Below are positions 1 through 64,000 of a stretch of 64,000 nt of DNA, in pieces (positions within the stretch are counted from its first letter, which is position 1; every line of letters begins with the position of its first letter). The DNA comes from Rebecca billardiae RCC1528 (taxonomy: Eukaryota > Protista > Haptophyta): the NCBI GenBank assembly GCA_965240325.2, contig OZ251226.1, forward strand, positions 3,224,001 to 3,288,000. Reading direction: 5' to 3'. The position numbers and the translations under genes were made by a program. The notes under the pieces were generated by a model. It made no database searches. It saw only the letters and a program-made list of their open reading frames with translations, and had not been told where the DNA came from.

Positions 1-540
1 TGGCCGACCATCTTGCCGTGCGCGAGCAGTTGCTGCACGACGGTGAGCACGGCGTCGGCGGTCATCCATGGCACCTGCGACAGATGCTGGCGACCGGACA
101 TATGCCTGGCCACACGCTGAGCCTCGGCCAGCTGCCTGCGGTGCGTCTGGGCTTTGAGCAGCAGGTAGTGAGTCGGCGCCGTCAGTTCAGCAGCGCCGAG
201 GCGCACGCCTTGCAGGAACCGGCCGTCCACAAAGCACACGCGGCTGGTGAAGTTGTGCGGGAGCCACTGCGGCGCGAAGATGGCAAAGAGTAGGCGGTCA
301 GGCGCCTGCGCATGCCACGCGCTCGGCAGTGCGGCCTCGTTGTCCGCCGTGAGCGCGAGCGCGTACACGTCGAGGCCGCCGGCCGAGCCGATGACGACGA
401 GCGCAGCGTCCCACTGTCCAGGGTCGCCGTCTTCGAGGAGGAGGTCGATCTGGGGCAGAGATGGCAGCGCGGCGCTCGCCTGGCCCTCGTCAGGCTGCGC
501 GCTTATCCGCGCGGCAGCTTCGAGCAGCGTACCTCCCGCC
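1..540 (-). CDS. Partial ORF running off the left edge; unknown product, weakly glycosyltransferase-like
   Basis: Manual minus-strand translation is open: ...PQIDLLLEDGDPGQWDAALVVIGSAGGLDVYALALTADNEAALPSAWHAQAPDRLLFAIFAPQWLPHNFTSRVCFVDGRFLQGVRLG... It is absent from the ORF track (no stop in window). The 5' end is unresolved; a possible GTGCGC donor lies near 652. Confidence 0.4.
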
Positions 541-671
541 GTCAGCGCCGCAGGGCAGCGGCGGCCACAACCACGCGAGGGCCGAAGTCCAACGGACTCG
601 CCGAGCGGGCAGGGGTGCGCCGCGACGGGCCGGGGGGGGGGTCGCGGCGCACCTCGCTCGCCCGATCCTGA

Positions 672-1404
672 GGCTTGCAAACCAAGCCCCCCAAAACGGG
701 ATGGCGAGCACTGGGCGACGCGAGGGCCCGCCTGCGCAGCGCTCCCAAGGCCGCATGCGGGCGTGACAGCCGTGCGCGGGCACTTTGTGGGGGCTAGAAG
801 ACCCGTAGGCAGCAATCGTGCCGCCTCGCCGACGCCCTCGCCGCCCTCTCCGCGCGCAGAGACCTGCCGGATGGCAAGCGCAGTTCTGGAGAAGGCCTGT
901 CCGACGAGCGTGATGGGCACGCGTGCGCCCCTGGGGCATTCAAAGGTCGGCTTTTTCGCTTCTGCGAGATGGGCATGGGAGTACTCAATATCACTGCTTC
1001 GCCGGCAGCCATGCCGACATCGATCAGACCGCGCACACACGCTCGACAGCTGGCAGGCCAGCAACCGGTTGAAATGGCGGCGCGCGTGATCACAAGGCTG
1101 TCGGCGAGGAGACCGCAGTGCGAGCCAAAGGAGGGCGCGCAAGACATGCATCTCGGTCGTGAGGCGTGCATGAGCCGCGAGCACGGGCACGACGTGCACG
1201 GCAAAGCCCGTCATGCGCCTCGACGCGCACGCGCCGCGGCGGACGACCGAGCAGGGCGCGCGCAGGCTGGCCTTCTTGGCGGCGGCTGTCCGGGAGTGCC
1301 CGCGCACGCGCAACGCGTATTCAAAGAGCTCCCGGAAGGCATCGACTCCTAAGGGACGGTGCCTTTCGCCGCGCGAGGGGTTTGGGGGGCTTGGTTTGCA
1401 AGCC
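672..1404. mobile_element. MITE-like element (733 bp), PIF/Harbinger-like
   Basis: Perfect 24-bp TIR GGCTTGCAAACCAAGCCCCCCAAA (672-695) and its reverse complement (1381-1404). TGA flanks both sides (669-671, 1405-1407). No transposase recognised inside. Confidence 0.85.
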
Positions 1405-1874
1405 TGAGGGTTTGCTCCCCCAGCCGAGGGAGGAGCGAAAATGCGCCGCGGCTTTGATTTTCTTTTTTAAATGAGCGGTTTGGCCCCCCTAGCTACTGGC
1501 GGCACCATATATATATCAATCAAGCAGAACTTGACGTGGAGTCCCGGAGGCCGGGGCGAGGCCCGGGCGAACGGCCCGCCGGGCGGGCCCGCGGGGGCGG
1601 CGGCGCGTCAGCAGCACTCACTAGCAGTGTCTGCAGTCTCAGCATACTGGCACGCGTAGCTTCGGCCGGATATATGCGGACTGAGCGGGACTGCTGTATG
1701 ATATATGATAGTGCTGCTGCTGATTACTGAGCAGTATACGCCAATATATGACGTGCGATTGTATTAAATATATATGCATGTATTGTCCGCGTAGTCGTAT
1801 TGATGCCCAGGCTGCTGCCCGGGACTCCGGTCCGCAATGCTCCGGGCGCACTCGGGACCTGGTTCTGTCTGTGT

Positions 1875-2779
1875 TCAGAAGTCGGCGTCCCACATCCCAG
1901 TAGAGACCATGAGCGCTCGGAACTCTTCCTTATCGAGCAGCGTATCCTCGTCGCGGTCCGATTTGCTGAACATCTCCTGGATCTCGTCGGCGGTGAGGAA
2001 GGTATCCTTCATGGCATCCTTGAGCTCCTTCACCGTGAGGCCGCCTGAGCCGTCCGTGTCATACAGGCTGAAGATCTTGTTGATCTCCTCGATCTGGTGC
2101 GGGGACAGCCCGCGTGGCGGCGGCGGCGGCGGCGCCTCCGGGGGCGCGACCCATGCGAGCATCACGTCGAAGTCGGTGGCCGTCGCGTACGGGTAGAGGA
2201 GCTGCGCGCGAGGCGGTAGTGGAGCGCGCAGCGGCGGGGCACTTGGTTGGCGGCCGTATGCCACGCGCGCGGATGGGGCGGGCGACGCAGTCGCACCTTG
2301 AGCAGCTCCTTGAAGTCGACGCTGCCATTGCCGTCCTTGTCGAGCTCTCTGAGCATCGACTCGGTCGAGTCGACCAGATTGCTATCCTTGAGTGCTGCCT
2401 GCATCTCAGTGATTGTGACAGAGCCGGAGTTGTCCGAGTCGTACTGGTCGTACACCTCCTTGAGCAGCAGAATCTCCGCCTTGGAGTACTTGCTCGACTG
2501 CTTCTTCTTCTTCTTCTCCTTGATCTCGTTTGCCCTCTGCTTGCGCTCGGCCTCCTTCTGCGCAATAGCCTCCTCACGCTTCTTCGCGAGTGCTTCCAAC
2601 TCGGCCTTCTTCTCGTCCGCTTTCCTCTTCTCCTCGGCCTGGCGCTCCTCCTCTTTTCGCCGCTCCTCCGCCTTCTCCGCCTTCTTCGCTTTGATCTCCT
2701 CCACGCGCTCTACCCTCGCCGCCTCCTTCTTCGCTATAGCCTCGGCGCGCTTCGCCTCGAGCTCCTCGGGCGTAGGCAT
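1875..2779 (-). CDS. EF-hand Ca-binding protein (4 EF-hands) with a K/E-rich N-terminal helix; 2 exons (2779-2297, 2201-1875)
   Basis: EF loops DSDNSGSVTITE, DKDGNGSVDFKE, DTDGSGGLTVKE, DRDEDTLLDKEE. A GTGCGA...GCAG intron (2296-2202) joins two ORF-track frames. Confidence 0.9.
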
Positions 2780-2820
2780 CACCGCACAATGGCGGCCCTG
2801 GCCACGGCCCGTGAAACTGT

Positions 2821-2927
2821 ACCGATAACGTCCTGCTTTTTTATCGTCGCCAAGACGCCAACGGCTTTTTGCACCGATAACGTCCTGCTTTTTTATCGTC
2901 GCCAAGACGCCAACGGCTTTTTGCACC
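2821..2927. repeat. Two-copy ~53-bp tandem duplication in a divergent intergenic region
   Basis: ACCGATAACGTCCTGCTTTTTT(T)ATCGTCGCCAAGACGCCAACGGCTTTTTGC occurs twice. Confidence 0.9.
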
Positions 2928-3111
2928 GTACGATTTGACACACACACGAAACATCGCGTCAGCACGAACCAAGGGCGTGAAGGCACCGCCCTTGGTTCGT
3001 CACGAACCAAGGGCGGTCGTGAACGCTGGACGCGGGCGCGAGCGTTTGCGATCCGGCGAAGTTGCCGTGCTGATTACGAGAAGGACTCCGCCCCCGCACG
3101 CCCCACCCGAG

Positions 3112-4179
3112 ATGCTCTCCGCGCTCACTCGATCACAGTCGGCTGGCGCGCGGCTCGCCCGCACCGTGGCCGCCCCGGCCGCGGTGGGTGGCGCGCGTGC
3201 CTTGTCCGCCTTCCCGCCGCCTCGCATGTTCGACTACGAGACGGTCACCAAGAACCTGAGCGTCGCGGACGCGATCAAGTCGGTCGAGGAGGCGTTCGGG
3301 GCGCTCGCAAAGGGCAAGGTGGATGTGCCGATGCCCATGCACATCGGGGTGGAGGAGTCGGCGGTCGCGGGGCCTGGTGACTGCCACATCAAGGGCGGGT
3401 ACGTCAGCGGCACGACCACCTTCACCGTCAAGCTCGCGTGCGTGTCCTTCTACAAGAACCTCGAGAAGGGCCTGCCGCCCGGCTCGGGCATCTTCTGCGT
3501 GGTGAACGCGGTGACGGGCGCTCCGCTCGCCATGTTCCAGGAGAACCGCTTCATGACGGACCTGCGCACCGGCGCGGCCGGCGCCGTCGCGATGAAGTAC
3601 TGCACCTCGCCCGAGCAGAACGTTGTCGGCTTCATCGGCTGCGGCGCGATTGCGCGCAACATGGCGCGCGCCGCTGCGGCCGTGCGGCCGATCAAGGGCG
3701 TGGCATACGCGATCGACGGCGCGGACACGTTCGCGAAGGAGATGGAGGCCGAGCTCGGCATGCCCTTCACCGTCGCCGACTCGGCGCAGGCGCTCTGCGC
3801 CCAGTCGGACGTGATCTACACGCAGACACCCGGCAGCAGTACCGTGCTCGAGAAGAGCTGGCTCAACCCGAAGGGCGTCACGATCATCGCGAGCGGGAGC
3901 GATCAGCCGACGAAGCAGGAGATCCCGAACGATGTGCTCGCGTCCTCAAAATATATCGCCGACCTCGTCAAGCAGACGTCCAAGGTGGGCGAGCTGCGCG
4001 GCGCGCTGCAGGCGGGCGTGATGAAGGAGTCGGACGTGCACGCGGAGCTGGGCGAGGTCGTCAACGGCGACAAGTCCGGCCGCGAGGGGAACGAGATCAT
4101 CGTCGTTGACCTCACAGGCACGGGCGCGCAGGACGCCGCCATCGGCCAGGTCGCATGGGAGAAGCTCTCCAAGCTGTAG
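3112..4179 (+). CDS. Ornithine cyclodeaminase / mu-crystallin family protein, probably mitochondrial
   Basis: HIKGGY, TDLRTGAAGAVA, GFIGCGAIA Rossmann motif, DLTGTGAQD. The N-terminus MLSALTRSQSAGARLARTV is Arg/Ala-rich without acidic residues, like a presequence. Intronless. Confidence 0.92.
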   Translation: MLSALTRSQSAGARLARTVAAPAAVGGARALSAFPPPRMFDYETVTKNLSVADAIKSVEEAFGALAKGKVDVPMPMHIGVEESAVAGPGDCHIKGGYVSGTTTFTVKLACVSFYKNLEKGLPPGSGIFCVVNAVTGAPLAMFQENRFMTDLRTGAAGAVAMKYCTSPEQNVVGFIGCGAIARNMARAAAAVRPIKGVAYAIDGADTFAKEMEAELGMPFTVADSAQALCAQSDVIYTQTPGSSTVLEKSWLNPKGVTIIASGSDQPTKQEIPNDVLASSKYIADLVKQTSKVGELRGALQAGVMKESDVHAELGEVVNGDKSGREGNEIIVVDLTGTGAQDAAIGQVAWEKLSKL

Positions 4180-4309
4180 GGCGGCCCTGGCCCTGATTCA
4201 TCGCGCGAGCGCGGCCCTCCGCGCCGGCCCTGCGCATTCAGATTCTAAGTAGCTACTAGCTTTTAAATAACTATGCCTAAGCTAGTGGCTCCCAACTGTC
4301 TACTCAAGG

Positions 4310-5178
4310 ATATGACCGCGTTCCGCGGTCCTCTTCCGTCAGAACCAACGTAGTTGGGGGCCCGCGGTGCAGCTGTGCCACCCGCTCTGTCACCGCCACG
4401 GCACGGCGTCGCTCGTCGCATACTCCCACCTCGTCGCTGCATCGTCGCGCGGACTCGGCACTCGCCGCTGGCCGCGCACGGATCAGCCTGTGGCTCTCGT
4501 GTCAGGCAGTCAGGCATCCGTCGTGCCCATCAGCGCCAGAGCTGGCTCTCATCAGTCACTGAGTGAGTGAGAGCCGCCGCTCACGGTCAGCGCGCGCTCC
4601 GCAAACGCCCGCCCATGCTGATGCGCCAGTCTTAAAGTCAAGCTTGACTTGACTGGCGCATGGGCGGGCGTTTGGCGCGCGAGCTGGCGCCGTCGAGACT
4701 CGAGACAGCTCGGATGCGGCGGACGAGAGCAAAATCCATCACAGCTCGGCCATGGACGGCGCGAGCGAGGGCTTGGGCGAGCGAGATGGCCGCGCTTTTG
4801 AGCTCAGCGACAGTACTGTATGAAATGAGCTGGCAACGAATGACTGCGGGTATTTTTCAATCTCTCGCGCTAAACTTCTTTAATTACGTTAAGTGTATGT
4901 TTGGACGTGAGCTCGCGCCCATCCACGATTTCATACGAAAACGCCGGGCGCGACCTTTTCGGCACGAATCAATGCTGCCTAATAATGGAGACTGTCTCAT
5001 CAAAAATCGAAACTCGGCCTGAGGCCAGCCCTCACTGAGAGTACTGAGACTCACGCAGAAAATCGTCCCCGTGGCCCGTCAGACTTTTTTTCTTTGATCA
5101 AAGATCTTTTTGAAACGTTGTTAGTGCCCGCGGGCGGGCTCCACGCTGCGCGGCTCCGCCCTGCACCGCGGGCCATAA
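4310..5178 (-). mobile_element. Non-autonomous Helentron/Helitron2-like element, copy A (~870 bp)
   Basis: 14-bp inverted repeat GGCCCGCGGTGCAG at 4359-4372 and 5161-5174. Terminal hairpin GACCGCG-TTC-CGCGGTC at 4314-4330. Both ends are shared with 17364-19777 and 35650-36992. Confidence 0.7.
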
Positions 5179-5314
5179 TATCGGACGTGACGATCGTTCG
5201 TGTCCTTTTATTTGAGGGCCCGGCCCCGGGGCCGGCGATATGGCCGAGGACGCGACGCGGGCGTGGTTGGTGGGTTTGGCAGTCACAGCGGCTATAATCG
5301 CGTTACATATGACT

Positions 5315-6368
5315 GAGGCCACTCGAGCGACTTCGTGTCAGGCGAGGCAGATCGCGCCAGTGCGAGGCGAGGCAGACGCTCGCCTGCCTCGCCCAGCAGG
5401 CGAGGCAGCTAAGCTAGTAAAGCCGCGGCCGAACTTTACGAAAGCCAAATGTCTGCCGGTGCGCCGCCCGTCTTTGCGCACGGTGACAAGGGCGCGCGAG
5501 GGCGCTTCCTCACGATCCCGAAGAGCGCTGCGCGCGGCGTCGCGTTGGCGGCGGCAGCGGCGCTGGGGTGTATCTTGCCCATTCTGCTTGGCGGTGCGCG
5601 CTCATGACGCCTCGGCCGCCGCCACGCCATGCGCGACCGGGCGTGTCGCCTTCTTGACGGGCAGTGCACACGCCCTTGCAAGCGCACAGCCGTGAAGAGC
5701 CGAGAGCGTCCGTCGCGCGCACGCCGCCCACGCGGGATGAGGTTTCAGGACTATTCGTATGACACTGAGCGATCGCGCTCTGGCATGTGCGAGCCATGAT
5801 GACCATGGGTAGCAACTACGATGACCACTGCTCACCTGCATTTCAGCCGATGACATCCTCTCGTTCAGCGATCTTGACTGCTCTGAACGCATGGCGAACT
5901 CGGCGGAGCGCATGGGCAAGGTGGCTTCGTTGATAACACAAAGCATCCCGCGTGGGCGGCGTGCGCGCGACGGACGCTCTCGGCTCTTCACGGCTGTGCG
6001 CTTGCAAGGGCGTGTGCACTGCCCGTCAAGAAGGCGACACGCCCGGTCGCGCATGGCGTGGCGGCGGCCGAGGCGTCATGAGCGCGCACCGCCAAGCAGA
6101 ATGGGCAAGATACACCCCAGCGCCGCTGCCGCCGCCAACGCGACGCCGCGCGCAGCGCTCTTCGGGATCGTGAGGAAGCGCCCTCGCGCGCCCTTGTCAC
6201 CGTGCGCAAAGACGGGCGGCGCACCGGCAGACATTTGGCTTTCGTAAAGTTCGGCCGCGGCTTTACTAGCTTAGCTGCCTCGCCTGCTGGGCGAGGCAGG
6301 CGAGCGTCTGCCTCGCCTCGCACTGGCGCGATCTGCCTCGCCTGACACGAAGTCGCTCGAGCGGCCTC
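5315..6368. mobile_element. Foldback element / long inverted repeat (425-bp arms, 204-bp spacer)
   Basis: 5315-5739 is the near-perfect reverse complement of 5944-6368. Termini GAG...CTC; TGACT flanks both sides (5310-5314, 6369-6373). Confidence 0.75.
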
Positions 6369-6842
6369 TGACTCAGCATCCGGCCGCACCGCCGAGTCCT
6401 CTCCCGCCCGGACTCCCCCTGCAGACCCTTCGGCATCACTGTTGAATCCCGCCGCCCGCATCACTGCCCCGACTTGAACGCGAGCTCTGCGCTCGTACAG
6501 TTTACTACTAAGAACAAGGGTAAGTAACGCACACAGCTCAGGCAGGTCGAGTCGATAAGCGGCATTAAATTCCCCTTTATAACGGGCTCCGGGTGATCAG
6601 ACTGGCGGCCGAAGCCTCCAGCCCTACCCTGGCCAGCCCCCAACCAACCACCACCCTCACCCAACCTCAAACCACTGACCGAGACACCTACCCCCGGACG
6701 AAGTTACTGCTAGGGGGGGGTACTGATTATTTCGACCGTCTGCGGGGAGCAGCGTTTATTTGTTATACTCGGTATACAAAAAAAGCAGTACTGTATTTGG
6801 CTGGTGACGATTATTTATCCGACGCATGCACGAGCAGCAGCG

Positions 6843-8162
6843 ATGGTATTCACGGCTTCTGCACGGGTCCGCGCGTGGCGAGCGGGTGCGGTGGCCGCCG
6901 TCGTCAGCCTGCTCGGCGTGCCGACAGGCACGCATGCTGGCGCATTGAAGCCCCTGCACGAGGCGGCCACTGGCGCCGCCAGTGCCGTCCAGTTCGACGG
7001 AAGTGGCACCGACGCCGCGCACGCCATCTTTGGCATGGCGTGCCAGCTGGACGTGCACAACGTTCGCGTCTTTGTGCTCAGCCTTGGCGCGACCGCGTAC
7101 CGCGGGTACGTGCACTTGGGCGTGGACGCACATCCCGGCCATATGCTAAGCCATCTCATCCGGGCGCACGCCATCGTCGGCCACCCGGAGCCGTGCGCGC
7201 GAGCAGCTGCGGAGGCGCACGAGTATCTGCGGATGCCAGGCCACCGGCTGGGCAGACTCAACCAGAGGCGGTACATGTTCTACCGCGCGTGGCTCAAGGC
7301 ATCGCCTGCGATCGAGCGCGTGTGGCTGCTCGACGTGCGCGACGTGCTCTTCGTCGCGCACCCCTTCTGGGCGTCCGCGCATGGCCGATTGCGCGTGCGA
7401 GCGGACCTCGCCTTCTGGCTCGACTCTGACGGAATCACAGAGTGGGAGGCCGTGCGCATCGCCTGCTTGAACGAGACGGATGCGCAGGAGATGGCCGTGT
7501 CCAGCCCGCACAACGTGTGCGGCGGGACCGTGTACGGCACACGCGAGGCGATCACCCGGCTGTGCACGGAGCTGATCGCCCACACAGTAGACGTTCAGAA
7601 CGGCTCGGCGTACGCCGTGGATCACAGCGCCACCTGTGGGCAGAATGACCAGCCGATGCTCAACCACTACCTATGGGCTCAGCACATCGTCGGGTTGGGC
7701 TTGCACGCGTCTGAGGCGTACGGCCGGGTGCTGATCTCGGGGCGAATGCGCTCGAACAGCACCGTGCTCACGCTCAAAGACTGGTCTCTCCGCTGCGACC
7801 CGCTGCGCGTCTTTGTGCAGGCACGTGCGCACTACCACGCTGCACTGGCGTCGGGCAGCGCCACGGCCCCACCGACGCAGCAGGTGGAGGTGGCACCACG
7901 CACGCCGGTCTTGACCGGGCCGCTCACCACCCGCCAAGCGTTCCACACGGCGTCGTTGTTGCGCAGGGTCCAGCCAGAGGACGAGGCTGCGGAGGTGGCC
8001 ATTGTGCACAAGTACGACCATTGCATCGACCTCTGGAAGGAGACCCTCCATAAGAACGCACGCAGGCGCGACGCTGTCGTCCCCGGACTGGGTGCTGCAT
8101 GCCGAGCTGGGGCGACCACCGCTACGTTCAGCCGGCTCTGGGCCGCTGCCAGCGGGTGCTGA
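6843..8162 (+). CDS. Putative GT-A-fold glycosyltransferase-like protein (ESAG3-like motif set), copy 1, 439 aa
   Basis: N-terminal hydrophobic segment; motifs RYMFYRAWL, LLDVRDVLFVAHPF (DxxD), NVCGGTVYG, NDQPMLNHYL, IVHKYDH. Confidence 0.7.
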   Translation: MVFTASARVRAWRAGAVAAVVSLLGVPTGTHAGALKPLHEAATGAASAVQFDGSGTDAAHAIFGMACQLDVHNVRVFVLSLGATAYRGYVHLGVDAHPGHMLSHLIRAHAIVGHPEPCARAAAEAHEYLRMPGHRLGRLNQRRYMFYRAWLKASPAIERVWLLDVRDVLFVAHPFWASAHGRLRVRADLAFWLDSDGITEWEAVRIACLNETDAQEMAVSSPHNVCGGTVYGTREAITRLCTELIAHTVDVQNGSAYAVDHSATCGQNDQPMLNHYLWAQHIVGLGLHASEAYGRVLISGRMRSNSTVLTLKDWSLRCDPLRVFVQARAHYHAALASGSATAPPTQQVEVAPRTPVLTGPLTTRQAFHTASLLRRVQPEDEAAEVAIVHKYDHCIDLWKETLHKNARRRDAVVPGLGAACRAGATTATFSRLWAAASGC

Positions 8163-8704
8163 GCCAGTCGAGCTGCCATCGCCAAGACAGTGGCAGGTTC
8201 TTCAACTGCCAGGAGGCACGAGTCGTCAGGTTGAGTCGACGAGAAGGCGGGCACGCTAGTGACGCTGTGGAACACCTCCGACCTAGGCGCTCCCAGTCAC
8301 GCTGACGCTGCCCTCGCCGCTCGCGGCGGATCCGGACGCATTCGGCTTGCCACGCCAACCATGCGCGGATGCGCTGCACTGTGATGGCGCATGCGTCCGA
8401 TCAAGGCGACAACAGGCTCGATCTACGTGATCGTATATAAGGAATATATATATAAGAGTACTAGATGATCGACATCGTCACGTCTAACAGCTAACTCGCT
8501 TGAATGTGACACAGTAATGATGCGGCACTCTCCGCTCGCGTGCTGGCATCCGGATGTGACAGTCAGAACCGACGGTGACGACACGGGCTAGTCACGGCGT
8601 GATGTCTGGTGTGCCGACAGATCAGATGCGCTGTCTGTGATCCAATACGATGTAATATTTTCTTTGTTGGCTCGATGGCAGCTCGACTGACAATGACAAC
8701 TGGC

Positions 8705-10024
8705 TCAGCACCCGCTGGCAGCCGTCCAGAGGCGGCTGAACGTAGCGGTGGTCGCCCCAGCTCGGCATGCAGCACCCAGTCCGGGGACGACAGCGTCGCG
8801 CCTGCGTGCGTTCTTATGGAGGGTCTCCTTCCAGAGGTCGATGCAATGGTCGTACTTGTGCACAATGGCCACCTCCGCAGCCTCGTCCTCTGGCTGGACC
8901 CTGCGCAACAACGATGCCGTGTGGAACGCTTGGCGGGTGGTGAGCGGCCCGGTCAAGACCGGCGTGCGTGGTGCCACCTCCACCTGCTGCGTCGGTGGGG
9001 CCGTGGCGCTGCCCGACGCCAGTGCAGCGTGGTATTGTGCACGTGCCTGCACAAAGACGCGCAGCGGGTCGCAGCGGAGAGACCAGTCTCTGAGTGTGAG
9101 CACGGTGCTGTTCGAGCGCATTCGCCCCGAGATCAGCACCCGGCCGTACGCCTCAGACGCGTGCAAGCCCAACCCGACGATGCGCTGAGCCCATAGGTAG
9201 TGGTTGAGCATCGGCTGGTCATTCTGCCCACAGGTGGCGCTGTGATCCACGGCGTACGCCGAGCCGTTCTGAACGTCTACTGTGTGGGCGATCAGCTCCG
9301 TGCACAGCCGGGTGATCGCCTCGCGTGTGCCGTACACGGTCCCGCTGCACACGTTGTACGGGCTGGACACGGCCATCTCCTGCGCATCCGTCTCGTTCAA
9401 GCAGGCGATGCGCACGGCCTCCCACTCTGTGATTCCGTCAGAGTCGAGCCAGAAGGCGAGGTCCGCTCGCACGCGCAATCGGCCATGCGCGGACGCCCAG
9501 AAGGGGTGCGCGACGAAGAGCACGTCGCGCACGTCGAGCAGCCACACGCGCTCGATCGCAGGCGATGCCTTGAGCCACGCGCGGTAGAACATGTACCGCC
9601 TCTGGTTGAGTCTGCCCAGCCGGTGGCCTGGCATCCGCAGATACTCGTGCGCCTCCGCAGCTGCTCGCGCGCACGGCTCCGGGTGGCCGACGATGGCGTG
9701 CGCCCGGATGAGATGGCTTAGCATATGGCCGGGATGTGCGTCCACGCCCAAGTGCACGTACCCGCGGTACGCGGTCGCGCCAAGGCTGAGCACAAAGACG
9801 CGAACGTTGTGCACGTCCAGCTGGCACGCCATGCCAAAGATGGCGTGCGCGGCGTCGGTGCCACTTCCGTCGAACTGGACGGCACTGGCGGCGCCAGTGG
9901 CCGCCTCGTGCAGGGGCTTCAATGCGCCAGCATGCGTGCCTGTCGGCACGCCGAGCAGGCTGACGACGGCGGCCACCGCACCCGCTCGCCACGCGCGGAC
10001 CCGTGCAGAAGCCGTGAATACCAT
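8705..10024 (-). CDS. Putative glycosyltransferase-like protein, copy 2 (inverted paralog), 439 aa
   Basis: Differs from copy 1 at 6 residues; ORF intact. Confidence 0.7.
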   Translation of the reverse strand: MVFTASARVRAWRAGAVAAVVSLLGVPTGTHAGALKPLHEAATGAASAVQFDGSGTDAAHAIFGMACQLDVHNVRVFVLSLGATAYRGYVHLGVDAHPGHMLSHLIRAHAIVGHPEPCARAAAEAHEYLRMPGHRLGRLNQRRYMFYRAWLKASPAIERVWLLDVRDVLFVAHPFWASAHGRLRVRADLAFWLDSDGITEWEAVRIACLNETDAQEMAVSSPYNVCSGTVYGTREAITRLCTELIAHTVDVQNGSAYAVDHSATCGQNDQPMLNHYLWAQRIVGLGLHASEAYGRVLISGRMRSNSTVLTLRDWSLRCDPLRVFVQARAQYHAALASGSATAPPTQQVEVAPRTPVLTGPLTTRQAFHTASLLRRVQPEDEAAEVAIVHKYDHCIDLWKETLHKNARRRDAVVPGLGAACRAGATTATFSRLWTAASGC

Positions 10025-10662
10025 CGATGCGGATGCGGTATTGCGGTTCGTTAACCCCCGCCCGCTGCGGGGCGCAAAAAACCCTCCGGAGTCCGGACTG
10101 GCGCGCGGGCCGTATTCAAAAGTGCATACCCGCTTTGAATAGCAGTACCGTAGAGGGAGCAGGTTTCAATAGGAAGACGGCTCGATTTGGCATAGCCTGC
10201 CTATGCCTGAGCTGTGTGCGTCTCTTATTCTTAGTAAACTGTAAGCTGTACATGTGCGCGTCTCTTTCAGGTATATAGGCGAGATCGATTATTATTTATG
10301 ACCAGGCGGGGAACGGGGCGGCTCGTCGCTCGGTCAGTGCAAGACCAAGACCAAGTCTCAGCCTGTTCGCTTCGCGGACCTGCGCCGCCGCGCCCGCGGC
10401 CGCGGCACGCCTGCCAATAAATAACAATTAATTTAGTTACGTTCAGCGGAATTCGTCGTCGTCGCGCTGGCACCACACGCGGCTTCGGACGCGACGACGT
10501 GGAGCGCTCATTCCGATTTCCGTGCAGGCCAGATTCACCACCGCCGCGTCTGCGCCGCCGCGTATTTGATCACATGACCATGTTGAACTGCGCGCAGGCA
10601 GGCTCCGATCCCGAACTCATGCCAGCTACCACTTGCGCCCGCTAATATTAGGCCGGGCCCCG

Positions 10663-11991
10663 CTAAGACTCGACGTCGCTGCCAAAGTGTGCCCAGCTAG
10701 CCCTTGCGCCGGCTGCCTCGTGGGCGCCCAGCGTCCCGGGCAAGGCCCTCTTCGCAAGCAGCCCGTCGCCTTCGCACAGACGCGGCGCGTCTGCCGGCGC
10801 GGCCAGGAAGGCGCGGTGCAGCTCGCGCACCACGGCGAAGTGCTTTGCCGTGATGTCGTGAGCCGAGCCGGCCAGCACCGCCGCGAATCCGGCGGGCACG
10901 GCGGCCTCGACCAGCGCGCGGTGCGGCGAGCCTGTGAGCTCCACCGCGCGCTCTGCCCCCTCGTCGCCCGCCAGCGCCGCATCCACGAGCGCGCCGCGCA
11001 GCGCAGCGGCCACCGAGCCGTGGCCCCCAAAGAACTGGTCCTCCGAGCCCATCACCGCAAGCGTGGGCGTGGCGGGTACCGCGAGCCGGGCGCACGCGCA
11101 CGCGTGGAAGTAGTTGCGCTCCAGCGGCCAGCCGGTGATCGCCAGCGAGGCCACGCGCACCGGCGGCACGCACGCGTCGTGCGGCAGCCGCGCGAGCGCC
11201 ATCGCGCCCTCCGAGTGGCCTGCAAGGTGGAGCGGCGCGCTGCCGGCGCGCACGCACTCGGGCAGCGTGCGCAGCGCGTGGCCGAGCTCGCTCGCGCGCA
11301 GCTTGGCGACCTCCTCGTACATCGCGCGGTAGCGCTCCGGGGCGCGGCGCACGGCGTCCGCGTCGGACGAGTACACCAGCCGCCCGACCGCCTCCGAGCC
11401 GTGCGGGTACAGGCCTGTGGAGGCAGAGTGCGGCAGCAGGGGCGGCGATGAAGGCAGCGCCGCGGCCGGATCCTCCCTCACGGGGGCCATGCGCCGGACG
11501 CGGCCGCCAGCGTAGGTGTCCGGCGCGATGACGACGTAGCCCTGATCCGCGAGCGCACGGCAGATGCGCACGCTCGCGCCGCCCAGTCCGCCCGAGCCGT
11601 GCGCGTACAGCACCCAGCCCTCGAAGGACGCGCTCGCCCACTGCGCGCCCGCGTATGCGTCGAGGAGCTCGGCGAGGGAGGGCGACGGGCGTTGCGCGCC
11701 CATCAGCTGGTTGATGAGCTCTGGGGCGCGGCCAAACCAGCACCCGCCCTTCCCGGCAGCGTCGTCCGTAGTGTTGGCTGGCAGGCCGTCGGTCGCGTCA
11801 ACGAGCGCTTTGGGCAGCACGAGCAGCGCGTGCTCCAGCGCGGCGCCGTACGCTCGCGCCTCGGCCGCGGACGGCGCGCGGCTGACGAAGGCACGGATTG
11901 TTGGGCAGTGGCATGGCACGAGACGCACGGCCCACGGCACTTCGTCGTCTGCGTCGCTCCTTGGCGGGGTGTGACGCCCCCTCGCGGCCAT
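10663..11991 (-). CDS. Alpha/beta hydrolase (dienelactone hydrolase-like)
   Basis: WVLYAHGSGG, GYVVIAPD, nucleophile elbow GHSEG, GSEDQFF (acid), SAHD (His). Likely start ATG 11991; the longer ORF is antisense to the SET gene. Confidence 0.85.
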   Translation of the reverse strand: MAARGRHTPPRSDADDEVPWAVRLVPCHCPTIRAFVSRAPSAAEARAYGAALEHALLVLPKALVDATDGLPANTTDDAAGKGGCWFGRAPELINQLMGAQRPSPSLAELLDAYAGAQWASASFEGWVLYAHGSGGLGGASVRICRALADQGYVVIAPDTYAGGRVRRMAPVREDPAAALPSSPPLLPHSASTGLYPHGSEAVGRLVYSSDADAVRRAPERYRAMYEEVAKLRASELGHALRTLPECVRAGSAPLHLAGHSEGAMALARLPHDACVPPVRVASLAITGWPLERNYFHACACARLAVPATPTLAVMGSEDQFFGGHGSVAAALRGALVDAALAGDEGAERAVELTGSPHRALVEAAVPAGFAAVLAGSAHDITAKHFAVVRELHRAFLAAPADAPRLCEGDGLLAKRALPGTLGAHEAAGARASWAHFGSDVES

Positions 11992-12076
11992 TCTGCCTCG
12001 AGACGACCAGCTTGGTGAGCAGCGTCGAGACCTGAGCAAGGCGACAACGAGTTCGCCGCGGTTCCGTTGCGGAAGC

Positions 12077-13990
12077 ATGGCTGCCACGTCGTCAAGCGCG
12101 CCGGGCAAACCTGAGTCAGCCGATGACGCGCTCGTGATTGAGCTCGACGACCTCGTGGCCGCCGACGAGAAGCGTGTCCTGTTTGATCGTCTCGCCCTCA
12201 GCCTCTGCCACCCGCTCGAGTCCCTCGCCGCCTCCTGCGCGGAGACGCGCACCATTCCGCGCGAGCTCGCCGACGCGCTCATCCTCGCCGCACTGACGGA
12301 GGCGCAGGTGTACGTGCTTCGTGCGCGCGTGGCGACGGCGGGTGCAGACGCGAGCGTCGACGCGCTGCGTGCGCTGCTGCCGACCGGCATGCACAGCCAG
12401 CGCGCTGTGCTCATGCAGCTGCGCGCGCTGCTCTCGCGCTCGCCCGGCTCGGCGCATGCTGACGCGCTGCGCGCGGCGTGGGCCGCACGCGCGGCGGACT
12501 TCTTCCGGCCGCCCACCGTCGCGCCGCATGCCGACACGCACGCAGACGCGCTCGCGCGCTTCGTCGACGCGCATCTGTCCGCGCACCCGCCTGCCGTCCG
12601 TCTGGCGACATTTGGGGACACTGGGCGCGGGCTGGCGAGCGCGGCGCCGCTGCAGCCGGGCGACACGGCGCTGGCTGTGCCGCTCACGCTGGTGCTCTCG
12701 GCGGCTCGGCTGCGGCACGAGGCGGCGGGCATGCCGCTCGCGGCGCGCCTCGACGGCGTCGACGACGACACGACCCTCGCCCTCGCCCTGCTGCGCGCGC
12801 GCGCCACAGCGGGCTCTGCGTGGGCCGCGTACGGCGCTGAGCTGCTGCCGCGCGCCGGTGAGACTGGCCACTGCACGGAGTGGGCGCCGCGCCACCTGGC
12901 GGCGCTGCAGGGCTCGGCGGTGGGCGCTGAGGCGGAGGGTGCGATGGAGGCACTGCGCGCGCAGTACGCCGCGCTCTTCCCCGCGCTCGACGCCCACCTG
13001 TACGCCGACGCAACGGCCGGCGGCTCTGCGGCCGATGGCGCGGCCGCAGGTGTCGCCCACGGCCCGCCCACAGGCTGGGGCGACTTCGTCTGGGCCGCCG
13101 CCATCGTGGCGACGCGCGCGTTGCTCGTCGACCTCAGCGCCGCGCCGGGGTACGGCCCGCTGGCCGCGGCGTCGGGCAAGGTGGGCGTGCTCGTGCCCGT
13201 CGCGGACATGCTCAACCACCACGCGCGCGCGCCGCTCGCCTCCGCGCGCTATGAGCCCAGCGCGGCGCGTGCGGTGCCGGGCGGCGCACTTGTCTTCGAG
13301 GCGGTTGCGCCTGTGCCAGCGGGGGCGCAGCTGCGCCTGTACTACGGCCAGCTGCAGGGCTGGGAGACGCTGCTGCAGTACGGCTTCGTCCCCAGCGCGC
13401 CCCCCGCGGATGACGCCGGGGCTCATCCCCGGGGCGCAGGAGTCGCTGCGGAAGCGGAAGCGGAGGCGGAGGCGGAGGCGGACACGGTCCGCTTCGTGCT
13501 CGAGCCGCCGGACGAGGAGGACGACTCGGTTGCGCTGCAGAAGGCTGTGCTCCTCGCGGCGCACGCGCCCGCGCCCTGTCACCACCTGCACGCATGCTGC
13601 CCGCTCCCGCCGCAGCTGCTGTGCGCGACGCGCATCGCCCTGCTCGACCGCGCGCGGCTGCAGGCATGCGCGCGCTCGGCGGTCGATCTCGAGGTCGAGG
13701 GCGCGGACGCCGAGCACGAGGCGAGCGTGTGGCAGGCGCTTGCGCACGTGCTCGGCCAGATGCGTGCCGCCATGCCGGGCACCATCACAGAGGACGAGCA
13801 GCTTCTGCGCGCAGCCGGCACTCAGGGCGCTGGTCCGAGCGCGGACGGCCCGCTGCTGAGCATCGTCGCGTGGCGTGTGCAGCAGAAGCGTGTGCTGCAG
13901 AGGGCGGTCGAGCTGGCCGAAGCACGCAGCGACGCGCTCGCCGAGCAGAGCGACGGAGCTGCGCAGCTTGCCGACGGGGCAAGCGAATGA
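12077..13990 (+). CDS. SET-domain lysine methyltransferase (Rubisco LSMT/SETD3-like)
   Basis: GRGLAS, LVPVADMLNHH, LRLYYG...LLQYGF, and a C-terminal substrate-binding region (TITEDEQLL...WRVQQKRVL). Confidence 0.9.
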   Translation: MAATSSSAPGKPESADDALVIELDDLVAADEKRVLFDRLALSLCHPLESLAASCAETRTIPRELADALILAALTEAQVYVLRARVATAGADASVDALRALLPTGMHSQRAVLMQLRALLSRSPGSAHADALRAAWAARAADFFRPPTVAPHADTHADALARFVDAHLSAHPPAVRLATFGDTGRGLASAAPLQPGDTALAVPLTLVLSAARLRHEAAGMPLAARLDGVDDDTTLALALLRARATAGSAWAAYGAELLPRAGETGHCTEWAPRHLAALQGSAVGAEAEGAMEALRAQYAALFPALDAHLYADATAGGSAADGAAAGVAHGPPTGWGDFVWAAAIVATRALLVDLSAAPGYGPLAAASGKVGVLVPVADMLNHHARAPLASARYEPSAARAVPGGALVFEAVAPVPAGAQLRLYYGQLQGWETLLQYGFVPSAPPADDAGAHPRGAGVAAEAEAEAEAEADTVRFVLEPPDEEDDSVALQKAVLLAAHAPAPCHHLHACCPLPPQLLCATRIALLDRARLQACARSAVDLEVEGADAEHEASVWQALAHVLGQMRAAMPGTITEDEQLLRAAGTQGAGPSADGPLLSIVAWRVQQKRVLQRAVELAEARSDALAEQSDGAAQLADGASE

Positions 13991-14587
13991 TATCATCAGC
14001 GTGAACAGCGGTTGTGACGCGCCACCGCCTGCCGCGTCTGCCCGACAGCCGGTTGGGCCGGTCGCTTGACGCTCGGAGTCGTCAGTCAGTCCTTCTGTCC
14101 GCGTGTGAGTGTAGTGATGAGACTGCTGGCGCGCTTGACTCTCAAGTCTCATGACTCATCATCAAGACGCGCTGCGCGTTGAATCCGACGACTACTATAC
14201 TAGCAGTAGTCAGCAGCTGCGCGCTGCTGTCACCGCGTTGTCAGTCAGCAGTGCTGACTACATCAATCTGGACGCCCGTGTAACTCATCATGACGGTAGT
14301 TATTACATGACGAGCGTAATAATAATAATATTAGTAATAATATCATGATGATGACGAAAGTCCGAGCTAGAATCTGAACTGCGCCAACTGCTGCCCCCGT
14401 GCCGGCCGTGCCCGGGTGACCGGCCATAGTATATTATTCAGATATATCAAGTCAGCGAGTAGCTAGCCGCGTGACGAGCTGCTGTAACCACGTGTGAGGC
14501 TGCGCGGGCGGGCGGGGCAGCTGCAAGCCAGCACATTGTCGCGCCGTACATCGTCGCCACCGTCACGCATTGCGCGTAAAGGTCTCA

Positions 14588-16837
14588 TCAGCCCACAGCC
14601 TTGCGATTCAGGATGCCACGTGCAAAAGACGAGTCGCGAGTGATGCGCGGCTCAGGCAGCTGCGGCTGCTCTGGTACGAGCGAGCGCTTGACCAGGCTGG
14701 GCTGGTGGCGCAAAATCCTGTGCGAGCTGAACGAGCCCGAGTTCGACGAGTCGTCCTCGGGCACGGGCTTGGCGTCCGGCTCGCCCAGCTCCGCCTCCAA
14801 CGTCATCCACGCCAGCCGGGTGGCCGTCGACGGCGGCTCGCGCGAATTGCGGCGCGCGGCGGCGGCGGCGCCCGGCGACGGGTGGCCGCCCGCGGCGGCG
14901 TGGAGCTCGACGGCGTGCTCGTCCTCCGGGTCGAACGCCGGCTGCCCCACGCGGCGCAGCAGCGCGATCTTGGTCTCGATGGGCGCGCCGTGCACGATCC
15001 ATTGCGCGTGCTTGCACTGCGCGCGCATCGCGCTCAGCTCGGCCACGCGCGCGGCCTCGGCGCTGGCCACGTCGCGCTGCTTGTCGAGCGTGCGCATCAT
15101 GGCGTCGACGCGGCCGACGAGGCCGGGCACCTCCTGGAGCAGCAGCCCGTACCCCGTCGACGGGCACGCGAGCACCCACGCGCGCGTCTCGGCCGCGTAC
15201 GTCGCGCCCATGCGCGCGCGCGCGTCGTCGCCCGATGTGAGCCAGTGCGCCAGCCCCTCGAGTGAGCAGTGCATGCACGCGGAGTCGCTCGCGGCGTCGA
15301 GGAAGATGGGCGCGGAGGGCTCGGTGAGGGGCTGCGCGCCGAGCCGGCCGATGCTGCCGCCGCTGCTGCTGCCGCGCTTCAGCGCGGCGCCCCGCCTCCT
15401 CCCCGCGCCGCCCGCGCCGCCGCGCGCCTCCTCCCCTCCCGTCCACGAGCGCACCGAGCCCTGCACGAGCGTGAGCAGATGCGGCACCTCCTCGCCCTCG
15501 CGCGTGAGCAGCTCGCCGGGCTCGAGGCAGCGCAGGCGCATCTGCGACGTGAGCGCGGTGAGCGACGCCGGGGGCAGGTCGGCGAACAGGTTCGGCCCGC
15601 GCAGCCGCTGCAGCAGCTGCGTGTTGGCCATCGCGGTCGCGCGCTTGACGACGGCCTCGGGCAGCGAGCGCGGCTGCAGCATCAGCAGCGTCACCGGCCC
15701 GGCCTGGACGAGGGCGGTCTCGAAGCGCAGCCGCACGTCGGCGTCGCGCGCGCAGCCCTCCGCGCCGAACGCCACGGCGGCCGCGGGCTCGGCCTTCTTC
15801 TTCGGCGGCGTCGCGGCCCGGTTGCCGTCGGCTCCCTCGTCGTCGCTCGTGTCCGCGCCGCCAGGCTCTGCGCTCCTGTCGTGTGCGTCCGTGCGTTTCT
15901 TGCGCGGGCGCGAGAGCATGTGCACGCCGTGCGTCGAGCCGTCGGCCGCCTTCTTGATCGCCGCGGCGGCGCGCTCGGCCGCGTCCGTCGCCATCCCGCC
16001 CAGCTCGACCACGCCCGTCCCGCCCGCCTCCGACAGCCACACGTACACGGGCTGGCCCTTGGCGGGCGCGCCGCGCCGGTACACCATGTGGTACCGCGGC
16101 GCGGTGCGCACGCTCGAGCGCGCGATCAGCACGTCGAGCGCGCGCTCGTCGACGCCGGCGAAGAGCTCGGTGCGTCTGAGCGCCTCGCGCACGCGCATCG
16201 GCGCGAGCGGCCCCGCGTCCGGCGCGTCGAGCAGCGCCGCCTCCTCCGGCTCGTCGTCCGTGTACAGGTGCGGCCGCGGCGTGTCCTGCGGCACGTCCGC
16301 CTCGTCCAGGCCGTACAGGTCGCAGAGGCGCGCGGTGTGCTCGGCGTGGTGCCGGATGGGGACGACGGGCACGCGCTCGCGCGTGCGGCTCGCGCGCACA
16401 GGCTCGCCCGTCGCCGCGTCGATCGGCAGCTCGGCCGGCGCGGTGGTCGGTCGGCGTCGGCTTGGGCTGCCGCCGACGGGCGTGGTCACACGCTGCGCGC
16501 GCGAGGGCACGGGCCGGCGGCCGCTCGCCTGGCCGTGGGCGATGATGTCGGGCGCACTCGTCCGAACCCGCCCGGCCGAGCGCGGCCGCGCAGGCCGGCG
16601 CGGCGGCGACGGCCGCACGATGCGGAAGCGGCCAGGCACGGTGCGCGAGACGCCCTCGCCGCGCGGCGCAAACGACGACGGGCGCAGCGCGAGCGGGCCG
16701 TCGAGCAAATCGGCGAAGATGTCCGCGCCAGGCTCACCCGCGAGCGCACCTACGCCGCCCTCGCGTGCCAGAAGCACGCCCGACGCCGACGGGCGCGCGC
16801 CCGCCGTCTGCGGCCTGGCGCGGCTGGCGCAGGCCAT
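14588..16837 (-). CDS. Protein with two cyclic-nucleotide-binding-like domains
   Basis: LRRTELFAGVDERAL...MVYRRG and NLFADLPPASL...LEPGELLTREGEEVPHLLTLVQGSV are CNB-type starts. Start codon uncertain (16837 or 16984). Confidence 0.7.
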   Translation of the reverse strand: MACASRARPQTAGARPSASGVLLAREGGVGALAGEPGADIFADLLDGPLALRPSSFAPRGEGVSRTVPGRFRIVRPSPPRRPARPRSAGRVRTSAPDIIAHGQASGRRPVPSRAQRVTTPVGGSPSRRRPTTAPAELPIDAATGEPVRASRTRERVPVVPIRHHAEHTARLCDLYGLDEADVPQDTPRPHLYTDDEPEEAALLDAPDAGPLAPMRVREALRRTELFAGVDERALDVLIARSSVRTAPRYHMVYRRGAPAKGQPVYVWLSEAGGTGVVELGGMATDAAERAAAAIKKAADGSTHGVHMLSRPRKKRTDAHDRSAEPGGADTSDDEGADGNRAATPPKKKAEPAAAVAFGAEGCARDADVRLRFETALVQAGPVTLLMLQPRSLPEAVVKRATAMANTQLLQRLRGPNLFADLPPASLTALTSQMRLRCLEPGELLTREGEEVPHLLTLVQGSVRSWTGGEEARGGAGGAGRRRGAALKRGSSSGGSIGRLGAQPLTEPSAPIFLDAASDSACMHCSLEGLAHWLTSGDDARARMGATYAAETRAWVLACPSTGYGLLLQEVPGLVGRVDAMMRTLDKQRDVASAEAARVAELSAMRAQCKHAQWIVHGAPIETKIALLRRVGQPAFDPEDEHAVELHAAAGGHPSPGAAAAARRNSREPPSTATRLAWMTLEAELGEPDAKPVPEDDSSNSGSFSSHRILRHQPSLVKRSLVPEQPQLPEPRITRDSSFARGILNRKAVG

Positions 16838-17729
16838 GCGTGCAGCAGCCGGGCGAGGCGGCCTTACTGTAGTGCTTTCGCGATTCGGCGCGATGTCAGA
16901 GCGGAAAGTGGAAACGACATCCCTCCGACCGAGTAACGACTTTTGGATCCGCTCCTTGCCGCACGCCACTCCGGCTCGTTGCATCGCCAACTCCTCTATC
17001 GGAATCGTCGACGAGAACGACGTCGACGACCCTGGTTGGTCAGCAGTGCCGCCAGGTTCACCGCGGCGGTGCAAGCCCAATAATCCCGTTGACCGAAACT
17101 TCGGAAACCAGCGAGTGAGTGCAGCGCGTACGTCTCTGATGAGTAGCGGACTGAGCCCGAGGGCGTCAGCTGAATCAGCTGATGACCTACTGTTAGCCGT
17201 CTCACTTGCAGTTACAGTACCTGCGCGCCCGGACTCAGAAGAGGCCAGACGGGCGACTACGCCGACCGGGCCGCTCCGCCGCAGTGTCACTGCGCCCGGG
17301 CATAGTAATCAGATGATACGGTAAGATAGTTATTCAGACATATGAGTCTGCGCGCACATTAGGTTATGGCCCGCGGTGTAGGGCGGAGCGCGTAGCGTGG
17401 AGCCCCGCCGGGGGCCCTCACTACGTTGTCAAAAAGATCTTTTGATCAAAGAAAAGGGGACGGGGGACGATTTTGAGGGGTGTTGGAGGGTGAGTTTTCG
17501 CTTTTTCGAGGGGTACGTTGGCCCATAGTGCTCTGCATTAGCAACTACGCGCTTGACGAAATAAGCGCGCCCACGCCATTCCGCATAAGTCGATGGACGG
17601 ACGTGGGATCAGATACCCCGGGGGTGAAACAAGTGAGTATTTTTGTCATTCTTGTATGCTGGAGTACGAGTTTGCCGAGCGACGTTTGATTGTTTTGGGT
17701 CGAAAACAGCTATGAGGCCAGATGCTTCT

Positions 17730-17935
17730 GAATAGCGCTTTGTTTAAACACCTACCCGCCTGTCTCGATGGATGAACCGCCCTATAATATTAAAAGAGAT
17801 TCTTTTGAATAGCGCTTGTTCAACCACATTACCCGCCTGCCTCGATGGATGAACCGCCTGTGCACTAACATTAAACGAGATTCTTTGAATGGCGCCTATG
17901 GCGGCTTGTTAAAACGTAACAAGTTACCCGCCTAC
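17730..17935. repeat. ~78-bp tandem repeat, about 2.5 diverged copies
   Basis: GAATAGCGCTT...TACCCGCCTG..TCGATGGATGAACCGCC...GAGATTCTTT units start at 17730, 17807 and 17887. Confidence 0.85.
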
Positions 17936-18465
17936 AAACCGGGCCTAAGCGCAACCTTTTGAAAGTGCATGTTGATGTGCATGGTCAGGGTCCTCCTCAA
18001 CTACTGCATGTCGGCGTACTGCGTGCGCGCGCGGCGCGCTGTTATTTACCGATGCATCACTTGGTGCTGGAAACATAGGCCATACACGGGCACTTGGAAG
18101 TGATCAAGTTTTGCTACCTATTCGCAATAAGTTGGATACTGGGAGCCGCCAGGCGCGCGCGGAGCGCCCTACGCTCACTTATTCGACCGAGCACGGACGG
18201 CCCTCGACTCTCGAGCTGCTCGCTCGCTCGTTCGCGTTCGCTTCGTCGCTGCGGCGCCCTGACCGGGGACGTGCGTGTCGGCGCCGCGTACGCCGCGGTG
18301 CGCGCGCGGTGGCGGGAGCCGGCCGGCCGCTGGTCTCCCCCTCGCGCTCTGCTCTCGCCCTCGCGCTCCGCTCCGGCTCTCCCCGAGGCGTCGCGCGCGT
18401 CTCGCTCGGTCCGGTCCGTCGCCAGGCCGTGCCGACGGCGCGCCCACAGCGCCCCGCTGCAAAGC

Positions 18466-19680
18466 ATGCGCGACGAGATCGCGGCGGCGGGGGCGGCGAG
18501 ATCGCGGCGGAGGCGGCGGGCAACAGCCTGCCCGCGGGCGTGTTCGTCGCTCGAGGAGGAGCGCGCAAGGGCGAGCCGAGTCCGGAGCACGCTCACGAGC
18601 TTGTCGCTCGGACGCTTCGAGGATGAGTGAGCGCGCCGAGCACGCAGCGGAGATGAGCCGGATGCGCCCGGAGTTCGCGCAGCTGAAGGGCGAGCTCGAG
18701 CACGCGAGCTCGCTCCTCGACGCCGAGCGCGAGCTCCTCCTCAACTCGGTCGACGGCGGCGCTGAGGTGCAGCAGCGTGAGGACGAGCAGCCAGCCAGTC
18801 CCGAACGCTCGCAAGACACTGCTGCACGCAAGCGGCGGCCACGTAGCGCGAGGAGCTGCGCTGGGAATGCGCCGCGCGCGTCGACGCGGCGATCACCGGG
18901 CTGCAGGCCTCGGCCGTCGACGCGTTGCGCACCCTCGCCGCCAGCCGCGACGAGTCCGCCGTCGAGCTGCAGCCGAGCTGCAGCCGAGCTGCGCGCGCAG
19001 ATGGGCGGCGTCACAGGCACACAGACACTGACAGACAGGCCGTGCATGCCAGCACGTGCGCGCGGAGGCGCTGTGCGCCGAGCTGGCGAAGCGCGACGCC
19101 GAGCGCGACGCGCTGCGCGACGTGGCGACGGACGCGCTGGGCGCGCGCGGCGCCCTCGTCGCGACGCCCCGTGCAGCAGCTCGAGCAGCCAGCTGTGCGG
19201 AGTAGACGGCCGTCGAGGCGATCGGCGCCGGTTCAGGAGCGCGCACAGGCTCCGAGCCTGCCGTTGGCTGGCCGCCGCCGTCTTCGAGGCCGCCGACGCG
19301 GCGGAGGAGGCGGCGGGCGAGCACGGCGGCGCGGTGGAGCAGGCGCGCACGCGCGGCGGCAGGCGCGACGCGCCGCTCGCCTCGTTCCACCCCGAGCTCC
19401 GCTCGCTCGGTCTCGGTGCGCGGCTGCGCAGCGGCAGGCCGGGGCAGCCGAGTGGCGCGCGCTCTCGCTCTGCCGGCACGAGGCGCGCCGGCTGAGCGAC
19501 CAGCGGCCCGTCGTCGAGCGCATGGCGCAGCGCGAGCACCTCAAGCAGGTGCGCCCGCACGCGCGCACGCGCCGGCCCGCGCCGCGCGGCGCCTCTCGCC
19601 CTGCGCGCGCGCGCCGCCCCAGCGGCCGCTTCCCCGCGCGCGGCCCGCGCGGCGACAGTCCTCAGGCGAACTGTTACACA
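18466..19680 (+). pseudogene. Frameshifted fragment of a coiled-coil protein gene inside element copy B
   Basis: Coding-like stretches in shifting frames (EFAQLKGELEHASSLLDAERELL; AAVFEAADAAEEAAGEH; RPVVERMAQREHLKQ) followed by a CAG|GTGCGC donor at ~19549. Confidence 0.5.
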
Positions 19681-20080
19681 TGTCAGACTGACAGTGACAG
19701 CCGACGGCCGACGGAGGGTGCACCGCGGGCCTCTAACTGCGTTGGTTCTACGGAAGGACCGCGGAACGCGGTCATATATCGTCTCTATAATAATGACGCA
19801 GCAGCGCCGGGAATAAGCGTGCCGGTCATTATGAATCGGCATCATCAACTTTGTGATTCGCCATAACTATTATTATTAACTGTGATGAGACGAACGAGTC
19901 AGTCCGCTCCGCGCGAGAGTTTAATTAGTACCGTACGGACCGTACGGGCACATGAGTGGTACGGCCATGCGAGCACGGCCGCGCGTCACTCACAGTCACG
20001 ATGATGCGGTCTCCGGACCGTCAGGCTTCAGTCGCACAACATTGGCGGCAACGCGCGTCACTCACGGGCACCTGGCAGGC

Positions 20081-21031
20081 TCACTCCAAGTATGGCTCCG
20101 GCGTAGGCGACGGCTCCGGCGATGGACGGGAGCTGAAGAGAGAGGCGAAATCGTCCGGCGAAACGACGCCATCGTCCCCAGCGATCGCGGCGAACCTCTC
20201 GTCAGACATGCGCGGGTAGTCGGGCGGGAAGTACTGCTTGAACTCGTCCAGGTCCACAGCGCCGTCCGCGTTGGTGTCGAACGCCTCGAACGACGGGCCG
20301 TGGTGGTGGCCGCCGCCATCGCGTATTGTCCACATGGCCGCGAACTCCTCTGCGGAGAGCTGGCCGTCATCGCCGGCATATCCAGTGAAGACATCCTCCG
20401 GGGGCGCAGCATCGCCCATGACCTGCTTGAGCTCGTCCAGGCTAACGTACCCATCGGCGTTGCCGTCCATCAACTCGAACGGCGGTCCGCCAGAGCCTGA
20501 GCCCGCCGCTTCGAACATGGCGGCAAACTCGTCGCGAGAAAGCACGCCGTCGTCGCCCGCGTACACGGCGACGAAATCCTCTGGCGGCGCTTCGTCGGGG
20601 TAGTAGTACTGCTTGAGCTCGTGCATGTCCACCTCGCCGTCGCCATCGGCGTCGAACGCCTCGAATGGCGGGCCGTGGCCGCCAGCGCCGCCGCCGCCAC
20701 TGCCACTCGGGGGTGGCTCCGAGGCGAAGATTGCAGCAAGCTCTTCCTCGTCAAGCACGCCGTCATCGCCGGCAAAGAAGTCGAAGAAATCTCGCGGAGG
20801 GCTGCGACCCCCTGTGAAGGAGGAAAGCTCGTCCAGCGAGACTGTGCCATCACCGTCCGTGTCCAAGGCCTCGATCGGCGGTCCACTGGGCGCACCGCCG
20901 TGCGCCTGATGTTGTGGGGAGCTCGCACTTCCGGCCGTAACGGTGACTGCGGCGACCGTGAGAAGAGCCGCCAGCACAGCCACCGTCGCGCAAGCTCCGA
21001 GCACGTGCGTCTTCGAGATTGCCGTCAGCAT
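20081..21031 (-). CDS. Acidic multi-EF-hand protein with an N-terminal signal/anchor and four repeated modules
   Basis: Hydrophobic N-terminus VLGACATVAVLAALLTVAAVTVTAG. Four modules of type GP(P/S)FEAFDxDxDGxVxxxE...AGDDGVL. An upstream in-frame Met is possible. Confidence 0.85.
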   Translation of the reverse strand: MLTAISKTHVLGACATVAVLAALLTVAAVTVTAGSASSPQHQAHGGAPSGPPIEALDTDGDGTVSLDELSSFTGGRSPPRDFFDFFAGDDGVLDEEELAAIFASEPPPSGSGGGGAGGHGPPFEAFDADGDGEVDMHELKQYYYPDEAPPEDFVAVYAGDDGVLSRDEFAAMFEAAGSGSGGPPFELMDGNADGYVSLDELKQVMGDAAPPEDVFTGYAGDDGQLSAEEFAAMWTIRDGGGHHHGPSFEAFDTNADGAVDLDEFKQYFPPDYPRMSDERFAAIAGDDGVVSPDDFASLFSSRPSPEPSPTPEPYLE

Positions 21032-21232
21032 GTCCGCGTCTCCGCGAGCTCTTCTGGGGCGGCCGCCGGCGGGCGGCGGCGGGACTACGTACGGGATACT
21101 GTACGGTTGCATGCACATTGTATGTACGTACGCAGTAACGACGTGGCTATGTATTGTAACCACCCCCGGATCCCCCCGGGCGGCCAAGGCCAGATTGGCC
21201 TCGCCCCAGCCCCCCGCGCAGTGATCACGGCC

Positions 21233-32293: not shown

Positions 32294-35200
32294 CGGCGCA
32301 GTTAACGGCGCAGGCGGCGCGCGGACGCACCGTGAGACTGATGAGCGGTCGTCGGGGCGCGACAGGTTGGTGTGAAACTCTCACTCTGTGCTGCGGCCCC
32401 TCGCAGTCAGACTGTTCGAGTCTTGATGAATGATGATGCGAATCATATTCAATTTCATCAGACGCGCGCGATTATATCGTCAATTAATAATCATCCCCCG
32501 GGGCCCGGGGCCGGTGGTGTCCCAGTGGCACGCGGTCGCGGACACGGCCTGGCACGGCCCGACGGGGCCTCAGACGTCAGTCGGACGGCGGATGGCGAAG
32601 TGCAGACAGTGGTATTGGTAACTATATAGCAGTATAAATAATTATAATTCATCTGCCTGCCACTGCGACAGCGGGCTCCGTCAGTCCGTGACTAGCGGCT
32701 GAGGAGTAGTCAGTCAGTAGTCAGTTCTCACTCTCAGCCTGCCCTCAGGCTCTGTCAGCAGTCAGGGAGTGACGTTCTGTGACTCAGCCTCATCAGGCAC
32801 CGGACCGCGCGGTGCCACTCGACCCGTTGCACGGGTGAGTGACCTGACTGTCCGCTGTCTGCCGACCGTACCGGTAGGGCGGTGAAAATGCGACGTACCG
32901 GTGAAAATCAGGTGCATCTAATCTCCCGTAACGGTCGAGCACCCCTCGCCGCAGCGCGACCCGCCGGCCGTTACAGGGCAATCAGAAGGCGGTGGGTGAA
33001 AAACTGAAAAACTCTGCCCTGGCGGGCGGGGGTCGGCGGGCCGTGCCAGTGCTGTCGCAATATTTCCCCAGCGGGTTCGCGCTGCTTTTATTTAGCGGTT
33101 TGACGGGCAGGATGACGAATACTACAATCGACACACAGATGATGGTGAGCTACCTGACTCACTGACGAATAATAACGCGACAGATGACTCTGGTGATCTC
33201 ACCGACAGTGTGATTGCGCGTGTATTCGTGCACCCACTCGGCGCTACTCGTCATCCCGGGTGCCGACAGCCGAGCCGTCGACTGTGCGCACGCACTGGCC
33301 AATAACTGATTGGCGTGCGACGGCGGCTTGCTTGTGACGCCTGACGGTGACGGTTCAATGTCCTCGGAGCTAAACAGTGGTGGCGGAGTGTGATGTCATG
33401 TTTCATTTGTTTAGGTCGTCTGGAAGTGCGGTGCGCGCGCGCGCAGTGCGAGAGCGTGTGCCACTCGCGATCGAGGGTGCCGGCACGCGCTGCTCGAGCA
33501 GGCACAGGAAGCGCAGCGCATGTGCCACTGGCTTCACGACGTCGGCCTCGTCCCGCAGCGCTCGTGACATGGTGGAGGATGGGGCGACAATGTTGCACGC
33601 TCGGCGTTTCAGCTCGTCGCGGATGCGCCTCTGGGATCGGTCAATCGGTCATAGCGCTGTGCGACGAGGGCCGCCGACTCGCCAAGACGCGGTTCCTTCC
33701 ACGGCTGCAAACCCGGGAGGTGCGTGCGGTGCGCGTCGTACGCCGCTTTGCGCTGCCCCTCCGTCGCATTGGTCACCGTCGGCGCCATGCAGGCCGGACG
33801 TGGGCCCTCGAGCGCCGAGCGATCTTTGGCCGCGAGCTCGCGAGCGCGAAACATGATCGCCCGCGCTGGAACACCACCGATCGTAGCAAACGGATTTGCA
33901 TGCGCCCGACCTTGCTGACCACTGGACCGGGGCACGCGACAGTCCGGTGTGTGGATTCCGGTTATGGTGTTCAGAAGGCCGCGCCAAATCTTGCGTCGCG
34001 TGCGATGGCGCTTCCCGCCCGCGAGACGCCTCGTGATGAGGGCCGTTCCGCACCGAGCCCGACGCGCGACGGTGAATCGAGCGAGGCGGCCATCGTGCGC
34101 AGCGCTTGATGCTATGGCCGGTGCGAGCTTTCGACGTGCACGTCAGGCGAGGATCGCCCCAGGTCGCACGATCGTGTCGACGCGCCGAGCGTACCGCTCC
34201 AAACGCGTCGATTTAGCCCCCGTTCGACCTGCACGCGAGACGACGAGGGCAGCAATCGCGAATCGGGCGAAAACCCCCCTCGGGAGTCTTCTCACGATGT
34301 CCGCTCCGGCGTTGGATTCGGCGCGCGCGGCCCACGCGCTCCGCGCCATCCAGGACTCTCTTTCGGCCGAGCGTCCCCAGTGGGAGCTGCGAGGGCGCCC
34401 GGTAGTGAGCGAAGCGACCCGGCAGTGAGCGAGGCGATTTTCTTTTCTTTGCGAGGCGATTTTCTTTTTTCCTTTTCTTTTTCTTATCCTTTTCCCGGGC
34501 ACTACAAGGGGCGGACCTACGGCCCGCCAACGGCCCGCCATACGGTTTTGCAACTAGCGCTGGGCGATGGCGGCCGGGCGCGACGAGCCGAGCGGATTGG
34601 TGCACGGGGAATCCAAATCCCCGTGCACCAATCCAATCCGTTTGTCGCCAGGTGGTGCCGTTGCCGATATCGAGCGAGCTGCAAAACCCTCAGCAGGTGG
34701 TCAAGAGAAGGAAACGGCCGAAACGGGGAGGGCTGCCCGCAGCGCGCGCGCCGCGGTGGGAAGAGAGAAGGGCTTGCCTCCCAACTGCAGCTTTGGCAGC
34801 GTTCCCTCTTGCGGCAGTGGAAGCCGACGACGAGGAGGATGACGACGCAGCTGCTGACGACTGCTGCGAATAAGCAGCAGCGGTGACACTCCGTGCGGTG
34901 CACAGCTGCCGCACCGCGCGCGCCGCGCGACTCGCTCGGACTGAGGACTCGGGTGATGGCGACAGCAGCACAGCAGTCCTCATGAAGACGATGAAGCTGC
35001 GTGCACGGGTGCACGAGGTGGCAGGCGAAAGCGCGCCGACGAGACAGCACTTGACACGCCTGAGCGCACGCCCATGCTCGCCGAGCGCGAGCGCTGCAAG
35101 TGCAACTACAGTGCGCGCCGCGCGGCACTAGTGGATGCAGGCTGTACTGCGGCACTGCGTCCGCGGTCATCGTCTCTTCACTTGTCGACTGCTGCTGCGG

Positions 35201-35649
35201 CGGGCCGGGGGCACTACCCGGCACGCGCGGCGTAGCGCGCTAAACGGAAGGTGATGGTAGTCGTCGGACGCACTGTCACTCACGCTCCCGCCGCCGCCGC
35301 CGCCGCCGGCAAGACTATCGTCACTCTAGTCTCTATCTAGGCCGCCGAAGTGTCGTTTTTTCGGCGCTCACGCTTGCAACGGGTCACTCCCTCAGACCCT
35401 CACCCTGTCTCCGCGCGGTGCGCCGACCGCCCGACACGGGCGACACTCGGGCGGACGCGGGACGGCCCGCGACCGGGCCGCGGGGCGGCGGAGCACGGGC
35501 CACGGCAGTGGCGCCCACCGTAGTGAGTGGTGGGCTTCACATCGGGCATTCGGGGCTCGGGCGGCACGGCTGCGACGGTGCTGCCCGCGAGTGCCGTGCT
35601 CAGGCTGCCCTGTAGCAATAAATATTCTTATTATTTTATTAAGCAACAT

Positions 35650-36992
35650 TTTGGCCCGCGGTGCAGGGCGGAGCGCGCAGCGTGGAGCCCGCACTGCGGG
35701 CCCGAACCACGTTTCAAAAAGATCTTTGATCAAGAAACTGAAGGGACGGGGGGCGCGATTTTTAGGGCTGGCGGAGGCCGCCGAGTTTCGAGTTTTTGAG
35801 ATCGCATAGAGAGGTCTATTAGGCCGAAAAAGAGCGCGCCCACGATATTCCCTAAGTAAAGTGCGATCTGGGCGTGAGCCGGACGTGACTTTAGCGTAAC
35901 GGTTCGTTACGAGCGAATCGTATTCGTCGTCCCGGATCGCGTGACGTCCGGACTGGGCCACATCGTCATCCAGCGGATCGTCGGAGGTGACGTGCGGCCC
36001 GGCACGGCCACGATGGCGGATGGCGGGACCAACCCCTGCCTGGCTGCGAGCGCGCCTGCACGTGCCTCCGGACCCGCCTCCCGCTTGCTGCTCACGCAGT
36101 CAGCTGCGACCGTGGCGCATGATCGCAGAAGCAGTGCCGGCAGTACGGCCTGCATCAGAGTCTAGCTAGTGCCGCGCCGTCGAGTGGCGCGCGCGGTAGT
36201 TGCGCGTTTGCAGGCGCGTGGCGCCCGCTCGGCGACGGCACGCGCGTGCGGCTCAGATGTGTCAAATGCGGTCTCGTCGGCGCGCTTTCGCCTGCCACCT
36301 CGTGCACCCGTGCCGCCAGTTTCATCGTCTTCATGAGGACTGCTGCTGCTGTCGCCAGTCCGCTCTCCATCACCCCGAGTCGCGCGGCGCGCGCGCCTAG
36401 GCACTGGGCGTACTCGGTCACTCATCCGTGCAACGGGTCAAGTGGCCAGAGTACATCTGGTCGTTGGCTGGCACGGGCCGCAGCGCTAAAGCACCCTGCT
36501 GTCACACCCGACTCCTTCAGTACTCCGAGCTCCGCGGCACGACTCACTCGGCACGATCGCGGACGGGTCGGATCCGAGCTGATCAGCCAGAGTTGGACAG
36601 TTTGGCAGCTACTAGTAGTAATAGTTTTCAGACGGACGTCCGATGCCGATGGCACGATCGTGGACGGGTCGGATCCGAGCTGATCAGCCAGTTGGACATT
36701 TGGCAGCTAGTTGTCAGACGGACGTCCGATTTCACTCGGGATTTGACGACCGGTGCCGGGTGCGGTCTCAGACTCAGGTCCGCTGCTGTGATTATTGTGT
36801 GAAGTGTGAATGAGTCTCGCGGTCGCGCAGGCAGGGCGACGGTCGGACTAATAGCTTCAGTCATCTCAGAACCGACTTCAACTGGCGAACTGCCACTACG
36901 GCGGAGAGCCGCGATTGCACGGCCACCGCGGGCCCCCAACTGCGTTGATTCTAATTTCTATGCAGAAAAGGACCGCGGAACGCGGTCATATT
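35650..36992 (+). mobile_element. Non-autonomous Helentron/Helitron2-like element, copy C (~1.34 kb)
   Basis: GGCCCGCGGTGCAG at 35653-35666; CACCGCGGGCC at 36924-36934; hairpin at 36971-36987 followed by ATAT. The first ~250 bp align with copy A. Confidence 0.7.
36551..36730. repeat. Two-copy tandem repeat (~100 and ~80 bp) inside copy C
   Basis: GCACGATCG(C/T)GGACGGGTCGGATCCGAGCTGATCAGCCAG...TCAGACGGACGTCCGAT occurs twice. Confidence 0.9.
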
Positions 36993-37570
36993 AACAATCG
37001 ACCACAGTCGGTCGTGTGATGTGATTGGCGGCTGCAGTGCTGAGTGCACCCAGATTTACCAGTGCCGAGAGCGGAGGCGAGACGTCAGACTCAGAGTGGC
37101 AGACAGTGACAGTCGGACAGACTGTGAGACGTGAGTCGGTGAGACGCCTGTGACGACTGCCACAATGCCACTGGCCCAATAGTGACTGCTGACTGGCGGA
37201 ACTTTGAAGAAATAATAACTGCGGAAGCACTGATCATCAGGGGACTGGGGAGACTGAAGACTGATGACGAGTGAATGCGGCGCCGCCGCCGGCTATTTGA
37301 TCTGAGACTGACGAGTGTCTCTGCAAATCAGACTCTTTGGCCTGATTAGTAGTGATTGTGATACTATGATAGTTGTAGCGCTAGTCAGAGTAGTCTGATT
37401 CTCGTGCGACCGGCACGGCACGCCCGGTGATTTGCCGGCCGAGCTGAGCTCCCGACCGACCGGCGGCGAAAGACCGTTGGTTCACTTGGTCCAAGTTGAA
37501 AGTGGACTCGCAGCGGGGAGCGCGGCATCACGGTGGAGCGGTGAGTACTGACGTGCGCGGTGCGAGCGCC

Positions 37571-38917
37571 ATGCCATTCCCCTTCCACGAGAGTCAGCTG
37601 CCCGTCAAGCTGATTCCGCAGCACGGCCCGTGGTTCCAGCTCGGCTGCCTCTCCTTCCTCTCGGCGGGCATCTTTGCAGACATGCTGCTCGTTCGCCTGT
37701 TTCTGTCGTGCGCTTACCTGTTCAACCTGCTCAACGCGCTGACAGACTTCCAGAACTGGCCGTTCGTGGCACCTGACGCGACCCGTCAGTATACCATCTC
37801 GATAGATGCGCTTTGCTGGGCCGCGGTCGGGCTGTACGTCCACGGCTCGGCGTTCATCGCGCTGCTGCGCGACGAGCGGCGCGTGCCGCTCTCTGAGGAC
37901 GCGGAGGCGCTGTGGCGCATGTTCTACCGGCGCTCGGGCATCTCGCGCCTGCTCTTCCAGACGCAGATCCTCGCGCACGGCGAGTTTCGCGAGTACGAGC
38001 GCGGCGCGGTCATCGTAGGCGACGAGGTGGACGAGCCGGAGCGCGTGCACATCATCATGCAGGGCTCTGTGCAGGCGCGCGTCGACGTCTCCGAGCGCTC
38101 GGCCATCAAGCTGCGGCTGCTCTCGGGCGAAATTTTTGAGTTCCGCCACCTGCACGAGCTCGGCATCCACGCCGGCTTTCGGGACCGCCAGATGCACGCG
38201 ACCGCCACCAGCGCCGTGCGCACCTTCTCGCTGAGCGTGTCCTCGCTGCAGACGATGGCCAAGGGGCCGGCGGCAATCCGGCACGCGTGGCACGCGGTGC
38301 TGTGCGCAATGATCGCGCGCTCGGCAGAGCGCTTCTACCCGGGATCGCACGAGCGGCAGGCGGAGAAGGCGAAGCAGCAGCTCGCGGGCGAGGAGCTCGA
38401 GCACTGGCGCGACCCCGCCTTCCGCGAGCTCGAGGACGACGAGTGGCCGGCGCCCAGCTCTCCAGGCTCGGGCGCGTGCCTGAGTGCGCCGCTCACCAAC
38501 TTTGCAGCGATCCTGGCGAAAACATTCTCGCCGCCGTGGCCCTTCAAGCGCCCATTCACGGGCTTGCGGCACAGCGCGATGACCACGCTGCCCCAGGCGT
38601 TCAAGCAGCACCATGTGGCCGAGACCAGCCGCGTGGTGCGCTGCCTGCCCTCCCACCGTGCGTCAATCACAAGCGACTACCACCCGGAGCCAGAGGCACG
38701 CGATGCGCCCATGCCTCGCGCCAGCCTGTTTGACGCGCTGCCGTTCGGCCGCGGCCGTGGGCCTGCTGGGGCGCGCCCCGTCGAAGCGGGTGCGGCTGAC
38801 CTCGAGGCGCGGCTGGATGAAGGTCTCCTCCCGGCAAGCGCTGATGCGCCCAGGCCTCGCGCCAGCCTGTTTGACGCGTTGCCGTTCAGCGGCCGCGGCC
38901 GCGCGCCTCCTGCCTGA
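37571..38917 (+). CDS. Popeye-domain-like membrane protein (3 TM + CNB-like domain)
   Basis: FQLGCLSFLSAGIFADMLLVRLFL, CWAAVGLYVH, RDERRVPLSEDAEALWRMFY, YERGAVIV...VHIIMQGSV...LLSGEIF. Duplicated C-terminal PRASLFDALPF motif. Confidence 0.75.
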   Translation: MPFPFHESQLPVKLIPQHGPWFQLGCLSFLSAGIFADMLLVRLFLSCAYLFNLLNALTDFQNWPFVAPDATRQYTISIDALCWAAVGLYVHGSAFIALLRDERRVPLSEDAEALWRMFYRRSGISRLLFQTQILAHGEFREYERGAVIVGDEVDEPERVHIIMQGSVQARVDVSERSAIKLRLLSGEIFEFRHLHELGIHAGFRDRQMHATATSAVRTFSLSVSSLQTMAKGPAAIRHAWHAVLCAMIARSAERFYPGSHERQAEKAKQQLAGEELEHWRDPAFRELEDDEWPAPSSPGSGACLSAPLTNFAAILAKTFSPPWPFKRPFTGLRHSAMTTLPQAFKQHHVAETSRVVRCLPSHRASITSDYHPEPEARDAPMPRASLFDALPFGRGRGPAGARPVEAGAADLEARLDEGLLPASADAPRPRASLFDALPFSGRGRAPPA

Positions 38918-39755
38918 CTGGCGGGGCGGGGCGCGCCCCGTCGAATCGCGTGTGATGCTGATGACAACTTCGGGCACCAGCAATGAGACTCGCGGCTACG
39001 ACGACTGCTGCCGAGTTTGCTGAGCCCCGGTCAGTGACCGAGCGGTGTTCACTGACTCAAAGCCGGGCACTGTTGTGACTATATGTGGCGTTATAGGGAA
39101 CGATCAGGCTTCGCTCTCGGGGGCGCCATGGGGCTGCTCACGACGAAGGCGCCGAGCTGGGCAAGGGAATCGCCTGCATCGGGCACTGCCGGGTGCACGC
39201 TCCGCTGCAGGAGGTGCACCGCAGTCGCCGCAGCCCCTCTGCTCGGTAAGGTCGCTGGCTGGCTGGCTGGCTGTGTGGCCCGGCTCCCCGCCTGATCGTT
39301 CGGCGGCGCGACGTCATCATCTGTCTTCGCCGCGTCGCCCCTCATGCAATGGTCTCTTGCTCTCGCCGCTGTCGCGTCAACCCGCACGCTTCATCGTTTG
39401 CCCGCCCGCCCACCCTCGGCCTCTGGCGAATATGGTAGCACTGCAGTGTCAGCGAGCCATCAGCCTTAATCGACCTTGCTCAGTGACTGACGACTCGCGG
39501 GCGCCCTCTCGACCTCGGGCAGCAGCTCAACCGCACGCCGCTGCCAGCGCCCGCTGTCGTTCGTTGCTCAAATCCCAACATAGCTAACCTGATCGTTCCA
39601 TGATTGATCGTCGTGGTCGTCTACTCCACGACGCCGCGCGCCGCGACCATCCAGCTCCAGAGTCCATTCGTACCCGACGCCTTGTACGAGCCGGGCATGG
39701 CGGAGTGGCTAGACATATATATATATATACAGTTATAGTCGTCATCCGCCGGAGT

Positions 39756-41982
39756 CTAGCAGCTGCTAACGGCGACGCCACCCGCTCGCTGGTTGATCAG
39801 GAGCACTGCGTGGTGCACCTGGTGCGGCGCGCCGCTCAGCCGGATCTCGCGCTCGTCCGAGCCCGGCTGCGCAGCCTCGATCTTGACGCACGCGCCCGAC
39901 AGCTCGCGCACGCCCTGCACACCCGCGCCGCCGCGGCCAATGATGCGCCCGACCACGGAGCGCGGCACGCGATGCAGCAGCTGCACGGGGGTGTGCATGT
40001 CCGCGGCGGCGGCCGCCGCCGCGTGCGCGTACGCGCCGCCGTCGCCCTGCGCCGCGCCCAGCATGCCCGCTGCGCTGAGGCCAAGCATCTCGTCGTAGTA
40101 CTGGTGGCCGCCCGCGCCCAGCTGCTGCAGCGGCTGCGGCGGCGGCGGGTAGGGCGCGCCGCCGGCCGGGCCGGCCGCGCCGAGCATCGCGAGCTCGGCT
40201 GGGGGCGTGGCCATGCGCGGGGCCAGCTGCACGCCGCCGTACGTCACGCCGTGCTCGGCGCCGTGCGGGTGCATCCCGGACGGCACCCACGCGGCCGCGT
40301 GCGCCGCGTGCGCCGCGTGCGCCGCGTGCGCCGCGTGCGCGTGCCACTGCGGGGGCACGCTCCAGCCCAGGGGCGGCGCGTGGCCGTGCGGCGAGGGCGA
40401 CATCAACGGCGACATCGGCGGCTGCGGCGGCATGGCCGGCCCGTACCCGCCCAGCCCCTGCGTCGGCGCGTAGGTCGGCCCCTGCGGCGGCTGCGGGCTG
40501 GGCGGCCCAAGCGAGCTGCCGCCAACAAGTCCGGCCGCGGCCGCGGCGGCTGCTGCGGCTGCGGCCGCGGCGGTGTCCGCGGCCATCGCGGATTCGGCTG
40601 CCTGCCACTGCGCCGCGGCGGCGGCGGCCGCTGCGGCGGCGGCGTTCGAGTGCGCGTTCGAGTGCGCGAGGCCAGACGGCACGACCGGGCTCGGCCGGCG
40701 GTGCGAGATGCCCTGGCCGGCGGCGCCGCCGTGCGCGCCCCGTCCGCCGCCCTTGTGCGCCTGTGCAAAGGCGCCCGCCTCTGCCAGCTGCTGCAGCACG
40801 AGCCGGAAGGCCATCAGCATGGACGGGCGCGTGCCTGTCACGGTGAGCGAGCGCTCAGTCGAGCCGCCGCCGCCCGGCGCGTGCCCCGGCGCGGCGGCCG
40901 CCGCCTCGACCGCGCCCGCGGCTTGCGGGGCAGTCGGCGCCGAGTCGACCCGAATCATGGCGCCTGGATGCATCGCGCAGCGGGGGCGGGCGCGTGGGGC
41001 AGGTCAGGCCGTCGGTCGGCCGCGGTCGGCCGCGGTCGGCGAGGCGGCGAGAAGGGGCGACGCGCGCGCGCAGGCGCCACACCTGACTGCTGGCGGGTGG
41101 CAGCGATGCGCGCGCCGCCCTTCCCGATGAGCGCGCCGGCGAGCGCACTGCCGACGAGCGCGCGCAGCGTGAGCTGCACGCTGCCCTCGCTCGCGCCGCC
41201 ACCGCCGAGGGCTGCGGGCGCGCCGTGCAGGCTGTGGCCCCAGGACTGCTCCTCCGCCGGAGCGTGCGCATGGTTCGCCGCGGGCGCGCCTGCCACGCAC
41301 AGCTCGGCCGGCGGGTGCCCCATACCCGTGCCGTCGGCCGCGCCGTGCAGGCTCGCACCCGTCGCATGCGACGGCGCGCTCGCCGGCGTGGCGTACTTTG
41401 CGAGCGAGCTGCGCATGGTGGCGAGGAGGGCACGCTCCAGGACGGCGAGCATGGCGGCAAGCGTGACGAGCACCGCCTCAAACGGCCCGCTCAGCGTCAC
41501 CGTGCGCGGGTGCGTCGCGGCCGGCGCGCCCCCTTGCCCGGGCGGCGCAGACGCGGGCGTCGTGCCGAGCGAGCTGATGCTGATCTTGCACCCGGGGCAC
41601 AGCCTGCGCAGCTCGGAGACGGTGGTGCCGCCCTTGCCGATCAGGCAGCTCACCTCGGAGTGCGGCACGCACAGCTTGATGTACGCGTCGTCGCCTGCGC
41701 CCACGCAGCCGGAGGTCCGCGCGCGGCGCGTGAGCTCCTCCTCGCGCTGGCGCCGGAGCCGCCGTGGCAGGTCTGCCACCGCGCGCGCGGTGTGGGGGGC
41801 GCGGGTGGGGGCGGGGGCCGGGCATGCACTCCGAGGGAGCCCTCGCGCGAGTGCACAGGCGCACCTGCTCCATGCCCGTATCCCTCGAGCGCTGCAAGAT
41901 CGGCGAGGGCGAACTCGCCGTACGCGACAGGCGGGAGCGCGAGGCTCAGGTCGGGGCGGCCAATCCACTCGTGCGGCGACAT
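39756..41982 (-). CDS. Triple-KH-domain RNA-binding protein (Nova/PCBP-like); introns 41864-41773 and 41082-40964; 5' end uncertain
   Basis: KH GxxG loops SCLIGKGG, GALIGKGG, GRIIGRGG; long Ala/Pro/His low-complexity linker before KH3. Confidence 0.85.
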
Positions 41983-43021
41983 GCGCCGTGTGCAGTGAGC
42001 AGAACCGGAGCACGCAAGCGCGTCGAAATGGGGTGTTGTTGATGCCCTGCGCCGCCTCCGGGAGACTCCACCAGCGCTCAAGCCGCTCGCCCAACCGGAG
42101 GAGGGCTGCGGCGTGACGCGTCCGAGGGGCGTCACCCGGCGCGCGAGCGCGGTGACCGCGCGCGGTGGCGGCACGAAGCGGGCACAGGGAGCAAGGGACG
42201 GTAGGCAGGGGTAAGTGCGAGTCGCCGTGAGCTCGCGCGCGCTCTGAGGCCCGTCTCACACCGCCACGCTTCGCTCGGCACGCGCGATGCGACGCTGGTA
42301 ATGAAAGGGGCAACACGCACCCGGCCAAGCAGAGTGCTTTCACGAGCAGCACCTCGCTCCGCAGCCGGGGTCCGAGGCCACCGATTCTTGCTCGACTTGC
42401 GACCGTGCGTGGCGCGCTTGCGTGCGCGGAGTGCGCGCGCCCCCTTCAAGGCCTTCGCTAGGCCTCTGGCGGCTCCCAATCTGTAAATCATTGCGGAAAT
42501 GCTCTGGCCCGGAAGCGGTGGAAGCTCCGCTCGAAAGAATAGGTGGCGATTCCTCCTCGCTCCTCGCTAAATCACGGTATTCGCCTCAAGTTGGGTAGAT
42601 TCACCCAGCAGTAGGACAATCAACATCACACTAAGTTTTACAATGACATGTACTTGCGTGCTACTTTTCGAGCCCAAACTTAATTTCGAAGGCACTCAAC
42701 TTGGGTGAAGAGGTTGTTCAATCCCAAATGTTCATACCCGGCGATTGTAGTGCATCGCCTTCGGACTGTGCATCCGGACAATCATGTGTTAAAACTTCTG
42801 AACAGGGGAAGTTTAGGTGAGATTCGTCCCACTGTCATTGACGAGTCCCTAATCCTTTTGTTTAGCCATATAAGATCGCAAAATGAGTAAGTTTTTTCAA
42901 GTGGCATTTTCCGATCGGCTCGGAGGTAATGACAGTCACACTACCCCCATATCTAAAAGGTGACGAGCGGCTAAAGTCACGGGCTAAAGTACTTCATTCT
43001 CACTGGTGGCCAAGGTAGTAG

Positions 43022-43759
43022 TTAGCGCCTCAGCGGCCGCGGCCCCACCTTGGCGGCCACGATGCGACTATCGGTCAGCTGGAAGCGGAATGCGCATAGG
43101 GACTCGTCGACTAGCTCGAGCGGGAACACGGAGAAAGGCTCGATCATGCCGAGCCGGCCGATCGCTCCGACGAGCTCGCCGGCAAGGTCGGACTGCGGCT
43201 CGGGGTTGGGCTCGGCCGCCCGCCCAGGAGTCCACCAAATGTCGGACCAGATGACGCGAACGGCGCTGGCGTCGATCGGCTCCCATCGGCCCCGCGTCGA
43301 CAGCCAGCCCTGCCCCCACGGCGCACCGGCGTAGCGGACGTGTGACTCGATACCGTCGTCGTTGTCGAGCACATATGTGACCTCAAACGTGACGCCGAGC
43401 AGCGAGGCAATGCGCTCGATGTGCGGCGCGTGCACCACGCGCCAGGTGCCATCAGCGAGCGTGCCGCCTGGGTACCGCGCTGGCTCGGCGGGCGGCGGCC
43501 GCTCGGCGAGGAAGCGGTCCAACAGCATGTCCGCGCGCTCCGATGCACTGGGCGTGACGGAAGCGCCCAGCGCAACCCTCACCGCCGGCTGCCCCGTGCG
43601 TGAATCGGCGGCCACTCGTCCGTCCAGCAGCGCAGACCGGAGCTCTTTGACAGACGCGATCGATCCCAGCGCTGCCACGCGCAGTGGAGTCCCCCCGGCG
43701 AGGAGAAGGACAGCTAGATGACCTATGCTTCTCCGTGCACGGGCGGCATGATGCACCAT
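43022..43759 (-). CDS. PAP/fibrillin-like (lipocalin-fold) protein, putatively plastid-targeted
   Basis: Signal-like LAVLLLAGG; LADGTWRVVHAP lipocalin motif; GWLSTRG; VRVIWSDIWW. Confidence 0.6.
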   Translation of the reverse strand: MVHHAARARRSIGHLAVLLLAGGTPLRVAALGSIASVKELRSALLDGRVAADSRTGQPAVRVALGASVTPSASERADMLLDRFLAERPPPAEPARYPGGTLADGTWRVVHAPHIERIASLLGVTFEVTYVLDNDDGIESHVRYAGAPWGQGWLSTRGRWEPIDASAVRVIWSDIWWTPGRAAEPNPEPQSDLAGELVGAIGRLGMIEPFSVFPLELVDESLCAFRFQLTDSRIVAAKVGPRPLRR

Positions 43760-43849
43760 CGTGCGCAATCTCACGAGCGTCCCGGGCTCAGTGACCGCAA
43801 ATCGCCTCTCGACTCTCGAGTCTCGGCTGTCTCCCCGACCTTGTGAATC

Positions 43850-44887
43850 ATGGCGGCGGTCCTCGTGGCGCTACTTGCGGCTTCGGCAGGAGCGCCTTTG
43901 CGCGTGCTCGTGACTGGGGCGGGCGGTCGGACGGGCGTGCTCTGCTTCCAGAAGCTCGCGGAGCGTCCGAGTCAGTTCGCGCCGCCGCTCGGCCTCGTAC
44001 GCTCCGACTTCTCCGCGAAGAAGCTCAGGAAGAAAGTCGCGTGTGCGGACGACCAAATCATCCGGGCTGACGTGACGAGCGCTGCCTCGATGACGGACGC
44101 CCTGCGCGGGCGTGAGATAGACGCGATCGTGATCTGCACAAGCGCCGTCCCGAAGGTACGCGTGCTGAGCATCCTCAAGCTCCTCATCGGCAAGCTCTTC
44201 CGGCGGAAGGGGCTGCGCCCGTCCTTCTACTGGGCGGCAGGCGGCACGCCGGAGGAGGTGGACTACTACGGCACCCTCGCGCAAGTGGACGCGGCGAAGC
44301 AGCTCGGCGTGCGCCACGTGGTGCAGGTGAGCTCCATGGGTGGCACCGACGTGACCAATTTCCTGAACCAGATCGGTCTCAAGCCCGACGGTGCGCGCCG
44401 CGCACCGGGCAAGCTGCTGCCCTTTTGGTTGTGCGGGCGCCGCCCTCGCTGAGTCTGATCCCCCCGACTCCGTGCGCGCACAGGCACGGGTGGGCAGATC
44501 TTGCTGTGGAAGCGCAAGGGCGAGAAGTACCTCGTTGGCTCGGGCCTCCCGTACACCATCGTGCATCCCGGCGGGCTGCTCGACCAGCCGGGCGGCAAGC
44601 GCACGCTCGTGCTCGGTGTGGACGACGAGCTGCTCAAGCGCGAGTCACGCTCCATCCCGCGCGCGGACGTGGCCGAGCTGTGTGTGCAGGCGCTGCTGAG
44701 CGACGCGGCGAAGAATAAGGCGATCGATGCGATCAGCGAGGCCGAGGGCGAGGGAGCAGTGCCCTCGGCCGACGCGGACTTTGACGCGCTCTTCCGCTCG
44801 GTGACGCGCGAGTACGACTATTCGACCAAGGAGCCACCTGAGCCCAAGGCGGCACTGCCGGCGGGCTGGTGCCGCGACACGGCGTGA
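43850..44887 (+). CDS. NAD(P)-binding atypical SDR (NAD_binding_10 type); intron 44391-44483
   Basis: VLVTGAGGRTG, TSAVPK, PEEVDYYG, VSSMGGT, WKRKGEKYL, YTIVHPGGL, SIPRADVA; signal-like N-terminus. Confidence 0.9.
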
Positions 44888-45767
44888 GCCCACCGCCCCG
44901 CGCCTCCCGCGCGCCATCGCGTCCCTGCCCGGCTCCGGCGTTCGCTTTTCGAGAGCCATGCGACTCCGAGCCCGAATACCGCCGATCCTCAGAGGCTGTG
45001 AGACTGTGACGCATCGCAGTTTCACACGGCCGCCCCACCGACGGTGCCGACGGTGCGGCTGCCGAGGTGGCGCGGCCCCAGAGACGCCCCGGCCCCGGCC
45101 TCAGGCGACAGGCTCGGGCCTGCCGCCGTGCCGGCGCACGCCGTGCGGTGCCAAGATGTCGCCAGGCGCGCGCGAACTCCATCAATGCGATCGCCGCACA
45201 TGCTCGGTCCTCCCGAGCCCGGGCCAGCCGCGGCTGCCCGGTGATTTTCCTGAGCGGCCTGAGCCGCGTCCCGCGCGCGATGAAGTCTGATTGACGAATC
45301 ATTTCGTGACATGTCACCACAGCAGCAGAGAGAGAGAGAGATTTATAACGTCGTGGCATCGCGGCATATAATATATATATATATATTATAATATCCGTTG
45401 CATTCCACGTCGTTAATATTAACGACGTGGCAGCATCCGACAAGCGTCAGGCTCAGAGTGCAACAGACACATAGAATGCGTCGTTAATATATATATATCT
45501 ATAGAGATAATGTCAGCTGTATTGCCGTTTTGGAACTATACTTGTGGTCAGGTGTATTGCCAAACGCACGTTTTGACTACCGTGGTCAGTTGTATTGCCG
45601 TTTTCCATGTTTGGGAATCACATGTCAATATTGTTGCCAACGTCGAATACTTGTGTCAGGTGTATTGCCGTGGATGATGGCCCAATACTTTGTCCAGCTG
45701 TATTGCCGTCGCGTAGTGTGGGTCAGTTGTAGCCTGTCCGGCCCCCCCTCCGCTGGCTACGGGGGGC

Positions 45768-47903
45768 CTGCCGAAAGTCTGCTCTAGCGGGACCCCCGCG
45801 CACTGGGGCTGCACTGGGCGCGAGCTCTGCGGGGACGTGGCGAGCGGGTCGGTGCGCGCCGCGGGCTGGGTGCGCGATTTTACCAACGTATCGGTCGATC
45901 TGACCCTCCCCGTCGCGCCGCTCTTGCCCTCGCGGCCTCTCTTTCCCCCAACACGGGTGCGCGCAGCCGCTTGAACAGCCTGGCTGCAGGTCGTTCACAG
46001 ACGGCAGGCCGCGTGCAACCTGCGCGGGTGAAGAGGGGTGGCTTGTTGCATGGTTGCGTGGCTGACGCTCATATGTGGCCTTGCGAGCCTTTGTGTGCGA
46101 GGTTACTTGCCCACATCCGCTCTCGCGTGTCATGCGCGCGTGTAACGTACACCATCGGATCTCCGCTGCGCTTGCGCTTGTCCACCTGCTGCCAGCTGGG
46201 CCAGCGTGGGGCCACTGCAGGCACTAAGACGGTGACGCCATATCGTTGACATGTTCTGTCGCATGCTTGTGGCCTTCGTGTTTGCTATCTGCGTGCTTGA
46301 TATTGAAGGCAGTGCTTCTGGCAGGTGCATTCCTGAAGTTGCCCGTCGAGTCACCCTCGGCTCCCGCGTCACTGTGTTACACAGACTCACAGCTCCGGTG
46401 CGAGAGTGGGAATCATCAAGCATCGTCGCCCGCATGCTTGTGGCGTACAAGCACGCTCCGAGCGGGCAGGCTGCCGTCCCGTTCTCCGACGCAACGCGCC
46501 ACAAGGTCATGTCGTTAGCGTGGCCGGGTTTAAAATTAAATCCACGGCGATTATTATAATAAGAAAAGAAACGAATATTGAGCAACCCCGCCCGCCGGCC
46601 AGGCCGACTACCTCCCCCACGGCTAGGGTGAGCGCCATCCCCGACCGCACCGGCGGCTGGCGTGAGCATCCACGCAGACTACTCTCACTAGCTTACTGCA
46701 TCAACTCGGACCGTCACTCGTCAGCCGGGACCGACGGCGGCAACGGCGCAGTGACGACCGACGACTGCAAGCGGTCACAGCGGCGTCTCAGTGATCAGCA
46801 GTGTCGGCGACGACTCCCTCATCCGCGGCTAACGCGCTCACATCCTCCGCCTCCAATCAGTATTTCGACAGACGAATCAGGAGAGCTGCGTCCTCATGCC
46901 TGATGTGTCTTTAAATCCTAGAATTGTCAGAGTACAGTTTATTTGTTTTAACGTGCGTAAGGCTCACGGTGGCAGGTTGCCGCGCCATCCTTCATCGCAC
47001 GCTCTCCGAAGAGAGACCTGGAAACTGGGGGTTTGAACCCATGACCTCAGACGCAAGAGCACGCCAGTACTCCCACTCGGCCACAGACCGGCGTTACAGT
47101 ACAGTAGCGCTGTAGAGTGTAGTGCAGCAGCGGCAGCAGGAGAGCGCACACACCGCGCCGGCGACGTGGACAAGCCGACGCTTGATCTAGTACGTTGCTG
47201 ACTTCATCTGCCATCCGATGCTCAGCCGTGCGGTACCCCATCACCCAAGCTATCCTGGGCACTGGTCTCTCAGCCTGGCGCGATGCCCGTCGTCACAGGT
47301 CAGGTTGACACGAATGACGAGTCAGATGCCCATGTCGTTTTGGCTGCTGGACTCCGCTTCACAGTGCACACCTCCAGTGGACGGGAGGAACGTAACGCAG
47401 CGCGCGCACTTGCACTCGCCTGGATGCGAGCCCGTCAGAATGTCGACGATCTCGCGCGCGACGTGGATAGCCAGTGGCAGTGGCCTCGGCTGCTGCAAGG
47501 CGGGTCGCAAACGGCATAGTGTTCGTTGCACGCGCGCATGACACGCGAGAGCGGATGTGGGCAAGTAACCTCGCACACAAAGGCTCGCAAGGCCACACAT
47601 GAGCGTCAGCCGCGCAACCACGCAACAAGCCACCCCTCTTCACCCGCGCAGGTTGCACGCGGCCTGCCGTCTGTGAACGACCTGCAGCCAGGCTGTTCAA
47701 GCGGCTGCGCGCACCCGTGTTGGGGGGAAGAGAGGCCGCGAGGGCAAGAGCGGCGCGACGGGGAGGGTCAGATCGACCGATACGTTGGTAAAATCGCGCA
47801 CCCAGCCCACGGCGCGCGCCGACCCGCTCGCCACGTCCCCGCAGAGCTCGCGCCCGGAACGACCCCAGTGCGCGGGGGTCCCGCTAGAGCAGACTTTCGG
47901 CAG
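45768..47903. repeat. Inverted repeat with 380-bp arms (45768-46147 / 47524-47903)
   Basis: Arms are near-identical reverse complements, mirrored in the ORF track (TRESGCGQVTSHTKARK... on both strands). Confidence 0.9.
47025..47090 (-). other. tRNA-derived Pol III promoter-like head (SINE head or tRNA pseudogene)
   Basis: A-box TGGCCGAGTGG (47083-47073) and B-box GGTTCAAAC (47039-47031), 33 nt apart; no clean acceptor stem seen. Confidence 0.5.
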
Positions 47904-49420
47904 CCTCTACACAGCAGTGTAGAGTCGGACAGCCTAGGTCAGTTGTATTGCCGTTTGCGCATCTTTGATCAGGTTTGTTGCCGCGATCGCGCACGCGCTG
48001 ATGATGGCGCTGGCGCCCACGCGCCGCCGGCGTGCGCGGCGTGCCCTTGAGCAGGCCTAGCTGATCCCAGGCCAGAAGAGTGACGTTCAACGACGACGAT
48101 CTCTGCCGGGGTAGCGCCGTGTTCCTCGACATCATCAAGCCGAACGACGACCTGAACCGTGGACCGGAATCTGCACAAACGCTGCCGCATGCGCGCGCAG
48201 TGCAACACGCGCGTGCACCTCGGGCCACTCGCCGTCTACGCGGAGACGGGCGAGAATCCGTCGCGACTTCTATCGAATCGGCGTTGCTCCGTGCTCACAT
48301 CGACTCCGGGACCGTCAAGCGCGCAGTCGATGACATTGCGACGGCAGCGCATGCAGGTGCATGCGTGAAGCAGGGTGAGCATGTGTTGCTGCGCCCCGAT
48401 TCGCGGGAGTCGAACGTGCACGACGGGCGTGTGCTCTTCAACGGCCTCAAGGAGCTTGACCAACGCGACGCGCGTCCCCCTCACTGCCTGCCATCGACTG
48501 TCATTCACACCGTGGCGATCAACCAACGCGCGTCGCTCTCGCTCGTGCAACACTGCTGGCGCGTGCCTTTTTGCGATTGTCATCACTCCAACAGCAGACT
48601 GCCCTGTGGCCAACCGTGTGCAGGTGGCTGACCGTGCGCCAGTCGCACTCGTCAACGCAGGCTGATTGGCCCGTGGAGGAGGAAGTCCAAGGCGTACTGC
48701 CAGCTGGGACACAACGCACCGACCGGCGGGCGGTGCGCCGCGCGCGCCTCGACGAGCCAGCAAGCAGGAGGGGCAGGCGACGCTTCCTGCTGCTGCTGGA
48801 ACCCGAGTGGCAGGCTTGGCGAGCGCGGTCGCAGCTTGAGGCGGCGCGTGCAGCGGCATGGGACGTGATGCGGCTCACGTGGCCGCTGAAGTAGCAGCAG
48901 TCCCGATGGCGCTGGCGGCCGGCCGCCGGCGGGCGGCAAGCGCGACGGCGACGGGAAGCGCCGACTACTACTGGAAGTCAAGATGAGCTACGCAGGCCGC
49001 ATGATGATGGCATGTCGGTTGGTTGCAGTCGCGTATCCTGCATGCCGCGCGCAGGCAGTCGCAGCTCTGCACGCACGCGCACACGGGCTGCGCGAGTCTC
49101 TTGTCTGAGTGCGAGTTGTGCCCCAGCCATGAGCTGCTGGCGGCAATACAACTGACACATAGTTATGGAAAGGGCAATATTTCTGAGCAGACTATGTTCA
49201 AGCTCGAAAACGGCAATATTCGTGAACCAAGTACTGTGAAAGGGTCATTGGTTTGAAACCAGTATTTGAGGGGCAATATTGTTGACACACTATCCAAAAG
49301 CGGCAATATTCTTGACCCATACTACTGAAAACGGCAATACAACTGACCACGGTAGTCATAACGTGCTTTTGGCAATACAACTGACCACACTATCCAAAGC
49401 GGCAATACAACTGACGTCGG

Positions 49421-49423
<3 letters not shown>

Positions 49424-49461
<38 letters not shown>
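49424..49461. repeat. (AT)n microsatellite
   Basis: About 19 AT units, read directly. Confidence 0.95.
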
Positions 49462-49463
<2 letters not shown>

Positions 49464-49637
49464 CATCATCGACGAAATATATATATTATTATTTCATCAT
49501 CGACGAATGTAGTTGCCAATGATCGAACTCCGCGCGTTTCATCATCAGCACGGTTAGCTATCGGCAGCAGCCGATCATATTGACGTCCGACTTGCATGCG
49601 TAATTGTGTCAGCATCGTCATTGGTCAGGTTGGAGGC

Positions 49638-51893
49638 TCACGCTCCCTGCTCGAGCTGGCAGCGGATGACTTCCTCGATGCACTTGAGGCCGTCCGGCGA
49701 CTTGTCGACGCACATGTCCAGCCCGGCCGCCTCGAATTCGGCGCGCTCGGGGCTGCCCGACGGGTCTCCCGTCATGCCGATGATCATGCCAGGGAAGCCG
49801 CTCTGGCGCAGCTTCCTCGTCGCCTCCGCGCCGCCGACGCGTGGCATCTGGTTGTCAATCAGCACGACGGTGTACGGGTGCTGCTCGCCCGCCGCCTGCT
49901 CGACGGCGTCGAGCGCGAGGGCGCCGTCGGCCACGGTCGTGAACTCGACATGCAGCCGCTTGAAGAGCTGCCTCGCGAGCACGAGCTGCAGCACCTTGTC
50001 ATCCTCCGCATGCAAGCAGCGGCATCGGGGCGCGCGCTCCGTGGGTGCGAGGACGTTCGTCTTCCGACTGGACATGCGGCGCGCCCGCGAAGCCGCCACA
50101 ACGGGCGCCGGCGCGCTGGCCACCGCCTCGGTGGTGGGCGTGGCGGCCTGTGCGCGGAGCATGCCAAGCGAGTGCGAGTGCACGGCTGGCACGGCATCGT
50201 CCTCGGCGGCGTGCCGTCGCACCTTAGCCGTGTGCGCGAGCGGTAGCACAAGGTCGAGCGTGAAAGTCACGCCTTGCCGCTCGCCCGCAGAGTCGAGCGA
50301 GAGCGTCGATCCGTTGTGCAGCGCGAGGATCTGCCGCACGATCGACAGGCCGAGGCCGGTGCCGCCGCTGCCCTGGAGCTGGCCCTTGCCCACCTGCGTG
50401 AACGCGTCGCCCTTGCGCACGGTGTGCAGATCCTCCGCGCTCAGCCCGAGACCCTCGTCCGCGATGAAGATGCACACGCGCGCGAGGCCGTCGGCGTCGG
50501 CGTCGGCGGCCTGGGCAGAGGGCGCCACGAACGAGGCGGGCGTCGAGACGGCGGCGTCGTGGCCGTCGCGCGCGCCGACAGTGATTGTCTGCCCTGGCTC
50601 CGAAAACTTGATTGCGTTCGAGAGGCCGTTGGACACGCACTGCAGCAGCCGGCGGACGTCACCCACGTACTCACGTTTCTGCACCGCCGGCGGCACCGCC
50701 TTGAACACGAGGCGCACCTTCTTGCCCTGCGCGATCGGCTCGAAGGTGTGCCGCGCGTCTGCGAACAGCTGCGCCACCGTAAAGGGCGCGAGGACGAGCG
50801 CCATGCGCCCGCTGTCGATGCGCTCAAAGTCGAGCATGTCGCTCACGATGCCCTGCATCACGCGTGAGCACGTGAGCATCGCACTGAGCGAGAGCCCCAC
50901 GCACGCGTCATCGAGGCGCGTGTCGCCCTGCAGCCCGCCCATCTGCTCGGCGGCCGAGTGGATCGCGAGCAGCGGCGAGCGCAGGTCGTGCATCACCGCG
51001 CGGATCAGCCGCGAGCGTGCGCCGGAGGTGGACTCGAGCGCGTGCGCCTTGACACGCTGCTCGTGCTCCTGCTTCTGAACGCGGCGCCAGGCGCTCGCCG
51101 CCGCGATCATCGAGCGCTTGAAATGGAACTGGCCGCGCTCGGTGCGCACGCGTGCGGTGTGGGCGAGCGCGATGAAGACGGCGAGCGTCAGGAACACGCC
51201 CGCGTCGCTCGGAGAGGCGCGCGGCATCATCGGGCACGAGACGAAGAAGTCGGGCACGACGAGCGCGATGCCGATGCTCAACGAGACGAGGCTCAGATGC
51301 GCCGTGCACATCGGCGTGTACAGCCCCGCGGCGAGCACGAAGCAGAAGGCGCGCAGTAGCAGCGCGCTCAGGCCCTCCAGGGCGCACGCCTCGGCGGGCA
51401 GCGGCCCGTCGACAAAGTGGGCAAGGCGGCTCGTGTTGAGGCTCAGGACGCCGGCTGAGGCGGCAGCAAACCAGCCAGTGGACACGCGCTCGACCCATGC
51501 GAGCGAAATCGCCGCCGGGTGCAGGTGTGCAGCGCGCACGAACGTGAACACGGCCCACGCCGTCGACGTGAGCGCGAGGTATGTCAGCGCGTGCGGCGTC
51601 ATGCGCCCTGTCGACGCCGGGGTGAAGGCGGGGAGGATGATGCCGACGGTGCCCACGACTGCAGTGACGCGTGACATGCTCTGCACGTAGCGCGCGCGCA
51701 GCTCAGCCGTGCGATACTCGTGCTCGACGTCGCGATCGGCAAACTCGCCAAAGCGCGTGAGGACGGGCGGCTCGCCCGGGGCGAAATCCACAGACGGCGC
51801 CTCCGAGTTCAGCGAGATAGCGGTGAGGCATTCGTCGTCCGCGCGCGGTGTCTGGAGGCTGGGTACTGTGGAAGGCGCGGGAACGTCCGGCAT
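49638..51893 (-). CDS. Membrane hybrid sensor histidine kinase (TM-HisKA-HATPase-REC)
   Basis: H box AVMHDLRSPL, N box SNGLSNAIKF, G1 IADEGLG, F DAFTQ, G2 GTGLGLSI; receiver AEDD...IDNQMP...GMTG...DK; several N-terminal TM helices; intronless. Confidence 0.95.
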   Translation of the reverse strand: MPDVPAPSTVPSLQTPRADDECLTAISLNSEAPSVDFAPGEPPVLTRFGEFADRDVEHEYRTAELRARYVQSMSRVTAVVGTVGIILPAFTPASTGRMTPHALTYLALTSTAWAVFTFVRAAHLHPAAISLAWVERVSTGWFAAASAGVLSLNTSRLAHFVDGPLPAEACALEGLSALLLRAFCFVLAAGLYTPMCTAHLSLVSLSIGIALVVPDFFVSCPMMPRASPSDAGVFLTLAVFIALAHTARVRTERGQFHFKRSMIAAASAWRRVQKQEHEQRVKAHALESTSGARSRLIRAVMHDLRSPLLAIHSAAEQMGGLQGDTRLDDACVGLSLSAMLTCSRVMQGIVSDMLDFERIDSGRMALVLAPFTVAQLFADARHTFEPIAQGKKVRLVFKAVPPAVQKREYVGDVRRLLQCVSNGLSNAIKFSEPGQTITVGARDGHDAAVSTPASFVAPSAQAADADADGLARVCIFIADEGLGLSAEDLHTVRKGDAFTQVGKGQLQGSGGTGLGLSIVRQILALHNGSTLSLDSAGERQGVTFTLDLVLPLAHTAKVRRHAAEDDAVPAVHSHSLGMLRAQAATPTTEAVASAPAPVVAASRARRMSSRKTNVLAPTERAPRCRCLHAEDDKVLQLVLARQLFKRLHVEFTTVADGALALDAVEQAAGEQHPYTVVLIDNQMPRVGGAEATRKLRQSGFPGMIIGMTGDPSGSPERAEFEAAGLDMCVDKSPDGLKCIEEVIRCQLEQGA

Positions 51894-53459
51894 GAGAGAT
51901 CTGCACGAGTGAGAGCTTGAGAGCGTGGGGTTGCTGGGGACGGATTTGTGTTGCTGGTCAGGTCGGTCGTCGCTTTCGTTGAAAGGTCTGGTACCCGCTC
52001 GCCACCTGGGTAGGTTTCGATTTCATTAGGAGAACATCAGGAAGTATTGATGAGGTCGTAATGAGCTCATCATACACATTCTCCAATTGATTAGATCGGA
52101 TTGGCGGTTTTTTTGAGCTCAATCTCGACCGGCGAGCTTGCAATCTCAAGAACGTGGCGTACAACATGATGAATATCGCACATTAGAGCTCTATTCATTT
52201 CTGAGATGGATCAATACACAATTAATGAACAGCGACTGTACTTCTTGAATACAGCTTACCGACCGAGGGAGATTGCTGCATGAGCCTGTATCTCCCTGGA
52301 GCTACAGTTACGGGTATGGCCAGCGGCCCCCCAGCGTGCGCGAGCAACGCGATCCGTGCACTCCTCGGTGACCGGCGAGTGCACGAATCCAGTTGCGACG
52401 CTCGTCCGCCTCGTCTTCGTCGCACATAAGGTACACTGAGAGCATGGGTCACATGTCAGATCTCTCTGCGCACTCGCTCACGCTGCCCACGCAGCGAGGC
52501 ACTGGCGGCAGCGGCTTGTTCTCATCATCTTGGCCAAGGCTGCAGCCTGCCAGATGCGCGAGGACGCGTGTGCACGCCTTTCCGCGCGTCATGGGTGCGC
52601 GTGGCTTGCATCGTGTCGTAGTCTACGCCAAGGAGGCCTGACCATCGGACCAAACAACCTGCCGCGATGACGTTCAAATACTGCCGGCAAGCTGCATGCG
52701 AGCGTACGCAGCACAAGCATCTCAAGCTCGACAAGGTAGTGGTGGCGGAGCGTGTAGAGCTGGTGTCGATTGCATTCCATCTTCTATCAACTGGCCTGGG
52801 TTGCCAAATGGCACGGGCGCGACGCAGCCAAGGCAGAGCCAGAGTGCAGTGCAGCTTCTCGTCTCCTGATTGGGCACCGTGCCGTGCCCTGCGCCGTGAC
52901 CTCTGTGTCATGGCGAAGCACCATGGCAAGGCTTAGCAGCAAACCTTGGCATCATCTTTCAATACAGCTCAGCGCCCTAGTACGAACATTATTTCGAGAA
53001 TCATCACGGTCCGGTGGCAGCACACTGGCACCGTGAGCCGCCGGTGCCAGTGTCACTGCCCTGCATCGCCAGTGTCTCGGCGGGTCCCGCAACACTCCAA
53101 CAGCCACAGCCCTGAGCCCGCACAGGGCTCATGCCGCGACTAAACAGTATAAACTAGTAGTAGTAACTGTAAAACTCGCGGTGACATAGGGCTTATAATG
53201 CGACGCCGATACAATGAACTCTTCGTCGTATACTCAGTCAGACGACTTTACTTGAATAACCTACGTATACCCTTATATAATACAGTCTAGTGGAACGGCG
53301 AATCGTGCAGCCCTCGCGGGATCACACGATTCGTGAGTCACTTCGGCTGCGTGTCGGACTAGGGCGACTAGGCGCCGGCCCGGTCTGCGCATCGTCCAGT
53401 GTCGGGACTGCTGATTCTGCGATCGGCACGACGAGCTCACGACGCTCACATCACGACGC

Positions 53460-54125
53460 TCACATGAAGTCGTCCTCCAAGTCGCGCGCGGCCTCGATCT
53501 CGCTCTTGCCCTGCAGCTTGAGCTTGTCCAGCATGTCTGTGTTCGACTGCATGCGGTCCTCGTCGAAGACATCCTTGTACGAGCGGATCTCCTGCTCCCG
53601 CTCGATCTCCTGTCGTCGCGCCTTCTCAACAAGGCGCTGTGCCTGCTGCTGCTTTCGCCGCGAAGCAGCCTCAGCCTGATCACGCTCCTCCCTCAGCGCC
53701 TGGAAGTTTGGATTCTCCTCGCGCTTCGACTTCTCGAGCCGATTGACGATCTCATTGATCCGCCTGTGCACCTTCACACGCTGCACCTCCTTCGGGCGGT
53801 GGAAGCCCACCTGGCCCACCGCCATATCGCCCGTCTTTTTCAAGTTGGACCACATGGTGTACACGATCTGCACGTCGTTCAGCTTGCAGCCCTCGATCGA
53901 GTTGAGCTTTGTGAGCTGCGCACAATCCTCGATCACCTCCTCGGGGACGTCCTCGATCGTCTGCCCTTCCAAGAGGCGGATGTACACGTGCGCCGAGCTG
54001 TGCTTGTCGACGTGGAACCACACGTCCTCGGGCCATCCCCAGCGTATGAGCTCCTCGTTCTCCACCTTGTCGCGGCCCATGTACATCAGGTAGCGCGGGT
54101 CGCGCCCAGTGAAGTAGAAGACCAT
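53460..54125 (-). CDS. CCDC25: Coiled-coil domain-containing protein 25 (NFACT-R domain)
   Basis: MVFYF...[34 protein letters not shown]...NSIEGCK...[17 protein letters not shown]...EDDFM. Confidence 0.95.
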
Positions 54126-54282
54126 CGTGCAGCTAGATGCACGCGGCCGCGGGCGGCCCCGCGCAGGCGGGGCACCTGAAGAACTGTGAAGTCCTGAACT
54201 CCCCGTCCGGCTTGTCAAGACCGTTCCGGCCAGAGCGACTGTTTCGCCCGCCAGCGGGTCGGTGGTTGAGGGCGGCGCAACG

Positions 54283-57229
54283 ATGGCGTCGATGTGAGTC
54301 CCGCGCGCGTGCGGCCCATGCAGGCTCCAGCCGCGGGTCTGCCCGCCGCGCGGCGCGCGCTGGGTGCTCAACGCGCGCGCTCCCCCTCGCCCTGCGCGCC
54401 CGCCGCCGCGCGTCCCGCCCGCGCAGCACGTATGACTTGTTATGGAAGGAGGCGATGGTGGAGCTGCTCGATCAGCTCCAGGTGAACGAGCCAGCGGCGT
54501 TCGACTCGTCGGTTCCGCAGGACGACGAGCAGCGCTTCCAGCACTACGCGACGCTATACATTCGCTACCTCCAGATCGTGCGCAAGCTCGAGGAGGCGTA
54601 CGACCAGATCGTCCACCCGCAGAAGCGCGTGGACATCAAGGCGACGCTGATCGCGTGCATGGGCCGCGTGCTCGAGATCAAGGACGCACTGATCCTGCTG
54701 AACCGCGGGATCAACTTCCTCAACCTGGACGAGGTGCTCGTCGATCTGAAGCTCGACCCGACCGTGCTCGAGGTGCCCGTGCCGCGCTACTTCGTCGAGG
54801 AGCGCGACGACATCGAGATGCGCGAGCAGCTGCTCGACACGTACACGCAAAAGTTCGAGCTGCCCGACTACAGCAAGCAGGAGGAGATCGACCCGGCGTC
54901 GGAGCTCTCGCTCGACGCGGCGATCCGCGCGATCCAGATCAACGAGCGCGCGCGGCAGGGCCGGCAGCGCGCGCGCGGCATGCGCGAGATCCAGCTCGAG
55001 GAGGAGCGCGAGCGCAAGATGATGCAGCTGGGCGCGGAGGCGGAGGAGAAGGACCCGGCGGCGGCCGCGCAGCTGATCCAGTCGCGCTGGCGCGGGTACG
55101 ACGCGCGGCGGAAGACGGACATCATGCGGCAGGAGGAGCTGATATTCATCGGCATGGAGCACGCGCCGCCGCTCCCGCCCAGCGCCGACCCGCGCGAGTC
55201 GCTCAAGGCGAACCGCGTGCGGCGCAAGCACGTGCAGGAGATGCACGCCGAGGAGTACAAGCGCGCGCTCGTCACGCTCAAGGAGGAGGTGACGGCGCAC
55301 GAGGCGCCCGAGATGCGCGAGGAGATGCTCGACCAGCTACGCGACTGGTACATCAAGGAGCACGAGCGCTCCGGCGCCTTCCCCAAGCTCGAGATGCTCA
55401 CCGCCGAGCCCGAGGAGGAGAAGGTGCCGCTGGACGACAAGGCGAAGAAGGCGCTCGAGAAGGCCGAGAAGGACAAGGCGGCCAAGGCCAAGAAGAAGGG
55501 CGCGGTCGAGGTGGAGGAGGTGCCCGTCGACCGCACCTTCGCGAACGGGATGAGCTCGTCCTTCCGCCTCTGGTCGGACAAGTGGCAGCTGCGCGACGAG
55601 TCGGACAACTTTGCGCAGAAGTACGACCCCGAGCTGGTGAAGCAGCAGGTGCGGCCCGAGGTCGAGGAGGCGGTGCGCGACGAGGTCAAGCTGCGCATCG
55701 AGCAGGAGCTCAAGAACCTCGAGGAGGCGTTCGAGCGCGACCGGAACAAGGGGAAGAAGGGGAAGAAGGGGAAGGGCGGCAAGAAGGGCAAGGGCAAGGG
55801 CAAGAAGGGCAAGGGCAAGGGCAAGCCCAAGGGCCCGAAGGAGCCGAAGGACATCGCCGCCAAGTCGCTCGAGGAGCTGTACCGGCTGCTCGTGCAGAAG
55901 GAGCTCGTCAAGAAGCACCCAAAGGTGAGAGAGAGGGGCGGATCGGGAGCGGCGCGAGAGAGCGAGGGAGCGGGCGCGAGCGGCGCGCGGACGCCGAGCG
56001 CCCGGCCGCCCAGCGCCGCCGCCGGCCGCCGCCGACCGCCCGCCCCGCCCCGCCCCGCCCCGCGATCGCGCGCGCCTTCCCCCGGCTGCACCAGGTGCAC
56101 ATGTCTGAGTACATTGGCTCCTTCCTCTACCTCGGCCGCGCGGTCGAGAAGCTCGCAGAGGCGGCCGGCAAGGCGCCGCCGCCCGCCGAGGGCGAGCCCG
56201 CGCGCGAGAAGCCCAAGTGGCCCGACCCGTCGGCCGCGCAGATCAGGCAGACGGTGACGGAGATGGCGGTCTGGCCCCTCGGCGAGCAGTACATCAAGGA
56301 CCACTGGAGCGCGATCAAGTCGATCCTGCTCGTCGGCTCGGAGGGCGCGGGCAAGCGCATGCTCGCCAACGCGATCGCGACCGACACGGGCTCCAACTTC
56401 TTCGACCTCACGCCCGGCAACACGAGCGGCAAGTTCCCGGGCAAGAAGGGGCCGTATGAGATGCTCTTCGCCACGCTCAAGCTGGCAAAGGCGTACCAGC
56501 CCTCCGTCGTATGGATCGGCGATGTCGAAGTGCGCGCCGTGCCGCGCGCGCGGCCACGCCTCCGCGCCCGCGCACAGTCGCGGGCTGACTGGCGCCGCCC
56601 CCCGCGCGCGCCGCCCCGTGCGCGCGCGCGCGCAGACGGTCTTCTCGTCGGCGAAGGCGAAGAAGGGCGCGAAGGGCGCGGGCGACCCGGCCAACCGCAT
56701 CCTCAAGCCACTCAAGGAGCTGGTCGACCACAAGTCCGACAAGAAGCGGCTCCTCGCGCCGACTGACCGCGTGCTGATCATCGGCGCGTCCTCGCGGCCC
56801 TACTCGCTCGAGAAGGCCAAGGACTACAACGCGCTGATGGCCTTCTTCAAGAAGGTGGTCTTCCTGCCGCTGCCGGACTACCCGTCGCGGTACATGCTGT
56901 GGCAGGAGGGGCTCAAGCACGCGGGCATCACGCGCCCGCCCGCGGACGACGTGCAGACGCTCGCGCGCATCTCGGAGCACTACTCGTCCGGCTCGATCAT
57001 GCGCGTCGTGCGGAGGTCAGTCACCAAGCGGCGCGTGAGCAGGCTAGACCGCAAGCCGTTCACGATGAACGAGATCATCGGCCCGCTGGCGAAGGAGATG
57101 CCGATCTACCACGCGGACGACAAGGCGATGTACGACTGGTACATCAAGACGCTCGGGCTCGACGCGAAGAAGGAGGAGGTCGACCCGAAGGCGAAGGGCA
57201 AGAAGGACGACAAGAAAAAGAAGAAGTAG
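54283..57229 (+). CDS. IQCA1: IQ and AAA domain protein, dynein regulatory complex subunit DRC11; introns 54294-54426, 55925-56094, 56530-56635
   Basis: [27 protein letters not shown] motif [18 protein letters not shown]-rich linker, AAA region [12 protein letters not shown]; 11-nt first coding exon ATGGCGTCGAT. Confidence 0.92.
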
Positions 57230-57588
57230 ACGACTCCGATGACGGCGTGACCGAGTGGTGACACTTGGATTGATGACAATGAATGATGACAGTCCCGCAG
57301 TCTGTTTGGTCACTGGCACTGTGCGGTGGCAGCGTTCACTACACACTATATAGATATATGTCATATGCATCGTCATCAGAGGCTCCGGAGGCGGCGGCTT
57401 CCTCACGGCGATTCGGATGCCAGTCGGAGAGTCTTTGGCGCAGACGAGTGAGACGTGACTCCACTCACGGCGGCGGTCGCCGCGGCCCAGGTCGCCGGCC
57501 GGCTAGACGTGTGCCGGTTCGTTTCCCGCGTCCGCGCGACGCGAGCGCCACGCCTGACGCACACGGACGTGACTTCAATGGAAGTCTC

Positions 57589-57852
57589 TCATTTGAGCTT
57601 CTTGTCGCGCAGGTGTTGCTTCAATATGTTCTCGCGGCGTTTGAGTTCTGCTTGTCGCATGGTTGCAACGCGAGGCTTGTCGTCCGGCTTGCCATCCGGC
57701 TCGCGCATGGATTTGATCTTGACCTTGAGAGCCGCGATCTCTTTGAGCTTGTCCTCGATGATAGTGCTCGACAGCTTAAGCGTTGCTCGAAGCTTCTTGT
57801 TCTGCGATCGGAGCCGCTTCCACTTCTTCGCATCGTCCATCACATCCCGCAT
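57589..57852 (-). CDS. Small basic coiled-coil protein, unknown function
   Basis: MRDVMDDAKKWKRLRSQNKKLRATLKLSSTIIEDKLKEIAALKVKI...; K/E-rich composition atypical of spurious GC-rich ORFs; start uncertain. Confidence 0.5.
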   Translation of the reverse strand: MRDVMDDAKKWKRLRSQNKKLRATLKLSSTIIEDKLKEIAALKVKIKSMREPDGKPDDKPRVATMRQAELKRRENILKQHLRDKKLK

Positions 57853-58070
57853 TTCCTTGATGAGGACCGTTGGTCGAGGTGCGAGACCGCTCGCCACCCG
57901 CCGCTCCAGAGGCGCTGACGAACTCAAGCGTGCGTCCGGTCGAGACGTGCGTGCTGCCGTGCTCAGCCCGACCGGACTGCAACTTCGCGCCCTTTTGGTG
58001 CGGCGGGCGTGACTTCCCGCGCAAAGCACGACGCCGCGACCTTGCACTACTGCGCGAGACGAGAGCACGC

Positions 58071-60252
58071 ATGCCCGCTGCTGCCGAGCCCGACGTGATC
58101 GGCGCGCCGCTCGCGTTCGCCGAGGCCTTCTTCCAGGCGACGGTCGCGCATGACGCCGACAAGGTGGAGAGCGGCCAGGGCTGGGGCCTCCGCGAGGCGA
58201 TCGAGGGCGCGGTGCTGCGCGCGGGCGGGCTGGAGCGCGTGCCTGCGCTCGACACGACGCCGCTCGAGCAGCTGCGGCCGGGGACGCTGGTGCGCTTCCA
58301 GGGCATGGTGAAGGACATGTGGGATCCCGAGTTCTACATGGGCGTGTACGAGGAGATCGACCAGGCGACGGGCAAGCGGTGCGTGCGCCCACTCAGCGCG
58401 CGCGCGCGCGCGCGCCCCCCGCTCTTGTGCGCGCGCGCGCACGCGCTCCCCGCTGATCCCCGGTCCGCGCGCCCCCGTGCGCCGCCGCCTCCGCCGATCG
58501 CGCAGTACACTCAAGTCGGGCAAGTACTCTGACGCCGTGGATGGCCGCCCGGGCTGCGAGCTCGCGCCCGTGCGCAGCGCGCGCACCGGGCACGCATGCG
58601 TGCACATGCGCACCCCTCTGCTGGTGGTCCCGACGCCCGCCCTCACGCCCTGGGCGGCGGAGGCGCGCGCGAGCGCGACTTCGTCGGCGGTTGGCGCGCC
58701 CCAGGGCCTGCGCCCGTCCGACACGGCCGCCGCGCGCAAGCGTGGCGCCCCGGACGACGCCGACGCCGCGGTCGAGATGGCGACTGACGCGGCCGCTGCC
58801 GCCGCTGCTGCGACCGCCGGCGGCGCCGGCCCCACGGCCTCGATCGGCGAGGGCGTGGCGAAGCGCTCGGCGGGCGACGGGCGCGCGGCGGCGCCTTCCG
58901 AGCAGCCCGACGCAGGCACCGCCGCCGCCTTCCGCTACGGCTCGGCCGGCGCGTGGCGCTCCGCCATCGTGAAGCTGTACGACGGACACGGCGATGGCGC
59001 GGGCGGCGCGCGCGCGGGCGCGCCCGCGGCCGCCGGCGGCGCGGACGAGGAGGCTGCGCGCGGGCTGCGGCTGAACGACGTGGTCGAGTTTGTCGGCGTG
59101 CTCTCCCTCGAGTCGGACTTGCCCAACGACCTCGACGCGCTCGCCCTCGACGCGCTCGCCGACGACCCGCTCGCCCACCGCCCGCGCGGCACTGCGGTGC
59201 CGCGCGTGCACTGCGTGTCCTTCCGGCGCGAGCGCGGTCGCCCCAACGCGCTGCTGCCGCCGCACGACGCGGTGGCGGAGCGCGCGGCGGCGGTGGCGGC
59301 GGCGCGCGCGGCGGCGCCCGCGCTGCGCGAGGCCGCGCTCGACGTGCTCCGCGCCGCGCTCGGCGGCGACGCCCTCGCCGCCGAGTACGCGCTGCTCTGG
59401 GCGCTGTCGTCCGTGCACGCGCGCGTGGGCGCGCCCGGCGCGCTCACCGCCGTCGGCGCGCTGCCGCTCGCGCTGCAGGCGCCGAGCGCGGGCGGGGCGG
59501 GCGGCGCGCTCGGCGAGCCGCTCGCCGAGGCGCTCGGCGCGCTGCTCCCGCTCTTCAAGAAGCTCACCCTCGACGTGCCCTCCCTCAACGCCGCCGTGTA
59601 CGCCCCCGCGCGCGACGAGGCGTCCAACTGCCTCTGCGACGCGGCGCTGCAGCTGCCGGCCGGCACCGCGCTGCTCGCGGATGAGGGCGCGCTGCAGGGC
59701 GGGCAGCTGGGGGAGAAGGGCGTGGCGAACGTGCGCGCGCTCGCCGAGCTCGCCGCGCGGCAGAGCGTGCACTACGACTTCGGCGTGTACGCGCTGCCGT
59801 ACGACGCCGACGTGCCCGTCCTCCTCCTCTCGCGCGGCCGCTCGATCGTGCCGCCGCCGCCCGAGCAGCTGAGCGTGGCCGTCGCCCAGCTCGACGCGGC
59901 CGCGTGCGCGTGCGGCGTGCGCGAGGCGCTGGCGCGCGCGGAGGCGGGCGCGCCGGGCGGGCTGCGCGGCGTGCGCGCGTACCTCACGCTCGCCGCCGAC
60001 GAGCCCGCCGAGCTCGAGCCCGAGCTCGTCGAGGCGGCGCAGTCGGAGTTTGTGGCCGCGCGGCAGGCGGACCCGAGCGTGGGGGCGCACACGCTGCACG
60101 CGTGGTGCACGCTCGCGCGGCTGGTCGCGCGCTCCAGCCTGCGCGCGGTGGACGCGGAGCAGTGGGCCAAGATGCGCGCCCTCGAGGACGCCCGCGCCGC
60201 GCGCAGCGCCGCGCGCGACGCGCAGGCGCGCACGCCCGGCGTCGCCGTCTGA
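58071..60252 (+). CDS. MCMBP: Mini-chromosome maintenance complex-binding protein; intron 58379-58505
   Basis: [60 protein letters not shown]...[10 protein letters not shown]. Confidence 0.92.
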
Positions 60253-60571
60253 GAGGGCCGCGCCCCCGCACGGCCGCCGGCCGCTGCGGAGCGGCGGGCT
60301 CGTCGCGCGCGCGCTGCGTGCCGCGAGCCGCCCAAGCACTGGCCGGGCACACCGCCGGGCGCCCGGGCGACACGCTCCGGCGCCGCGGTCGCTGCTAGCT
60401 TCCCCAACGAGTGCACCCATGTGTGGCAAGCGCCGCGGCCAGAACCGTGGCGCGATTCTGAGCTGATGCGACCACGACGGTACCTGCTGCCCGCCCGCCG
60501 TGCCCGCCGTATTTCCATCGGCCGGCATGGCCGCGGGCCTGCGTCGACCAGCACCGGACTCTGGTACTGTA

Positions 60572-61569
60572 TCCCCTTACCGCAGTCTGCTTCTATACGA
60601 AGCAGATTTGGGTGGGCGGCGGCGTGGGAGCGCTGGGCGCGCAGGTAGACGGCGCGAGCGGGCGCGCGCACGCTTGGGGGCATCTTTGGGACCATACCCA
60701 TCGATGACCCGAGCCTCGCCGCCACCGCCCTTCCCCTTCTCCCGTGCCACGGCGTCCAGACGGAGTGCCAAACGAGCGTTTGAACATGCCACGAAGCAGA
60801 TTTGGAATGCGGTGCTCAAACCGCTGCGGAGGTGATCGTCAGGCTGCGGCGTGGGGCTGGGAGGGGTATCATAATAACGTAATGGATGACGGTCGTCACC
60901 CGTGCGCCGGTCGGTAGGCTGCTACTCAGCGCCAGTAGGCTCGTACGCTGCACCTCGAGCTCAAGATCCCTCACCGTGGGCTCCGCGCGAGTGACACTGA
61001 GCACGAGGAGGGTGTACTTGCGAGGGGTACGCGCGTCGCGCCTGCGATCGACGCCAAGACAAGCGAAGAAGCGATACCACCACTCCCGCGAAGCGCCTGC
61101 CTGACTTGCACTCGGTGTACACACCGCGTGCGGTGTGCCGCAAGGAAGGAGCCCGACCCGTGCCTCAGCGTGTCCCGCGCGGCTGGCTGGTGGGCACTTT
61201 CAGCGTGATCGGTCATGCGAACGCGCGCAGAGTAACGCGCTCAGTATGTACACTGTCTACAATCATCTTTGTCGGTCGCCCACGTGCTTGATGAATGATG
61301 CGGCTGCAAGGAGTGCAGCCGGGTGTCGCGGGCCCGAGTCGAGCGCCCAGCCAGCACGACGGCAGCTCGGCGCCGCCGCGCGTTGCCATCGTGGAGGCGG
61401 TGAAGCTGGAGGTACTAGGCTGGCGGCTGTCTGAGGGTAGCTAGACCATGCCTGGGCACTCTCAAGCCGTGTTCAACGCCCAGGCGCGCGTGGGTGGGCC
61501 GCAAAGCGCGCGCAGCGGCCGCCGTCAAATCTGCTTCCATACGAAGCAGATTAAACTGCGGTAAGGGGA
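60572..61569. mobile_element. ~1-kb MITE-like element with TA flanks (Tc1/mariner-like)
   Basis: TA|TCCCCTTACCGCAGT ... ACTGCGGTAAGGGGA|TA. The imperfect TIR extends ~40 bp and includes a CTGCTTC-N5-GAAGCAG hairpin. Confidence 0.7.
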
Positions 61570-61817
61570 TATGATTCAGATGAAGCAGCCAAACTACGTT
61601 GCCAATATGGCAATATAGTTGATGAGCATCCGCACGACCAATAACTACCGCGCTATATCTATATCGATCTATATATAACCAGTATGAGTATTGGCGCGCG
61701 CAGTCGTATGCATGCTCTTGACGAGGAGTTGTGCGGGTAGGATCAGCAAGGCTGCTGCTGCCGCTGGATCGTCGTCGTCCCGTCACCCGTGTCACTGTTG
61801 ATCAGGACTGTCAGGGC

Positions 61818-62834
61818 TCAGGCAGCAGCGGCAGCCTGTCGCTCGCGCACCGCGGCGAAGAAGATGGCGGGGACGGCCTCGCCGCGCGTCACGAGCTCGC
61901 CGGCCTCGTCGACGAGCACGCGCCAGCCCTCCGCGCGGGAGAAGTGGTGCGCGAGCTCGCCGCGCTCGAGGCGGCGCGACGGCTTGAACGGCGGCACCGC
62001 GTTCTCGCGCGCGCCCGGCGGCTCGGCAAAGGTGGCCCAGAGGAACACGCTGCCGCGCGCGCGCAGCACACGCGTGGCGAGCAGCGGCAGCAGCGGCTTG
62101 ACGAGGAAGCGGTGGCCGTGCACGAGGCGCACGTCGCCCGACTCCCAGCCCGCCGTCGCCGAGCCGTCGCGCGCGCGCAGGTCGCGATGCTCCGCGCGCA
62201 CGCGCACAGCCGCGCGCGCAGCGAGCGCCTCACACCGGCCAAGCGCGCCGCGGTGGTTGTCCACTCCGACCACCTCCCACGCGGGGCAGCCGCCGCCGCT
62301 GCGCTCGAGGGCGCGGGCAAGGTGGACGGCGTCGCGCCCGTTCCCCGTACCCAGGTCCAGCGCGCGCGCGCGTGCAGGCGGCGCCGCGCCCGCCCTCGCC
62401 GCCTCGGACGCCGCAGCGTCGAGCGCCTCAGCAAGGCGCGCGCGCAGGAACGTGTTGGCGCGCCACGACGGGGCGGACTCGCGCGAGCCGTGCGGCGCCT
62501 CGCGCCAGCCGGCGCGCGCGCACGCGCGCCACGAGGTCTCGTCGGACGAGTCGAGCGCGGTGCACACTGTCCAGCCGCGCTGCTCGAGCAGCTCGGCCGC
62601 CGCCCGCGCCTCGGCCGCGTCGGCGCCGACCACGGCGAGCTCATCCTCAGACGGCGCCGGCAGCTCAAACAGCCGCGGGGCGAGCTGGTCGAGCGGGATG
62701 GACGAGGCGCCCGCGAGGTGGCGGGCCGTGTACGCCGCGGGGGAGCGCACATCCACCAGGATCGTGCCTGTCGCGGGCGCGACAGGCACAGCAATCAAGC
62801 CCGGCGCGAGCAGCGCGCACATCGCGGCCGCCAT
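61818..62834 (-). CDS. Rhodanese-like domain + class I SAM methyltransferase (TehB-like)
   Basis: LVDVRSPAAYTARHLAGASSIP; ALDLGTGNGRDAVHLA; VVGVD; HRFL. Confidence 0.85.
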   Translation of the reverse strand: MAAAMCALLAPGLIAVPVAPATGTILVDVRSPAAYTARHLAGASSIPLDQLAPRLFELPAPSEDELAVVGADAAEARAAAELLEQRGWTVCTALDSSDETSWRACARAGWREAPHGSRESAPSWRANTFLRARLAEALDAAASEAARAGAAPPARARALDLGTGNGRDAVHLARALERSGGGCPAWEVVGVDNHRGALGRCEALAARAAVRVRAEHRDLRARDGSATAGWESGDVRLVHGHRFLVKPLLPLLATRVLRARGSVFLWATFAEPPGARENAVPPFKPSRRLERGELAHHFSRAEGWRVLVDEAGELVTRGEAVPAIFFAAVRERQAAAAA

Positions 62835-62944
62835 CGGGGCGCCGGCCGCTCTGAAAGTCTGAATTCCTGCACGAGCACGTCGCGCGGCCCTTTTCATCGG
62901 CTTTTCCTGGGCGCGGCCCGCCGCGGCATCAAGAAAGCGGCACG

Positions 62945-64000
62945 ATGGTTCCCAACGGCGGCATCTCGTCGCGACGCGAGCTCCCGCCCGCGCCGGTCCT
63001 CGACGGGCGGCCGGCGCGCGGGCGCAGCGGCGGCGGCGGGAGCGGACGCGGCCGGCCGAACTGGCTCTGCCTCATCTTCGGCGCGCAGGTGCTGCTCTTC
63101 GTCGCCGTGACGCTCGCGGCGTTCACCTTCTTCACCTCGCACTCGCTTGCGACCGCCGAGCTCGAGAAGGAGCTCGTGACGCTGCGCGCGGAGCGCGCGG
63201 CGCTGCAGGCGCAGCTGGACGGGCGCGTCGTCGCGAGCACCGCCGCCGCGCAGCCCGCGCCCGCCGCCGCCGCCGCCGCCGCCGCGCGCCCCGCGTCGAG
63301 CACTCTCGCGGCGGCCGCGCTGCCTCCGCCGCTCTCCGAGTCTGCGCTGCGGCTCGCGCTGAACGGCGAGTGCGCGGAGGTGCGCGAGGGGTGGTGGGTG
63401 TACGAGCTGTGCTTCTTCCACTCCGTCCGCCAGTTCCACCCGGCCGACGCGCACGGCCGCTTCGACGAGTACTCGCTCGGCCGCTTCCACTCGGCGGAGC
63501 CGCCCACGCGCCAGCTGTACGCGGGCGGCGACAAGTGCGGCTCGAGGACGCGCGAGACGCGCGTGGCGCTGGAGTGCGGCGCGGCGGGCGAGGGGCCGCG
63601 CATCCTCAAGATCGAGGAGGTGCGCACGTGCGAGTACATCGCGCGCGTCGCCACGCACGCCGCGTGCGCGCCGGGCGAGAAGCCGGCGCCGCTGCCAGAG
63701 CCGGCGCCAAGCGCGGCCGCCGACGCCAAGCCGGCCGCGGCGGCGGCGGCGGCGGCGGCGGTGTCGACGCTGCCCGACCGCGGGCGCGGCGTGGCCCCGG
63801 GCGTGGCGATCACGCCCGCGCCCCCCGTGCGCGGCGGCACCTCCACCGGCCCCACGCCGCCGCCCTCCCGGTACGCGCACCTCCCGAGCTCGGGCGCGGC
63901 TGCGCTCGGCGAGAAGGCGGCCGCGGTCGTGGAGGCGTTCACGCACTCGTGGGGGGCGTACCGGGCGCACGCGTGGGGGAAGGACGAGTACCAGCCGCTC
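62945..64000 (+). CDS. Type II membrane protein: TM + coiled coil + MRH (OS-9/PRKCSH-like) domain + start of GH47 alpha-1,2-mannosidase; truncated by window edge
   Basis: Manual translation, open for 352 codons: WLCLIFGAQVLLFVAVTLAAFTFF; CAEVREGWWVYELCFFHSVRQFH...YAGGDKC...RETRVALEC...IEEVRTCEYIARV; VVEAFTHSWGAYRAHAWGKDEYQPL. Confidence 0.85.
   Translation, partial: MVPNGGISSRRELPPAPVLDGRPARGRSGGGGSGRGRPNWLCLIFGAQVLLFVAVTLAAFTFFTSHSLATAELEKELVTLRAERAALQAQLDGRVVASTAAAQPAPAAAAAAAARPASSTLAAAALPPPLSESALRLALNGECAEVREGWWVYELCFFHSVRQFHPADAHGRFDEYSLGRFHSAEPPTRQLYAGGDKCGSRTRETRVALECGAAGEGPRILKIEEVRTCEYIARVATHAACAPGEKPAPLPEPAPSAAADAKPAAAAAAAAAVSTLPDRGRGVAPGVAITPAPPVRGGTSTGPTPPPSRYAHLPSSGAAALGEKAAAVVEAFTHSWGAYRAHAWGKDEYQPL

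What the first reader, a model, noticed from the sequence alone, without database searches (positions are those of the whole stretch)
62945..64000. MRH lectin domain fused upstream of a GH47 alpha-1,2-mannosidase (missed by the ORF track)
Seen: one open frame with a TM anchor, coiled coil, a six-Cys MRH-like domain (~63371-63667) containing GWWVY and Q/R/E/Y residues (VRQFH, RETRV, IEEV, CEY), a Pro/Ala linker, then the GH47 N-terminal signature AFxHSWxxYxxxAWGxDExxP. Established: in yeast, animals and plants the GH47 mannosidases that trim N-glycans and the OS-9/Yos9 MRH lectins that read the trimmed glycan (using a WW motif) are separate ERAD proteins. Inference: a trimmer and reader fused in one chain, or a lectin-tethered mannosidase. 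Only ~25 residues of the GH47 part are visible.
Basis: partly seen in the sequence, partly recalled or inferred. Interest (0 to 1): 0.75.

Follow-up and report, generated by a model that had tools for sequence, protein, structure and literature searches.

The report
Lectin-carrying N-glycan mannosidase gene
The window ends inside a real gene for a membrane-anchored enzyme that trims mannose from protein-linked sugars and carries, in the same chain, a sugar-reading domain of the kind that other organisms keep on separate quality-control proteins; the same fusion occurs in many unnamed environmental eukaryote sequences, and I found no paper that describes it.

Summary
An open frame starts at ATG 62945 and runs to the window end (352 aa). 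In order, it encodes:
- an Arg-rich tail
- one membrane helix (aa 41-64)
- a helical stem
- an MRH lectin domain (aa 138-244; Pfam PRKCSH E 4.5e-11; AF2 pLDDT 94.5; fold matches GNPTG, OS-9, XTP3-B and GIIbeta)
- an ~80-aa Pro/Ala linker
- the first ~30 residues of a GH47 class I alpha-1,2-mannosidase

The MRH keeps six Cys, the OS-9-type WW pair and the Gln/Arg/Glu/Tyr sugar-binding set.

The rest of the GH47 domain lies beyond the window and could not be read. Relatives show what follows:
- The two closest (45-49% identity) have the same layout, end exon 1 fifteen codons further on at a GT donor, and one continues with colinear GH47 exons.
- Eleven more distant members encode tail-TM-stem-MRH-linker plus a complete GH47 in one frame, with the catalytic residues intact.

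The family occurs only in unnamed metagenome or read-assembly data, labelled "hypothetical" or "mannosidase". I found no paper on it.

Most likely it is a type II ER/Golgi mannosidase whose stem lectin captures mannose glycans for, or after, trimming. Sugar binding and activity are untested.

Verdict: a new variant of known kinds, of moderate interest.

The parts
62945..64000 (+). First exon, cut by the window end, of the MRH-GH47 mannosidase gene (codons 1-352)
   Evidence: Open frame from the first ATG after an in-frame stop. The N-terminus is alignable to relatives P0001 and P0002.
62945..63064 (+). Arg-rich cytosolic tail, aa 1-40
   Evidence: Seven Arg precede the hydrophobic segment. The orientation is inferred from the positive-inside rule.
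63065..63136 (+). Single transmembrane helix, aa 41-64 (signal anchor)
   Evidence: Kyte-Doolittle maximum of 2.46. The motif NWL...AQ(V/M)..F..F...FFT is conserved in all clades of the family.
63146..63223 (+). Helical, coiled-coil-like stem, aa 68-93
   Evidence: Heptad-like ELEKELVTLRAERAALQAQL. Relatives carry ELHRLRxEN at the same place. No coiled-coil predictor was run.
63356..63676 (+). MRH (mannose-6-phosphate receptor homology) lectin domain, aa 138-244. It has six Cys, W150/W151, Q163, R203, E225 and Y231.
   Evidence: Pfam PRKCSH 4.5e-11. OS-9 alignment. AF2 pLDDT 94.5. Foldseek matches 7s69 and 3aih at probability 1.00. Q, R, E, Y and the Cys are invariant in 18 fusion proteins.
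63677..63907 (+). Pro/Ala-rich flexible linker, aa 245-321, ending in the conserved PPSRYAxLP motif
   Evidence: Composition seen. The motif is conserved with P0001 and P0002.
63908..64000 (+). Start of the GH47 class I alpha-1,2-mannosidase domain, aa 322-352
   Evidence: Pfam Glyco_hydro_47 profile 1-22, E 0.002. The stretch is near-identical to the GH47 start of P0001 and P0002. In those relatives the exon runs on for 15 more codons.

Best explanation
The gene encodes a type II membrane protein of the early secretory pathway. A short cytosolic tail and one membrane helix are followed, on the lumenal side, by a helical stem, an MRH lectin domain, a long flexible Pro/Ala tether and a GH47 class I alpha-1,2-mannosidase domain.

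The mannosidase removes alpha-1,2-linked mannoses from high-mannose N-glycans. The MRH domain is of the OS-9/XTP3-B type: it has the WW pair and a complete Gln/Arg/Glu/Tyr pocket. I infer that it binds mannose glycans on the same or a neighbouring glycoprotein and so keeps the substrate or product at the enzyme. This would be the cis version of what the MRH subunit does in trans for glucosidase II, and of what GNPTG is reported to do for GlcNAc-1-phosphotransferase.

Shown: the reading frame, the topology signals, the MRH fold and binding residues, the junction to GH47, and a conserved family with a complete, catalytically intact GH47.

Inferred: that the rest of this particular gene is intact, that the MRH binds mannose, which glycan it prefers, and whether the protein sits in the ER or the Golgi.

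My confidence in the architecture is about 0.9. My confidence in the lectin-assisted-trimming mechanism is about 0.5.
For: - The frame and domains are in the window.
- The MRH model has pLDDT 94.5 and matches GNPTG, OS-9, XTP3-B and GIIbeta MRH structures.
- The family profile is closest to XTP3-B (6e-35) and OS-9 (2e-21). It is further from Yos9, GNPTG and GIIbeta.
- Q, R, E, Y and the six Cys are invariant in 18 fusion proteins and in 61 MRH domains.
- Eleven full-length members have the MRH about 200 aa upstream of a complete GH47.
- P0153's GH47 is closest to human ER mannosidase I (392 bits) and Golgi mannosidase IA (356 bits). It keeps the equivalents of E330, D463, E599 and T688.
- The catalytic motifs FFETTIR, GDS(Y/F)YEY, LLRPE and NTEAHP are each kept wherever that part of the domain is present, in all family members. 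The exon-like pieces of the close relative L001 show the first three; its contig ends before the fourth.
- In L001 and L002, exon 1 ends at GTGAGT or GTAAGC 15 codons past the point where the window stops. L001 continues with colinear GH47 pieces.
- The MRH domains of the fusion proteins form one group (SH-aLRT 95), which fits a single origin.
- The GIIbeta MRH aids glucose trimming, and OS-9 reads the trimmed D3 branch (PMC6272264).
Against: - Only about 30 residues of the GH47 part of this gene are visible. Its Pfam score is below the cutoff, and a truncated or broken downstream part cannot be excluded.
- No transcript evidence exists, because no sequencing run was listed.
- Nothing shows that the MRH binds sugar, nor which sugar.
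- The long flexible linker gives no structural clue to cooperation between the two domains.
Confidence: 0.6

Rival explanations
1. Trim-and-read ERAD module. The mannosidase removes the D3-branch alpha-1,2 mannose. [quoted passage not shown] One chain would then do the work of EDEM/Htm1 plus OS-9/Yos9.
For: - The MRH is nearest to the ERAD lectins XTP3-B and OS-9 and keeps the WW pair.
- All family GH47 domains have Met where ER mannosidase I has Arg461. From my own knowledge of the yeast R273L work, loss of that Arg widens trimming beyond Man8B, so the enzyme could make the OS-9 ligand.
- The membrane helix is unusually conserved, which could reflect docking to a membrane complex.
- OS-9 reads Man-alpha1,6-Man-alpha1,6-Man on the trimmed D3 branch (PMC6272264).
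Against: - No specificity data exist.
- The GH47 is of the ManI type, not the EDEM type.
- No link to HRD1 or SEL1L is shown.
Confidence: 0.2
2. Localisation or assembly device. The MRH domain binds N-glycans of resident partner glycoproteins, as OS-9 is thought to do with SEL1L, or of the enzyme itself. It would serve only to retain or cluster the mannosidase in a compartment and take no part in substrate handling.
For: - OS-9 is presumed to be tethered to SEL1L through SEL1L's glycans (PMC6272264).
- The helical stem and membrane helix are conserved, which suggests oligomerisation or partner binding.
Against: - An intact sugar pocket is conserved right next to a glycan-processing domain across clades that share only about 30% identity in the MRH. 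That is explained more simply by substrate or product binding.
- No partner is known.
Confidence: 0.1
3. The GH47 part of this particular gene is absent, degenerate or belongs to a separate downstream gene. On this reading the window gene encodes only a membrane-anchored MRH lectin with a vestigial GH47 N-terminal motif.
For: - Only 22 profile positions of GH47 are visible and they score below the Pfam cutoff.
- Some collection members are MRH-only products (P0017, P0009, P0157).
Against: - Those MRH-only products are short pieces that group with GH47-bearing members.
- The GH47 start in the window is strongly conserved with P0001 and P0002.
- Every longer relative carries the rest of the domain.
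Confidence: 0.07

Closest known systems
ER alpha-1,2-mannosidase I (MAN1B1 / yeast Mns1 / plant MNS3) and Golgi alpha-mannosidase IA (GH47 class I)
   Same: - Type II membrane topology with the catalytic domain at the C-terminus.
- The family's GH47 domain matches human ER ManI at E 3e-116 and mouse Golgi ManIA at E 2e-105, with the catalytic Glu/Asp/Glu and the Ca-binding Thr conserved.
- The window's GH47 start carries the ManI-type signature.
   Different: - The known enzymes have an unstructured stem with no lectin. Here the stem holds a helical segment and an MRH domain.
- The Arg461 specificity position of ER ManI is Met in all family members.
OS-9 / XTP3-B (ERLEC1) / Yos9 ERAD lectins
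   Same: - MRH fold, six Cys, the WW pair and the Gln/Arg/Glu/Tyr pocket.
- They are the closest solved relatives by family profile.
   Different: - Those are soluble lumenal proteins without an enzyme domain, and they bind SEL1L/Hrd3.
- This protein is membrane-anchored and fused to a glycosidase.
- It is not an orthologue. The MRH domains of the fusion proteins form their own group.
Glucosidase II (GH31 alpha subunit plus MRH-bearing beta subunit, PRKCSH)
   Same: The principle is the same: an MRH lectin serves an N-glycan-trimming glycosidase. The GIIbeta MRH binds the D3-branch mannobiose and is needed for efficient glucose trimming (PMC6272264).
   Different: - In glucosidase II the lectin and the enzyme are separate chains, the enzyme is GH31 rather than GH47, and GIIbeta has G2B and EF-hand parts.
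- No PF12999 hit is found here.
- The GIIbeta MRH is a more distant match than OS-9.
GNPTG, gamma subunit of GlcNAc-1-phosphotransferase
   Same: - It is the best end-to-end single-sequence and Foldseek match to the window's MRH (7s69).
- From my own knowledge, its MRH also presents high-mannose glycans to a glycan-modifying enzyme.
   Different: - GNPTG is a soluble subunit, lacks the WW pair, and serves a transferase.
- By family profile it ranks below OS-9 and XTP3-B.
EDEM3 (GH47 plus PA domain) and the Mnl1/Htm1-PDI complex
   Same: These are GH47 proteins that gain substrate selection through an added domain or partner.
   Different: The added module there is a PA domain or a PDI and recognises protein. 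The GH47 is of the EDEM subgroup. Here the added module is a glycan lectin on a ManI-type GH47.

Membership tests
MRH / P-type lectin domain (Pfam PF07915 PRKCSH) | Profile match above the curated cutoff | tested here: met
   43.9 bits against a cutoff of 27, E 4.5e-11. PRKCSH_1 scores 36.4 against 23.
MRH / P-type lectin domain (Pfam PF07915 PRKCSH) | Six conserved Cys (three disulfides) and the flattened beta-barrel fold | tested here: met
   C143, C156, C198, C211, C229 and C241 are invariant in 18 relatives. The AF2 model has pLDDT 94.5 and eight strands. Foldseek matches 7s69 and 3aih at TM 0.72-0.78 and probability 1.00.
MRH / P-type lectin domain (Pfam PF07915 PRKCSH) | Gln, Arg, Glu, Tyr mannose-binding residues | tested here: met
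   Q163, R203, E225 and Y231 align to OS-9 Q130, R188, E212 and Y218. They are invariant in 61 MRH domains.
MRH / P-type lectin domain (Pfam PF07915 PRKCSH) | Actual binding of mannose-type glycans | not testable with these tools
   Needs a glycan array or frontal affinity chromatography.
OS-9 / XTP3-B / Yos9 ERAD lectins | WW pair ahead of the Gln, and closest sequence kinship | tested here: met
   W150/W151 align to OS-9 W117/W118. The family profile hits XTP3-B at 6e-35 and OS-9 at 2e-21, ahead of GNPTG and GIIbeta.
OS-9 / XTP3-B / Yos9 ERAD lectins | Soluble lumenal lectin without an enzyme domain, orthologous to OS-9 | tested here: not met
   It has a signal anchor at aa 41-64 and a fused GH47. 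The fusion MRH domains form a separate group.
GH47 class I alpha-1,2-mannosidase (Pfam PF01532) | Profile match above the curated cutoff in this gene | tested here: inconclusive
   17.6 bits against 22.9, because only profile positions 1-22 lie inside the window. Relatives score up to 491 bits over 1-455.
GH47 class I alpha-1,2-mannosidase (Pfam PF01532) | Catalytic Glu, Asp, Glu and the Ca-binding Thr (human E330, D463, E599, T688) | not testable with these tools
   These residues lie beyond base 64000. They are all present wherever that part of the domain is present in the family. In L001, the closest relative with exons, the Glu, Asp and Glu sites are present and the contig ends before the Thr site.
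GH47 class I alpha-1,2-mannosidase (Pfam PF01532) | Type II membrane topology with a C-terminal catalytic domain | tested here: met
   Arg-rich tail, single helix at aa 41-64, domains downstream.
EDEM / Htm1 subgroup of GH47 | Closest kinship to EDEM-type rather than ManI-type GH47 | tested here: not met
   P0153's GH47 best matches ER ManI and Golgi ManIA. No EDEM/Htm1 chain scored at E <= 1e-20. This was tested on a relative, not on the window gene.
Glucosidase II beta subunit (PRKCSH) | N-terminal G2B/LDLa-like part (PF12999) with a C-terminal MRH | tested here: not met
   No PF12999 hit. The MRH sits between a membrane stem and GH47.

The most novel reading that the evidence does not exclude
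In haptophytes and other marine protists, one membrane protein both writes and reads the N-glycan degradation signal. A ManI-type mannosidase with relaxed branch specificity (Met in place of Arg461) exposes the alpha-1,6 mannose. Its own OS-9-type MRH holds that product. The conserved membrane helix couples the complex to the retrotranslocon. This would be a self-contained glycan timer that shortcuts the EDEM-to-OS-9 hand-off known from yeast, animals and plants.
Probability: 0.2. Interest if true: 0.75.

Novelty: new variant of a known kind. Interest (0 to 1): 0.55.

Why it matters
In yeast, animals and plants, glycan trimming by GH47 mannosidases and glycan reading by MRH lectins are done by separate proteins. 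How the trimmed glycoprotein passes from one to the other is still debated. A natural single-chain fusion is genetic evidence that the two activities act on the same molecules at the same place.

It also offers a compact protein in which cooperation between lectin and enzyme can be measured directly, by comparing activity with and without the MRH or with pocket mutants.

Finally, it extends a principle already known from glucosidase II and GlcNAc-1-phosphotransferase, an MRH lectin serving a glycan-processing enzyme, to the mannosidase step. It also flags a whole protist protein family that automatic annotation currently labels only as 'mannosidase' or 'hypothetical'.

Tried and rejected
1. 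Word-index protein search with the 352-aa product, and again restricted to the MRH region, gave nothing. The length window of 194-616 aa excludes full-length relatives, and Ala-rich words swamp the candidate list. These blanks are not evidence of absence.

2. The ESM Atlas feature search with the window product gave no usable hit. With P0153 it returned only plain GH47 clusters. The Atlas shape search with the MRH model returned only MRH-only or GIIbeta clusters. So no cluster of 50 or more members shows the fusion.

3. The look-up of sequencing runs listed no run, so read laying was not used and no transcript evidence could be obtained.

4. A JGI metagenome scan with the clade alignment found only distant MRH proteins, at most 31% identity. 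The rest of this gene could not be fetched.

5. A viral contig scan found nothing, so there is no sign of a giant-virus origin.

6. No synteny: the window's upstream neighbour has no match in the relatives' loci.

7. Rejected: the long ORFs on the opposite strand and in other frames are GC-rich artefacts with no family hit.

8. Rejected: GNPTG or GIIbeta orthology, on architecture and profile ranking.

9. Spliced models of the relatives were not joined.

10. The careful tree search did not finish in 300 s, so only the quick tree is reported.

11. The organism was not identified by me. Other agents of this scan call it a GC-rich haptophyte.

Full report
**What is in the sequence**

An ATG at 62945 is the first one after an in-frame stop 31 codons upstream. 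It opens a frame that runs without a stop to the last base of the window, 352 codons. The window is 57-79% G+C, so long open frames occur on every strand. The overlapping frames on the other strand and in other phases have no family match, whereas this frame does.

From the N-terminus, the product has these parts:
- An Arg-rich tail of 40 residues.
- One strongly hydrophobic segment at aa 41-64. Its Kyte-Doolittle mean is 2.46 and seven Arg precede it, the pattern of a type II signal anchor.
- A helical, heptad-like stretch at aa 68-93. This was judged by eye; no predictor was run.
- An Ala/Pro spacer.
- An MRH domain at aa 138-244.
- A Pro/Ala linker of about 80 residues.
- The opening of a GH47 domain at aa 322-352.

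**The MRH domain is real and looks functional**

Sequence evidence:
- Pfam PRKCSH matches at E 4.5e-11 (43.9 bits, cutoff 27). PRKCSH_1 matches at 5.3e-9.
- Against solved structures, the single sequence matches CI-MPR repeats, XTP3-B, GNPTG, OS-9, GIIbeta and Yos9.
- In the alignment to human OS-9 (3aih), the window residues W150/W151, Q163, R203, E225 and Y231 fall on OS-9 W117/W118, Q130, R188, E212 and Y218. I obtained the OS-9 numbers by counting along the chain. That these are the WW motif and the sugar-binding residues is my own knowledge of the OS-9 structure paper.
- The six Cys are C143, C156, C198, C211, C229 and C241.

Structure evidence:
- An AlphaFold2 model of aa 130-250, built on 61 aligned MRH domains, has mean pLDDT 94.5 and eight strands.
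- Foldseek places it on GNPTG (7s69), OS-9 (3aih), XTP3-B and the GIIbeta MRH at probability 1.00, with TM up to 0.78 by target.

**The GH47 part**

Only profile positions 1-22 of 455 fit inside the window. The score is E 0.002 and 17.6 bits, below the 22.9 cutoff for that reason alone. The visible signature is of the ManI type.

The remainder of the gene could not be obtained:
- No sequencing run was listed.
- The organism's own protein is not in the big protein library, where no hit scored below 1e-30.
- A JGI metagenome scan found only distant MRH proteins.

**Relatives settle the architecture**

An exhaustive phmmer search with aa 130-352 found 608 proteins at E <= 1e-3. Eight of the best 150 cluster representatives carry both an MRH and a GH47 segment. 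A word search seeded with one of them added eight more clusters with both Pfam families.

Eleven members are full length (756-886 aa): P0153, P0160, P0172, P0201, P0170, P0161, P0182, P0192, P0197, P0188 and P0163. In all of them the MRH sits about 200 residues upstream of a complete GH47 domain in one frame.

All of them share the window protein's layout. This includes a strikingly conserved membrane helix (NWL...AQ(V/M)..F..F...FFT) followed by an ELHRLRxEN-type helix.

In an alignment of 18 fusion proteins, the six Cys, the second Trp, Gln, Arg, Glu and Tyr are invariant.

In a quick maximum-likelihood tree of 61 MRH domains, the window and the 14 other rows I had labelled as fusions fall in one group with SH-aLRT 95. 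Thirteen of those 14 have a detected GH47 segment; P0017 was labelled by assumption and has none. Two further short fragments, P0009 and P0157, also lie in the group, next to a fusion member. This fits a single origin. The careful search did not finish. The domain is short and many branches are long, so this is supportive rather than decisive.

**The two closest relatives**

P0001 and P0002 are 45% and 49% identical to the query in the library search and 47% and 44% in the clade alignment. They align with the window product from the tail to its last residue, including a PPSRYAxLP motif just before the GH47 start.

In their contigs (L002, L001), the frame continues for 15 more codons after the codon that matches the window's last one. 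It then meets GTAAGC or GTGAGT, a canonical splice donor.

L001 then holds four further exon-like pieces on the same strand. They match GH47 profile positions 44-136, 149-227, 271-323 and 354-397 in order, up to the contig end.

By inference, the window stops about 45 nt before the end of exon 1 of a multi-exon gene.

**Kind of mannosidase**

The GH47 domain of P0153 is closest to human ER mannosidase I (1fo2/1x9d, 392 bits). Mouse Golgi mannosidase IA follows at 356 bits, with yeast Mns1 and the fungal enzymes far behind. No EDEM-type chain appears.

Counting along the 1fo2 alignment, the equivalents of E330, D463, E599, E663 and T688 are conserved. The motifs FFETTIR, GDS(Y/F)YEY, LLRPE and NTEAHP are each present wherever that part of the domain is present, in every family member. 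The L001 pieces show the first three; that contig ends before the fourth.

The position of Arg461 is Met in all members. From my own knowledge, this is the residue whose replacement by Leu lets the yeast enzyme trim beyond Man8B. That suggests, but does not show, Golgi-type broad alpha-1,2 trimming.

**Kind of lectin**

With a profile of the 18 fusion MRH domains, the solved structures rank as follows:

| Solved structure | E-value |
|---|---|
| XTP3-B | 6e-35 |
| OS-9 | 2e-21 |
| Yos9 | 9e-14 |
| GNPTG | 7e-13 |
| GIIbeta | 6e-11 |

CI-MPR chains, with their many repeats, also score between these; they are not listed.

The domain is therefore nearest to the ERAD lectins and shares their WW pair. 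A review (PMC6272264) records three relevant points:
- OS-9 reads Man-alpha1,6-Man-alpha1,6-Man on the trimmed D3 branch.
- The GIIbeta MRH binds the untrimmed D3 mannobiose and is needed for efficient glucose trimming.
- OS-9 may dock to SEL1L through glycans.

**How it most likely works**

I commit to a lectin-assisted mannosidase. This is a type II ER/Golgi enzyme whose stem lectin, on a flexible tether and probably in an oligomer, holds mannose glycans of the client at the catalytic domain.

Rival readings:
- The lectin holds the product for ERAD hand-off, the trim-and-read model. It is favoured by the OS-9-type features and by the Met at the Arg461 site.
- The lectin only localises the enzyme.

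The sequence data do not decide between them. Binding and activity assays would.

**Novelty**

Seven full-text searches on this question found no paper describing an MRH-GH47 fusion. One of them returned a diatom pathway table that lists the two Pfam families on separate genes.

The family's members come only from ENA, JGI, Tara and Logan assemblies and one NCBI WGS record. They are labelled 'hypothetical protein' or 'mannosyl-oligosaccharide alpha-1,2-mannosidase'. No ESM Atlas cluster of 50 or more members showed the pair of domains.

The architecture is therefore present in public data but, as far as I could find, unnamed and undescribed. I could not query InterPro or named proteomes, so a named example may exist.

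Other agents of this scan describe the genome as a GC-rich haptophyte and note a separate OS-9-like gene elsewhere in it. I did not test either claim.

**Verdict**

It is a new variant of known kinds, of moderate interest. The main gaps are the unseen remainder of this gene, the lack of transcript data, and the untested sugar specificity.

Noticed in passing
window 61818-62897 (-): The upstream neighbour lies head-to-head. It is a 359-aa ORF with a rhodanese-like domain (aa 45-113) followed by a SAM methyltransferase domain (aa 178-245). Its ATG lies only 47 bp from the ATG of the MRH-GH47 gene, so the two genes must share a very short bidirectional control region.
   Followed up: partly
L006:3864-7122 and the matching parts of L007-L011: A marine member of the family (P0185, the identical 765-aa protein on 23 or more contigs) sits in a block of about 3.2 kb that is 98-99.6% identical between contigs. 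The DNA further upstream is unrelated between contigs and has different neighbour genes. Possible causes are dispersed copies, assembly chimeras or a mobile cassette. No viral relative was found.
   Followed up: partly
window 63065-63136 and relatives: The membrane helix of the family is conserved in sequence (NWL...AQ(V/M)..F..F...FFT) across clades that share only about 30% identity in the MRH domain. This is unusual for a mere anchor and hints at a partner or oligomer contact within the membrane.
   Followed up: no
window 58393-60528 (-): A 711-aa ATG ORF in a 78% G+C stretch has no Pfam match. It may be a GC artefact or a low-complexity protein.
   Followed up: no
P0158 / P0166 (ENA): These family members have an insertion of about 125 residues in the middle of the GH47 domain. 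The GH47 matches are split at about 676 and 801. This is most likely an intron read through by prokaryote-style gene calling.
   Followed up: no
bioRxiv 10.64898/2026.10.22.760878: A survey reports GNPTG outside animals only in two protists and suspects false positives. MRH domains like the one here hit GNPTG as their best single-sequence structure match. Such 'GNPTG' calls in protists may therefore be MRH domains of other proteins.
   Followed up: no
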